In this document: positions 1-33,571 of the stretch, in pieces
Position numbering within the stretch: position 1 is the stretch's first letter
How the letters are laid out: every line of letters starts with the position of its first letter
DNA from: Promethearchaeota archaeon
GTDB lineage: Archaea > Asgardarchaeota > Lokiarchaeia > Sigyniarchaeales > SOKP01
Assembly (NCBI GenBank): GCA_011364925.1
Contig: RDOA01000042.1
Location: forward strand, 1-33,571
Direction of reading: 5' to 3'
Length of the DNA stretch: 33,571 bases
Notes under the pieces: model-generated
What the model was told of the DNA's origin: nothing
Databases searched by the model: none
What the model saw: only the letters and a program-made list of their open reading frames with translations
Made by a program: the position numbers and the translations under genes

Positions 1-2
1 TT

Positions 3-1028
3 ATATCTTCGTTGATTAAAAAGTATAATGAAATGTATGAGTTAGGTGTTAGTAATGGTGTACCTTCAGAATTATGTTATGGAATAAACGCTCTATATGG
101 AATGCATAAATCTAAGGGAAAGAATGTAGATGCAAATCTTAACTTCGCCATGCGATGTGGTAGATGGAACAATTTCTATGAATCACTAAAAACCACTGTT
201 CCAAGTCAGATTCTAATTGATATTCCTTCTGAAGGTTCATTCAATAAAGAAGAAGTGCTTAAACAAATGGTTAATAACATCAAGGAAGGAATAAGCGAAT
301 TAGAACGCATCACAGGAAATTTCGTGTCTGATAATAGTTTACAAAAGCAATTTCGAATAGGAAATCAGGTAAAGCGATTTTATAAGACTATCCTATACGA
401 AATCAGTAACTCGGATTTCTATCCCTGTAACCCCGCTACATTTGCTGAAATCCTAGCTCTTCTAACAATTACATTCCAAGATTATAACTCTAATCCTCAA
501 AGATATTTAGAGAACATGAGCCAGCTCGTTAAAGAAATGAGAGAACGAATAAAAAAAGGCATTGGTATGGATGTATCTCAAATGCCAAGATTATTATTTG
601 CTCCAATGTATCAAGGATGGGAACCAGAAATACACGAAATTATCTATAAATTAGGAGGAAGAATAATTTATGCTGATTGGGATGTGTTGGGTTTCTTAGA
701 AGAAATTTCCATTTCAAATCATTCTGATCCAATTGAAGAATACGCTCGTTTTTTGTTGAATGCATCAGGAAGGGGGATTGGATGTGACGACGAAAATATG
801 ACAAGCTCATATTTATTAGCTGCCGAAAAAATGAATATTGATGGTTTAATTTTCAACCAAGTATTTGGTTGCCCTTCATTATCGAAAACTTACGATAAAT
901 TAAAAGAAAAACTAAAATCTGAATTGGGTATCCCTGCAATTGTCATTAACTTCAAAAAAATTGGAGAAAACATAGAACAAGCCAAAACGCGCATGGAACC
1001 TTTTATGGAAAGATTAAAAAGTGTTTAG
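3..1028 (+). CDS. 2-hydroxyacyl-CoA dehydratase family subunit (HgdB/FldB/BcrB-like), 5' partial
   Basis: Frame is open from the window edge. It has an N-terminal 'PSELCY' Cys, 'IDGLIFNQVFGC' and the C-terminal 'GIPAIVI..QAKTRMEPFME' signature typical of the HGD-D family. Confidence 0.8.
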   Translation: MSSLIKKYNEMYELGVSNGVPSELCYGINALYGMHKSKGKNVDANLNFAMRCGRWNNFYESLKTTVPSQILIDIPSEGSFNKEEVLKQMVNNIKEGISELERITGNFVSDNSLQKQFRIGNQVKRFYKTILYEISNSDFYPCNPATFAEILALLTITFQDYNSNPQRYLENMSQLVKEMRERIKKGIGMDVSQMPRLLFAPMYQGWEPEIHEIIYKLGGRIIYADWDVLGFLEEISISNHSDPIEEYARFLLNASGRGIGCDDENMTSSYLLAAEKMNIDGLIFNQVFGCPSLSKTYDKLKEKLKSELGIPAIVINFKKIGENIEQAKTRMEPFMERLKSV

Positions 1029-1039
1029 CTAATAGATGC

Positions 1040-1609
1040 TTATTTTTTGAATAAGTCACTTGGTTTCATTAAATGAGGTTCATCTTCCTCTTCGTTCTTT
1101 TTCTTCTTCTTAGGAACGTATCCAAACACATCACTTTCTGGTGACATTGTTGGCTGTATTCCAGTAGAAGGCGGCATATTGATATTCGCTGTTATTGGCT
1201 CTGGTTTAGGAGTCATGGGGCTAGTCTGGGAATTAAAAGGTGGTTGCATATCAGGTGTTGTTGCTTTTAATACTTTTAGTTCACTAAGAACTTTTTCCAA
1301 ATTCATTGATTGCACGCTTTTATTCATCGTGTCCATGATTTCTTGAAGGGATTTTGAAGTTTCTCTAAGTCCTTTAGGATTTATACCTGTTAATAATGAA
1401 TCTAGATTTGTGTTAATGTTATCGTTTAATTCTTTTAGAGAATCTAATACTGTGGACCAGTGTTTATTCATTTGAGATTCGATTGCGCTAATCATTTTAA
1501 TCGTTTCGTTCATAAAATTCACATGGGCTTCGTATCGTTCTTCATCCTTAGCCCGAAGGTCGGATATGAGCATTATTAACTTTCGAATCGCATCCTTCTC
1601 TTCACTCAC
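1040..1609 (-). CDS. Hypothetical protein: long amphipathic/coiled-coil N-terminus, Pro/Ser/Thr-rich linker, Lys-run/acidic C-terminal peptide
   Basis: 189-aa ORF with GTG start. Heptad-like helices run to about residue 115, followed by a low-complexity linker; it ends KKKKKNEEEDEPHLMKPSDLFKK. Confidence 0.75.
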   Translation of the reverse strand: MSEEKDAIRKLIMLISDLRAKDEERYEAHVNFMNETIKMISAIESQMNKHWSTVLDSLKELNDNINTNLDSLLTGINPKGLRETSKSLQEIMDTMNKSVQSMNLEKVLSELKVLKATTPDMQPPFNSQTSPMTPKPEPITANINMPPSTGIQPTMSPESDVFGYVPKKKKKNEEEDEPHLMKPSDLFKK

Positions 1610-1799
1610 TTTCTGAACTCACTTCTTTTATAATTCGTTATTAAACATATGATTATCTACTAATTTATATATATTTCTTTTTAAAAAACTTAGTAAAAAA
1701 GGATATTTTAGTATCCGTACAATCTAATTTTTCCAAATTGGTTCCATTTTTTAAAATAAACGATATAATTATTAATAATTGCTTGAACTAGAATTAATT

Positions 1800-3290
1800 A
1801 TGTCAAAAAGAAAACTTACTTGGCCTAACCATCCTAGGATACTGGAAATTAACACATGGCCTTGGTTAACAAACTTGTCTGATAAACTCGGGAAGGATAT
1901 TAAATTAAGCGATATACCCATTGATTTGTTATACCAAGAAATATCAGTTTTTGATGTTGTTTGGTTAATGGGAGTTTGGGAACGTAGTCCGATGGGAAAA
2001 GAAATAGCTATGAATAACGAGAATTTACAAGAGGAATACCGAAAAGCAATAAGATATATTAGCAATCAAGATGTTGTAGGCTCGCCCTATTCAGTTTATT
2101 ATTACCACGTTAGCTCTCAATTAGGCGGTTCGGAGGCGCTAAAATCTCTCCGAGAAGACTTAGCAAAACGTAGTATACTACTAATATTGGATTACGTACC
2201 TAATCATGTTTCAATTGATCATCTCTGGACTCTCGAGAAGTCTGACCTATTTATAAGAGGGACATTGAATGATCTGATGACAAAGCCGTACGACTATTTT
2301 TCAGTAGGAGATAGAGTTTATGCGCATGGAAGGGATCCTAATTTTCCACCTTGGACAGACACAGTTCAAATAAACGCGTTTTCTAAAGAGGCACGCTCAA
2401 AAGCTATTAATACTTTACTCTCAATAGCTCAACTTTGCGAAGGTGTTCGCTGTGACATGGCAATGTTAATGACAAACAGCGTGTTTAGCAAAACTTGGGG
2501 TGAAAAAGCTGGTTCACCACTTGAAAAAGAGTATTGGGATGAAATAATTTCAACTGTAAAAGAGAAACATCCTAATTTTAAATTCATAGCGGAAGTGTAT
2601 TGGGATATGGAAATGGATTTAATTCAGCAGGGATTTGATTATTGTTATGATAAGAAACTGTATGATTATTTGACGCATTTTAATGTTATCAAAATAAAGA
2701 GCTATTTAGACTCCGATTTGCAATATCAAAGCAAACTTCTTAGATTTATTGAAAACCACGACGAACCACGAGCAATAACCATATTCGGTCACGAAGCATC
2801 TAAAGCTGCGTCTGTAATAGCTACTACGCTACCTGGCGCAACTTTGATTTATGAAGGTCAAACCAGAGGATCTAAAATAAAACTCCCAGTACAATTGAGT
2901 AGGGGACCTATCGAGGAAGATGACGAAGATATAGTGGAACATTATAACAATTTATTAAGAATAATCCCTGGAAGAGAGTACGATAACGCGATGTGGTCAT
3001 TATGCGAAGTGAAACCAGTTGGTCCAAACGATAGTTCTTATAACAAGATTATATCTTATCAATGGCTAGTAGATAATCAAAGGTTATTAATTATAATTAA
3101 CTACAGTTCTATTCTCTCTAAAGCGCATATAATCTTAAATGATATAAGTTACGAGACCTTTAATTGGAGGTTTATCGATCTTTTAAATAAGAAGGAGTAT
3201 ACATATAAAGGAGAAGACCTAACGAAATATGGGTTATATGTTGAGTTAGATGGCTGGAGGAGCCATATCTTTCGCGTAGAGAAAACTTAA
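1800..3290 (+). CDS. Alpha-amylase family glycoside hydrolase (GH13)
   Basis: GH13 motifs LDYVPNH, GVRCDMA (nucleophile Asp), FIAEVYW (acid/base Glu) and IENHDE. ATG at 1800 preferred over TTG at 1779. Confidence 0.9.
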   Translation: MSKRKLTWPNHPRILEINTWPWLTNLSDKLGKDIKLSDIPIDLLYQEISVFDVVWLMGVWERSPMGKEIAMNNENLQEEYRKAIRYISNQDVVGSPYSVYYYHVSSQLGGSEALKSLREDLAKRSILLILDYVPNHVSIDHLWTLEKSDLFIRGTLNDLMTKPYDYFSVGDRVYAHGRDPNFPPWTDTVQINAFSKEARSKAINTLLSIAQLCEGVRCDMAMLMTNSVFSKTWGEKAGSPLEKEYWDEIISTVKEKHPNFKFIAEVYWDMEMDLIQQGFDYCYDKKLYDYLTHFNVIKIKSYLDSDLQYQSKLLRFIENHDEPRAITIFGHEASKAASVIATTLPGATLIYEGQTRGSKIKLPVQLSRGPIEEDDEDIVEHYNNLLRIIPGREYDNAMWSLCEVKPVGPNDSSYNKIISYQWLVDNQRLLIIINYSSILSKAHIILNDISYETFNWRFIDLLNKKEYTYKGEDLTKYGLYVELDGWRSHIFRVEKT

Positions 3291-3298
3291 GCGAACTT

Positions 3299-5155
3299 CT
3301 AATGAACAGTAACGGTTTTTGCTAGATTAAGTGGTTGATCAGGATCAAGATTGTGTTTTAATGCAGCGTAATAAGATAACAATTGCAATGCTGGAATAAA
3401 AGTTATAGGACTAAAAATGCTATAATATTTATTTCCCGGTTGTGGAATTCTTATTGTTGCATCACTTAAGTTAGTTATGACTTCATCGTCATCAACTACA
3501 ACCGATATTATTTTTCCTCCTCGTGCTTTAAATTCCATTACATTCCCTACAAGTCTTTGATAAGTCTCGTCAGGAGGTGCAATAAAAATAATTGGGAATC
3601 CTTCTCTGACTAAAGAAATTGGACCATGTTTTGCATGAGCAGCAGAATAACCTTCGATAAAACGACATGCTACTTCTTTTAATTTCAATCCACCTTCTTT
3701 GGCAGTAGCAATTGATATCCCTCGAGCGAGGAAGAAGAAATTATGGCTTTTTTCTAAATTATCAACTACATTTTTAATCAGATCGCTATTTCTGCCTATA
3801 AACTCTTCAATAATATTTGGTGTACTAAATAATGCTTGGTAATATTTTTTAAGGTCTTCGTCGGAGAGTATCTTTCGAAAACCTGCTATTTTTAGTGCGA
3901 TCAAACTTAATGTGAGGACTTGAGTACAATATGTCTTGGTTGCTGCTACACCAATTTCGGGACCTGCTTGTGTAACTATCACATGGTCAGAATATCTCGT
4001 AAGTGATGATCCAACGACATTAGTGATGCTCACAATCTTAATTTTTTTTTGCAATTTATCTTTTGCCCATCTTATTGCTTCTATGAGATCAACCGTTTCT
4101 CCCGATTGTGAAACAGCTATAATAACAGAATCTTCTTGTAGAGAATCTCCCAATTGAATTTGAAATTCAGAACATTCAATTGCTTCTATGTATTTGCTTA
4201 GGAATTTAGTGATAATAAATTTTCCAGCTAATGAAGCATAGAATGAAGTCCCAGCTGCTGTAATATAGATGTGTTTTGCTCCCCAAATTACTCTTGCAAG
4301 CTCCGCGATCTTTTCATCAGGAATCTTTAGTGTTCTCCTCAAAGCTACAGGTTCTTCATGTATTTCTTTCAACATGAAATGGTCGTAACCTCCTTTTTCA
4401 GCAGCATCTATACTCCACTCAATATTTTGGAGTTCTTTATCCTTAGGTTTTGATAAGTCATCTAATTCGTAGAATTCAACATCTCCGGCTTTTAAAATCG
4501 CAATTTCATCGTCATCCATTATGTAGCAAGAACGTGTATAGGGAAGGAATGCAGGAATATCAGAAGCACAATAAGAAGTTTTTCCTTTTTCGATCCCAAT
4601 TACTATTGGTGATTCTTTTCTAACAACAATAAAATAATCTGGACAATCAGCATGACATATTGCTATGCCATATGCTCCTTCGCATCTTTTTATCGCTTTA
4701 GCAACAGCTTCTTTAAAGTCTAACTGAGAAGACATATAATCTTCAATCAGATGGGAGATAACTTCAGTGTCAGTGTCCGATGTGAAGATATGACCTTTCA
4801 TTTTTAATTCTGCTTTTAATTCAAGAAAATTTTCAAGAATTCCGTTATGAATTACTGCGATTTTTTTGTTGCAATCTAGATGAGGATGAGCATTTAATTT
4901 CGTAGGTGGTCCATGTGTAGCCCATCTTGTGTGGGCTAACGCTAATTTGGCGTCAATAGGAAAATCATCTAACTTAAGTTTCTTATGTATCTCATCTATT
5001 TTTCCCGCATCCTTTTTCACCAGGAGTTGGGAGTTGTAGTGGACTACTATTCCGCAAGAATCATAACCTCTATATTCTAAGCGTTTTATTCCTTCTAAGG
5101 CTACCTTTCCTAATGAAAGTTTTTGATTAGTTATTATTCCAAATATGCCACACAC
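3299..5155 (-). CDS. glmS: Glutamine--fructose-6-phosphate transaminase (isomerizing)
   Basis: Starts MCGIFG (catalytic Cys; GTG start), with LEYRGYDS, HTRWATHG, HNG, SQSGET, GPEIGVAATK, LKLKE, KHGP and NLAKTVT. Confidence 0.97.
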   Translation of the reverse strand: MCGIFGIITNQKLSLGKVALEGIKRLEYRGYDSCGIVVHYNSQLLVKKDAGKIDEIHKKLKLDDFPIDAKLALAHTRWATHGPPTKLNAHPHLDCNKKIAVIHNGILENFLELKAELKMKGHIFTSDTDTEVISHLIEDYMSSQLDFKEAVAKAIKRCEGAYGIAICHADCPDYFIVVRKESPIVIGIEKGKTSYCASDIPAFLPYTRSCYIMDDDEIAILKAGDVEFYELDDLSKPKDKELQNIEWSIDAAEKGGYDHFMLKEIHEEPVALRRTLKIPDEKIAELARVIWGAKHIYITAAGTSFYASLAGKFIITKFLSKYIEAIECSEFQIQLGDSLQEDSVIIAVSQSGETVDLIEAIRWAKDKLQKKIKIVSITNVVGSSLTRYSDHVIVTQAGPEIGVAATKTYCTQVLTLSLIALKIAGFRKILSDEDLKKYYQALFSTPNIIEEFIGRNSDLIKNVVDNLEKSHNFFFLARGISIATAKEGGLKLKEVACRFIEGYSAAHAKHGPISLVREGFPIIFIAPPDETYQRLVGNVMEFKARGGKIISVVVDDDEVITNLSDATIRIPQPGNKYYSIFSPITFIPALQLLSYYAALKHNLDPDQPLNLAKTVTVH

Positions 5156-5379
5156 AGTAATGTTTCACTATTATCTTTATTCGAGTTTTTTAGAACATTA
5201 TACAATAAATCTGCTTAAATTTTTAATATTTTATTTTTCTGATTTAATCTTCGTTGAAATATTGTTAATTAAATTAAAAAAAGATAAAATCTATTTTAAC
5301 ATTATTAAAGCTTTTTAGTGTTGTATGTCTTAGCTGGTAATAATTTTATTCTTGTCTAGAAGCGTTTGGTAAAAGAAAT

Positions 5380-6474
5380 ATGGATGAAATTTTATCGTTA
5401 GGTAGATTTACTCAAAAAGAGATTTTTGAAATTCCTTCTTCTTTAAGAAAAATCATTGAGCAAAGAACACTTATAAATAAACTAGCAAAAGTCATTGTTG
5501 AAAAAGAAGTTAAACATATTTTTCTTATAGGTGCTGGTAGTTCCTACCATGCTGGATTTGCAATGTCTTACATGTTCAATAGGATAACAAGTATCCCCAC
5601 ATTTACGGAATTTTCAATGGAATTCCAGTATCTTGTGAAGCCTATATTAGCAAAAGAAGATTGCGTAATTGCAATTTCTCAGAGTGGCGAAACAAAAGAC
5701 ACCATAGAGTCTATTAGGATTGCAAAAGAATTTGGTTGTTTAACGATTGGAATTACTAACAATCCGGATTCTAATTTAGCTAGAATAAGTGATCACACAA
5801 TAAATTTAAATAGTGGGGATGAAAATTCGGTTCTTGCCACAAAAACATATGTTGCACAATTAGGAGCATTAGCAGTCTTATCGCTCGAAATTGCAGAAGA
5901 AAAAAAATCCATTAAAAGTGAAGAAATTAATTCTATTTGGATTGAATTAGTGAGAATTCCAGATAAAGTACACTCAATCTTGCCAATTCTTCATGAAAAT
6001 ATCAAGAAGCATTCAAATTTTTTAAAGTCCACTCGTTTTTGTTTTATTCTTGGGAGTGGTCCCGACTATGCTACTGCCATGGAAGCCGCTTTAAAATTGA
6101 AAGAGGGAGCAAGAATTTACGGTCAAGCCTATTCTACAGCAGAATTCCCTCATGGACCAATTACTCTTGCAGATTCTGATACTTGCATTATAGCAATTAT
6201 TCCACACGAAGAGGATAATAGAAAGGCTCATCTATTACAATTATTAAAGCGAATCAAAGAGAGAAACGCACAAATTCTTGGAGTATACGAAGCTATTAAA
6301 AATGAGAAAATGCCAGAATACCTTGATATTAGCATTAGAGTCCCCAATACAGTTATGGATTTACAACCAATAGTTATGATATTAGCAGTGCAGTTATTAA
6401 CTTTAGAGATTGCGAGAACAAATGGTTTAAACCCTGATGAACCAAAATTTCTAACAAAAGTTAGTAATTTCTAA
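5380..6474 (+). CDS. Double-SIS-domain protein (GlmS isomerase-domain paralog; GlmD-like glucosamine-6-P deaminase or sugar-P isomerase)
   Basis: GAGSSYHA, ISQSGET, SVLATKT, EAALKLKE, EFPHGP and PDEPKFLTKV motifs; no glutaminase domain. Confidence 0.85.
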   Translation: MDEILSLGRFTQKEIFEIPSSLRKIIEQRTLINKLAKVIVEKEVKHIFLIGAGSSYHAGFAMSYMFNRITSIPTFTEFSMEFQYLVKPILAKEDCVIAISQSGETKDTIESIRIAKEFGCLTIGITNNPDSNLARISDHTINLNSGDENSVLATKTYVAQLGALAVLSLEIAEEKKSIKSEEINSIWIELVRIPDKVHSILPILHENIKKHSNFLKSTRFCFILGSGPDYATAMEAALKLKEGARIYGQAYSTAEFPHGPITLADSDTCIIAIIPHEEDNRKAHLLQLLKRIKERNAQILGVYEAIKNEKMPEYLDISIRVPNTVMDLQPIVMILAVQLLTLEIARTNGLNPDEPKFLTKVSNF

Positions 6475-6490
6475 TATGATTAAGGTTAGG

Positions 6491-7915
6491 TTAAATTAGA
6501 TTTAACTCTTCCATCTTTTCTTTTGCAATTTTGTTGAATTTTATTGTTGTCTTTAAATCTGTTTTTGATTCACCCGAAATTCTAAGATATGGGCTTGTAC
6601 CAGAGCGTCTTATTAAAATCCATCCGTCATCAAAATCAAACCGACACCCATCCAATGTATTAGTTCTATTAATCTTAATTCCTTGATTGTCAAATGTTTC
6701 TTCCATTTTTTTAATTATTTTTTGATAAATCTCCTTGGTGAATGGAACATCTTTCTTCAGCCTGAATTTCTCAGCATGATAAGGGTAATTAGGTATATCC
6801 TTTAATAATAATCGAAGATCTTTTCCAGATTCAACAATCATCTGTAATACTTTTGCTATTGTGACGATAGAATCGGGACCATAATGGAATTCTGGCCATA
6901 TATAGGTACCAGAAGTTTCTCCCCCTAGAAACCCTCCTTGTTCTTTTAATGCGATTGCAACCTTGATATCTCCCACTTCTGTTCGGATAACCTCGCATCC
7001 GAGAGGATTTAAAACGTCTTCAACTAAACTTGAGGAATTGATAGGTGTTGATACTTTCATAGTTTTAGCTATTGAATTCTCTTTATTTTCAAGTAGAATA
7101 AACCTAGCTAAAAGCGTGAGTAAACGAATTGGATCAACGATTGCCCCATCTTCGTCTAAAAAGATCACTCGATCTGCGTCACCATCAAGAGCTATACCAA
7201 TATCTGTGTGAGCGGACATCCTCAAGAACTCAGAAATTTGAGTTAAATTCTCTTCACTTGGTTCAGAAAGTCTTCCGGGGAATCTTCCATCAGGGTTAGC
7301 ATTCAGAGTAACGATATTTGAGTTAAATTTACTTAATAACTTCGGAACTATATCGCAACCACATCCATTTCCCGGGTCAACAATAATATTTAGATCACTT
7401 GCATCAATCATGATCTTACGAGTGATATTTGATATATGGATATCGTTTATATCGTTAACTTGTGTTACCTTACCAACTTCGTACCATTCGATTTTAGCAT
7501 AATCTTTATCGTTATAGATTCGCTCTATTTCATCTTCCTGTTCTGGGGAAAACCCTACTCCAGAAGGATTCCAAAGTTTCAGCCCGATATATTCAGGAGT
7601 ATTATGCGAAGCTGTAATCATTACTGATGCTTGTGCGTTTAAATATCTACAGGACATCGCTAATGTAGGAGTGGTAACAATGCCTAATGTTTTAATATTA
7701 CAACCAGTACTCACCAAACCAGAGATTAAAGCGTATTCTATGGGTAACGCTGAAGTCCGGATGTCCCTTCCAATTACTACAGTGCCTCCTTTTAAATATG
7801 TGCCTAATGCTAAACCAACTTCTAAAGCCATTTGAGGTGTGAATCTTAAGTCTGATTCGGAATAATTTTGGAATACTCTTCTTATCCCTGATGTACCGAA
7901 TATATTGCTTGTCAT
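6491..7915 (-). CDS. glmM: Alpha-D-phosphohexomutase (phosphoglucosamine mutase / PMM-PGM)
   Basis: FGTSGIR, phospho-Ser loop ITASHN, metal loop DGDADR, sugar loop GGETSG and RRSGTSP. Adjacent to glmS; the GlmM specificity is inferred from context. Confidence 0.8.
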   Translation of the reverse strand: MTSNIFGTSGIRRVFQNYSESDLRFTPQMALEVGLALGTYLKGGTVVIGRDIRTSALPIEYALISGLVSTGCNIKTLGIVTTPTLAMSCRYLNAQASVMITASHNTPEYIGLKLWNPSGVGFSPEQEDEIERIYNDKDYAKIEWYEVGKVTQVNDINDIHISNITRKIMIDASDLNIIVDPGNGCGCDIVPKLLSKFNSNIVTLNANPDGRFPGRLSEPSEENLTQISEFLRMSAHTDIGIALDGDADRVIFLDEDGAIVDPIRLLTLLARFILLENKENSIAKTMKVSTPINSSSLVEDVLNPLGCEVIRTEVGDIKVAIALKEQGGFLGGETSGTYIWPEFHYGPDSIVTIAKVLQMIVESGKDLRLLLKDIPNYPYHAEKFRLKKDVPFTKEIYQKIIKKMEETFDNQGIKINRTNTLDGCRFDFDDGWILIRRSGTSPYLRISGESKTDLKTTIKFNKIAKEKMEELNLI

Positions 7916-8169
7916 AGAAAATCACAGTTAAATAGGTAATGCTTTTTCAAATTTAATTTAAAATCAATAAAGACTGTTGATTAGGAATTTACTATAGATA
8001 TTAAAGTTAATTTAACTAAAAAATAAAATCTATATTTTCTTGAATTGGACAATAGGTTTCTTTTTTTTTATTATAATAAACTTTTAATTTTTTTTCTTAC
8101 ATATAACTATTAAAGAAATACTGCTACAATCAAAAACTAATTATAAATTAAATATTGGAGTAGCTATCA

Positions 8170-9642
8170 ATGATATTTCAAGGATTACTGAATATTTCTA
8201 GTTTATACTTAGATAATGAAGATTACTTATTTAATCAATTAGATCATTATTTTCATGAAAAAATTAATGAAGTTATAGGAACTAATCTTGAAAATGAAGA
8301 TTTGAATAGTCAATTTAATAAACTTATAGAATTTATCAAATCTGAATTAGGAACTCTTGGATTTAATAAGCAAAGCTTAGAATTCATTTTTTTAGATCCA
8401 TTCGTCGAACTTGATGACATCAATCAAAATTCTACGATCCATCACATCTATGATTTAAAAATAGCACCAATATTATATGAAATTTTTCTCGAGATACTCG
8501 TTAAATATTTAGTCGATAGTGATAATGTAAATCGAATCATGTTAAATTTAAAATCCTCTAATTTTCTAAGCTTAGAACTCATTGTAGAGCTTAAAAACTT
8601 AAAGGATTTAATTGATAGTTATCCAGAAAAAAAGGAGAATTTAAAGAAGTATATTCAGATACATACACTATTTGAGGATAAATTAATTTTAAAGAAAAAT
8701 AGGGTTGAATTGTTAGAGGATATACCAGATCCTCAGGAAAAACTTCAACTTTTGTATCTGATTTACCGAATAATTAGTGCGTTTCATTTAGAAAAGAAAT
8801 TCGATTTTTCTCACTTAAAGGGTTATATTTCAGATCATTTGGAGGAATGGCTAATTACCATTCCTTTAGTTACATTAAAAAATCCCGATCTTTATTATTG
8901 TGGACTATATTTAGCTGATGCATTTGGTATAAAATTAGATGAAGAGAAAGTTAAGAATTTCTTATTAGATTTATACGAAGAAGGTATAGATGAGTTTGAA
9001 GCTCCGCTAGTTCAAGCTACTGATGGATTATATTATCTTCTCAAAGCTACAGATTACATGAAGCTATGGCTAACAAGATCGCAATTAATTAGATTAATTG
9101 AAACAGATCCAGAATACTTTCAGCCTTCTTATCTTAAAACTCTTGAAACGTCACAATTAGTTGTTATTCTGAAAATATATAACCTTATTAATGCTAGAAA
9201 TGTAGAAGACAATGTAAACGCCATACTAGATGAATTGGAGCTGAGGATTACACCTGAAGGAATAAAACAATCTAGAGACGGGTTTATTACTTCAGAAGCG
9301 ACATACTATGTTTTATTTTGTAATTATATGAGGAATTCACTAGATAAATTACAAGAATATAACCTCTTAGAAAGTACTGTATCAATTATTTACAGAAATT
9401 TGGAATTACTAGAAGTTTCAGAAGATACTAATTTCGATTTAATTTCTGAGTTACTCTATGCGTTCGAAATCTTAAAATTATTTAATTGTATTGAAACTCG
9501 TGAAATGATAATAAAATTAGCCGAATATTTGTTCCCACCAGAAGTGGTAGCGAAGATATCAACAAGTCCCGAGTTAACAAAAACAAAAGCTCGATTTAGG
9601 CATTTAAAAGTGAATAAAGTTACAGGAGAAACAATGTATTAA
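8170..9642 (+). CDS. Hypothetical acidic all-helical protein, possible prenyltransferase/squalene-oxidase-like alpha/alpha toroid C-terminal region
   Basis: 490-aa ORF with repeated helical 'xxYYxL' units (DLYYCGL, DGLYYLL, EATYYVL). The fold call is tentative. Confidence 0.55.
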   Translation: MIFQGLLNISSLYLDNEDYLFNQLDHYFHEKINEVIGTNLENEDLNSQFNKLIEFIKSELGTLGFNKQSLEFIFLDPFVELDDINQNSTIHHIYDLKIAPILYEIFLEILVKYLVDSDNVNRIMLNLKSSNFLSLELIVELKNLKDLIDSYPEKKENLKKYIQIHTLFEDKLILKKNRVELLEDIPDPQEKLQLLYLIYRIISAFHLEKKFDFSHLKGYISDHLEEWLITIPLVTLKNPDLYYCGLYLADAFGIKLDEEKVKNFLLDLYEEGIDEFEAPLVQATDGLYYLLKATDYMKLWLTRSQLIRLIETDPEYFQPSYLKTLETSQLVVILKIYNLINARNVEDNVNAILDELELRITPEGIKQSRDGFITSEATYYVLFCNYMRNSLDKLQEYNLLESTVSIIYRNLELLEVSEDTNFDLISELLYAFEILKLFNCIETREMIIKLAEYLFPPEVVAKISTSPELTKTKARFRHLKVNKVTGETMY

Positions 9643-9763
9643 GCAGATTTATCATACGGTACTTCTTTCTTCTAATTTTCACAGAGATTTCTAGAAATAG
9701 TAATTTTAATTTAATTCTTATCATATACTAAGTTATTAGAATTAGAAATGGTTTTGATCTCCC

Positions 9764-11242
9764 ATGAATATAGACGATTTTGAATTAATTTATAAGAATA
9801 ATCGTAAAGAAATAAAAAATAAAACATTAATAAAAACTGAATTGAGTGAATTTCTTGGAGAAAAGAATGTTTCAATAAAAAATGCTGATTTACTTGCTTA
9901 TACAAGAGATTCAAGTCTTATTGCTTTAAATTGGACAATCCAAGGAAAAATTGCAGGCTTACCAGATTTCATTACTTGGCCAGAAACTAAAGAACAGATT
10001 TCCAAGATTTTAAAGCTTGCGAATAAGGAGAAGATTCCTGTAATCCCCTACTCTGAGGGATCTGGAGTTGTTGGAGGATCTATTCCAATTTATGGTGGAA
10101 TCATTATCGATATGAAGAAATTTAATAAAATATTAGAAATAAACGATAAAAACCTCACAGTTACGGCTCAAACAGGGATAAATGGGATGAATTTAGAACG
10201 ATATTTGAATTCTAAAGGTTATACTAGTGGTCATATACCCCAATCGCTTTATACATCTTCTTTGGGTGGGTGGATCGCGCATAGAGCTGCGGGTCAGTTT
10301 TCAACGAAATACGGAAAAATTGAAGATATTGTTATGGGTATGGAGGTTATTTTACCCCTAGGTGAAATTATCAAGTTTAAACCTATTGCGAGAGCGGCTA
10401 CAGGTCCTCAACTTGATAAAATGTTTATAGGAGGGGAAGGTACGTTGGGAATTGTAACAGAAGCAACGTTAAAAATTTGGCCCTATCCAGAAAAAAGAAC
10501 ATTGATCTCTTATTCTTTTCCAACAATAGAAGATTCGTTTAATGCAACGAGAGAAATCCTTAGAGAAAATGTCTATCCCGCAGTGATAAGAATCTATGAT
10601 GTACACGAAACTGACAGGCATTTTTCTGAAGTTGAAAATGCGAAGAAAAGAGTAATGACAGTTTTTGTGTGTGAAGGAAATAAAAAGCTAGTTGATGTAG
10701 AGGAAGCAATAACAAGAGAGATGTGTGAAAAAAATGCGGGGATTAACTGTGGAACTGGTCCTGTGGAGCATTGGTTTGAGACAAGATTTAGAGTAACTGA
10801 AACATCTACTATGTCGCCCTACAAATTAGTGTATGATACGGTTGAAGTTGCCTCGTTATGGGATAGAGCTGCGAGAATCTATCACTCTGTTGTAGAAGCT
10901 ACTGATAGGATTAAAGGAAATTTGTTAATTACTGCTCATGTTTCACATTTTTATGCTAATGGTGTTGGTACTTACTTCACATTTGGTGGCGTACCTCCAA
11001 AAGGAGTGTCTGATCTTGAATTTTACCAAGAGTGTTGGGATTCAATTATTAAAGCTGTTTTAGAAGCGGGTGGTTCTATTGCACATCATCATGGAATAGG
11101 TATTAATCGAGCTCATTGGATGAAAAAAGAATGGGGAACTGCAATAAATGTGATGAAAGATATTAAAAAATTGCTAGATCCTAGTAATATTCTCAATCCT
11201 GGCAAAATTTACGAGGATATATGGAAAGGAGGTGTTGAATAA
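9764..11242 (+). CDS. FAD-binding oxidoreductase, VAO/PCMH family, alkyl-dihydroxyacetonephosphate synthase (AGPS/ADPS)-like
   Basis: FAD loop PYSEGSGVVGG, GHIPQS..SSLGGWIA.RAAGQFSTKYGKIED, GGEGTLGIVT, PAVIRIYD, GTYFTF, the HHHGIG triad and DPSNILNPGK. Confidence 0.88.
   Translation: MNIDDFELIYKNNRKEIKNKTLIKTELSEFLGEKNVSIKNADLLAYTRDSSLIALNWTIQGKIAGLPDFITWPETKEQISKILKLANKEKIPVIPYSEGSGVVGGSIPIYGGIIIDMKKFNKILEINDKNLTVTAQTGINGMNLERYLNSKGYTSGHIPQSLYTSSLGGWIAHRAAGQFSTKYGKIEDIVMGMEVILPLGEIIKFKPIARAATGPQLDKMFIGGEGTLGIVTEATLKIWPYPEKRTLISYSFPTIEDSFNATREILRENVYPAVIRIYDVHETDRHFSEVENAKKRVMTVFVCEGNKKLVDVEEAITREMCEKNAGINCGTGPVEHWFETRFRVTETSTMSPYKLVYDTVEVASLWDRAARIYHSVVEATDRIKGNLLITAHVSHFYANGVGTYFTFGGVPPKGVSDLEFYQECWDSIIKAVLEAGGSIAHHHGIGINRAHWMKKEWGTAINVMKDIKKLLDPSNILNPGKIYEDIWKGGVE
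11228..11234 (+). promoter_or_regulatory. Ribosome-binding site GGAGGTG for the 11243 gene
   Basis: GGAGGTG lies 8 nt before ATG 11243; the upstream TAA abuts this ATG. Confidence 0.7.
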
Positions 11243-12517
11243 ATGGGTGCTTTTGAAACATTGAAAAAGTATAAATGGATGATTCCTCTTCTTAATAAAG
11301 CAGATAGGGACATTAAATCAATACTTATGAAAAACATGCGCTCGAAAGAAAAGAATTTTTACCCAGAAGGAGAATATAAAGCTGATGTAGATAACCTAAT
11401 TAAATGTATGTTATGTCCAAATATGTGTCGATTCGATTGCGGCACACTTCAAGCTTCGCAAACTGAAAGCATGAGTCCCTCGTATAAAGCGAGAATAGGA
11501 TACTATCTAACAATTGGTAAGATTGACCCAACCAAGGAAGAAAATAGTGATTTCATTGACTTTATGTATAAATGCTCCAATGAGGAAAACTGTAAGATTT
11601 GGTGCCCATTTGGATTTTCAGTAGTATCATTATTAGAAACTGTAAGAGACGATTTAAACAGCAAAGGACTTACGCCCGATTATTGTAAAGAACAAATTAA
11701 AAAGTTAGAAGAATCAAACACAATAGAAGGTTATAATATCTACGATACTTACAAAGAACATGGTATTGAAAACATCGAAACCGAAGGGAATGACGATGTG
11801 TTTTATTATATTGGTTGCGAATCGATGAAATTTCCCGATGTAATAAAAGCTAATATTAGTATCCTACAAAAAGCTGGAGTTAAATTTTCAACGAATCTTG
11901 AGAAAAAGGTTTGCTGTGGGGGGCCATCATTTAACATAAGAGATTCTGATACAGCAGAAAAATTTGCTAAAAAAAATCAAGAACTGATTGAATCTACTGG
12001 AGCTAAAATCATTGTATCCGATTGTCCTGGTTGCGTTCTGACACTCACAAAAAGGTATGAAAGTATAGGTATAAAAATAGAGAAAAAAATAATTCACATT
12101 GTAGAATACATCAAACAATTGTTAGAAGAGGGAAAGATAAACCCTACTAAAAATGTACCTGTTGAATTGAAAAAGGTGACAATTCATGATCCATGTCTCA
12201 TAGCCAGAAATTTAAATGATACTGCTTCAATTAGGGCCATACTAGGTAGAATTCAAGATTTAGAAATAGTTGAGCCGATTTATAATAAGGAATATGTCCA
12301 TTGTTGCGGATGGAGCGGTACTGCTCATTGGGCTGACAGAGTACTAGCTATTAAGGAAGCTTCAAATAGAATAGATGAATTACGGGAAACAGGAGCTGAA
12401 GTTTTTGTATCAGCATGTCCTTTGTGTGAATTAGGATTGAATTATGGGATTAACCCAGAAGAGAAAGAAAAGTTTAAAATACTAGATGTATCTGAATTAT
12501 TAGTAAAAAGCCTTTAA
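11243..12517 (+). CDS. Fe-S oxidoreductase with ferredoxin-like and two CCG domains (GlpC/GlcF/HdrD family)
   Basis: CMLCPNMCRFDC and degenerate CSNEENCKIWCP, then YYIGC..CCGG..DCPGC and HDPC..CCGW..ACPLC. Confidence 0.9.
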   Translation: MGAFETLKKYKWMIPLLNKADRDIKSILMKNMRSKEKNFYPEGEYKADVDNLIKCMLCPNMCRFDCGTLQASQTESMSPSYKARIGYYLTIGKIDPTKEENSDFIDFMYKCSNEENCKIWCPFGFSVVSLLETVRDDLNSKGLTPDYCKEQIKKLEESNTIEGYNIYDTYKEHGIENIETEGNDDVFYYIGCESMKFPDVIKANISILQKAGVKFSTNLEKKVCCGGPSFNIRDSDTAEKFAKKNQELIESTGAKIIVSDCPGCVLTLTKRYESIGIKIEKKIIHIVEYIKQLLEEGKINPTKNVPVELKKVTIHDPCLIARNLNDTASIRAILGRIQDLEIVEPIYNKEYVHCCGWSGTAHWADRVLAIKEASNRIDELRETGAEVFVSACPLCELGLNYGINPEEKEKFKILDVSELLVKSL

Positions 12518-12527
12518 AGGTGATAAG

Positions 12528-13991
12528 ATGAGCGATTTAATATGTGTATTTGATGTAGGTACTACTGGAACAAGAACAGTGATCTTCGATAACAATGGAA
12601 AGGAAATAGCCAGAGCTTATGAAGAATATGTAATCCCCTCTCAACCAGTAGGAATCTCGGAGCAAGCCCCTCAAGTTTGGTGGAATGCAATAAAAAATAC
12701 TTCAAATATAGTTATGAAGAGTGGAAAATTCGACCCGAATGATATTGTGGGAATTTCAGCTTCATTTGCTAGGGGAACTACAACACTAATAAATAAAAAT
12801 AGAGAAGTCTTGCACCCAGCATTAACCTGGATGGATGAGAGAGAATTAACTGATGCAAAGGGATTTAACGAAGAGTTAACTTGGAGGAATTCAATTCCGA
12901 AATTGTTATGGTTAAAGAAAAACAAACCAGACTTATTTTCTAAAGCTTTTAAAATTGTTTGTCCCGATTCATATACTTATATGAAGTTATGTGATGAAAT
13001 TGTAACAGATCCAACAAATGCAATCAATGGAATTTTAAATTTAAGAACTCTAAAATTAGATAATGAACTTGCAGAAGCATATGAGATTCCACTAGAATTA
13101 TGGCCTGAGGTACATCGTCCTGGTGAAGTGATTGGTGAATTATCTAACAAGGCAGCGAATGAATTAGGAATTAATAGAAATATTCCTATATTTTTAGGTG
13201 GTGGAGATCAACAATGTGCTTCTTTAGGGCTTGGTGTAATTGAAAATGGAGATGCAAAAACAACAACAGGCACTGGTACTATTGTAGAACTTGTTGTTGA
13301 TGAACCAATAAGAACATCAGGAGAAATACCAATATTCACTTTTCCACATTTGATTGAAGGTAAATGGGTTCTTGAGGGTGTAATGCCTGGTACGGGAACG
13401 ATGTTTCAAACATATGCAAGAAACTTTTCACAATTACAACTGAAAGAATCTGAGGAATTAAGCACAAGTGTTTACGATATATTGACCAAAGAAGCTGAGC
13501 AAGCCCCTCCTGGTAGTAATGGTTTATTGTTCGTTCCTCTCTATATATTTAGGAAAGGAACAATACATGGATTAGGTTGGCACCATGGTAGACCACATTT
13601 TGCCAGAGCGATAATGGAGAGCGCTGCATTATCTGCAAATATGTATTTAGGTATGCTTGAGGCTATAGCAAGAGTAAAAACCACTGAAGTAAAGGTAGAT
13701 GGAGGTGGAATGCATAGCGATTTATGGGGACAAATATTTGCGGATATAATGGATAGGAAAATTTTAATCCCTGAAAATAAAGATGGAGGAGCACTTGGCG
13801 CAGCGATATTAGGCTTTTATGGTGCTAGAACATATAACACAATAAAAGATGCTATTAATAGCATGAGCAGATTTGTCTCTGAGAAGAACCCAATAAAAGA
13901 AAACGTAAAAGCTTATAAGAAACTTGTAAGGCTATTCATGCCTACTGTTCTCGAAACTAATGAAAAGAAAAGAGTTACAAAAGATTTATAG
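12528..13991 (+). CDS. FGGY-family carbohydrate/polyol kinase (xylulokinase/glycerol kinase-like)
   Basis: FDVGTTGTR, TWMDER, GGGDQQCA, TTGTGT, APPGSNGL, VDGGG and ALGAAIL motifs; AGGTGA RBS upstream. Confidence 0.92.
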   Translation: MSDLICVFDVGTTGTRTVIFDNNGKEIARAYEEYVIPSQPVGISEQAPQVWWNAIKNTSNIVMKSGKFDPNDIVGISASFARGTTTLINKNREVLHPALTWMDERELTDAKGFNEELTWRNSIPKLLWLKKNKPDLFSKAFKIVCPDSYTYMKLCDEIVTDPTNAINGILNLRTLKLDNELAEAYEIPLELWPEVHRPGEVIGELSNKAANELGINRNIPIFLGGGDQQCASLGLGVIENGDAKTTTGTGTIVELVVDEPIRTSGEIPIFTFPHLIEGKWVLEGVMPGTGTMFQTYARNFSQLQLKESEELSTSVYDILTKEAEQAPPGSNGLLFVPLYIFRKGTIHGLGWHHGRPHFARAIMESAALSANMYLGMLEAIARVKTTEVKVDGGGMHSDLWGQIFADIMDRKILIPENKDGGALGAAILGFYGARTYNTIKDAINSMSRFVSEKNPIKENVKAYKKLVRLFMPTVLETNEKKRVTKDL

Positions 13992-14238
13992 TTCAATTTC
14001 AAGAAAAAATGGGACGAATTCCTTAGAAGAAATCCTAGATCAATTAGTTCTATATACTTTTTCATTTAAAAGCACGAAATTATGTGAAAAAAATTCAGTA
14101 ATTTTTACATTTTAGTTTCTAATTAGTAGAATATTTTCAAAGAAAATAAAAGAAAACCTAAAGGGTGTTCATTTTAGAAAAGTATTTCTTGACTCTTTTA
14201 TTTAAAAATTTAAACCCAAGAAATTAATTTGTGATACC

Positions 14239-15075
14239 ATGCCCTTCTTTAGAAACCAAGAAGGATACAATTTATATTACGAAGATATCAATGGAGAAAT
14301 TAAGGAGCAGACCAAAGGTACGATAATCTTGCTTCATGGTTTCGCCTCCTCAGCTTCATTTTTCAAAGGGCAAATAAAAATGTTAAAAAATTCTTATCGC
14401 ATTATTGCTTTCGATGCGTTAGGGCATGGTAAAAGCGATCATCCCATAAAGTTGAATCTTTCTAAAAATTTACGGTATGATATTATTAGAGATTTGGAGG
14501 ATTTGTTAAAGCATTTAGGAGTCGACGAAAATTTTGGAATTATCGGTCATTCGTTAGTAGGTGGTATGATTGGTCAACTAATTAGTATAGCTCACCCTGA
14601 AAATGTTGATTTTCTCATTTTACTTAATTCAGGATATATCATGATTGATAATGTAATTAGAAATATATTTTACAATCTACTCCCGTATTTTATTAGGATA
14701 AATTTCTTAGACGTTGTTGCCAATTCTGTTGAAACTATCTTAGATAAAATTATACCTTACATCCTAACTTCATTAGCGGACTCTATAAATGGGATGAAGT
14801 TAACGAAAGATGAATTGTATATGCTTATAGAAGACCAAATCTTCGGAATGATTAAGGAAATTAATGAGTATGACCCCTCCGGAATTAATTGCCCGACACT
14901 TATTATTGCTGGTCGATTAGATAATTTCGCTCCAGAACAAATGTCTGAAGAACTGCATAAGAAAATTCCAAACTCTCGTTTGGAAATATTGGATATGGCA
15001 GGACACTTCGCACCAGCTCAACGAAAGGAGGTAATTAACGAGTTAATATGCGATTTTATAAAAGATCTTGATTAA
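14239..15075 (+). CDS. Alpha/beta-fold hydrolase (esterase/lipase-like)
   Basis: Oxyanion motif LLHGF, FDALGHGKS, nucleophile elbow GHSLVGG, acid in GRLD and His in AGHF. Confidence 0.9.
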   Translation: MPFFRNQEGYNLYYEDINGEIKEQTKGTIILLHGFASSASFFKGQIKMLKNSYRIIAFDALGHGKSDHPIKLNLSKNLRYDIIRDLEDLLKHLGVDENFGIIGHSLVGGMIGQLISIAHPENVDFLILLNSGYIMIDNVIRNIFYNLLPYFIRINFLDVVANSVETILDKIIPYILTSLADSINGMKLTKDELYMLIEDQIFGMIKEINEYDPSGINCPTLIIAGRLDNFAPEQMSEELHKKIPNSRLEILDMAGHFAPAQRKEVINELICDFIKDLD

Positions 15076-15117
15076 TATGACTTAATACCTAATTACTTTT
15101 TGAGTTTTTGCTTGTTT

Positions 15118-15486
15118 ATGAATCCAATCGTAGATGATGATAATACTTCCATTTCTTTTTTCAAACAGAAGGTTCAAAAATTTGTGAGAGAAAGAAATTG
15201 GACTACGTATCATACTCCTATAAATTTAATTCAAGCGCTGAGTATTGAAGTAGCCGAATTATCCGAAATTTTTTTGTTTAAAGACCTTTCACTAGAAAAT
15301 ATAAAAAGTGACAAAAATCTTTTGGAAAATATCTCTGATGAGATTGCCGATGTTTTTATCTACTTAATTAGCCTTGTAAATAGTGTAAATCTAGATTTAA
15401 CTAATGCTTTCACTAAAAAGATGGAAAAAAACGAATTGAAATATTCTTTAGACGATTTTCATAATGGATCTTATCAAAAGTTGTAG
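15118..15486 (+). CDS. MazG-like all-alpha NTP pyrophosphohydrolase (dCTP pyrophosphatase type)
   Basis: FVRERNW..YHTP.NL, EVAELSE, DEIADV and KMEKNELKY. ATG 15118 preferred over TTG 15100. Confidence 0.9.
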   Translation: MNPIVDDDNTSISFFKQKVQKFVRERNWTTYHTPINLIQALSIEVAELSEIFLFKDLSLENIKSDKNLLENISDEIADVFIYLISLVNSVNLDLTNAFTKKMEKNELKYSLDDFHNGSYQKL

Positions 15487-15577
15487 TTGCCGTAATTTTG
15501 ATTTTATTTTAGGGTTAATAAATGTTATTTAAATTCAATAATAAGAATTTTTATGCTTTTTCCTCTTAATTAAAACA

Positions 15578-16555
15578 ATGGTATCAGAAAATTTAGATGA
15601 GATAATTAGAAAACAGTTTGATAAAACATTAGAAAGCACAGATTTTACATCCTTAGGAGATTTCTATAAAGGAAAAGTTCGAGATAATTATATAATGGAT
15701 GATTTCAGAATCATAATTGCCACAGATCGGCTATCTGCTTTTGACCGAGTTATCACAACAATTCCTTTTAAAGGTCAAATCTTAAACCAAATTTCGTCGT
15801 TCTGGTTTGAAAAGACGAAAAACATTGTTAAAAATCACATAATATCGATTCCGGATCCTAATGTTGCAGTTGTACATCAGTGTGAAATGATTCCAGTAGA
15901 AATGATCGTAAGAGCTTATATAACGGGATCTGCTTGGAGGGCTTATTCTAAAGGAGAGATCACCTCAGGGGTTATTCTTCCGAATGGATTGAGGAAAAAT
16001 CAGAAACTAGCAGATATTATTTTAACTCCTTCTACTAAAGCAGAGAGTGGACACGATATTTATATTTCAAAAGAAGAAATTTTAAAAAATAAGATGGTAG
16101 ATAGAACAGTTTATTCGCAGATGGAAGAAGCTTCAATAAAATTATTTAAATTTGGCCAAGATTATTGTCAGAAAAACGGGCTTATATTAGTTGACACAAA
16201 ATATGAGTTTGGAATAAAGGATGGAGAACTGCTAGTAGCTGACGAGATTCATACTCAAGATTCTTCCCGATTTTGGATTTCTGATGGCTATGAAGAAAAA
16301 TTCGAAAGAGGGGACGATCCTGAAATTTTAGACAAAGAGATATTTCGAGGGTGGTTAATGGACACATACCCGGATGTATTTCCGAATATTGCACCGGACC
16401 AGGATATTCCTCCTATCTCGCCAGGGATTAAGATCGAACTTGCTAAACGATATATGAAGAGTTATCAAAAAGTTACAGGAAACGCTTTCAAACCAGAAGT
16501 TTCTGATGTAAAAGAACGAATAATTAATAACCTTAGGAAAGCTAATTATCTATAA
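15578..16555 (+). CDS. purC: SAICAR synthetase (long, ADE1-like type)
   Basis: YKGKVRD, ATDRLSAFD, KGQILNQ, PVEMIVR, TPSTKA, DTKYEFG and DEIHTQDSSRFW. Confidence 0.96.
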   Translation: MVSENLDEIIRKQFDKTLESTDFTSLGDFYKGKVRDNYIMDDFRIIIATDRLSAFDRVITTIPFKGQILNQISSFWFEKTKNIVKNHIISIPDPNVAVVHQCEMIPVEMIVRAYITGSAWRAYSKGEITSGVILPNGLRKNQKLADIILTPSTKAESGHDIYISKEEILKNKMVDRTVYSQMEEASIKLFKFGQDYCQKNGLILVDTKYEFGIKDGELLVADEIHTQDSSRFWISDGYEEKFERGDDPEILDKEIFRGWLMDTYPDVFPNIAPDQDIPPISPGIKIELAKRYMKSYQKVTGNAFKPEVSDVKERIINNLRKANYL

Positions 16556-16602
16556 CTAATTAGAAAAGATTTAAATAAGATTCAACAGTATTTTTTATAA
16601 TT

Positions 16603-16806
16603 ATGCTTGCGTTTATTCTTTTGATTTGTGTTTTTGGGCTTTTTATGGCTTCCGTTACTTCCTTAATTATAGATTTTACATCATCTAAAAGAAACGCGAA
16701 TCGATCCGCCGACGAAAAATTGCCGAAGCTTGGTAAGTACAGCTTTCTATTTAATCTTATTGCGCTTCTACTCTTAGTGTTTGTAAGCTTTTCATATGCT
16801 TATTAA
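16603..16806 (+). CDS. Small two-TM membrane protein (hypothetical)
   Basis: 67 aa with two hydrophobic stretches flanking a basic loop; ATG start; fills the purC-purS gap. Confidence 0.55.
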   Translation: MLAFILLICVFGLFMASVTSLIIDFTSSKRNANRSADEKLPKLGKYSFLFNLIALLLLVFVSFSYAY

Positions 16807-16937
16807 ACTTATTTCAATTTGTTTAATTTAAATGTAAACAGATAAGAACTTTGCCTTTCTTGTCGCATTTTATCAATGAAAATTATTTATTAATTAATAA
16901 GAACTATTAAAATTATTACTCAATTTTCTTTTTACAA

Positions 16938-17207
16938 ATGGCGCAAATAGAATTTGAAATAGAAATCTCATTAGAGAATAAGCCTGCCGCTCGAGATCCC
17001 GTTGCTGAAACTATTCAAAGGGATTTACTAGCTAAAAAAGGATACGACCAAGTATCCAAAGTACGTTCTGGTCAGTATTTAAGAATCAACTTGCTAGCAG
17101 ATAGCGAAGAAAAAGCAAAGGAGCTTATAACTAAGATGTGCAACGATCTAAGAATATTCAATCCAGTTACACAGATTCTAAATATTATAAATGTGAATAA
17201 AGTATGA
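16938..17207 (+). CDS. purS: FGAM synthase subunit PurS
   Basis: K..ARDPVAETI...VRSG...LRIFNPV pattern; overlaps the purQ start (ATGA). Confidence 0.92.
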   Translation: MAQIEFEIEISLENKPAARDPVAETIQRDLLAKKGYDQVSKVRSGQYLRINLLADSEEKAKELITKMCNDLRIFNPVTQILNIINVNKV

Positions 17208-17914
17208 CTATTAAAATAGCTGTTATTCAATTTCCTGGAGCTAACTGTGATTTAGACGCCGTCCACGTTTTAAATGATGTAATTGGAGTAGAAACGAGTT
17301 TAGTTTGGCATAATTATTTTAAGGAAGCGGATTTTGATGGTGTTGTGCTACCGGGAGGGTTTAGTTTTGGAGATTATTTAAGAGCTGGTATTATTGCAGC
17401 TCATAGTCCCGCATTGGATGAGGCTCGGGTCATGTTGAAAGACGGTCGACCAATCATTGGTATATGCAATGGATTCCAAATATTAATCGAAGCTGAATTT
17501 CTTCCAGGCGCTCTCTTGCAGAACGAATCACTTAAATTTATTTGTAAATGGGTAAACATTAAAGTTATAAACAATAAGACTGCGTTTACTCACAAAATGA
17601 AACAAAACGAAGTTCTTGCGATTCCTATTGCTCATGGAGAAGGACGATACTTTACAGATAATTTAAAAGAACTCGAGGAAAACGACCAAGTAGTTTTCAG
17701 ATATTCAACAGAAACGGGAAATTACGAATCTGCTGCAAACCCTAATGGATCTTTAGACAATATCGCTGGAATTTGTAACCTCGAACAAAACTGTATTGGG
17801 TTAATGCCCCATCCCGAACGTGCCTCCGAGGCTATATTAAGCCCTAAAGGAACGGAACACGGCCGATTGTTTTTCGATTCAATGGTGGAATTTATAAAGC
17901 GGAGGATACGATAA
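17204..17914 (+). CDS. purQ: FGAM synthase glutaminase subunit PurQ
   Basis: FPGANCD, PGGFSFGDYLRAG, GICNGFQ, IAHGEG, NPNGS and MPHPER. Confidence 0.97.
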   Translation: MTIKIAVIQFPGANCDLDAVHVLNDVIGVETSLVWHNYFKEADFDGVVLPGGFSFGDYLRAGIIAAHSPALDEARVMLKDGRPIIGICNGFQILIEAEFLPGALLQNESLKFICKWVNIKVINNKTAFTHKMKQNEVLAIPIAHGEGRYFTDNLKELEENDQVVFRYSTETGNYESAANPNGSLDNIAGICNLEQNCIGLMPHPERASEAILSPKGTEHGRLFFDSMVEFIKRRIR

Positions 17915-20157
17915 TGACCAAAGTAAACTTGAGTGGAGAAGAAGTTAATGTTGAAATGACAAAGGAGGAATTCGAAAAAGTTAAGGAATTGCTAAATCGA
18001 GAACCTACGATAACCGAGCTAGGTGGCTTTGACATTATGTGGTCAGAACATTGCTCTTATAAATCATCGCGACCAAAGTTAAAACTATTTGAGGACGCTG
18101 AGAAAGATTATGATTACGTATTGGCTGGTCCCGGACAAGATGCAGGAGTTATTGACATTGGAGATGGATATGCCTTAGCATTTCGAATTGAATCTCATAA
18201 TCACCCATCTGCCATTGAACCTTATCATGGGGCTGCTACTGGGATTGGTGGAATTATAAGAGATATCTTATGTATGGGAGTTAGACCTATCGCTTTGTTA
18301 GATCCCCTCCGATTTGGTCATTTAGAGGGAAATCCACATTCGCAATGGTTATTTAAATATGTAGTAAAAGGTATTGCAGACTATGGAAATTGTACAGGTA
18401 TCCCTACTATAGGCGGTGAAGTCGAATTTGACAGAAGTTTTGAAAATAATTGTTTAGTAAATGTCGCTTGTATTGGTTTAGGAACAATTGAAGACTTCGA
18501 GCACGCTCCTAGTAGAGCGTATAATCCCGGTGATTACGTAGTATTGATGGGGGGTTCAACTGGACGAGATGGAATTCATGGAGTGACATTTGCCTCTCGT
18601 ACTTTAACAGAAATGTCCGAAGCGGACAGACCAGCGGTTCAAATTGGTGATCCCTTTACAAAAAAGATGATCATCGAAGCGACTTTAGAGGCTGTTAAAA
18701 CAGGTTATGTTAGAGGTCTAAAGGATTTAGGTGGTGGAGGCTTAACATGCGCTACTAGCGAACTTACTGGAGATGGAAATACTGGAGCCAAAATAGAGTT
18801 AAGAAAAGTGTTTACGGGAGAGCCAGGGATGACCTCGTATGAGATAATGTTATCAGAATCACAAGAAAGAATGGCTTTTATTGTCAAACCAGAAGGTTTA
18901 GAAACTGTTCTCGATGTATTTAAAAAATATGAAATGACTTTTGCTGTAATAGGGAAAACAGATGATTCGAAAGTGCTAAAAGTGTACGATGGCGAGGAGT
19001 TAGTGGTGAACATCCCCGCTAAAGCTCTTTCAGAATCTCCAACTTTTAGAAGAGCTGAAAAAAGGCCTGATTACTTAGATCATTTACTTGCTCAAAAAAC
19101 TCCAGAACCGACGATTAATCTCGAAGAGGTAATAAAAAAATTAATCGCTTCGGAAAATATATGCAGTAAAGAATGGGTATACCGTCAATATGACCACGAA
19201 GTTGGGGTTAGATCAGTTGTAAAATGTGGAGAAGGCGATTCTGGAGTCTTAAGAATAATAGGAACCGATAAGTTCATAAGTGCCAGTGTGGGGGTGAATT
19301 CAAAACATTGTTATTTAGATCCTTACGAAGGAGCTAAAGGAGGATTAGTTGAAATTTGTGGAAATGTAATTGCCAACGGAGCAAAACCAATGGCAATGGT
19401 TAATTGCTGTAATTTTGGAAATCCTGAGATACCCGAATCTTTTTGGTATTTTTCTAAATCAGTTGAGGGTATGAATGATTTTTGCAGAAAGTTAAGAATT
19501 CCAATAGTTGGTGGAAATGTTTCTTTCTATAACGAAGACGAAGTATCAAAAACTGCTATAAAAGCAACTCCGCAAATCATGATTGTAGGATTAATTCAAG
19601 GGTATGAGAACATAATAACGCTCCCATTTAAACAAAGTGGAAACGATATTCTCATTATAGGTGAAACTAAAGCAGAACTAGGAGGCTCAGAGTATCATTC
19701 TGTTATTCATAAGCTTGAGGGAGGGACACCTCCTAGTGTAGATGAAGAAAAAATCCTAGCACGATGGAATTTCCTATATGAGCTTTATCAAAACAAATTA
19801 ATTAAGGCAAATCACGATGTAAATAAGGGAGGATTCATAATAACGGTTGCAGAAATGTGTTTCAAAAATAAATTTGGAGCAGATATAGATTTAACGGGCT
19901 ATAACTTTAACAATCTAAGAGATGATGAGTTACTATTCAGTGAAACTGTCGGAAGGTTCATTATCGAAACAAGTCCAAAGGATTTCGGCAAGATTGTTGA
20001 CTTGGCTAAAATGTTTAAGGTCTCAGTTAATAAAATAGGAGTAGTAAAAAGTAAACCAGAGATTAGTATAAGAGGCTTGAGTCAAATAGTCAATCTTAAC
20101 ATTAATCAGATGAAACAATTATACGATTCAACAATACCCAACCTTATGGAAATATAA
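17914..20157 (+). CDS. purL: FGAM synthase subunit PurL (small type)
   Basis: MWSEHCSYKSS, ESHNHPS, GAATGIGGIIRD, DLGGGGL, LSESQERM, QYDHEV and GGNVSFYN; TAATG overlap with purQ. Confidence 0.97.
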   Translation: MTKVNLSGEEVNVEMTKEEFEKVKELLNREPTITELGGFDIMWSEHCSYKSSRPKLKLFEDAEKDYDYVLAGPGQDAGVIDIGDGYALAFRIESHNHPSAIEPYHGAATGIGGIIRDILCMGVRPIALLDPLRFGHLEGNPHSQWLFKYVVKGIADYGNCTGIPTIGGEVEFDRSFENNCLVNVACIGLGTIEDFEHAPSRAYNPGDYVVLMGGSTGRDGIHGVTFASRTLTEMSEADRPAVQIGDPFTKKMIIEATLEAVKTGYVRGLKDLGGGGLTCATSELTGDGNTGAKIELRKVFTGEPGMTSYEIMLSESQERMAFIVKPEGLETVLDVFKKYEMTFAVIGKTDDSKVLKVYDGEELVVNIPAKALSESPTFRRAEKRPDYLDHLLAQKTPEPTINLEEVIKKLIASENICSKEWVYRQYDHEVGVRSVVKCGEGDSGVLRIIGTDKFISASVGVNSKHCYLDPYEGAKGGLVEICGNVIANGAKPMAMVNCCNFGNPEIPESFWYFSKSVEGMNDFCRKLRIPIVGGNVSFYNEDEVSKTAIKATPQIMIVGLIQGYENIITLPFKQSGNDILIIGETKAELGGSEYHSVIHKLEGGTPPSVDEEKILARWNFLYELYQNKLIKANHDVNKGGFIITVAEMCFKNKFGADIDLTGYNFNNLRDDELLFSETVGRFIIETSPKDFGKIVDLAKMFKVSVNKIGVVKSKPEISIRGLSQIVNLNINQMKQLYDSTIPNLMEI

Positions 20158-20276
20158 TCATTTTCTTCCTAATTTTCTGTTCGAATATCACGAACAATTT
20201 CAAAAAATAAGCAAAATTTAGATATAATTTTCAATTTTCCTAAATAATAAGATTATACAATTTTTAAGTTTGAATT

Positions 20277-20483
20277 ATGAGAGCTCGGGCATGCATTAAA
20301 TGTAAGGAATATATGGTCATCCATGCAAATAATCCTTTAAACCAAAACAAAATAGACTTTTTTGAAAGAAAACATCATTTACACACACTCATTACTGTAA
20401 ATCTTGATGAAATAAAGGATCAATATACAATAATTAAAAATAATGGTTCAAACGGTCCAACTGAGGAAAATCATAATTCTTAG
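20277..20483 (+). CDS. Small putative Zn-binding protein (CxxC...HxxH)
   Basis: 68 aa with CIKC near the N-terminus and HHLH about 21 residues later. Confidence 0.65.
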   Translation: MRARACIKCKEYMVIHANNPLNQNKIDFFERKHHLHTLITVNLDEIKDQYTIIKNNGSNGPTEENHNS

Positions 20484-20514
20484 AACGTAAATTTACTGGT
20501 CCTAAAAATTAGCC

Positions 20515-21300
20515 CTATATCAGTTCAAGAACAGATTTAATTGAATCTATCACCTTATAGGGATTAATATCCTGCGCTAAAGGATCGTATAATTGAGCTT
20601 TTCCAGTTTTTACGAGAATTCCTCGAATGTTCGCATTATTAGCGCCCTGTATATCAGATTCTATATCGTCACCTACAACAACTACCTCATTTGGTAATAG
20701 ATTAAGTTTTTTCAATGCCTGGACGAAATACTCTTTAGAAGGCTTACCGAAAATAGTTGGTTTTACATTTGCTGCCATCGCAATCATTTGTACAAAAGAT
20801 CCCGTATCTATGACTGGTTCTCCATTTCTATCTAAATAATACTTATTTCCTTGCGTTCCAAGCAGTTTTGCATTATATTTTTTAACATACTTAAATGCAT
20901 TGTTAAGTCTATTTACATCCCAATTATCGTGAAAGTCGCTTATAATTACAAAATCCGGTGTTTCAGCTCCTTTTATATGAAGAAAATCCTTAAACTCTTC
21001 TCTAACTTCTTCAGTAGCTACTAAGTAGATTTTTTTATCAAGTTGGTTAGAGAGGTATTCTTTTAAAGCGATAAGTGGAGTAAATATTTCTTCTTCATTT
21101 AACTCAAAACCATAGTTCTTAAGTATAGTGTAGATATGCTTAGGAGTTTTACTATCTGTATTAGTAAAGAATAATAATTTTATATCTCTATCTCGCAACC
21201 AATTGATAGCTTCAATCGCACCCGGAATTGGTTTGCCTTTGAAATACAAAGTCCCATCTATATCTGATAAAATTCCTTTAATGCTGTTCAATAACTTCAC
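20515..21300 (-). CDS. HAD-IIA family hydrolase (LHPP/HDHD2/NagD-like)
   Basis: DIDGTL, FTN, GKPSKEYF and VGDDIESDIQGA..VKTGK; GTG start. Confidence 0.92.
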   Translation of the reverse strand: MKLLNSIKGILSDIDGTLYFKGKPIPGAIEAINWLRDRDIKLLFFTNTDSKTPKHIYTILKNYGFELNEEEIFTPLIALKEYLSNQLDKKIYLVATEEVREEFKDFLHIKGAETPDFVIISDFHDNWDVNRLNNAFKYVKKYNAKLLGTQGNKYYLDRNGEPVIDTGSFVQMIAMAANVKPTIFGKPSKEYFVQALKKLNLLPNEVVVVGDDIESDIQGANNANIRGILVKTGKAQLYDPLAQDINPYKVIDSIKSVLELI

Positions 21301-21395
21301 ACCAAAGTTGAACTAATCATAAGAACTAGTTTAGGATACTAAATAAACATTAAGAAGGAGGGAAAAAAAGAAATAATGTTAATTTTGGTTTTATA

Positions 21396-21421
21396 TTAAT
21401 AGTAGAGGTTAATAGTAGAGG
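21396..21421. repeat. Perfect 13-bp tandem duplication TTAATAGTAGAGG x2
   Basis: Read directly at 21396-21408 and 21409-21421. Confidence 0.9.
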
Positions 21422-21602
21422 AATCAGCTGTTGTTTATTGATTGCCTTATCTTAGGTTTTGTTCATCACCTTCATTTTATAATGTGGGATCAAATTCCCG
21501 TTCTTACGTAAATATTATAGATGTGGCAATATAAATTTTTACACTTTAAGATTTCAAGATTTTAAAAAAAATATTTATAAAAGGATCGCTAAAAGAAATA
21601 TA

Positions 21603-22169
21603 ATGAAAATTGCTATCGATATAGACGGAGTCTTACTAGATATAATCGTAGAGTATTGCAAAATTTATAATGAACGATACGGTACTAACTATCGAAAAAA
21701 AGACATAAAAAGCTGGGATTTCTTTAAGGATTGGAATATAAGCGAAGAGGTTGCTTTTAATATTTTCTACGAGATATACGCTGACTCTATGAATGTTCCA
21801 TTTATAGATGAAAATGCTCCAAAAGTTATGAAAAAACTAAATGAGCTTTACGATGTCGATATCGTCTCAGCTCGATTGCCCGAATATCGATCTTCAATTA
21901 TAAAGAAACTAAATTTTCACGATGTAAGAGAAGGGATTCAATATGTTGAATTGATTTTGTTACACCACAAACCTTACGATATTAAGATGAAACAAAGTTA
22001 TGATATCTATGTTGATGACAACCCTAATTTAGTGGAACCGATTAAAGAACTCGAAGATAGGACTTTATTATTGTTTGATCAACCTTGGAATCAAAATTCT
22101 GTATGTGAAAATAATGTGTACAGAGTTTATGAATGGGAAGAGGTATATGATAAAATAAGAGAATTGTAG
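21603..22169 (+). CDS. 5'(3')-deoxyribonucleotidase (NT5C-type HAD)
   Basis: IAIDIDGVLLD, IVSAR, YVDDNP and FDQPWNQ..RVYEW. Confidence 0.9.
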   Translation: MKIAIDIDGVLLDIIVEYCKIYNERYGTNYRKKDIKSWDFFKDWNISEEVAFNIFYEIYADSMNVPFIDENAPKVMKKLNELYDVDIVSARLPEYRSSIIKKLNFHDVREGIQYVELILLHHKPYDIKMKQSYDIYVDDNPNLVEPIKELEDRTLLLFDQPWNQNSVCENNVYRVYEWEEVYDKIREL

Positions 22170-22279
22170 AGTTTTCCCTTTTAGATTATTTTTCCTAATC
22201 ATAATCTAATAATTAGAATCTAAAGTGTTCCTTATCCCATTATCTATGATTATGAATCCAATAATAAAAGCTAAGATTA

Positions 22280-23122
22280 TTAACCTTTGGCATACGTACC
22301 TAGAGCATAGAAGTAATCTAATCTTTGGGATAATCTTTTTCCATAGATCATTTTTAGATTATTTTCGTTTTCCCTTTCGTGTAATTCAATTAAATTGAAT
22401 AGCTTATTAGGAAACTTTATATGTCTTGGGACGATCATGCTGTTCACTCCAAGTGAGATTCCCATGTTAATAAGGTCTACAGCAGTTTCCGAGTTCTTAG
22501 CTATAAGAGGTCCTATTCTTTTTCCAGAAATTAATGCAAAACCCTCTTCTGAAAGAATAATTAATTTTGATCCGTACTTTAGCTTAATTTTTAAGAATTC
22601 AAGCCGATTAAATCCCATTGCTTCTTTATCGAGTTCCGCAACCCATTCAGGAATAGTATTACAAATTTTCACATTTTCATTAAGTTCTTGTGTTTTTCGT
22701 GATTTATCTGGAAATTCATAAACAGCAGTACTATAATTGCTTCGAAAACCGAATTTATGGTAGATAGATTCCCCAAATTTTGATGCGTATAGTAGAAAAG
22801 TTTTACAACCTACTGTTCTTGCTGAACTAATCAGATCGTTAAATATTCTTGTTCCTACGCCTTTATTCCTAAATTCTGGTAAAACGCTCATATATCCGAT
22901 ACTACATACATCCTGAAAAAGGAAAAAGGCTCCTAATCCAAAAATCTTCTTTTCTTTCTCTGCAATAAGAAATTTGGCAATATTTGAGTTAACTAATTCA
23001 ATTAATAATTTTGATTCATTAACTATATCAAAAGGTATTGGTCTATCAAAAGAGCGATACATTACGATGAGAGCTTCGTAGATTTCATCGTTATTTGGTG
23101 CTCGAATTAAATAAGTCTCCAT
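22280..23122 (-). CDS. GNAT N-acetyltransferase with C-terminal extension
   Basis: Acetyl-CoA motif A MSVLPEFRNKGVG, plus LYAS..GESIYHKFGF and a C-terminal IGPLIA. Confidence 0.88.
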   Translation of the reverse strand: METYLIRAPNNDEIYEALIVMYRSFDRPIPFDIVNESKLLIELVNSNIAKFLIAEKEKKIFGLGAFFLFQDVCSIGYMSVLPEFRNKGVGTRIFNDLISSARTVGCKTFLLYASKFGESIYHKFGFRSNYSTAVYEFPDKSRKTQELNENVKICNTIPEWVAELDKEAMGFNRLEFLKIKLKYGSKLIILSEEGFALISGKRIGPLIAKNSETAVDLINMGISLGVNSMIVPRHIKFPNKLFNLIELHERENENNLKMIYGKRLSQRLDYFYALGTYAKG

Positions 23123-23167
23123 AATCTTGAACTTAAAATAGGAGTATATAGGAATTAAAAATTTATT

Positions 23168-23764
23168 CTAAGTTTCATATCCCATTAAGAGGGCTTTCAG
23201 ATTTGCATCGATTGCCTTTTTGGGGACCACTTTAGGAACAATTTCTTGTAACTGACTTAATTTAATAGGAAATCCTTCAGTTTTAGCTAAAGCACCTAAA
23301 AGAACTAAATTTGATGTGAGGGGATTTCCTGCTCTCGTTGCTATTTCTGAGGCATCTACAATATGGATATTGCTAGAAACTTTCGTTAATTGCGCTACAA
23401 TAGTATCTATAGTAAGATATGAATTCTCTGGATTCTTTACTCTTTCATCTGTGCTCTGAACAGGTTGCCATCTGTAATTGTTCATTATAATTACTCCTTT
23501 TGGTTTTAGAAATTCGATGTAACGTAGCGTCTCAATCGCCTCCATCCCAAGTAGAGCATCAGCTTCCCCATAGGGTATTAAAGGTGAATATACACCTTCT
23601 CCTACACGGATATGGGTGTAGATTGAACCAGATCTTTGTGCTAATCCATGAGTCTCTGCTGTGCGGATATTTAATCCAAACTCTGCGCATGCAATCCCTA
23701 TAACATTTGAAACTAACATTAATCCCTGTCCGCCTACACCACAAGTCATTAAATTATAAGTCAT
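23168..23764 (-). CDS. iorB: Indolepyruvate:ferredoxin oxidoreductase beta subunit
   Basis: CGVGGQG, ETHGLAQRSGS, SPLIP.GEAD and NLVLLGAL; overlaps the iorA end by 11 bp. Confidence 0.95.
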   Translation of the reverse strand: MTYNLMTCGVGGQGLMLVSNVIGIACAEFGLNIRTAETHGLAQRSGSIYTHIRVGEGVYSPLIPYGEADALLGMEAIETLRYIEFLKPKGVIIMNNYRWQPVQSTDERVKNPENSYLTIDTIVAQLTKVSSNIHIVDASEIATRAGNPLTSNLVLLGALAKTEGFPIKLSQLQEIVPKVVPKKAIDANLKALLMGYET

Positions 23765-25742
23765 GTCTAACCTCCCTTTGTTTCTCGTGAAATTTGATTA
23801 CATCCTTTTCGGATCTGTTTTCGTGATTTGTATATGGACAAAGAATGGAGCACACTCCACAGCCATCGCATAATTCAGGAGAAATATAAGACGAAAAACC
23901 CTGCCAGAGTTTTCCATTTTCATCGGTATATTGTTTTTCTTGTGAGTCCATACTAATCGCTGGACAATAGAAGTCTTTCATACATGTATGACACTTACGA
24001 CAGACATCTTGATCCACATAGAAGGGTTGTATTTTTTCTCCTCTTGTCCTTTTTCTTCTATCGTTCCATAATGCACATGGACCTCTTGAAATTATCACTG
24101 TTGGACCTGGTTCCTCCAATGCTTTTTTGAAAGATGGAATACAATTTTTCGCGTCAAAACAATCGTTGATAATAATATTTTTAAACCCTATGCCCTTCAA
24201 TACATCTTCAATTTGAATTTTATTCTTAGGATTATTGGGGGGGCTATAACCTGTTCCTGGATTTGTTTGTTGTCCAGTCATAGCAGTAACCGAATTGTCA
24301 AGAACTATTACAATCACATTCTCGTTATGATGACAAATATTAATCATTCCCGGTAATCCTGCATGGAAAAAGGTACTATCTCCGATTACAGAAATAACCT
24401 TCTCGTTTGCTGCTAACGAAATCCCGCTTCCAGATCCAAGCGTAGCACCCATAGATAACATTAGGTCATCTCCATGTAATTTTGGATAGATTTCACTGTT
24501 AAGAAGAAGCATGGAATAACAACCGATATCATTAATAAGTGCAATTTGATTAGATTTTCCTGTTACAGCTTTTTGAAGCGCCCAAAATGTTGCACGATGC
24601 GGACATCCGGGGCAAAAAACAGGAATTCTTACGGGTAATATCGATTTTAATTCATCTGCTCTCGAGACAATAGCGTCATAATCGATTGGAGTTTCAATTT
24701 TATAGATTTCCTTAAAGACATTAAATACGATAGGAATGTTATACTCAAAAGCTTCGCTAAAATGGCCAGATTCTTTACCATATACCTTTAAATTGGGATT
24801 AGAATCCTTTGCTATTGCTTTTAGTTGGATTTCTAGGTAAGGAGATAATTCTTCTACTACAATTACTCCTTCAAGGTCTTTGATAAAAGATGATATTAAA
24901 TTTTTAGGAAGTGGGTACGTTGTTCCTAGTTTTAATATTGGGGGATTGATTTCGAGTTTATTGCTTACTTCACGAACATAGTTATACGACACTCCAGAAA
25001 CGATTACACCAATATTAGCAGTACCCTCAATAATCGTATTAAACTCAGATTCTTCAAAATCTTCTCTGATTCGTTCTCTTCTCTCAAGCATTTTTAGTTT
25101 AAAAGCTCGAGCTTTTAAACCAACAGTAGCGTATTTTCTATTAAATTCTCGAAAACTTGCTTTCCTAAATTCAGTTCTATTTAACGGTTCTAATGGTACA
25201 ACAGTAGATTGATGATTGATTCGTGTAGTAGTTCTCACCAAAACAATAGTTTGGAACTTTTCGGAAATATCGAACGCAGCTTTCGTCATACGCTTAGCTT
25301 CTACAGGATCGGTAGGTTCTAACATTGGGATATAAGAATTAGATGCAAAAAACCTTCCATCTTCTTCGCTTTGAGATGAATGACAAAAAGGATCGTCCGC
25401 AAAAACTAAAACGCAACCTTTGTTTACTCCTGTATATCCTAAGCTGAAAAATGTGTCAGAAGCTACATTTAATCCTACACTCTTCATCGCTATTAAGGAT
25501 CGCTGACCTCCCATTGAAGCACCCGCAACTATTTCAAGCGCTACTTTCTCATTAGTAGCAATCTCCATTTTGATATCAAAATCATTAGAGATTTGATAGA
25601 ATGTATCCAAAATTTCTGATACAGGTGAACCGGGGTAAAAAGCAACAACTTTTACATCGGATTCTAACGCCCCTCGAACAATTGCTTCATTACAAAAAAG
25701 AAAAGCTTGAGTCTTATCTTTTGAGATTACATCAGATAACAT
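23754..25742 (-). CDS. iorA: Indolepyruvate:ferredoxin oxidoreductase alpha subunit
   Basis: NEAIVRGA, YPGSP, NEKVALE, MKSVGLNVA, SSQSEED, FCPGCPHR, DIGCY, TPP motif GDSTFFH..LDN..TAMTGQQ, and a C-terminal 2x[4Fe-4S] domain. Confidence 0.96.
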   Translation of the reverse strand: MLSDVISKDKTQAFLFCNEAIVRGALESDVKVVAFYPGSPVSEILDTFYQISNDFDIKMEIATNEKVALEIVAGASMGGQRSLIAMKSVGLNVASDTFFSLGYTGVNKGCVLVFADDPFCHSSQSEEDGRFFASNSYIPMLEPTDPVEAKRMTKAAFDISEKFQTIVLVRTTTRINHQSTVVPLEPLNRTEFRKASFREFNRKYATVGLKARAFKLKMLERRERIREDFEESEFNTIIEGTANIGVIVSGVSYNYVREVSNKLEINPPILKLGTTYPLPKNLISSFIKDLEGVIVVEELSPYLEIQLKAIAKDSNPNLKVYGKESGHFSEAFEYNIPIVFNVFKEIYKIETPIDYDAIVSRADELKSILPVRIPVFCPGCPHRATFWALQKAVTGKSNQIALINDIGCYSMLLLNSEIYPKLHGDDLMLSMGATLGSGSGISLAANEKVISVIGDSTFFHAGLPGMINICHHNENVIVIVLDNSVTAMTGQQTNPGTGYSPPNNPKNKIQIEDVLKGIGFKNIIINDCFDAKNCIPSFKKALEEPGPTVIISRGPCALWNDRRKRTRGEKIQPFYVDQDVCRKCHTCMKDFYCPAISMDSQEKQYTDENGKLWQGFSSYISPELCDGCGVCSILCPYTNHENRSEKDVIKFHEKQREVRHDL

Positions 25743-25778
25743 ATAGAGATAACACTTATTTTTTTACATTTTATTTAT

Positions 25779-25799
25779 GAGACAGAAATTCACTGTCTC
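25779..25799. promoter_or_regulatory. 7-7-7 inverted repeat GAGACAG-N7-CTGTCTC upstream of iorA (candidate operator or hairpin)
   Basis: Perfect, relatively GC-rich inverted repeat in an AT-rich spacer about 37 bp upstream of the iorA ATG. Confidence 0.5.
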
Positions 25800-25882
25800 T
25801 GATTGTAATTCTGAAATTTCTCTTAAAATCATTTTCATTATTTTTTATAATTCTTTTATTGGAATGTTGGAACTTTTTTTTT

Positions 25883-26026
25883 ATGTATAAAGCTAAAATT
25901 TATTAACTTAAAGAAGTATCGGATGGTTATGTGGTTCGCAAAAAAGAGGGAAAAGTTAAAACTATCCAAATAACTGATGAAGGAATTCTTGAACTGAAGA
26001 AAATTAGAAATTTAATATATTATTAA
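25883..26026 (+). pseudogene. Remnant of a winged-helix (MarR/PadR/ArsR-like) regulator gene
   Basis: One frame reads MYKAKIY*LKEVSDGYVVRKKEGKVKTIQITDEGILELKKIRNLIYY*. The wing motif GYV.R..EG..K.I.ITDEG is present, with an in-frame TAA at 25904 and no N-terminal helices. Confidence 0.65.
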
Positions 26027-26058
26027 TTTTTTTTTACTTTATAACTAAAATATATTAT

Positions 26059-26652
26059 TTAGTTTAACTGTAAGAAGATGAAAATAATTGCTATTAAACT
26101 TGCAATAATTAAAAAAAAGAAAATTTTTGGTCTTGGAACGATATTTTGTTTCATAAAATTATCAAAGATTTGGTTTTGTTCAGGAAATAAACATTTTTCA
26201 TAACCATTATTATCACTATAATCTCTATAAATTTTTCGAAAGCTTGTTTGATTAAACTGACAATTCTTAACTCGATTTAAATTTAAGATATTAATTTCAC
26301 AGTTAATAATCTGCAAATTTTTGCATCTAGTAATTGTTAATTTCTCAAATTTACAGTTTTCTATTGAAATATTCTTACACCCAAATAAATCAAGTTTGTC
26401 CAAATGATAGTTTCGAAATGCTGAATAAACAGTTATATTAGAAAGAAAATATTCTCTTGGCAATTCAATTTTTTCTATGATATAAGGATTCGATATTGTT
26501 CCTTGCCCTTGAAGTGATTTGTCTTCGATTAATTCTTCAAGTTTCTCATTTGTCTCAATATCGACTCCCCTCTCCATCCGAGAGAAATTAAAGTATTCAT
26601 ACTCTCCCGAATCTAACATTTTTTTCAACTTTTTCCTATCTTCTTCAAACAT
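26059..26652 (-). CDS. Hypothetical beta-solenoid repeat protein with C-terminal TM anchor
   Basis: G.GT..NPYII cap motif, about 20-aa beta repeats (LFGCKNISIENCKF / ITRCKNLQIINCEI / LNRVKNCQFNQTSF) and a hydrophobic C-terminus. Confidence 0.7.
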   Translation of the reverse strand: MFEEDRKKLKKMLDSGEYEYFNFSRMERGVDIETNEKLEELIEDKSLQGQGTISNPYIIEKIELPREYFLSNITVYSAFRNYHLDKLDLFGCKNISIENCKFEKLTITRCKNLQIINCEINILNLNRVKNCQFNQTSFRKIYRDYSDNNGYEKCLFPEQNQIFDNFMKQNIVPRPKIFFFLIIASLIAIIFIFLQLN

Positions 26653-26655
26653 TTT

Positions 26656-27174
26656 CTATTCATTCCCAGATCTTTTGAAATCTTCCTCCGACCAAACTTG
26701 GAGGGGAGTTTCCAATTCATTAATTTTGATATCTATATAGTCCTGTTTGATATTTCTAATTATAGAATTCTTTCCATATTTTTTTATTAATTTTCTGCCT
26801 AGTAAGGTTAATTGATAACGATTATTTCTTCTTTGGATGTAAGGATATTTCCCATATTCTAATTCGTGAAAGATATCATTAAAGATCTTTAAATCAGATA
26901 TATTATTTCGTTCCAGATTTTCTATGATATAAGCTTTGGTTTTCTTTTTACTATTTGATCTGCTTTGATTCTTAATCGTAAAAAGAGTGACTAGTATCAT
27001 ATTAAAATCTTTTTTTCTTGTGTAGAAACTATAAACCATACTTCCCATAATCAGAGCAGGGATGCCAATAAATGTTAGATTAATTGAAGAAAAATCAACA
27101 AAAATGCTTATATTTTGATATTCAATTCGGAAATTCCCTAATGTGGATAGTAATATAAATTGAAATATGTACAA
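26656..27174 (-). CDS. Hypothetical membrane protein with possible C-terminal wHTH
   Basis: TM segment LTFIGIPALIMGSMVYSFY and wing-like YIQRRNNRYQLTLLG; 3-bp gap to the next gene. The start is uncertain. Confidence 0.6.
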   Translation of the reverse strand: MYIFQFILLSTLGNFRIEYQNISIFVDFSSINLTFIGIPALIMGSMVYSFYTRKKDFNMILVTLFTIKNQSRSNSKKKTKAYIIENLERNNISDLKIFNDIFHELEYGKYPYIQRRNNRYQLTLLGRKLIKKYGKNSIIRNIKQDYIDIKINELETPLQVWSEEDFKRSGNE

Positions 27175-27296
27175 ACTCTCTGCTAATAAGTTTTCGCGAT
27201 TTTTAATTATTTATACTCGATTGGTTAACCAATTTTAGCGTTTAACTAAACTATGACTCAGGTAAAATTTTAAAGCCTTCCTTTTAATATATACAT

Positions 27297-28205
27297 ATGA
27301 GCGATAATAATTCCAAAAGGTTCGTCGTTTTTGACGGCAAAAAAATTCATGTAGAAGAAGGATGCCTTTATCTCGTCGATCGTAATATTCAAAACATCGA
27401 AGATATAGAAGGACTCGCAGATCTCCCCGATTTAAAAAAAATATGCCTTAACCTTAATAATATCTCTGAAATTAACGGTCTTGACTCCCTTGTAAACCTT
27501 GAAGAGTTACAATTGCGTTCCAACAAAATTGAAGTAATATCCGGGCTTGAAAACCTTAAAAGTTTAAAGATTCTTAAACTGGAATACAATAACATCAAAA
27601 AGATTTCTGGACTCGACACACTGGAGAATCTTGAATATCTAACCCTCGGAGCGAATAAAATTACGAAAATTGAAGGGCTCGATAACCTTAAAAACTTGAA
27701 ATACTTGTCCTTTGCTGATTCTGCTGAAGGATATGGCAATTACATAAAAAAAGTTGAAGGATTAGATACTCTGGTTAATCTAGAAACTCTTGATTTAAGT
27801 TGCAACCAAATTGAGTCTATAAGTGGGCTGACTCAACTATCAAACTTGAGAGCGTTAGACCTTTTCGAAAATAACATAACAAGCATTGATGGGTTAGAAA
27901 ACCTCTCAAAATTACAAGACTTAAATCTTAATAATAACCAGATCTTAAGCCTTAATAGACTACAGGGGCTATCAAACCTAGAAATCTTAAGATTATCTGA
28001 AAATAAAATTAGCCAAATCAGAGATTTAAGTAATCTCGACTCGTTAGTTGTTCTTAAACTTAATTACAATTCAATTACTCATGTGAATGATATCAAAGTG
28101 GGGAAAAACTTGCGTGAAATCTATTTTACTGGAAATCCCGTTTCCCATGAAGATCTAGAAGGATTAGGAATTAGAAAAGACGGTAAAGTCGTGTACTTCA
28201 AGTAA
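27297..28205 (+). CDS. Leucine-rich repeat protein (SDS22-like 22-aa repeats)
   Basis: About 11-12 repeats of LxxLxxLxLxxNxIxxIxGLxx; ends with an LREIYFTGNPV cap. Confidence 0.95.
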   Translation: MSDNNSKRFVVFDGKKIHVEEGCLYLVDRNIQNIEDIEGLADLPDLKKICLNLNNISEINGLDSLVNLEELQLRSNKIEVISGLENLKSLKILKLEYNNIKKISGLDTLENLEYLTLGANKITKIEGLDNLKNLKYLSFADSAEGYGNYIKKVEGLDTLVNLETLDLSCNQIESISGLTQLSNLRALDLFENNITSIDGLENLSKLQDLNLNNNQILSLNRLQGLSNLEILRLSENKISQIRDLSNLDSLVVLKLNYNSITHVNDIKVGKNLREIYFTGNPVSHEDLEGLGIRKDGKVVYFK

Positions 28206-28225
28206 TTTCTCAACTGATTTTACTC

Positions 28226-28246
28226 GAGATCGAGATATTCGATCTC
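28226..28246. promoter_or_regulatory. Palindromic operator 1: GAGATCGA-N5-TCGATCTC
   Basis: Perfect 8-bp arms just upstream of a TATA-like TTTATTA (28254-28260). Confidence 0.65.
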
Positions 28247-28289
28247 CGATATATTTATTAAGGTGTCTTTTCTTATATTAAATATATAT

Positions 28290-28309
28290 GAAATCGAATA
28301 TTCGATTTC
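28290..28309. promoter_or_regulatory. Palindromic operator 2: GAAATCGAATATTCGATTTC
   Basis: Perfect 20-bp palindrome ending 22 bp before the PadR ATG; same half-site as operator 1. Confidence 0.75.
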
Positions 28310-28331
28310 GATATATAGGTGAAAATTAAAA

Positions 28332-28988
28332 ATGTTCTTTGGTAAACGATTTAGTGGACATGAAAGTGGAATTGTATCTGGATTAGATATCTTAGTTCTT
28401 TCTATTATAGAAAATTACGACGGTATCTCGGGGTACGATTTGATTAGAAGCATCAACGATAAGTTCGAAAAACTATGGCATGCTTCACCCGGAACCATCT
28501 ATCCTTTGCTTAATCGATTATCTAACCGAGGCTTTATTGAAATGGAGATGGTAGTTAAAAATAATCGTAATCTAAAATTGTATAGGATAACTGAGTTGGG
28601 TAAAAAGAAATTAAAAGAAGTTCTCAAGAGCAACTTAGAACCAAGTATCGACACTCTGGGGGAATACCTCAGAACTATCGTACAGACTTGGAGTCCCAAC
28701 GAAGAGAGAATACATAGTATAATGTCTTGTTTCCCGTACCATCGTGAGCAATTTCATAGACAAATTGATGAAGAAGATTATTCAATTGCAAACATTGAAC
28801 GTGTCGAAAGAATATTAAGTGAACTTAATTTTACTGAAAAAAGGCTTTCAAAAAGACTAGAGCACATTAAAGGTAGAATTTCTCATTTTGAAGGAATATT
28901 AGAGGAATTGAAAAGTAAAAGAGAAGAGAATACAAGAAAGATAGAAATCCTTGACGAAGAAGAATACGATGATTTCAAAAAATTTTAG
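28332..28988 (+). CDS. PadR-family transcriptional regulator with C-terminal coiled coil
   Basis: SGYDLI, SPGTIYPLLNRL...GFI and KLYRITELG; AGGTGA RBS. Confidence 0.93.
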   Translation: MFFGKRFSGHESGIVSGLDILVLSIIENYDGISGYDLIRSINDKFEKLWHASPGTIYPLLNRLSNRGFIEMEMVVKNNRNLKLYRITELGKKKLKEVLKSNLEPSIDTLGEYLRTIVQTWSPNEERIHSIMSCFPYHREQFHRQIDEEDYSIANIERVERILSELNFTEKRLSKRLEHIKGRISHFEGILEELKSKREENTRKIEILDEEEYDDFKKF

Positions 28989-29037
28989 TTTTCACCACCC
29001 ATATCCAACTATAGAATTGAGAAAAGAGGTAAAAAAA

Positions 29038-29508
29038 ATGTGTGATGATAGGCATTATGGCCATAGGCAAATGCATGGTTGTTTCTCATTTAGCCCAAGA
29101 GACGTAGCAAGAATGAAGCGAATGGCTCATCAATTCATGGGAAGCTTCATGGGGAGCTATATCCACCATAACATCGAAGATTTAGGAGACGAGTACTTAA
29201 TCACAGTACCACTACCAGGTCGAACTAAGGAAGATGTAACAGTTTCTCTTATTAATAAACATTTAAATATTAAAGCATCAAAGCCAAAAATTCCAGAACA
29301 TGAAAAAGTCAAAAAAGAACCTGAAGAACAAGGATTCCCATTCATGTTTAGAGGCTTCACCTTTATAGATGTAAACATGGATGTCCCACTTCCTGCGGAC
29401 GCTGATGAAAATAAAATTTCGTCTAAAATGGTTAATGGACTTTTAAGGGTTATAATAGGAAAAAAACCAGCAAAACCAATAGATATTAGTGAAGAACCAA
29501 ATAATTAA
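29038..29508 (+). CDS. Small heat-shock protein (Hsp20/alpha-crystallin)
   Basis: YLITVPLPGRTKEDV and PLP....ISSKMVNGLLRVII. ATG 29038 follows a GAGGT RBS and is preferred over TTG 28951. Confidence 0.9.
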   Translation: MCDDRHYGHRQMHGCFSFSPRDVARMKRMAHQFMGSFMGSYIHHNIEDLGDEYLITVPLPGRTKEDVTVSLINKHLNIKASKPKIPEHEKVKKEPEEQGFPFMFRGFTFIDVNMDVPLPADADENKISSKMVNGLLRVIIGKKPAKPIDISEEPNN

Positions 29509-29530
29509 AAATGTATTGGTAATAAAAAGC

Positions 29531-29604
29531 GGAGCACTTTAGATTTAAATTACTTTACAACTGATTAAGAGTTTTCAAGTTAGATTATAACTCTAAAGCA
29601 CTCC
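29531..29604. other. Long imperfect hairpin downstream of Hsp20
   Basis: 13-bp arms GGAGCACTTTAGA / TCTAAAGCACTCC, 11 of 13 Watson-Crick. Confidence 0.6.
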
Positions 29605-29615
29605 AATTAATAATA

Positions 29616-29630
29616 TTTTTTTTCTTTTTT
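29616..29630 (+). terminator. Oligo-T terminator of the PadR-Hsp20 unit
   Basis: TTTTTTTTCTTTTTT tract after the hairpin; archaeal terminators are U-rich. Confidence 0.5.
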
Positions 29631-29766
29631 AATCTTGTTTAATAGCACTTAATTAAATTCAATACTTTAAGGATTTTTTATCACAATTCTGACTTATTTT
29701 TACTTAAAATTTATAATTTTGAAATTTAAAATATTAGTAATTGAATTTAATTTAAACAGATAAATT

Positions 29767-32352
29767 ATGAATAGAAGTAAATTGAAAAAAGTAAAAACTC
29801 ACCCCGTAAATTATGTCCTACTAGCAGTATCTCTTATTATATTTGGATCTTTAGGTTTAATCTTCATAACTCAGATGGAACTTCAACCAGGTTGGTTATG
29901 GGAAGAAGTTAGGAATGAAAATTCAATGACGATGTCAATTATTCGAGCTGACGACCTTAACGAAGAAAAAGACGGGTTTTTAGATATAATAGCCTATAGT
30001 GATGTCAGGTGGCAAGATCACAGAAAAGCAGATGACCCTAATGACATTCCTAATTATGGGAAAATTTTTGCTTTAGATGGTTTAACTGGAGAAAGAATTT
30101 GGGTCAAAGATTGCGAAAATCCAGTGAAAGGTGTATTTGAAGTAATGGATGTAAATGGAGACGGTTACAAAGATTATTTTGCAGACATTGCCTCAGTGGA
30201 GTCGGAATGGGACGATCGCAATCCTAAAATTATTCCTGATGAATTTACTAACATTTTAATTCGTGGCGATAACGGATCGGATATTCCAATACTTACTGGT
30301 GATCATCGTAGTTTTACTAATTTTTTCGTACCCGATTTAGTTTATTTAGAAGATCTAAACGATGAAAAGCCCGATCTAGTAATTATAGAATGCGAAAACA
30401 GGACTAGTGTAGGTAATGAATATTTTATTAATGTATCTAGCTATTTCGTAAATGGAACAAAGTTTAGCACATTCTACATAGACTATAGTTATATTGGAGA
30501 TCTAGAGGCAATACCAGCACTTGAATTATTCCCTTATGGTAATCAAGATCACATCCTATTTTTAGATAAAAATAAAATCATGCTGTTGAATAATAGTGCC
30601 TTAAATTTCTTGAATCCAATATATAATGAAACCGTAATGGATTACACAAGTGAATATTCAGTTTTAGAGGACATAAATGGTGATAATGTCCCGGAAATAA
30701 TAATAACAACGCAAGAGGGAAATGTTACAATAGTAAGCGGAATTGATGGAACTGTTATGAGAACATTCAACCTCCCTCGAGAGTTAGAATACCGGAATTA
30801 CAGAATTGATACAATTGGTTCTAATCCAAGCGATCAAGAAGCAATTGTAATGTTCTGGGCAGAATATGGAGAGGAATTTGTTCCTTGGAGAGAAGCTCAA
30901 ATATTAATCTACACAATAACAGGCACTTTTGAAACACTTTTGCAGGCAATCTATGATCGAACAGAAGAGGACATAATGAGAATCTTCCCATTAGGAGAGG
31001 ATATGAACGGAGATTCTATTGATGAAGTCGTCCTTTTTGAAAGAATTGTACCATACTATGCAACTAACGAAGTTCGACGTTTTAGGATAATCAATATAGT
31101 TGACATGGAAGATTTTGCAGTCATAAATATTGACCAAGGCGGAGAATTTTTCTTACCTTTGCAAGATTTTAACGGAGATGGGAAGGGAGACTTTCTTATG
31201 GCATCTGATGATATAGTCGTTGCCCTAGCTTCTTCAAAACCACAATCGTTGTGGCAATCTCCTTACTTCCCTTTAGGATTTCCGCTTTTTATTATCCTTA
31301 TAGCAATGTTGTGTATTGGAATACTTCTAGTTATCTTAAAAGGTCGGCAATTAAGTTATAGTAGAAAAAAGATTAAGGAACACAAACTAACTGTTGTCGT
31401 AAATGTAGCTGCTGTAGCACTGATTTCACTAACATTTTTAATGTTTCTGATACAACTTAATATTTTTAATAACACTCTGATTCTTGGTCAAAATATGACA
31501 ACAATTGTAATAAGTTTCTTAACAGTTCTAATAACATGGTACGGTGCTTTGCCATTAACTGCGGCACTATACAATCGATTTGCGCCCAGATTTGCCTATA
31601 CATTCATAAAGTTGCGTTCTTTGTTTTTCAAGATATCGAGGAACTACCATACTGACATATTAGTAATCGATATGAAGAACCGTAAAGAAATAGGTACAAT
31701 CATCCAACTAAAAAGAGTTATTTTGCCTTTATTGCTGTCTATAGCAATAGGTTTCTATGCGTATGGATTAATAGCTCCGATTTTTGGTTTTCCTTCAGAA
31801 TTTGAGGTTTTTGGATCAACAGAATTTTTCCAATTCATGAATGGTTATATCCTATGTTGTATTTTTCCGATGATTTTGACATTTCTGATATTTTCCTTCT
31901 TCATTTCAGGTAATTTCCTCTTGGATGATGCTGGAATAGTCTATTTTCGCCAATCCAAAAAATACCGGCAACCGGGAGATATCGAACCAATTAGTATATG
32001 GGCACAATCAATCGTAAAGGGTATAGCAGGAACTTCTGCAATAATAACATTAATCGGATTTTTAACAACGGTAGATTTTACCGGCTTCTTTGAAGATCAA
32101 GACAGTTTCACCGGATTAATCTTAATGTTTTTAATAATCTTAGTTTTCTTCATTGGAATTCCATTTTTAACCGCTTTTTCATATATCCTTTTATCAGGCG
32201 AAGTAATGGAATTTTCTATGGATTTCAACACGCAAAAACTATATTCTTTGATGGAAAAGAAAGGATACGACACGACTCCAAGAGATATTACCAATCTCTA
32301 TCCTGAAGGATTTATTGGACGAAATAATAACACTAACCATCGAGAATTATAA
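29767..32352 (+). CDS. FG-GAP/VCBS-repeat beta-propeller protein fused to a C-terminal ~7-TM domain
   Basis: N-terminal signal/anchor; Ca-binding DxNGDG-type repeats (DLNEEKDGFLD, DVNGDGYKD, DLNDEKPD, DINGDNVPE, DMNGDSIDE, DFNGDGKGD); seven hydrophobic segments in the last ~360 aa. Confidence 0.85.
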   Translation: MNRSKLKKVKTHPVNYVLLAVSLIIFGSLGLIFITQMELQPGWLWEEVRNENSMTMSIIRADDLNEEKDGFLDIIAYSDVRWQDHRKADDPNDIPNYGKIFALDGLTGERIWVKDCENPVKGVFEVMDVNGDGYKDYFADIASVESEWDDRNPKIIPDEFTNILIRGDNGSDIPILTGDHRSFTNFFVPDLVYLEDLNDEKPDLVIIECENRTSVGNEYFINVSSYFVNGTKFSTFYIDYSYIGDLEAIPALELFPYGNQDHILFLDKNKIMLLNNSALNFLNPIYNETVMDYTSEYSVLEDINGDNVPEIIITTQEGNVTIVSGIDGTVMRTFNLPRELEYRNYRIDTIGSNPSDQEAIVMFWAEYGEEFVPWREAQILIYTITGTFETLLQAIYDRTEEDIMRIFPLGEDMNGDSIDEVVLFERIVPYYATNEVRRFRIINIVDMEDFAVINIDQGGEFFLPLQDFNGDGKGDFLMASDDIVVALASSKPQSLWQSPYFPLGFPLFIILIAMLCIGILLVILKGRQLSYSRKKIKEHKLTVVVNVAAVALISLTFLMFLIQLNIFNNTLILGQNMTTIVISFLTVLITWYGALPLTAALYNRFAPRFAYTFIKLRSLFFKISRNYHTDILVIDMKNRKEIGTIIQLKRVILPLLLSIAIGFYAYGLIAPIFGFPSEFEVFGSTEFFQFMNGYILCCIFPMILTFLIFSFFISGNFLLDDAGIVYFRQSKKYRQPGDIEPISIWAQSIVKGIAGTSAIITLIGFLTTVDFTGFFEDQDSFTGLILMFLIILVFFIGIPFLTAFSYILLSGEVMEFSMDFNTQKLYSLMEKKGYDTTPRDITNLYPEGFIGRNNNTNHREL

Positions 32353-32865
32353 TTTTTTTTCTTTATTTTTCTTTTTGTACTTCATCACTAGATACATAAA
32401 ATATAAGACAATAGCAGCAAGAAAACAATATCCACAGAAATTATAAATGATATTAGATACCAAATCCGATGTGTTTAAGAGTGGATTGAACTTTAAAGGG
32501 AAAAATGGTTGCATATCAGAATACAGTGGAGCATCTAGTAGAAGGTGCGTATAAATTCCAATAATGGAAGCGGCTAAAACTCTCACGAATGAAAATTTTT
32601 GCTCAATTTTAAAAAAAGCCTTAATTGGGTTCAAAATAGGGCTTACTTTATACATAATCAACGAAAGTGGGATAATGACGATTGTTCCTCCTAAAAATGT
32701 ATGAAAAAACCCATGCAAGGGATAATTCAAATTAAAAATTAAAACGAAGAATGGTTCTATATCCAAAATTACGCTTGCGACCAGTAAAGTAGGGAAATCG
32801 AGGTAATATATAAGGATAATACCAATTACTAAAGCTGGTCCTAAATGGAATGGAGTAAATGGCAT
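32347..32865 (-). CDS. Membrane-bound metal-dependent hydrolase (YdjM-like)
   Basis: MPFTPFH, LDIE, HGFFHT and HLLLD metal-ligand motifs with several TM segments. Confidence 0.85.
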   Translation of the reverse strand: MPFTPFHLGPALVIGIILIYYLDFPTLLVASVILDIEPFFVLIFNLNYPLHGFFHTFLGGTIVIIPLSLIMYKVSPILNPIKAFFKIEQKFSFVRVLAASIIGIYTHLLLDAPLYSDMQPFFPLKFNPLLNTSDLVSNIIYNFCGYCFLAAIVLYFMYLVMKYKKKNKEKKL

Positions 32866-32975
32866 TAATAATATTAATTCATTTCACCTTTATTAATTTT
32901 TAAACAATTGATATTGAAACTGGAAAGTAATAAAACGAAAAAAGAATATTAAAGTTTAAAAAAATGATTTAATAG

Positions 32976-33569
32976 TTATCTTCTAAGTTTCTTGTTTCTA
33001 ATGATTATGAAAACAATAAGAACTATGCTACCAGCAATCGTAATTATCAAAATTAGATAGAATAACCAGTCTGAATTAGAGCTTGTTATTTGATAAATTA
33101 TATTACCACCCAAGTCTTTTACCGTAAAGGAAGACATCATCCCTTTCGTACCATACGAAATTTCGACAGTATAATTTGTTAAACCATAGCGTTCAATAAT
33201 AAGCGTTGATCCATTTATTGTAGCATTTTCGCATCCAAGTTCGCTAACTAAAGTTTCTAAGTAATCAGTCTGAGGATCAGCGATCGCAAGTCCATGTAAA
33301 GCAAGTAGCCAAAGAAAATCATCTGCACTTACAAATGGGAAGGACGCTGATGTAGTTACGTTTAGTTCCATTGCTAAGTCATTATAATCGTCCAACATTG
33401 TTTTAAAATCTAAAGGATTCTGAAGTACTATTATACCGGCTTGAAGCCTTAGACTCTTAAATGCAATATACATATTAAGAATATTCCTATTGCTTGGATC
33501 TTCTTCGTAATCATTTGTTGTATAATTCCATACCGCTCGTAATCCATACCATAAGTTGTAATAATTTGG
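32976..33569 (-). CDS. Surface/secreted protein with C-terminal TM anchor, 5' partial
   Basis: The frame stays open to the window edge (PNYYNLWYGLRAVWNYTT...). It has several N-x-S/T sequons and a C-terminal TM followed by RNKKLRR. Confidence 0.75.
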   Translation of the reverse strand, partial: PNYYNLWYGLRAVWNYTTNDYEEDPSNRNILNMYIAFKSLRLQAGIIVLQNPLDFKTMLDDYNDLAMELNVTTSASFPFVSADDFLWLLALHGLAIADPQTDYLETLVSELGCENATINGSTLIIERYGLTNYTVEISYGTKGMMSSFTVKDLGGNIIYQITSSNSDWLFYLILIITIAGSIVLIVFIIIRNKKLRR

Positions 33570-33571
33570 AT

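Follow-up and report, generated by a model that had tools for sequence, protein, structure and literature searches.

The window, the whole stretch of 33,571 nucleotides that was analysed, comes from a sediment Asgard archaeon. At 9764-15075 it carries four open reading frames in the same orientation (Table 1), with intergenic gaps of 0, 10 and 247 bp in order along the strand. The stop codon of the flavoprotein gene directly adjoins the ATG of the CCG gene. These coordinates agree with the tight three-gene cluster described in an earlier reading of the DNA (the sequence-only reading), and the ribosome binding sites that it placed ahead of both downstream genes are found again as SD-like motifs before the CCG and the kinase gene. 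Sequence inspection gave no SD-like motif upstream of the flavoprotein and hydrolase genes, and a promoter and terminator scan of the region stayed at chance level.

Table 1. Genes and sequence features of the locus (positions in the window)
Feature	Position	Strand	Remarks
AGPS/YgcU-clade VAO-family flavoprotein, 492 aa	9764..11242	+	Pfam FAD_binding_4 and FAD-oxidase_C
SD-like GGAGGTG	11228..11234	+	within the final flavoprotein codons, upstream of the CCG gene
GlpC/GlcF/HdrD-type Fe-S subunit (CCG protein), 424 aa	11243..12517	+	Pfam CCG (twice) and Fer4_8
SD-like AGGTGAT	12518..12524	+	10-bp spacer upstream of the kinase gene
Asgard "type A" FGGY kinase, 487 aa	12528..13991	+	Pfam FGGY_N/C
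Alpha/beta hydrolase, 278 aa	14239..15075	+	Pfam Abhydrolase_1; putative triad S105, D228, H256

A synteny survey, as had been proposed, found the CCG gene after the flavoprotein gene in 76 of 80 Promethearchaeota-type loci (the other four end at a contig edge) and an FGGY kinase gene downstream in all 68 loci with sufficient downstream DNA. Because the order recurs across these loci, the arrangement is not due to chance, and the three genes probably form an operon in Lokiarchaeia.

The hydrolase had been counted with the module as "lipase-like". All its matches to NCBIfam hydrolase families are far under the cut-off (lipase V: 44 vs 300 bits), which leaves that label without specific support. 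Its matches are confined to one archaeal family (f1) and two other genomes, and it is absent from the distant Asgard and bacterial clusters with an AGPS-like gene. Furthermore, one genus (g3) has the hydrolase in 4/4 genomes and the AGPS-like gene in 0/4, three of them being 98-100% complete. We therefore rejected it as a member of the pathway and regard it as a co-oriented neighbour only.

The flavoprotein and its relation to AGPS

Every motif that had suggested a likeness to alkyl-DHAP synthase (AGPS/ADPS, EC 2.5.1.26; PDB 2uuu, 4bby) was located: GHIPQS at 156, LGGW at 167, PAVIRIYD at 272, GTYFTF at 402 and HHH at 441. Arg276, Tyr404 and His441-443 align with Arg419, Tyr578 and His615-617 of guinea-pig AGPS (Arg352 and Tyr508 in the second numbering), the FAD-domain motifs and the fold are shared, and the HxSHxY strand is common to the Dictyostelium enzyme. 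In a PDB sequence search the top matches are AGPS (E 2.5e-65; LDHD, E 9e-43), and in Foldseek AGPS takes the top 29 places (E 9e-45, TM 0.87). The VIA-align Z scores for AGPS and LDHD are tied, though AGPS gives the lower rmsd and the longer alignment (AGPS: Z 41.1, rmsd 2.1, 465 aligned residues; LDHD: Z 41.9, rmsd 2.6, 443 aligned).

GlcD/GlcF and D-lactate dehydrogenase modules have the same fold and the same two-subunit architecture of an FAD and a CCG protein. The candidate assignment to GlcD or another D-2-hydroxyacid dehydrogenase was nevertheless rejected. The flavoprotein has HSHxY, Arg, Tyr and HHH where GlcD has the GEH of the 2-hydroxyacid type, it scores 228 bits against the GlcD model TIGR00387 (cut-off 568), and in the trees it falls within an AGPS clade that stands apart from GlcD with a support of 98-100. 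Thus, PDB, Foldseek and tree evidence agree on the AGPS clade, as the sequence-only reading had supposed.

On the other hand, the AGPS cap features tied to lipid chemistry are partly absent. The reaction of AGPS takes place at C1 of a ketose phosphate, and Arg447 of its PYIRD motif is important for catalysis (PMC3509576). This arginine of the PYxRD motif (R447/R515) is missing from the flavoprotein, where the aligned segment reads VTETSTMS, and the segment lacks Arg in 77/77 Loki proteins scored. The cap insert around the gate-keeping helix (residues 270-306) has 37 residues, about 20 fewer than in AGPS; it has about 60 in Dictyostelium AGPS and 53-59 in the long PYxRD bacterial members, and the actinobacterial PYxRD members, with 41-43, have a short insert too. 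The N-terminal extension of AGPS is absent as well.

It is very improbable, then, that the gene encodes a true alkyl-DHAP synthase for ether lipids of the bacterial or eukaryotic type. The conserved Arg, Tyr and HHH would agree with such a role, there are acyltransferase-family genes elsewhere in the genome, and many database entries are automatically named alkyldihydroxyacetonephosphate synthase. Besides the missing arginine and the short cap, however, the operon has neither an acyltransferase nor a reductase, in contrast to the Streptomyces cluster. Compared with Dictyostelium AGPS, the Streptomyces protein scores 387 bits and the window flavoprotein, from a separate subclade, 224. The exchange catalysed by AGPS needs no redox partner, whereas the flavoprotein appears to be Fe-S-coupled, and its neighbours are catabolic. 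The present evidence argues against the automatic name "ether-lipid synthase".

A closer parallel is E. coli YgcU (33% identity over 442 aa), which has a short cap and no PYxRD and shares a larger clade with the flavoprotein (support 97-98). All features of the YgcU type, that is these three together with a linked kinase and an electron-transfer partner, are found in the flavoprotein. The cluster ygcNOPQRSUW-yqcE-ygcE, annotated as uncharacterised, also has an electron-transfer partner and a dehydrogenase alongside its FGGY kinase. It differs in having an SDR as the dehydrogenase and ETF/Fix proteins as the electron-transfer partners instead of GlpA-type and CCG proteins, in its MFS transporters and in its kinase, which has just 23% identity to that of the window.

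Among 201 sampled Asgard genomes, 131 have an AGPS-like match at E<=1e-50 and about 110 at E<=1e-100. In a quick tree the monophyly of the short Asgard sequences was rejected (p-AU 1e-35), for a group that was named after an earlier tree had been seen. Eukaryotic AGPS, compared by PDB scores and motifs as a proxy (the trees being free of eukaryotic sequences), seems to resemble more closely the separate bacterial PYxRD subclade, and the module therefore bears little on the origin of AGPS. An Asgard origin of eukaryotic AGPS is not supported, and the bearing on that question claimed earlier turns out to be weak (PMC1472686); that on the lipid divide is little.

The Fe-S subunit and the kinase

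The CCG protein has ferredoxin-type motifs at C55/58/62/66 and at C111, E114, C117 and C121, both CCG domains (CX31-39CCX35-36CXXC) are intact, and Glu114 replaces the second-motif Cys in 73/75 Loki proteins. A basic N-terminal extension is seen in Loki and close lineages. The protein scores under every equivalog cut-off and has the GlpC/GlcF/HdrD motifs. Its predicted complex with the flavoprotein scores 0.94 (best control 0.02), above a mark that is reached by 58/80 solved pairs and 2/110 mismatched pairs, with at least 91% contact agreement between runs and a partner pLDDT of 91. In the model, the first cluster motif (residues 60-64) contacts flavoprotein residues 141-143 and 163-164. Since FAD-oxidase and CCG genes occur as pairs at least seven more times in the host genome, the high score may reflect family likeness. 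Natural flavoprotein-CCG fusions exist, as do CCG-FngA fusions. Together, fusions and predicted heterodimer support the view that the CCG protein is a real redox partner of the flavoprotein, as had been proposed.

The kinase is under all NCBIfam cut-offs. Both plain assignments were rejected. A plain xylulokinase is contradicted, in agreement with the sequence-only reading, by the XylB score (245 vs 380 bits), by R-G instead of the M-H of E. coli XylB at positions 83-84 and by a separate clade. A plain GlpK is contradicted by its score (146-169 vs 498/590 bits) and by the signature R83/E84/Y135/D245/F270, described as identical across GlpKs (PMC3245297). In the window kinase it reads R82/G83/(segment deleted)/D227/I252, with two residues lost and a third changed, while W103 and Q246 remain in place. 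The host genome encodes a paralogue (56%) at C48:85988-87445.

The kinase slot in Loki is filled from two separate lineages, by type A in 56 loci, by a GlpK-clade type B in 10 and by both in 2, according to a quick kinase tree with long branches. The linked GlpK-clade kinases (Loki type B, Gelria, Microbacterium) keep R83/D245/F270 and have lost E84 and Y135. In unlinked kinases, on C16 of the host genome and at one other locus (L199), the signature is intact. E84 and Y135 hydrogen-bond glycerol hydroxyls, and we take them to form a cap over the C1 hydroxyl.

GlpA-type enzymes and gene neighbourhoods

The sequence-only reading had noted that GlpA/B are absent from the window and had offered, as one option, that the flavoprotein replaces them as a non-canonical glycerol-3-phosphate dehydrogenase on plain glycerol. 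The absence stands: the window has no glpA/B, all 80 Loki loci lack it as well, and GlpB was not found in the host genome. A near-GlpK kinase (462-474 bits, cut-off 498) in 12 Loki loci and the GlpC-like CCG subunit also agree with a replacement. However, the host genome does have the GlpA-family complex FngABC (C36:21445-24611, not linked to the operon), as do 57/61 genomes of its family, and a GlpK-type kinase with an intact signature (C16:38861-40399). Relatives retain GlpABC, FngABC or GlpD within the AGPS-like operon itself, and L199 carries a distinct canonical glpK-fngA pair adjoining the AGPS-like operon. We consider a replacement of GlpA/B highly unlikely.

The AGPS-like gene usually has GlpABC or FngABC as its neighbours. 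In distant Asgard loci one of them lies within about 7 kb of it in 24/34 cases, and FngABC adjoins it in Gelria sp. Kuro-4 and in 9/20 sampled Bacillota loci. GlpD is found beside it in Novosphingobium, Microbacterium and three actinobacteria. The logic of GlpK with GlpABC/FngABC (PMC13689815), in which a kinase is followed by a flavin dehydrogenase with a GlpC-like subunit, is similar, although the flavoprotein belongs to the VAO family and is not related to GlpA. The AGPS-like module is an addition to GlpA-type enzymes and not their substitute.

The actinobacterial cluster glpD - tetR - AGPS-like - DAGK, which we take to be of the Rv2249c-Rv2252 type, also combines a kinase, a G3P-type dehydrogenase and an AGPS-like enzyme. 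It differs in having a DAGK/YegS lipid kinase in the place of FGGY, a member of the PYxRD subclade and no Fe-S partner. In Methylobacterium, PdxA and a tetronate kinase accompany the AGPS-like gene. In some subclades the neighbours are XylB-like kinases, PfkB, aldolase-like genes and sugar ABC transporters, and the family is therefore not monofunctional. Most sampled clusters pair the AGPS-like gene with a kinase and/or a dehydrogenase forming a DHAP-type ketone, these loci being related and not independent.

A candidate pathway for C1-substituted glycerols

Taken together, the comparative evidence may point to a catabolic module for a C1-substituted glycerol derivative, with a kinase, a GlpA-type oxidation and an oxidative removal of the substituent; we hold this reading to be about evenly poised between right and wrong. 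It is supported by the AGPS-type residues, the DHAP-ketone-forming neighbours, the loss of E84/Y135, the substitution by a lipid kinase and the redox partner.

The substrate would be X-glycerol, with X most simply O-linked, that is, a glycerol monoether. First, the kinase with its opened glycerol pocket would phosphorylate C3. Second, a GlpA-family dehydrogenase would oxidise C2 to give X-DHAP, presumably FngABC on C36 in trans here and GlpABC, FngABC or GlpD in cis in relatives. Third, by analogy with AGPS, Arg276 and HHH would bind the ketose phosphate, Tyr404 would take the C1 proton, the carbanion would add to FAD N5 and X would depart. Finally, the adduct would be hydrolysed with no addition of a fatty alcohol (AGPS adds one), and the reduced flavin would be re-oxidised via the docked ferredoxin/CCG subunit. 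The outcome might be a net oxidative cleavage to a C3 ketoaldehyde phosphate, or DHAP might be released, with the Fe-S subunit holding FAD oxidised under anoxia. If this reading holds, the pathway would yield a triose phosphate directly, and for that reason the lack of a recognised isomerase, aldolase or transketolase in the Loki and Gelria operons is expected.

Several points count against it. The loss of E84/Y135 would fit a longer polyol with no substituent equally well, Arg447 is absent from all Loki proteins scored, the VIA-align Z score is tied with LDHD, and in Loki the GlpA-type enzyme is unlinked to the operon. Furthermore, AGPS-type cleavage is redox-neutral, and the electron partner is therefore more simply explained by a plain two-subunit dehydrogenase. 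Such an enzyme, GlcD/GlcF-like with an AGPS-derived site, would oxidise a hydroxyl of a small polyol or ketose phosphate with no substituent and would cleave no C-O bond, working either in series with a GlpA-type enzyme or parallel to it. Its substrate might be a C4-C5 polyol phosphate, or sn-glycerol-1-phosphate oxidised to D-glyceraldehyde-3-phosphate. We see it as the main alternative, a real though not a probable one. It would agree with the obligate Fe-S or ETF partner, the missing Arg447 and cap insert, the sugar-type neighbourhoods of other subclades and the other polyols on which many FngABC enzymes are thought to act (PMC13689815). On the other hand, a double oxidation of a plain polyol phosphate leads to no obvious central metabolite without isomerases. 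The linked kinases keep the glycerol frame R83/W103/D245/Q246/F270 (I252 at F270 in the window kinase) and not the XylB signature, a lipid kinase takes part in the equivalent actinobacterial gene logic, and the retained residues are the ones that serve carbanion chemistry at C1 of a ketose phosphate.

The sequence-only reading had proposed a scavenging of sediment ether lipids by kinase, oxidation and ether cleavage. Of the readings considered, its general form, in which the cleavage is at C1, agrees best with the comparative evidence; its long-chain lipid part fares worse, the cap features being partly gone. An anoxic, O2-independent cleavage of glycerol monoalkyl ethers, including those of lipid length, by a flavin-N5 covalent, Fe-S-wired relative of AGPS seems unlikely to us, and a long-chain ether lipid as the substrate is quite doubtful. 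A literature search on the operon, YgcU function, an Archaeoglobus homologue and alkylglycerol catabolism found nothing relevant.

If true, the C1-substituted glycerol reading would supply a missing catabolic route for such compounds and possibly an anoxic sink for sediment glycerol ether lipids; it would mean that flavin chemistry of the AGPS type can serve a redox purpose, and it would point to a role for the E. coli ygc cluster. Should the monoalkyl-ether version hold, Asgard archaea and anaerobic Bacillota would share the pathway as a conserved trait, and E. coli and actinobacteria would have variants of it. AGPS chemistry would then serve catabolism in most prokaryotes, and biosynthesis in a single subclade. 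The question is directly testable, with AGPS-like genes in the cultured Gelria sp. Kuro-4 and E. coli K-12. As a passing idea, X might also be a halide: Microbacterium J1-1 is a chlorohydrin degrader, and the paper describing it draws no connection to its AGPS-like cluster.

The gene module and its neighbourhood

The four ORFs at the centre of the sequence-only reading, with the 0- and 10-bp gaps, two SD-like sites and all motifs quoted, were each found as described (see table); none of the four products reached an NCBIfam equivalog cut-off. They lie on contig C52 of a 3.9 Mb genome (completeness 100%, contamination 4.2%), whose nearest relatives carry the labels Promethearchaeota/Promethearchaeia, that is, Lokiarchaeia. 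In a survey of 80 related loci the order flavoprotein-CCG-kinase is conserved: the CCG gene lies 3' of the flavoprotein gene in 76, the remaining four being truncated, and the kinase gene comes next in every one of the 68 whose downstream DNA is long enough. The module is real and conserved and, as far as our literature and database searches reach, uncharacterised; existing automatic annotation calls flavoprotein-type genes alkyl-DHAP synthase (AGPS).

The hydrolase had been counted as a possible pathway member. It is a neighbour: its ORF starts 247 bp past the kinase gene and lacks an SD, it is almost confined to the window's family, it is retained in one genus for which no AGPS-like gene was detected, and its gene travels with mazG and purC.

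Features of the window, its genome and related loci
Feature	Location (strand)	Pfam domains or content
Amino-sugar block, conserved	window 1779-7915	alpha-amylase-family gene, glmS, stand-alone SIS protein, glmM
490-aa ORF	window 8170-9642 (+)	no Pfam or NCBIfam match
Flavoprotein	window 9764-11242 (+)	FAD_binding_4 + FAD-oxidase_C
Fe-S protein	window 11243-12517 (+)	Fer4_8 + 2xCCG
Kinase	window 12528-13991 (+)	FGGY_N/C
Hydrolase	window 14239-15075 (+)	Abhydrolase_1
FngABC-type cluster, window's genome	C36:21445-24611 (L169:6446-9612, -)	GlpA-family 489 aa, pyridine-nucleotide oxidoreductase 432 aa, small subunit 129 aa
FGGY kinase, window's genome	C16:38861-40399 (L171:7862-9400, -)	
Methylobacterium nodulans plasmid	L179:10034-13649	AGPS-like gene co-oriented with pdxA and four-carbon acid sugar kinase
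CCG-FngA fusions, Bacillota	L181:5712-8534; L182:9854-12670; L183:5865-8687	~940 aa
Local duplication	L049:7992-17183	two AGPS-like genes, three type A (window-like) kinases
PHLRD protein, Asgard genome G086	L138:7023-8651	

Immediately 5' of the module, the 490-aa ORF is directly upstream and co-oriented in 61 of the 80 Loki loci but missing in others; Atlas features (0.89-0.90, low recognition) give a weak hint of an alpha-alpha toroid of the prenyltransferase/squalene-cyclase type. The amino-sugar block has, as far as tested, no relation to the module. Local duplications at L049 and at two further loci with two kinases each (L014 and L042) suggest a widened substrate range. At L130, L136 and other loci of family f7 the operon runs on into a radical SAM gene, a small ORF and an aldehyde dehydrogenase, an extension seen nowhere adjoining the module in Loki or bacteria.

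The flavoprotein and its predicted redox partner

The flavoprotein belongs to the AGPS clade but is not a canonical AGPS. Its closest solved relatives by sequence are AGPS of Dictyostelium (E 2.5e-65) and guinea pig (5e-59), with LDHD at 9e-43. A Foldseek search with its AlphaFold model (pLDDT 95.9) ranked AGPS first, and VIA-align gave a tie between AGPS (Z 41.1, rmsd 2.1, 465 aligned) and LDHD (Z 41.9, rmsd 2.6, 443 aligned). Since two trees part the AGPS-like clade, the window protein included, from GlcD-type proteins (support 98-100), the grouping with GlcD that had been named as refuting an AGPS-like assignment was not found.

Arg276, Tyr404 and His441-443 align with R419/R352, Y578/Y508 and the HHH loop of AGPS. 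One review counts R352, Y508 and R447 of that enzyme as catalytically important and reports a C16 channel that has a gate-keeping helix (PMC3509576). R447, placed by counting along the AGPS alignment (offset +3), is the arginine of PYIRD; the corresponding stretch reads VTETSTMS in the window flavoprotein and is without arginine in 77 of 77 Loki proteins. Furthermore, the segment past Arg276 is ~20 residues shorter than in AGPS. E. coli YgcU (33% identical to the window flavoprotein) shares both the missing PYxRD arginine and the short segment. The differences in the cap make a C16 channel of the AGPS kind less likely. Ether-lipid synthesis, the reaction expected of a true AGPS, seems to us very improbable.

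Among the related proteins, P0126, P0128, P0130 and ~30 other representatives (720-1000 aa) combine a complete AGPS-like unit with a second FAD-oxidase unit that comes after it and is degenerate; P0208 is fused to a PfkB kinase and P0235 to a HAD hydrolase.

The Fe-S protein is the predicted redox partner of the flavoprotein. Modelled together, as the sequence-only reading had proposed, the two scored 0.94 against 0.02 for the best control, a pass that may come partly from family likeness, since modules of this FAD-oxidase/CCG type are common, the window's genome having at least seven others. Of 80 solved complexes 58 attain the mark, as do 2 of 110 mismatched pairs. The runs concur in at least 91% of contacts (partner pLDDT 91). 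In the predicted complex, flavoprotein residues 141-143 and 163-164, beside the FAD-binding GHxPxS loop, are in contact with the first cluster motif; cap residues 281-288 and 342-355 and the CCG protein's N-terminal extension also belong to the interface. The CCG protein has two intact CCG domains and an intact first ferredoxin-type motif; in the second such motif, Glu114 replaces Cys in 73 of 75 Loki sequences. Flavoprotein-CCG fusions occur in Bacillota; three other Bacillota have a CCG-FngA fusion immediately behind the AGPS-like gene, and L199 encodes an FngA-FngB fusion. The ygc-type clusters, on the other hand, have ETF/Fix genes in place of the CCG partner, and no adjoining CCG or ETF gene was seen at the PYxRD-clade loci inspected, which, as a single clade, count for little. 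AGPS requires its FAD to be oxidised, and the form reduced by substrate stays stable even in the presence of oxygen (PMC3509576); an anaerobe without a second, adduct-releasing substrate would thus plausibly need an Fe-S partner.

The kinase, GlpA-type enzymes and a possible reaction

The GlpK signature R83, E84, Y135, D245, F270 is described as identical across clusters (PMC3245297; contacts also in PMC2680290). In the window kinase R83, W103, D245 and Q246 are retained, E84 is Gly, F270 is Ile and the Y135 segment is missing. A different kinase, of the GlpK clade (462-474 bits against a cut-off of 498), fills the slot at 12 Loki loci and reads R-A-D-D-F; the GlpK-clade kinases of Gelria (616 bits, above the cut-off) and Microbacterium read R-A-V-D-F. 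Two controls read R-E-Y-D-F, namely the separate glpK beside the AGPS-like operon of L199 and the FGGY kinase on contig C16 (XylB 361 bits, GlpK 347 bits, each below cut-off), by its residues probably the organism's real glycerol kinase. Thus two kinase lineages tied to the AGPS-like gene are without the same two residues. E84 and Y135 presumably cap the C1 hydroxyl of glycerol, and their loss would open space for a C1 substituent or a longer chain. These residues point to a modified glycerol. In actinobacterial clusters a DAGK/YegS lipid kinase takes the place of the FGGY kinase, suggesting substrates of a lipid-like kind for that subclade at least.

The module acts beside GlpA-type enzymes, not in their place. 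The idea that it replaces GlpA/B failed, because the genome has a three-gene cluster on contig C36, with no adjoining kinase, arranged like the electron-bifurcating G3P oxidoreductase FngABC (PMC13689815; bioRxiv 10.1101/2024.02.29.582781), and relatives keep GlpABC, fngA or GlpD alongside; we hold a substitute G3P dehydrogenase to be most unlikely. The FngA-type A subunit is present in 57 of 61 genomes of the window's family, and cluster and spread together suggest that Lokiarchaeia oxidise G3P by electron bifurcation. Of 34 loci in more distant Asgard families, 24 have glpABC or fngA within ~7 kb of the AGPS-like gene, commonly as kinase-glpA-glpB-glpC-AGPS-like-CCG; Gelria sp. Kuro-4 has fngA-fngB-fngC-AGPS-like-CCG-kinase. 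Partners in other bacteria are GlpABC, GlpD, glycerol dehydrogenase with an SDR, or PdxA with a four-carbon acid kinase. Each yields a DHAP-type ketone, the kind of substrate on which AGPS chemistry depends. At the M. nodulans locus, a 2-substituted tetronate phosphate, if oxidatively decarboxylated, would likewise become a C1-substituted DHAP. In five linked Asgard GlpA proteins (L121, L122, L126, L130, L136) the HSG/HGG motif has Ser where His is expected, as would fit a changed substrate.

We propose, with about even confidence, that a glycerol carrying a group X on C1 would be phosphorylated and then oxidised by a GlpA-type enzyme to X-DHAP, with which the flavoprotein would form an AGPS-type N5 adduct, so that X leaves; the Fe-S subunit would re-oxidise the flavoprotein. 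The earlier proposal of kinase, oxidation and C1 cleavage is favoured in this general form, but a long-chain ether lipid is an unlikely substrate. Transporter types in other clades (the E. coli ygc cluster among the loci) suggest soluble compounds. The main rival, in which the flavoprotein would simply be a dehydrogenase acting on an unsubstituted polyol phosphate, is a possibility we take seriously but rather doubt.

The PYxRD subclade and eukaryotic AGPS

An implication for where eukaryotic AGPS came from had also been expected. What the module offers is a catabolic hypothesis that can be tested in cultured proxies, rather than a result on the lipid divide. Short Asgard AGPS-like sequences are interleaved with bacterial ones, monophyly being rejected in a quick tree. 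Proteins of the PYxRD type, the one closer to eukaryotic AGPS, make up a subclade of their own (support 99-100) comprising a Streptomyces protein adjoining an acyltransferase and an SDR, actinobacterial proteins adjoining glpD and a lipid kinase, some from Bacillota, and the long PHLRD protein of one Asgard genome. The gene for this last protein has no CCG gene adjoining it, and only 1 of 21 genomes of its family, f5, gave a match. A published phylogeny points to actinomycetes for peroxisomal AGPS (PMC1472686). Judged by proxy (scores and motif, the tree being without eukaryotic sequences), there is no support for an Asgard source: against Dictyostelium AGPS the acyltransferase-linked Streptomyces protein scores 387 bits, the glpD-linked PYxRD protein 298, the Bacillota PYxRD protein 234 and the window flavoprotein 224.

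Follow-up and report, generated by a model that had tools for sequence, protein, structure and literature searches.

Does an archaeon encode a surface receptor with the layout of the eukaryotic adhesion G-protein-coupled receptors (GPCRs), and if not, what is the protein that so resembles one? The question is raised by a single open reading frame (29767–32352, forward strand; 861 codons plus stop, from the open reading frame list and its translation) within the 33,571-nucleotide stretch of DNA analyzed here (herein referred to as the window), for which the original prediction proposed an integrin-like FG-GAP propeller fused to seven membrane helices in a probable Asgard archaeon. The frame is a real, well-conserved gene, and homologue and label searches place its host among Asgard archaea of the Promethearchaeota/Lokiarchaeia type, both as proposed. 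It occurs as a single copy (one match in the window's own genome), its ATG start can be accepted because M1 is nearly invariant among homologues, and its whole layout is kept in 74 full-length homologues (44–85% identity), so that the architecture is not a matter of chance. A literature search returned no paper linking Asgard or Lokiarchaeota with FG-GAP, integrin or propeller-TM proteins, and PADLOC defence models returned nothing relevant for the protein and its neighbours.

The protein comprises, in order, a basic N-terminus, one transmembrane (TM) helix, a 466-residue acidic ectodomain, seven more TM helices and a cytoplasmic tail, all encoded on the forward strand. The cytoplasmic N-terminus (29767–29805; residues 1–13) leads into TM0 (29806–29874; residues 14–36, delimited by hydropathy), which is conserved, probably uncleaved, and marked at its outer end by an invariant F33 and T35-Q-M-E38. 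Beyond the ectodomain, TM1 (31273–31341; residues 503–525) crosses from outside to inside and is followed by cytoplasmic loop 1-2 (31342–31395; residues 526–543), TM2 (31396–31458; residues 544–564), outside loop 2-3 (31459–31500; residues 565–578), with sequons NNT and NMT (N568/T570 and N576/T578) that vary little or not at all among homologues, and TM3 (31501–31566; residues 579–600). Cytoplasmic loop 3-4 (31567–31716; residues 601–650, assigned from model, conservation and charges) contains a conserved NRFAP motif, a helix extension, a beta-strand (627–634) and R650, and connects to TM4 (31717–31785; residues 651–673), acidic outside loop 4-5 (31786–31842; residues 674–692) and TM5 (31843–31914; residues 693–716). 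Cytoplasmic loop 5-6 (31915–32007; residues 717–747, from conservation and model strands), TM6 (32008–32070; residues 748–768, with conserved G752, G755 and A758), acidic outside loop 6-7 (32071–32112; residues 769–782) and TM7 (32113–32202; residues 783–812) complete the membrane part; TM1–TM7 were delimited by hydropathy and model together. The tail (32203–32349; residues 813–861, from conservation and model) holds a conserved helix (about 818–831) and a conserved G-Y-D-T-T-P-R-D stretch, and its last 15 or so residues are variable and modeled with low confidence.

An AlphaFold2 model of residues 490–861, which does not include TM0 and is of moderate confidence (pLDDT 72.5, pTM 0.67), contains the same seven helices as the hydropathy profile. 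Lysine and arginine residues number 5 in the N-terminus, 6 in loop 1-2, 11 in loop 3-4, 4 in loop 5-6 and 6 in the tail, against none in any of outside loops 2-3, 4-5 and 6-7, and the positive-inside rule thus gives a clear predicted topology with the N-terminus inside, the ectodomain outside and the C-terminus inside. The N-out/C-in orientation originally assigned to the block after the ectodomain is upheld by loop charges, hydropathy and model alike; the count of seven helices holds for that block, whereas the whole protein has eight once its conserved N-terminal helix is included. Homodimer prediction for the TM domain gave a median of 0.35 against a mark of 0.42, a result taken neither for nor against a dimer. 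When pairs of helices and the two halves of the core were compared by hhalign, no internal repeat was detected (all probabilities <4%).

The ectodomain (29875–31272; residues 37–502) is acidic (D+E = 88 versus K+R = 33) and sequon-rich, and its predicted structure is a beta-propeller (pLDDT 85) with FG-GAP-type Ca-loop motifs. Four strict DxNGD loops (residues 128, 302, 412 and 467) are accompanied by a fifth at residue 63, which carries a short insertion here and is canonical in most homologues, and by a degenerate sixth at residue ~196; these add up to about six repeats, in keeping with the six or more first claimed. The acidic positions of these loops, for which Ca binding is predicted from sequence, are invariant in 41 homologues. 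All eight ectodomain sequons named in the original prediction are present, several of them at positions that hardly or never vary among homologues (N229-G-T231, N222, N275/S277 and N287), and the conserved sequons fall in regions predicted to lie outside. At the level of Pfam, FG-GAP_3 (PF13517) passes its cut-off by a narrow margin (28.2 versus 26.9 bits) and FG-GAP (PF01839) falls just under (21.8 versus 22.1), and several homologues carry precomputed matches to both families.

The propeller is, however, only partly integrin-like: a Ca-loop propeller of FG-GAP type is found, but its best matches are eight-bladed rather than the integrin-alpha head. The model contains 33 strands, about 8 × 4 + 1 (blades being counted from secondary structure, not coordinates), and the top VIA structural matches (WDR41, BamB, Cdc4 and the designer proteins Ika8/Tako8) are eight-bladed, integrin alphaV also being matched. 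Weak matches to BamB and ITFG2 in PDB sequence profile searches agree with this fold result. The ectodomain is thus probably eight-bladed, to judge from its model, unlike the seven-bladed integrin alpha. Sequence identity to the propellers of the integrin alphaV head, ITFG2, BamB and WDR41 is only 9–13%, and the setting also differs, since this propeller occupies a loop within a polytopic protein whereas an integrin-alpha-type propeller precedes a single TM helix.

Relatives of other lengths reveal that the propeller is one of several attachments to a common membrane core, which occurs bare, with the propeller or with other large ectodomains. Relatives of 430–460 aa lack any ectodomain, TM0 directly adjoining TM1 in an 8-TM protein; those of 900–1430 aa carry other, Pfam-less ectodomains on the same core; and those of ~300 aa (Thor/Sif/Hod-labeled) have ~6 TM and retain R650 and the W-L-L-(D/E)-D-x-G-V motif, good alignment with them beginning at TM3. 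In Lokiarchaeia-type members, a TM0-TM1 hairpin precedes the core to give eight TM helices, N-in/C-in. Because the N-terminal helix is conserved and is kept in members without an ectodomain, the membrane unit is an 8-TM one with the propeller placed in outside loop 1; and because the ~300-aa relatives have only ~6 TM, seven helices are not the evolutionary module. The ESM Atlas clusters that neighbour the TM model structurally are 100% archaeal, and the Asgard-only clusters match it with TM scores of 0.53–0.68 over 246–269 residues; these forms (a 294-aa Promethearchaeota and a 325-aa Thorarchaeota "hypothetical protein") share the membrane core and are homologous in sequence, but are without TM0, TM1 or any ectodomain. 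A feature search of the ESM Atlas with the TM domain gave no usable match. All labeled relatives but one carry an Asgard label, as do 57/57 genome loci, and the family would therefore appear, as far as labels go, to be found almost only in Asgard archaea; within the genus of the source genome the gene is patchy (24/41 genomes).

Conservation is concentrated in this core, and above all at its cytoplasmic face. Mean top-residue frequency is 0.79 in the core versus 0.565 in the propeller, and mean column identity 73% versus 53%. Conservation peaks in loop 5-6 (0.87–0.88 per 30-residue block), which has a signature, F/W-L-L-D-D-x-G-V at 717–724, that is nearly invariant in alignment A4, together with a beta-hairpin (724–730, 738–741), R734, D738, S743 and W745. 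Among 50 distant relatives (~20–30% identity), residues of this loop are 90–100% conserved (L719 100%, D720 96%, D721 98%, G723 100%, W745 92%), as is R650 (98%). The model puts the conserved residues where TM4 and TM5 end on the cytoplasmic side and on a three-stranded sheet from loops 3-4 and 5-6, a placement that agrees with the positive-inside topology; a small mini-domain of beta-sheet and helix is predicted to arise from these two loops together with the tail. The cytoplasmic segments total ~125 aa and are highly conserved, and their nearly invariant charged cluster (R650, D720-D721 within WLLDDxGV, R734, D738 and W745) may just as well have a structural role as a salt bridge, or serve as a switch for protein docking, by analogy with the DRY motif of GPCRs.

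No search related the membrane part to GPCRs or to any other characterized membrane family. It has no match in Pfam, NCBIfam, PDB sequences or PDB folds. The protein itself gave no 7tm_1, 7tm_2 or 7tm_3 match in Pfam at E up to 10, and 41 family members gave none to 7tm_1/2/3, GPS/GAIN, Lung_7-TM_R, EMP70 or 7TMR-DISM at E up to 5; weak Pfam matches over the same 41 members (DUF5380, DUF6338, SLATT_6, DUF7937 and DUF373; best E 0.01–0.3) were set aside as composition noise. Profiles A2, A3 and A4, run against PDB sequences, returned for the TM part only GPCR, cytochrome oxidase and claudin noise. The GPCR matches at E 0.013, from profile A4 to two class A GPCR chains, pair the same query helices with TM5-7 of HCAR2 and with TM3-5 of 5-HT1F and therefore reflect composition. 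When the TM model was searched by fold with Foldseek (pdb) and with VIA (wide and second look), no match rose above noise; no GPCR, rhodopsin, SWEET, TMEM16 or transporter fold and no WLS or GOST chain was found, and profile and fold searches together detected no sequence or fold likeness to any PDB chain. The transporter chains that did appear were at noise level (Foldseek E 2–4, TM ≤0.18; VIA Z ≤4.1). The remark that no GPCR motifs were recognizable is thus extended to GPCR, rhodopsin, 7TMR-DISM and TM9SF signals by both sequence and fold, a known transporter or widespread bacterial family is likewise not matched in Pfam, NCBIfam, PDB and fold searches, and a GPCR relationship is not detectable for this protein.

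Adhesion GPCRs share with it a large adhesion-type ectodomain followed by seven helices, N-out/C-in; however, the archaeal protein is without GAIN/GPS, 7tm_2 or a fold match, its propeller model reaches TM1, it has an extra conserved N-terminal TM helix, and its relatives have 6 or 8 TM. The conserved unit is indeed not exactly seven TM, being eight here with the N-terminal helix and eight or ~6 in relatives, and because this unit consists of a 6-TM core to which a TM hairpin was added, the appearance of seven helices plus an adhesion domain is no evidence of GPCR ancestry. The receptor-like layout of the original prediction stands, but the analogy with adhesion GPCRs is unsupported. Bacterial 7TMR-DISM proteins follow the same concept, a variable extracellular domain on a multi-helix membrane module in a prokaryote, but the present protein has no 7TMR-DISM_7TM or DISMED Pfam match and no recognizable cytoplasmic output domain, and is essentially Asgard-only; TM9SF/EMP70 proteins have nine TM helices and an EMP70 domain, against eight and no EMP70 match here. 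The eukaryotic Wntless/GOST proteins start with a TM helix that is not cleaved off, continue with a large, beta-rich domain in the lumen or outside the cell and then have seven more helices, both termini being cytoplasmic. The archaeal protein shares this topology and domain order, but the Wntless/GOST ectodomain is a GOLD sandwich rather than a propeller, and the conserved unit of the archaeal family is the 6-TM core.

A survey of gene neighbourhoods, suggested together with the original prediction, gave a divided answer: synteny with two genes at related loci, and no recurrent partner around paralogues. Immediately upstream lie genes for a PadR-family regulator (28332–28988, forward strand; Pfam PadR, 1.6e-15) and an Hsp20 protein (28951–29508, forward strand; Pfam HSP20, 1.1e-9). 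Among 44 related loci with ≥1.5 kb of upstream sequence, a same-strand Hsp20 gene lies within 800 bp upstream in 28 and a PadR gene occurs in 25; the PadR gene near the Thor-type short form is not an orthologue of the window's PadR. PadR and Hsp20 are thus syntenic neighbours, which does not imply a functional tie. A shared PadR operator was considered and rejected, the palindrome ATCGAATATTCGAT being found only upstream of padR and absent upstream of the gene studied here. Downstream, a convergent gene for another anchored surface protein is conserved in 15 loci. Paralogue neighbourhoods contain no consistent enzymatic or transport gene; neighbours seen once or twice each include a NosD-domain gene, UbiA (twice, both on Thor-labeled contigs) and an Arf-like GTPase gene, the last as the divergent neighbour of one 463-aa paralogue. 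Longer paralogues overlap upstream genes of secreted proteins, one of them with a NosD domain.

We tentatively favor, at somewhat short of even confidence, the hypothesis that this is a modular Asgard surface protein whose activity resides in the ~6-TM core at the cytoplasmic face, the propeller being a later add-on, and that it is no detectable relative of GPCRs. Here the TM0-TM1 hairpin stands before the ~6-TM core in an 8-TM protein, N-in/C-in, and the first outside loop, between TM0 and TM1, has grown into an N-glycosylatable, probably eight-bladed, FG-GAP-type propeller. Some conserved biochemical activity, that of a channel, a transporter or a membrane enzyme, would reside in the core at the cytoplasmic membrane face; the substrate of its invariant acid/base residues would most likely be small, such as an ion or the head-group of a lipid. 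Outside the cell, the propeller may bind a partner, be it a glycan, a protein or the surface of another cell, and would serve to localize or regulate the core, whose function it would not define. That the core occurs without an ectodomain, and is more conserved than the propeller, suggests that the family probably does not work primarily by propeller sensing; a role as cell-contact or ligand sensor, as first envisaged, remains conjecture.

A membrane module that stays constant while its outside domains vary is also the classic receptor pattern, which counts against this add-on hypothesis. Further points against it are the want of any precedent for the core in Pfam, NCBIfam, PDB sequences or folds, the other roles open to the charged cluster, the moderate confidence of a TM model that leaves out TM0, the failure to detect an internal repeat of the kind seen in many transporters, and the lack of a consistent enzymatic or transport gene near paralogues. 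A true surface receptor, in which a ligand or cell contact is sensed by the propeller and relayed through the helix bundle to the loop mini-domain, which recruits or activates a soluble partner such as a small GTPase (GPCR-like logic without GPCR homology, in a group whose small GTPases are numerous), is a possibility that we regard as rather unlikely. The highly conserved cytoplasmic segments and the Wntless-type layout are consistent with it, the PadR and Hsp20 synteny would suit a stress-sensing module, and the 463-aa paralogue does stand beside an Arf-like GTPase gene; however, members without any ectodomain are common, no known output domain is found in Pfam or NCBIfam, only one GTPase neighbour was seen among GTPase-rich genomes and other neighbourhoods differ, and the operator-like palindrome is missing upstream of this gene.

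A protein that is mainly an adhesin or surface scaffold, with a functional glycosylated Ca-binding propeller and a polytopic part serving as an anchor or as part of an envelope complex, is improbable. FG-GAP-type and PQQ-like propellers are common adhesion and scaffold modules, and EMC1 and BamB, both accessory subunits of membrane complexes, are among the best fold matches; the acidic, sequon-rich ectodomain, the conserved convergent surface-protein gene and the secreted-protein genes overlapped by longer paralogues (such as the NosD-domain gene) also fit. Nevertheless, seven more helices are needless for an anchor, conservation is higher at the cytoplasmic face than in the propeller, and the core is present without any ectodomain.

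A more ambitious proposal, which we consider a long shot, is an Asgard-invented receptor or cargo receptor in which interchangeable outside domains sit on an 8-TM module and the loop mini-domain engages the expanded small-GTPase set or the trafficking machinery of these archaea. Divergent homology to eukaryotic 7TM receptors (adhesion, class C or GOST-type GPCRs), which would make this a new eukaryotic signature protein, is very improbable, for although seven helices do follow the ectodomain N-out/C-in, profile A4 reaches two class A chains and other Asgard 7TM and GPCR-like clusters have been described in a 2026 preprint (doi 10.64898/2026.10.28.762692), those two matches are in mutually inconsistent registers, the Pfam families of such receptors (7tm_1/2/3, GPS/GAIN, Lung_7-TM_R, EMP70, 7TMR-DISM) are not matched by 41 members at E up to 5, the structural neighbours are exclusively archaeal, and the family unit has 6 or 8 TM, not 7.

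Being conserved, modular and almost entirely Asgard-labeled, with a core that has no Pfam family and no detectable relative among solved structures, the family lends itself to testing as a candidate for a surface function specific to Asgard archaea, and its core is possibly a new membrane fold. Should the receptor or cargo-receptor proposal prove true, the protein would represent a membrane fold new to solved structures and a counterpart to eukaryotic signaling of the Wntless/GOST or GPCR type, either independent of it or even ancestral to it.

The propeller-TM gene (29767-32352, + strand) encodes 861 amino acids from an ATG start that agrees with the starts of its homologues, and translation together with a Kyte-Doolittle scan recovers the predicted reading frame, membrane anchor, acidic ectodomain and seven succeeding hydrophobic stretches: an N-terminal helix (TM0, residues 14-36), a 466-residue acidic segment (88 D+E vs. 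33 K+R) and seven further helices within residues 503-812 (TM1-TM7). Basic residues are concentrated in the segments assigned to the inside (K+R: N-terminus, 5; loop 1-2, 6; loop 3-4, 11; loop 5-6, 4; tail, 6), with none in loops 2-3, 4-5 and 6-7. This unambiguous charge distribution predicts an N-in, ectodomain-out, C-in topology, bearing out the N-out/C-in polarity first proposed for the helix block; conserved sequons in the ectodomain, where all eight of those originally listed were found, and in outside loop 2-3 are consistent with it. TM0 is conserved across homologues (F33, T35, Q36, M37 and E38 are invariant), which argues against a cleaved signal peptide.

The ectodomain gave only borderline FG-GAP matches in Pfam. 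An AlphaFold model of residues 38-500, built with 41 homologues, is confident (pLDDT 85.1, pTM 0.87) and all-beta, with 33 strands, and Foldseek aligns it with integrin alphaV, ITFG2, WDR41, BamB and designer propellers (E ~1e-8). The ectodomain is therefore a beta-propeller, six of whose blades carry FG-GAP-type Ca loops, the nearest known relatives being FG-GAP and PQQ-like propellers. The original prediction of an integrin-like FG-GAP propeller with at least six DxNGDG-like repeats therefore stands as to fold and Ca-loop motifs, but needs amending in detail: four DxNGD motifs are strict, a fifth carries a short insertion and the sixth is degenerate, and the modeled propeller is probably eight-bladed, whereas that of integrin alpha has seven blades. 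Since FG-GAP-type propellers are common throughout prokaryotes, "integrin-like" describes a fold and not a eukaryotic affinity.

The membrane part matched nothing in Pfam or NCBIfam, permissive Pfam scans of 41 members returned scattered noise only, and profile searches of the PDB with this part found no relative. For residues 490-861 AlphaFold gave a model of moderate confidence (pLDDT 72.5, pTM 0.67), in which seven helices are accompanied by a C-terminal helix and by a three-stranded sheet that loops 3-4 and 5-6 form. Foldseek, the fold check proposed earlier for this domain, assigned the model to no known family (best E 1.7, TM < 0.2); its sole structural neighbors are two ESM Atlas clusters of predicted structures (TM 0.53-0.68; 294 and 325 aa), which are unannotated and 100% archaeal (Promethearchaeota, Thorarchaeota). 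A profile of the wider superfamily, including distant relatives (A4), matched two class A GPCRs in the PDB at E 0.013, placing query TM1-3 in one case onto TM5-7 of the receptor and in the other onto TM3-5; with the same helices in inconsistent registers, we attribute these matches to hydrophobic composition. The data disfavor GPCR homology, which is highly improbable. Among known proteins, those of the Wntless/GOST type (TM, lumenal domain, 7TM) come nearest in layout; none of the searches recovered them. A 2026 preprint (doi 10.64898/2026.10.28.762692) reports further 7TM and GPCR-like structural clusters from Asgard archaea that are shared with eukaryotes; the present family is set apart from them because its structural neighbors are Asgard-only.

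Relatives are almost exclusively Asgard-labeled. The 74 proteins retrieved by a word-indexed search, most of them ~860 aa long, are 44-85% identical, and their source names are all Asgard (Lokiarchaeota/Promethearchaeota, Thor-, Heimdall- or Hermodarchaeota). When the two most conserved peptides were scanned against one genome per species (185,579 species), all 57 loci lay in records labeled Promethearchaeota/Promethearchaeia, Hod-, Hermod- or Odinarchaeota, or uncultured-archaeon MAGs; NCBI taxonomy places Promethearchaeota within the kingdom Promethearchaeati. We take this kingdom to be the Asgard group. Matches occur in 93 of 400 genomes of the phylum and, at E <= 1e-5, in 67 of 134 genomes of the window's own taxonomic family, to which the orthologue (E < 1e-130) is restricted. 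Distribution is patchy even within the genus (24/41 genomes), several members at least 95% complete having no match; the window's genome has a single copy. A full HMMER pass with the TM domain over 1.84 billion representatives yielded 109 clusters; no Pfam domain appeared in any distant cluster scanned, and the source-named ones are Asgard-labeled with a single exception, the distant relative P0175 (504 aa, E 1.9e-7), labeled Candidatus Bathyarchaeota archaeon, which could reflect mis-binning or rare transfer.

Three architectures occur among the relatives: the window type, with TM0, a ~460-aa propeller and 7 TM; longer forms (900-1430 aa) with TM0, a different, larger ectodomain and 7 TM; and ectodomain-less forms, either of 430-460 aa with TM0 directly before TM1 (8 TM) or of ~300 aa (Thor-, Sif- or Hodarchaeota labels) with ~6 TM corresponding to TM2-TM7. 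Seven helices do follow the ectodomain, as first described, but these architectures make the family module a 6-TM core with an added N-terminal two-helix hairpin, whose outside loop hosts variable ectodomains; TM0 of short and long forms is, judging by position and not alignment, putatively the same helix. Conservation is higher in the TM region than in the propeller (mean top-residue frequency 0.79 vs. 0.565; mean column identity 73% vs. 53%). Among 50 distant relatives R650 is kept in 98%, the P-x-x-W-L-L-D-D-x-G-V motif at 714-724 in 86-100%, and R734, D738, S743, W745, G752, G755 and A758 are near-universal; R156, L225 and G229 of the A4 alignment (R650, L719 and G723) are invariant. According to both topology and model, all near-universal residues sit either where the membrane meets the cytoplasm or within the sheet formed by the loops.

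Genes for a PadR-family regulator and an Hsp20 protein (28332-29508, +) lie upstream on the same strand. Of the 44 related loci whose upstream sequence extends to at least 1.5 kb, 28 have Hsp20 and 25 have PadR within 800 bp upstream; order and strand are kept in most close orthologue loci, and the pair is absent from more divergent orthologues. The 258-bp spacer contains a T-run and AT-rich promoter-like sequence and lacks the padR palindrome ATCGAATATTCGAT, seen only upstream of padR; the pair and the propeller-TM gene are therefore syntenic, yet they probably have separate transcripts. A convergent YdjM/DUF4184-like membrane protein gene (32347-32865, -) follows downstream and shares 6 bp with the 3' end of the propeller-TM gene; it adjoins that gene in only two related loci, there on the same strand. 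A C-terminally anchored surface protein without a Pfam match (32976-33569, -, cut by the window end) is also convergent; its ~320-aa homologues hold this position in 15 related loci, making it a possible extracellular partner.

The paralogue neighborhoods examined share no common theme. In two cases (1163 and 1434 aa; loci L060, 3698-9492, and L062, 1-5210) the start of a long paralogue falls 4 bp within the gene before it, an overlap that suggests surface-protein operons; in L060 that preceding gene encodes a 768-aa NosD-domain (beta-helix) protein, and a two-component-system cluster lies just downstream. In L069 (3823-6392) a 463-aa ectodomain-less paralogue divergently adjoins, across 222 bp, a gene for a 318-aa Arf/Gtr1-like small GTPase, a single case that may be chance in GTPase-rich genomes. 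Elsewhere in the window, 27297-28205 (+) encodes a 302-aa protein that is nearly all leucine-rich repeats (LRR_4, E 1.4e-39) and shows no evident signal peptide or TM; Asgard archaea are enriched in LRR solenoids (2026 preprint). A tight co-oriented row at 9764-15075 (+) encodes an FAD-linked oxidase, a CCG-domain protein, an FGGY kinase and an alpha/beta hydrolase, with Pfam assignments confirmed.

Because the core is found bare and is the most constrained part, we tentatively place the family's primary activity there, at the cytoplasmic membrane face: its Arg/Asp-Asp/Arg/Asp/Trp cluster might handle a small ligand in a channel-, transporter- or enzyme-like manner, and the propeller would have been acquired as a module for extracellular binding or regulation. 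That the protein is instead a receptor coupled through its loops is conceivable but doubtful, and that it serves as a surface adhesin or scaffold is unlikely. Our literature search found no publication describing the family, which is a real, undescribed group of almost exclusively Asgard-labeled membrane proteins joining a propeller of known type to a core without an assigned family; with the GPCR-flavored reading dropped, it is a moderately interesting target for structural and functional work.
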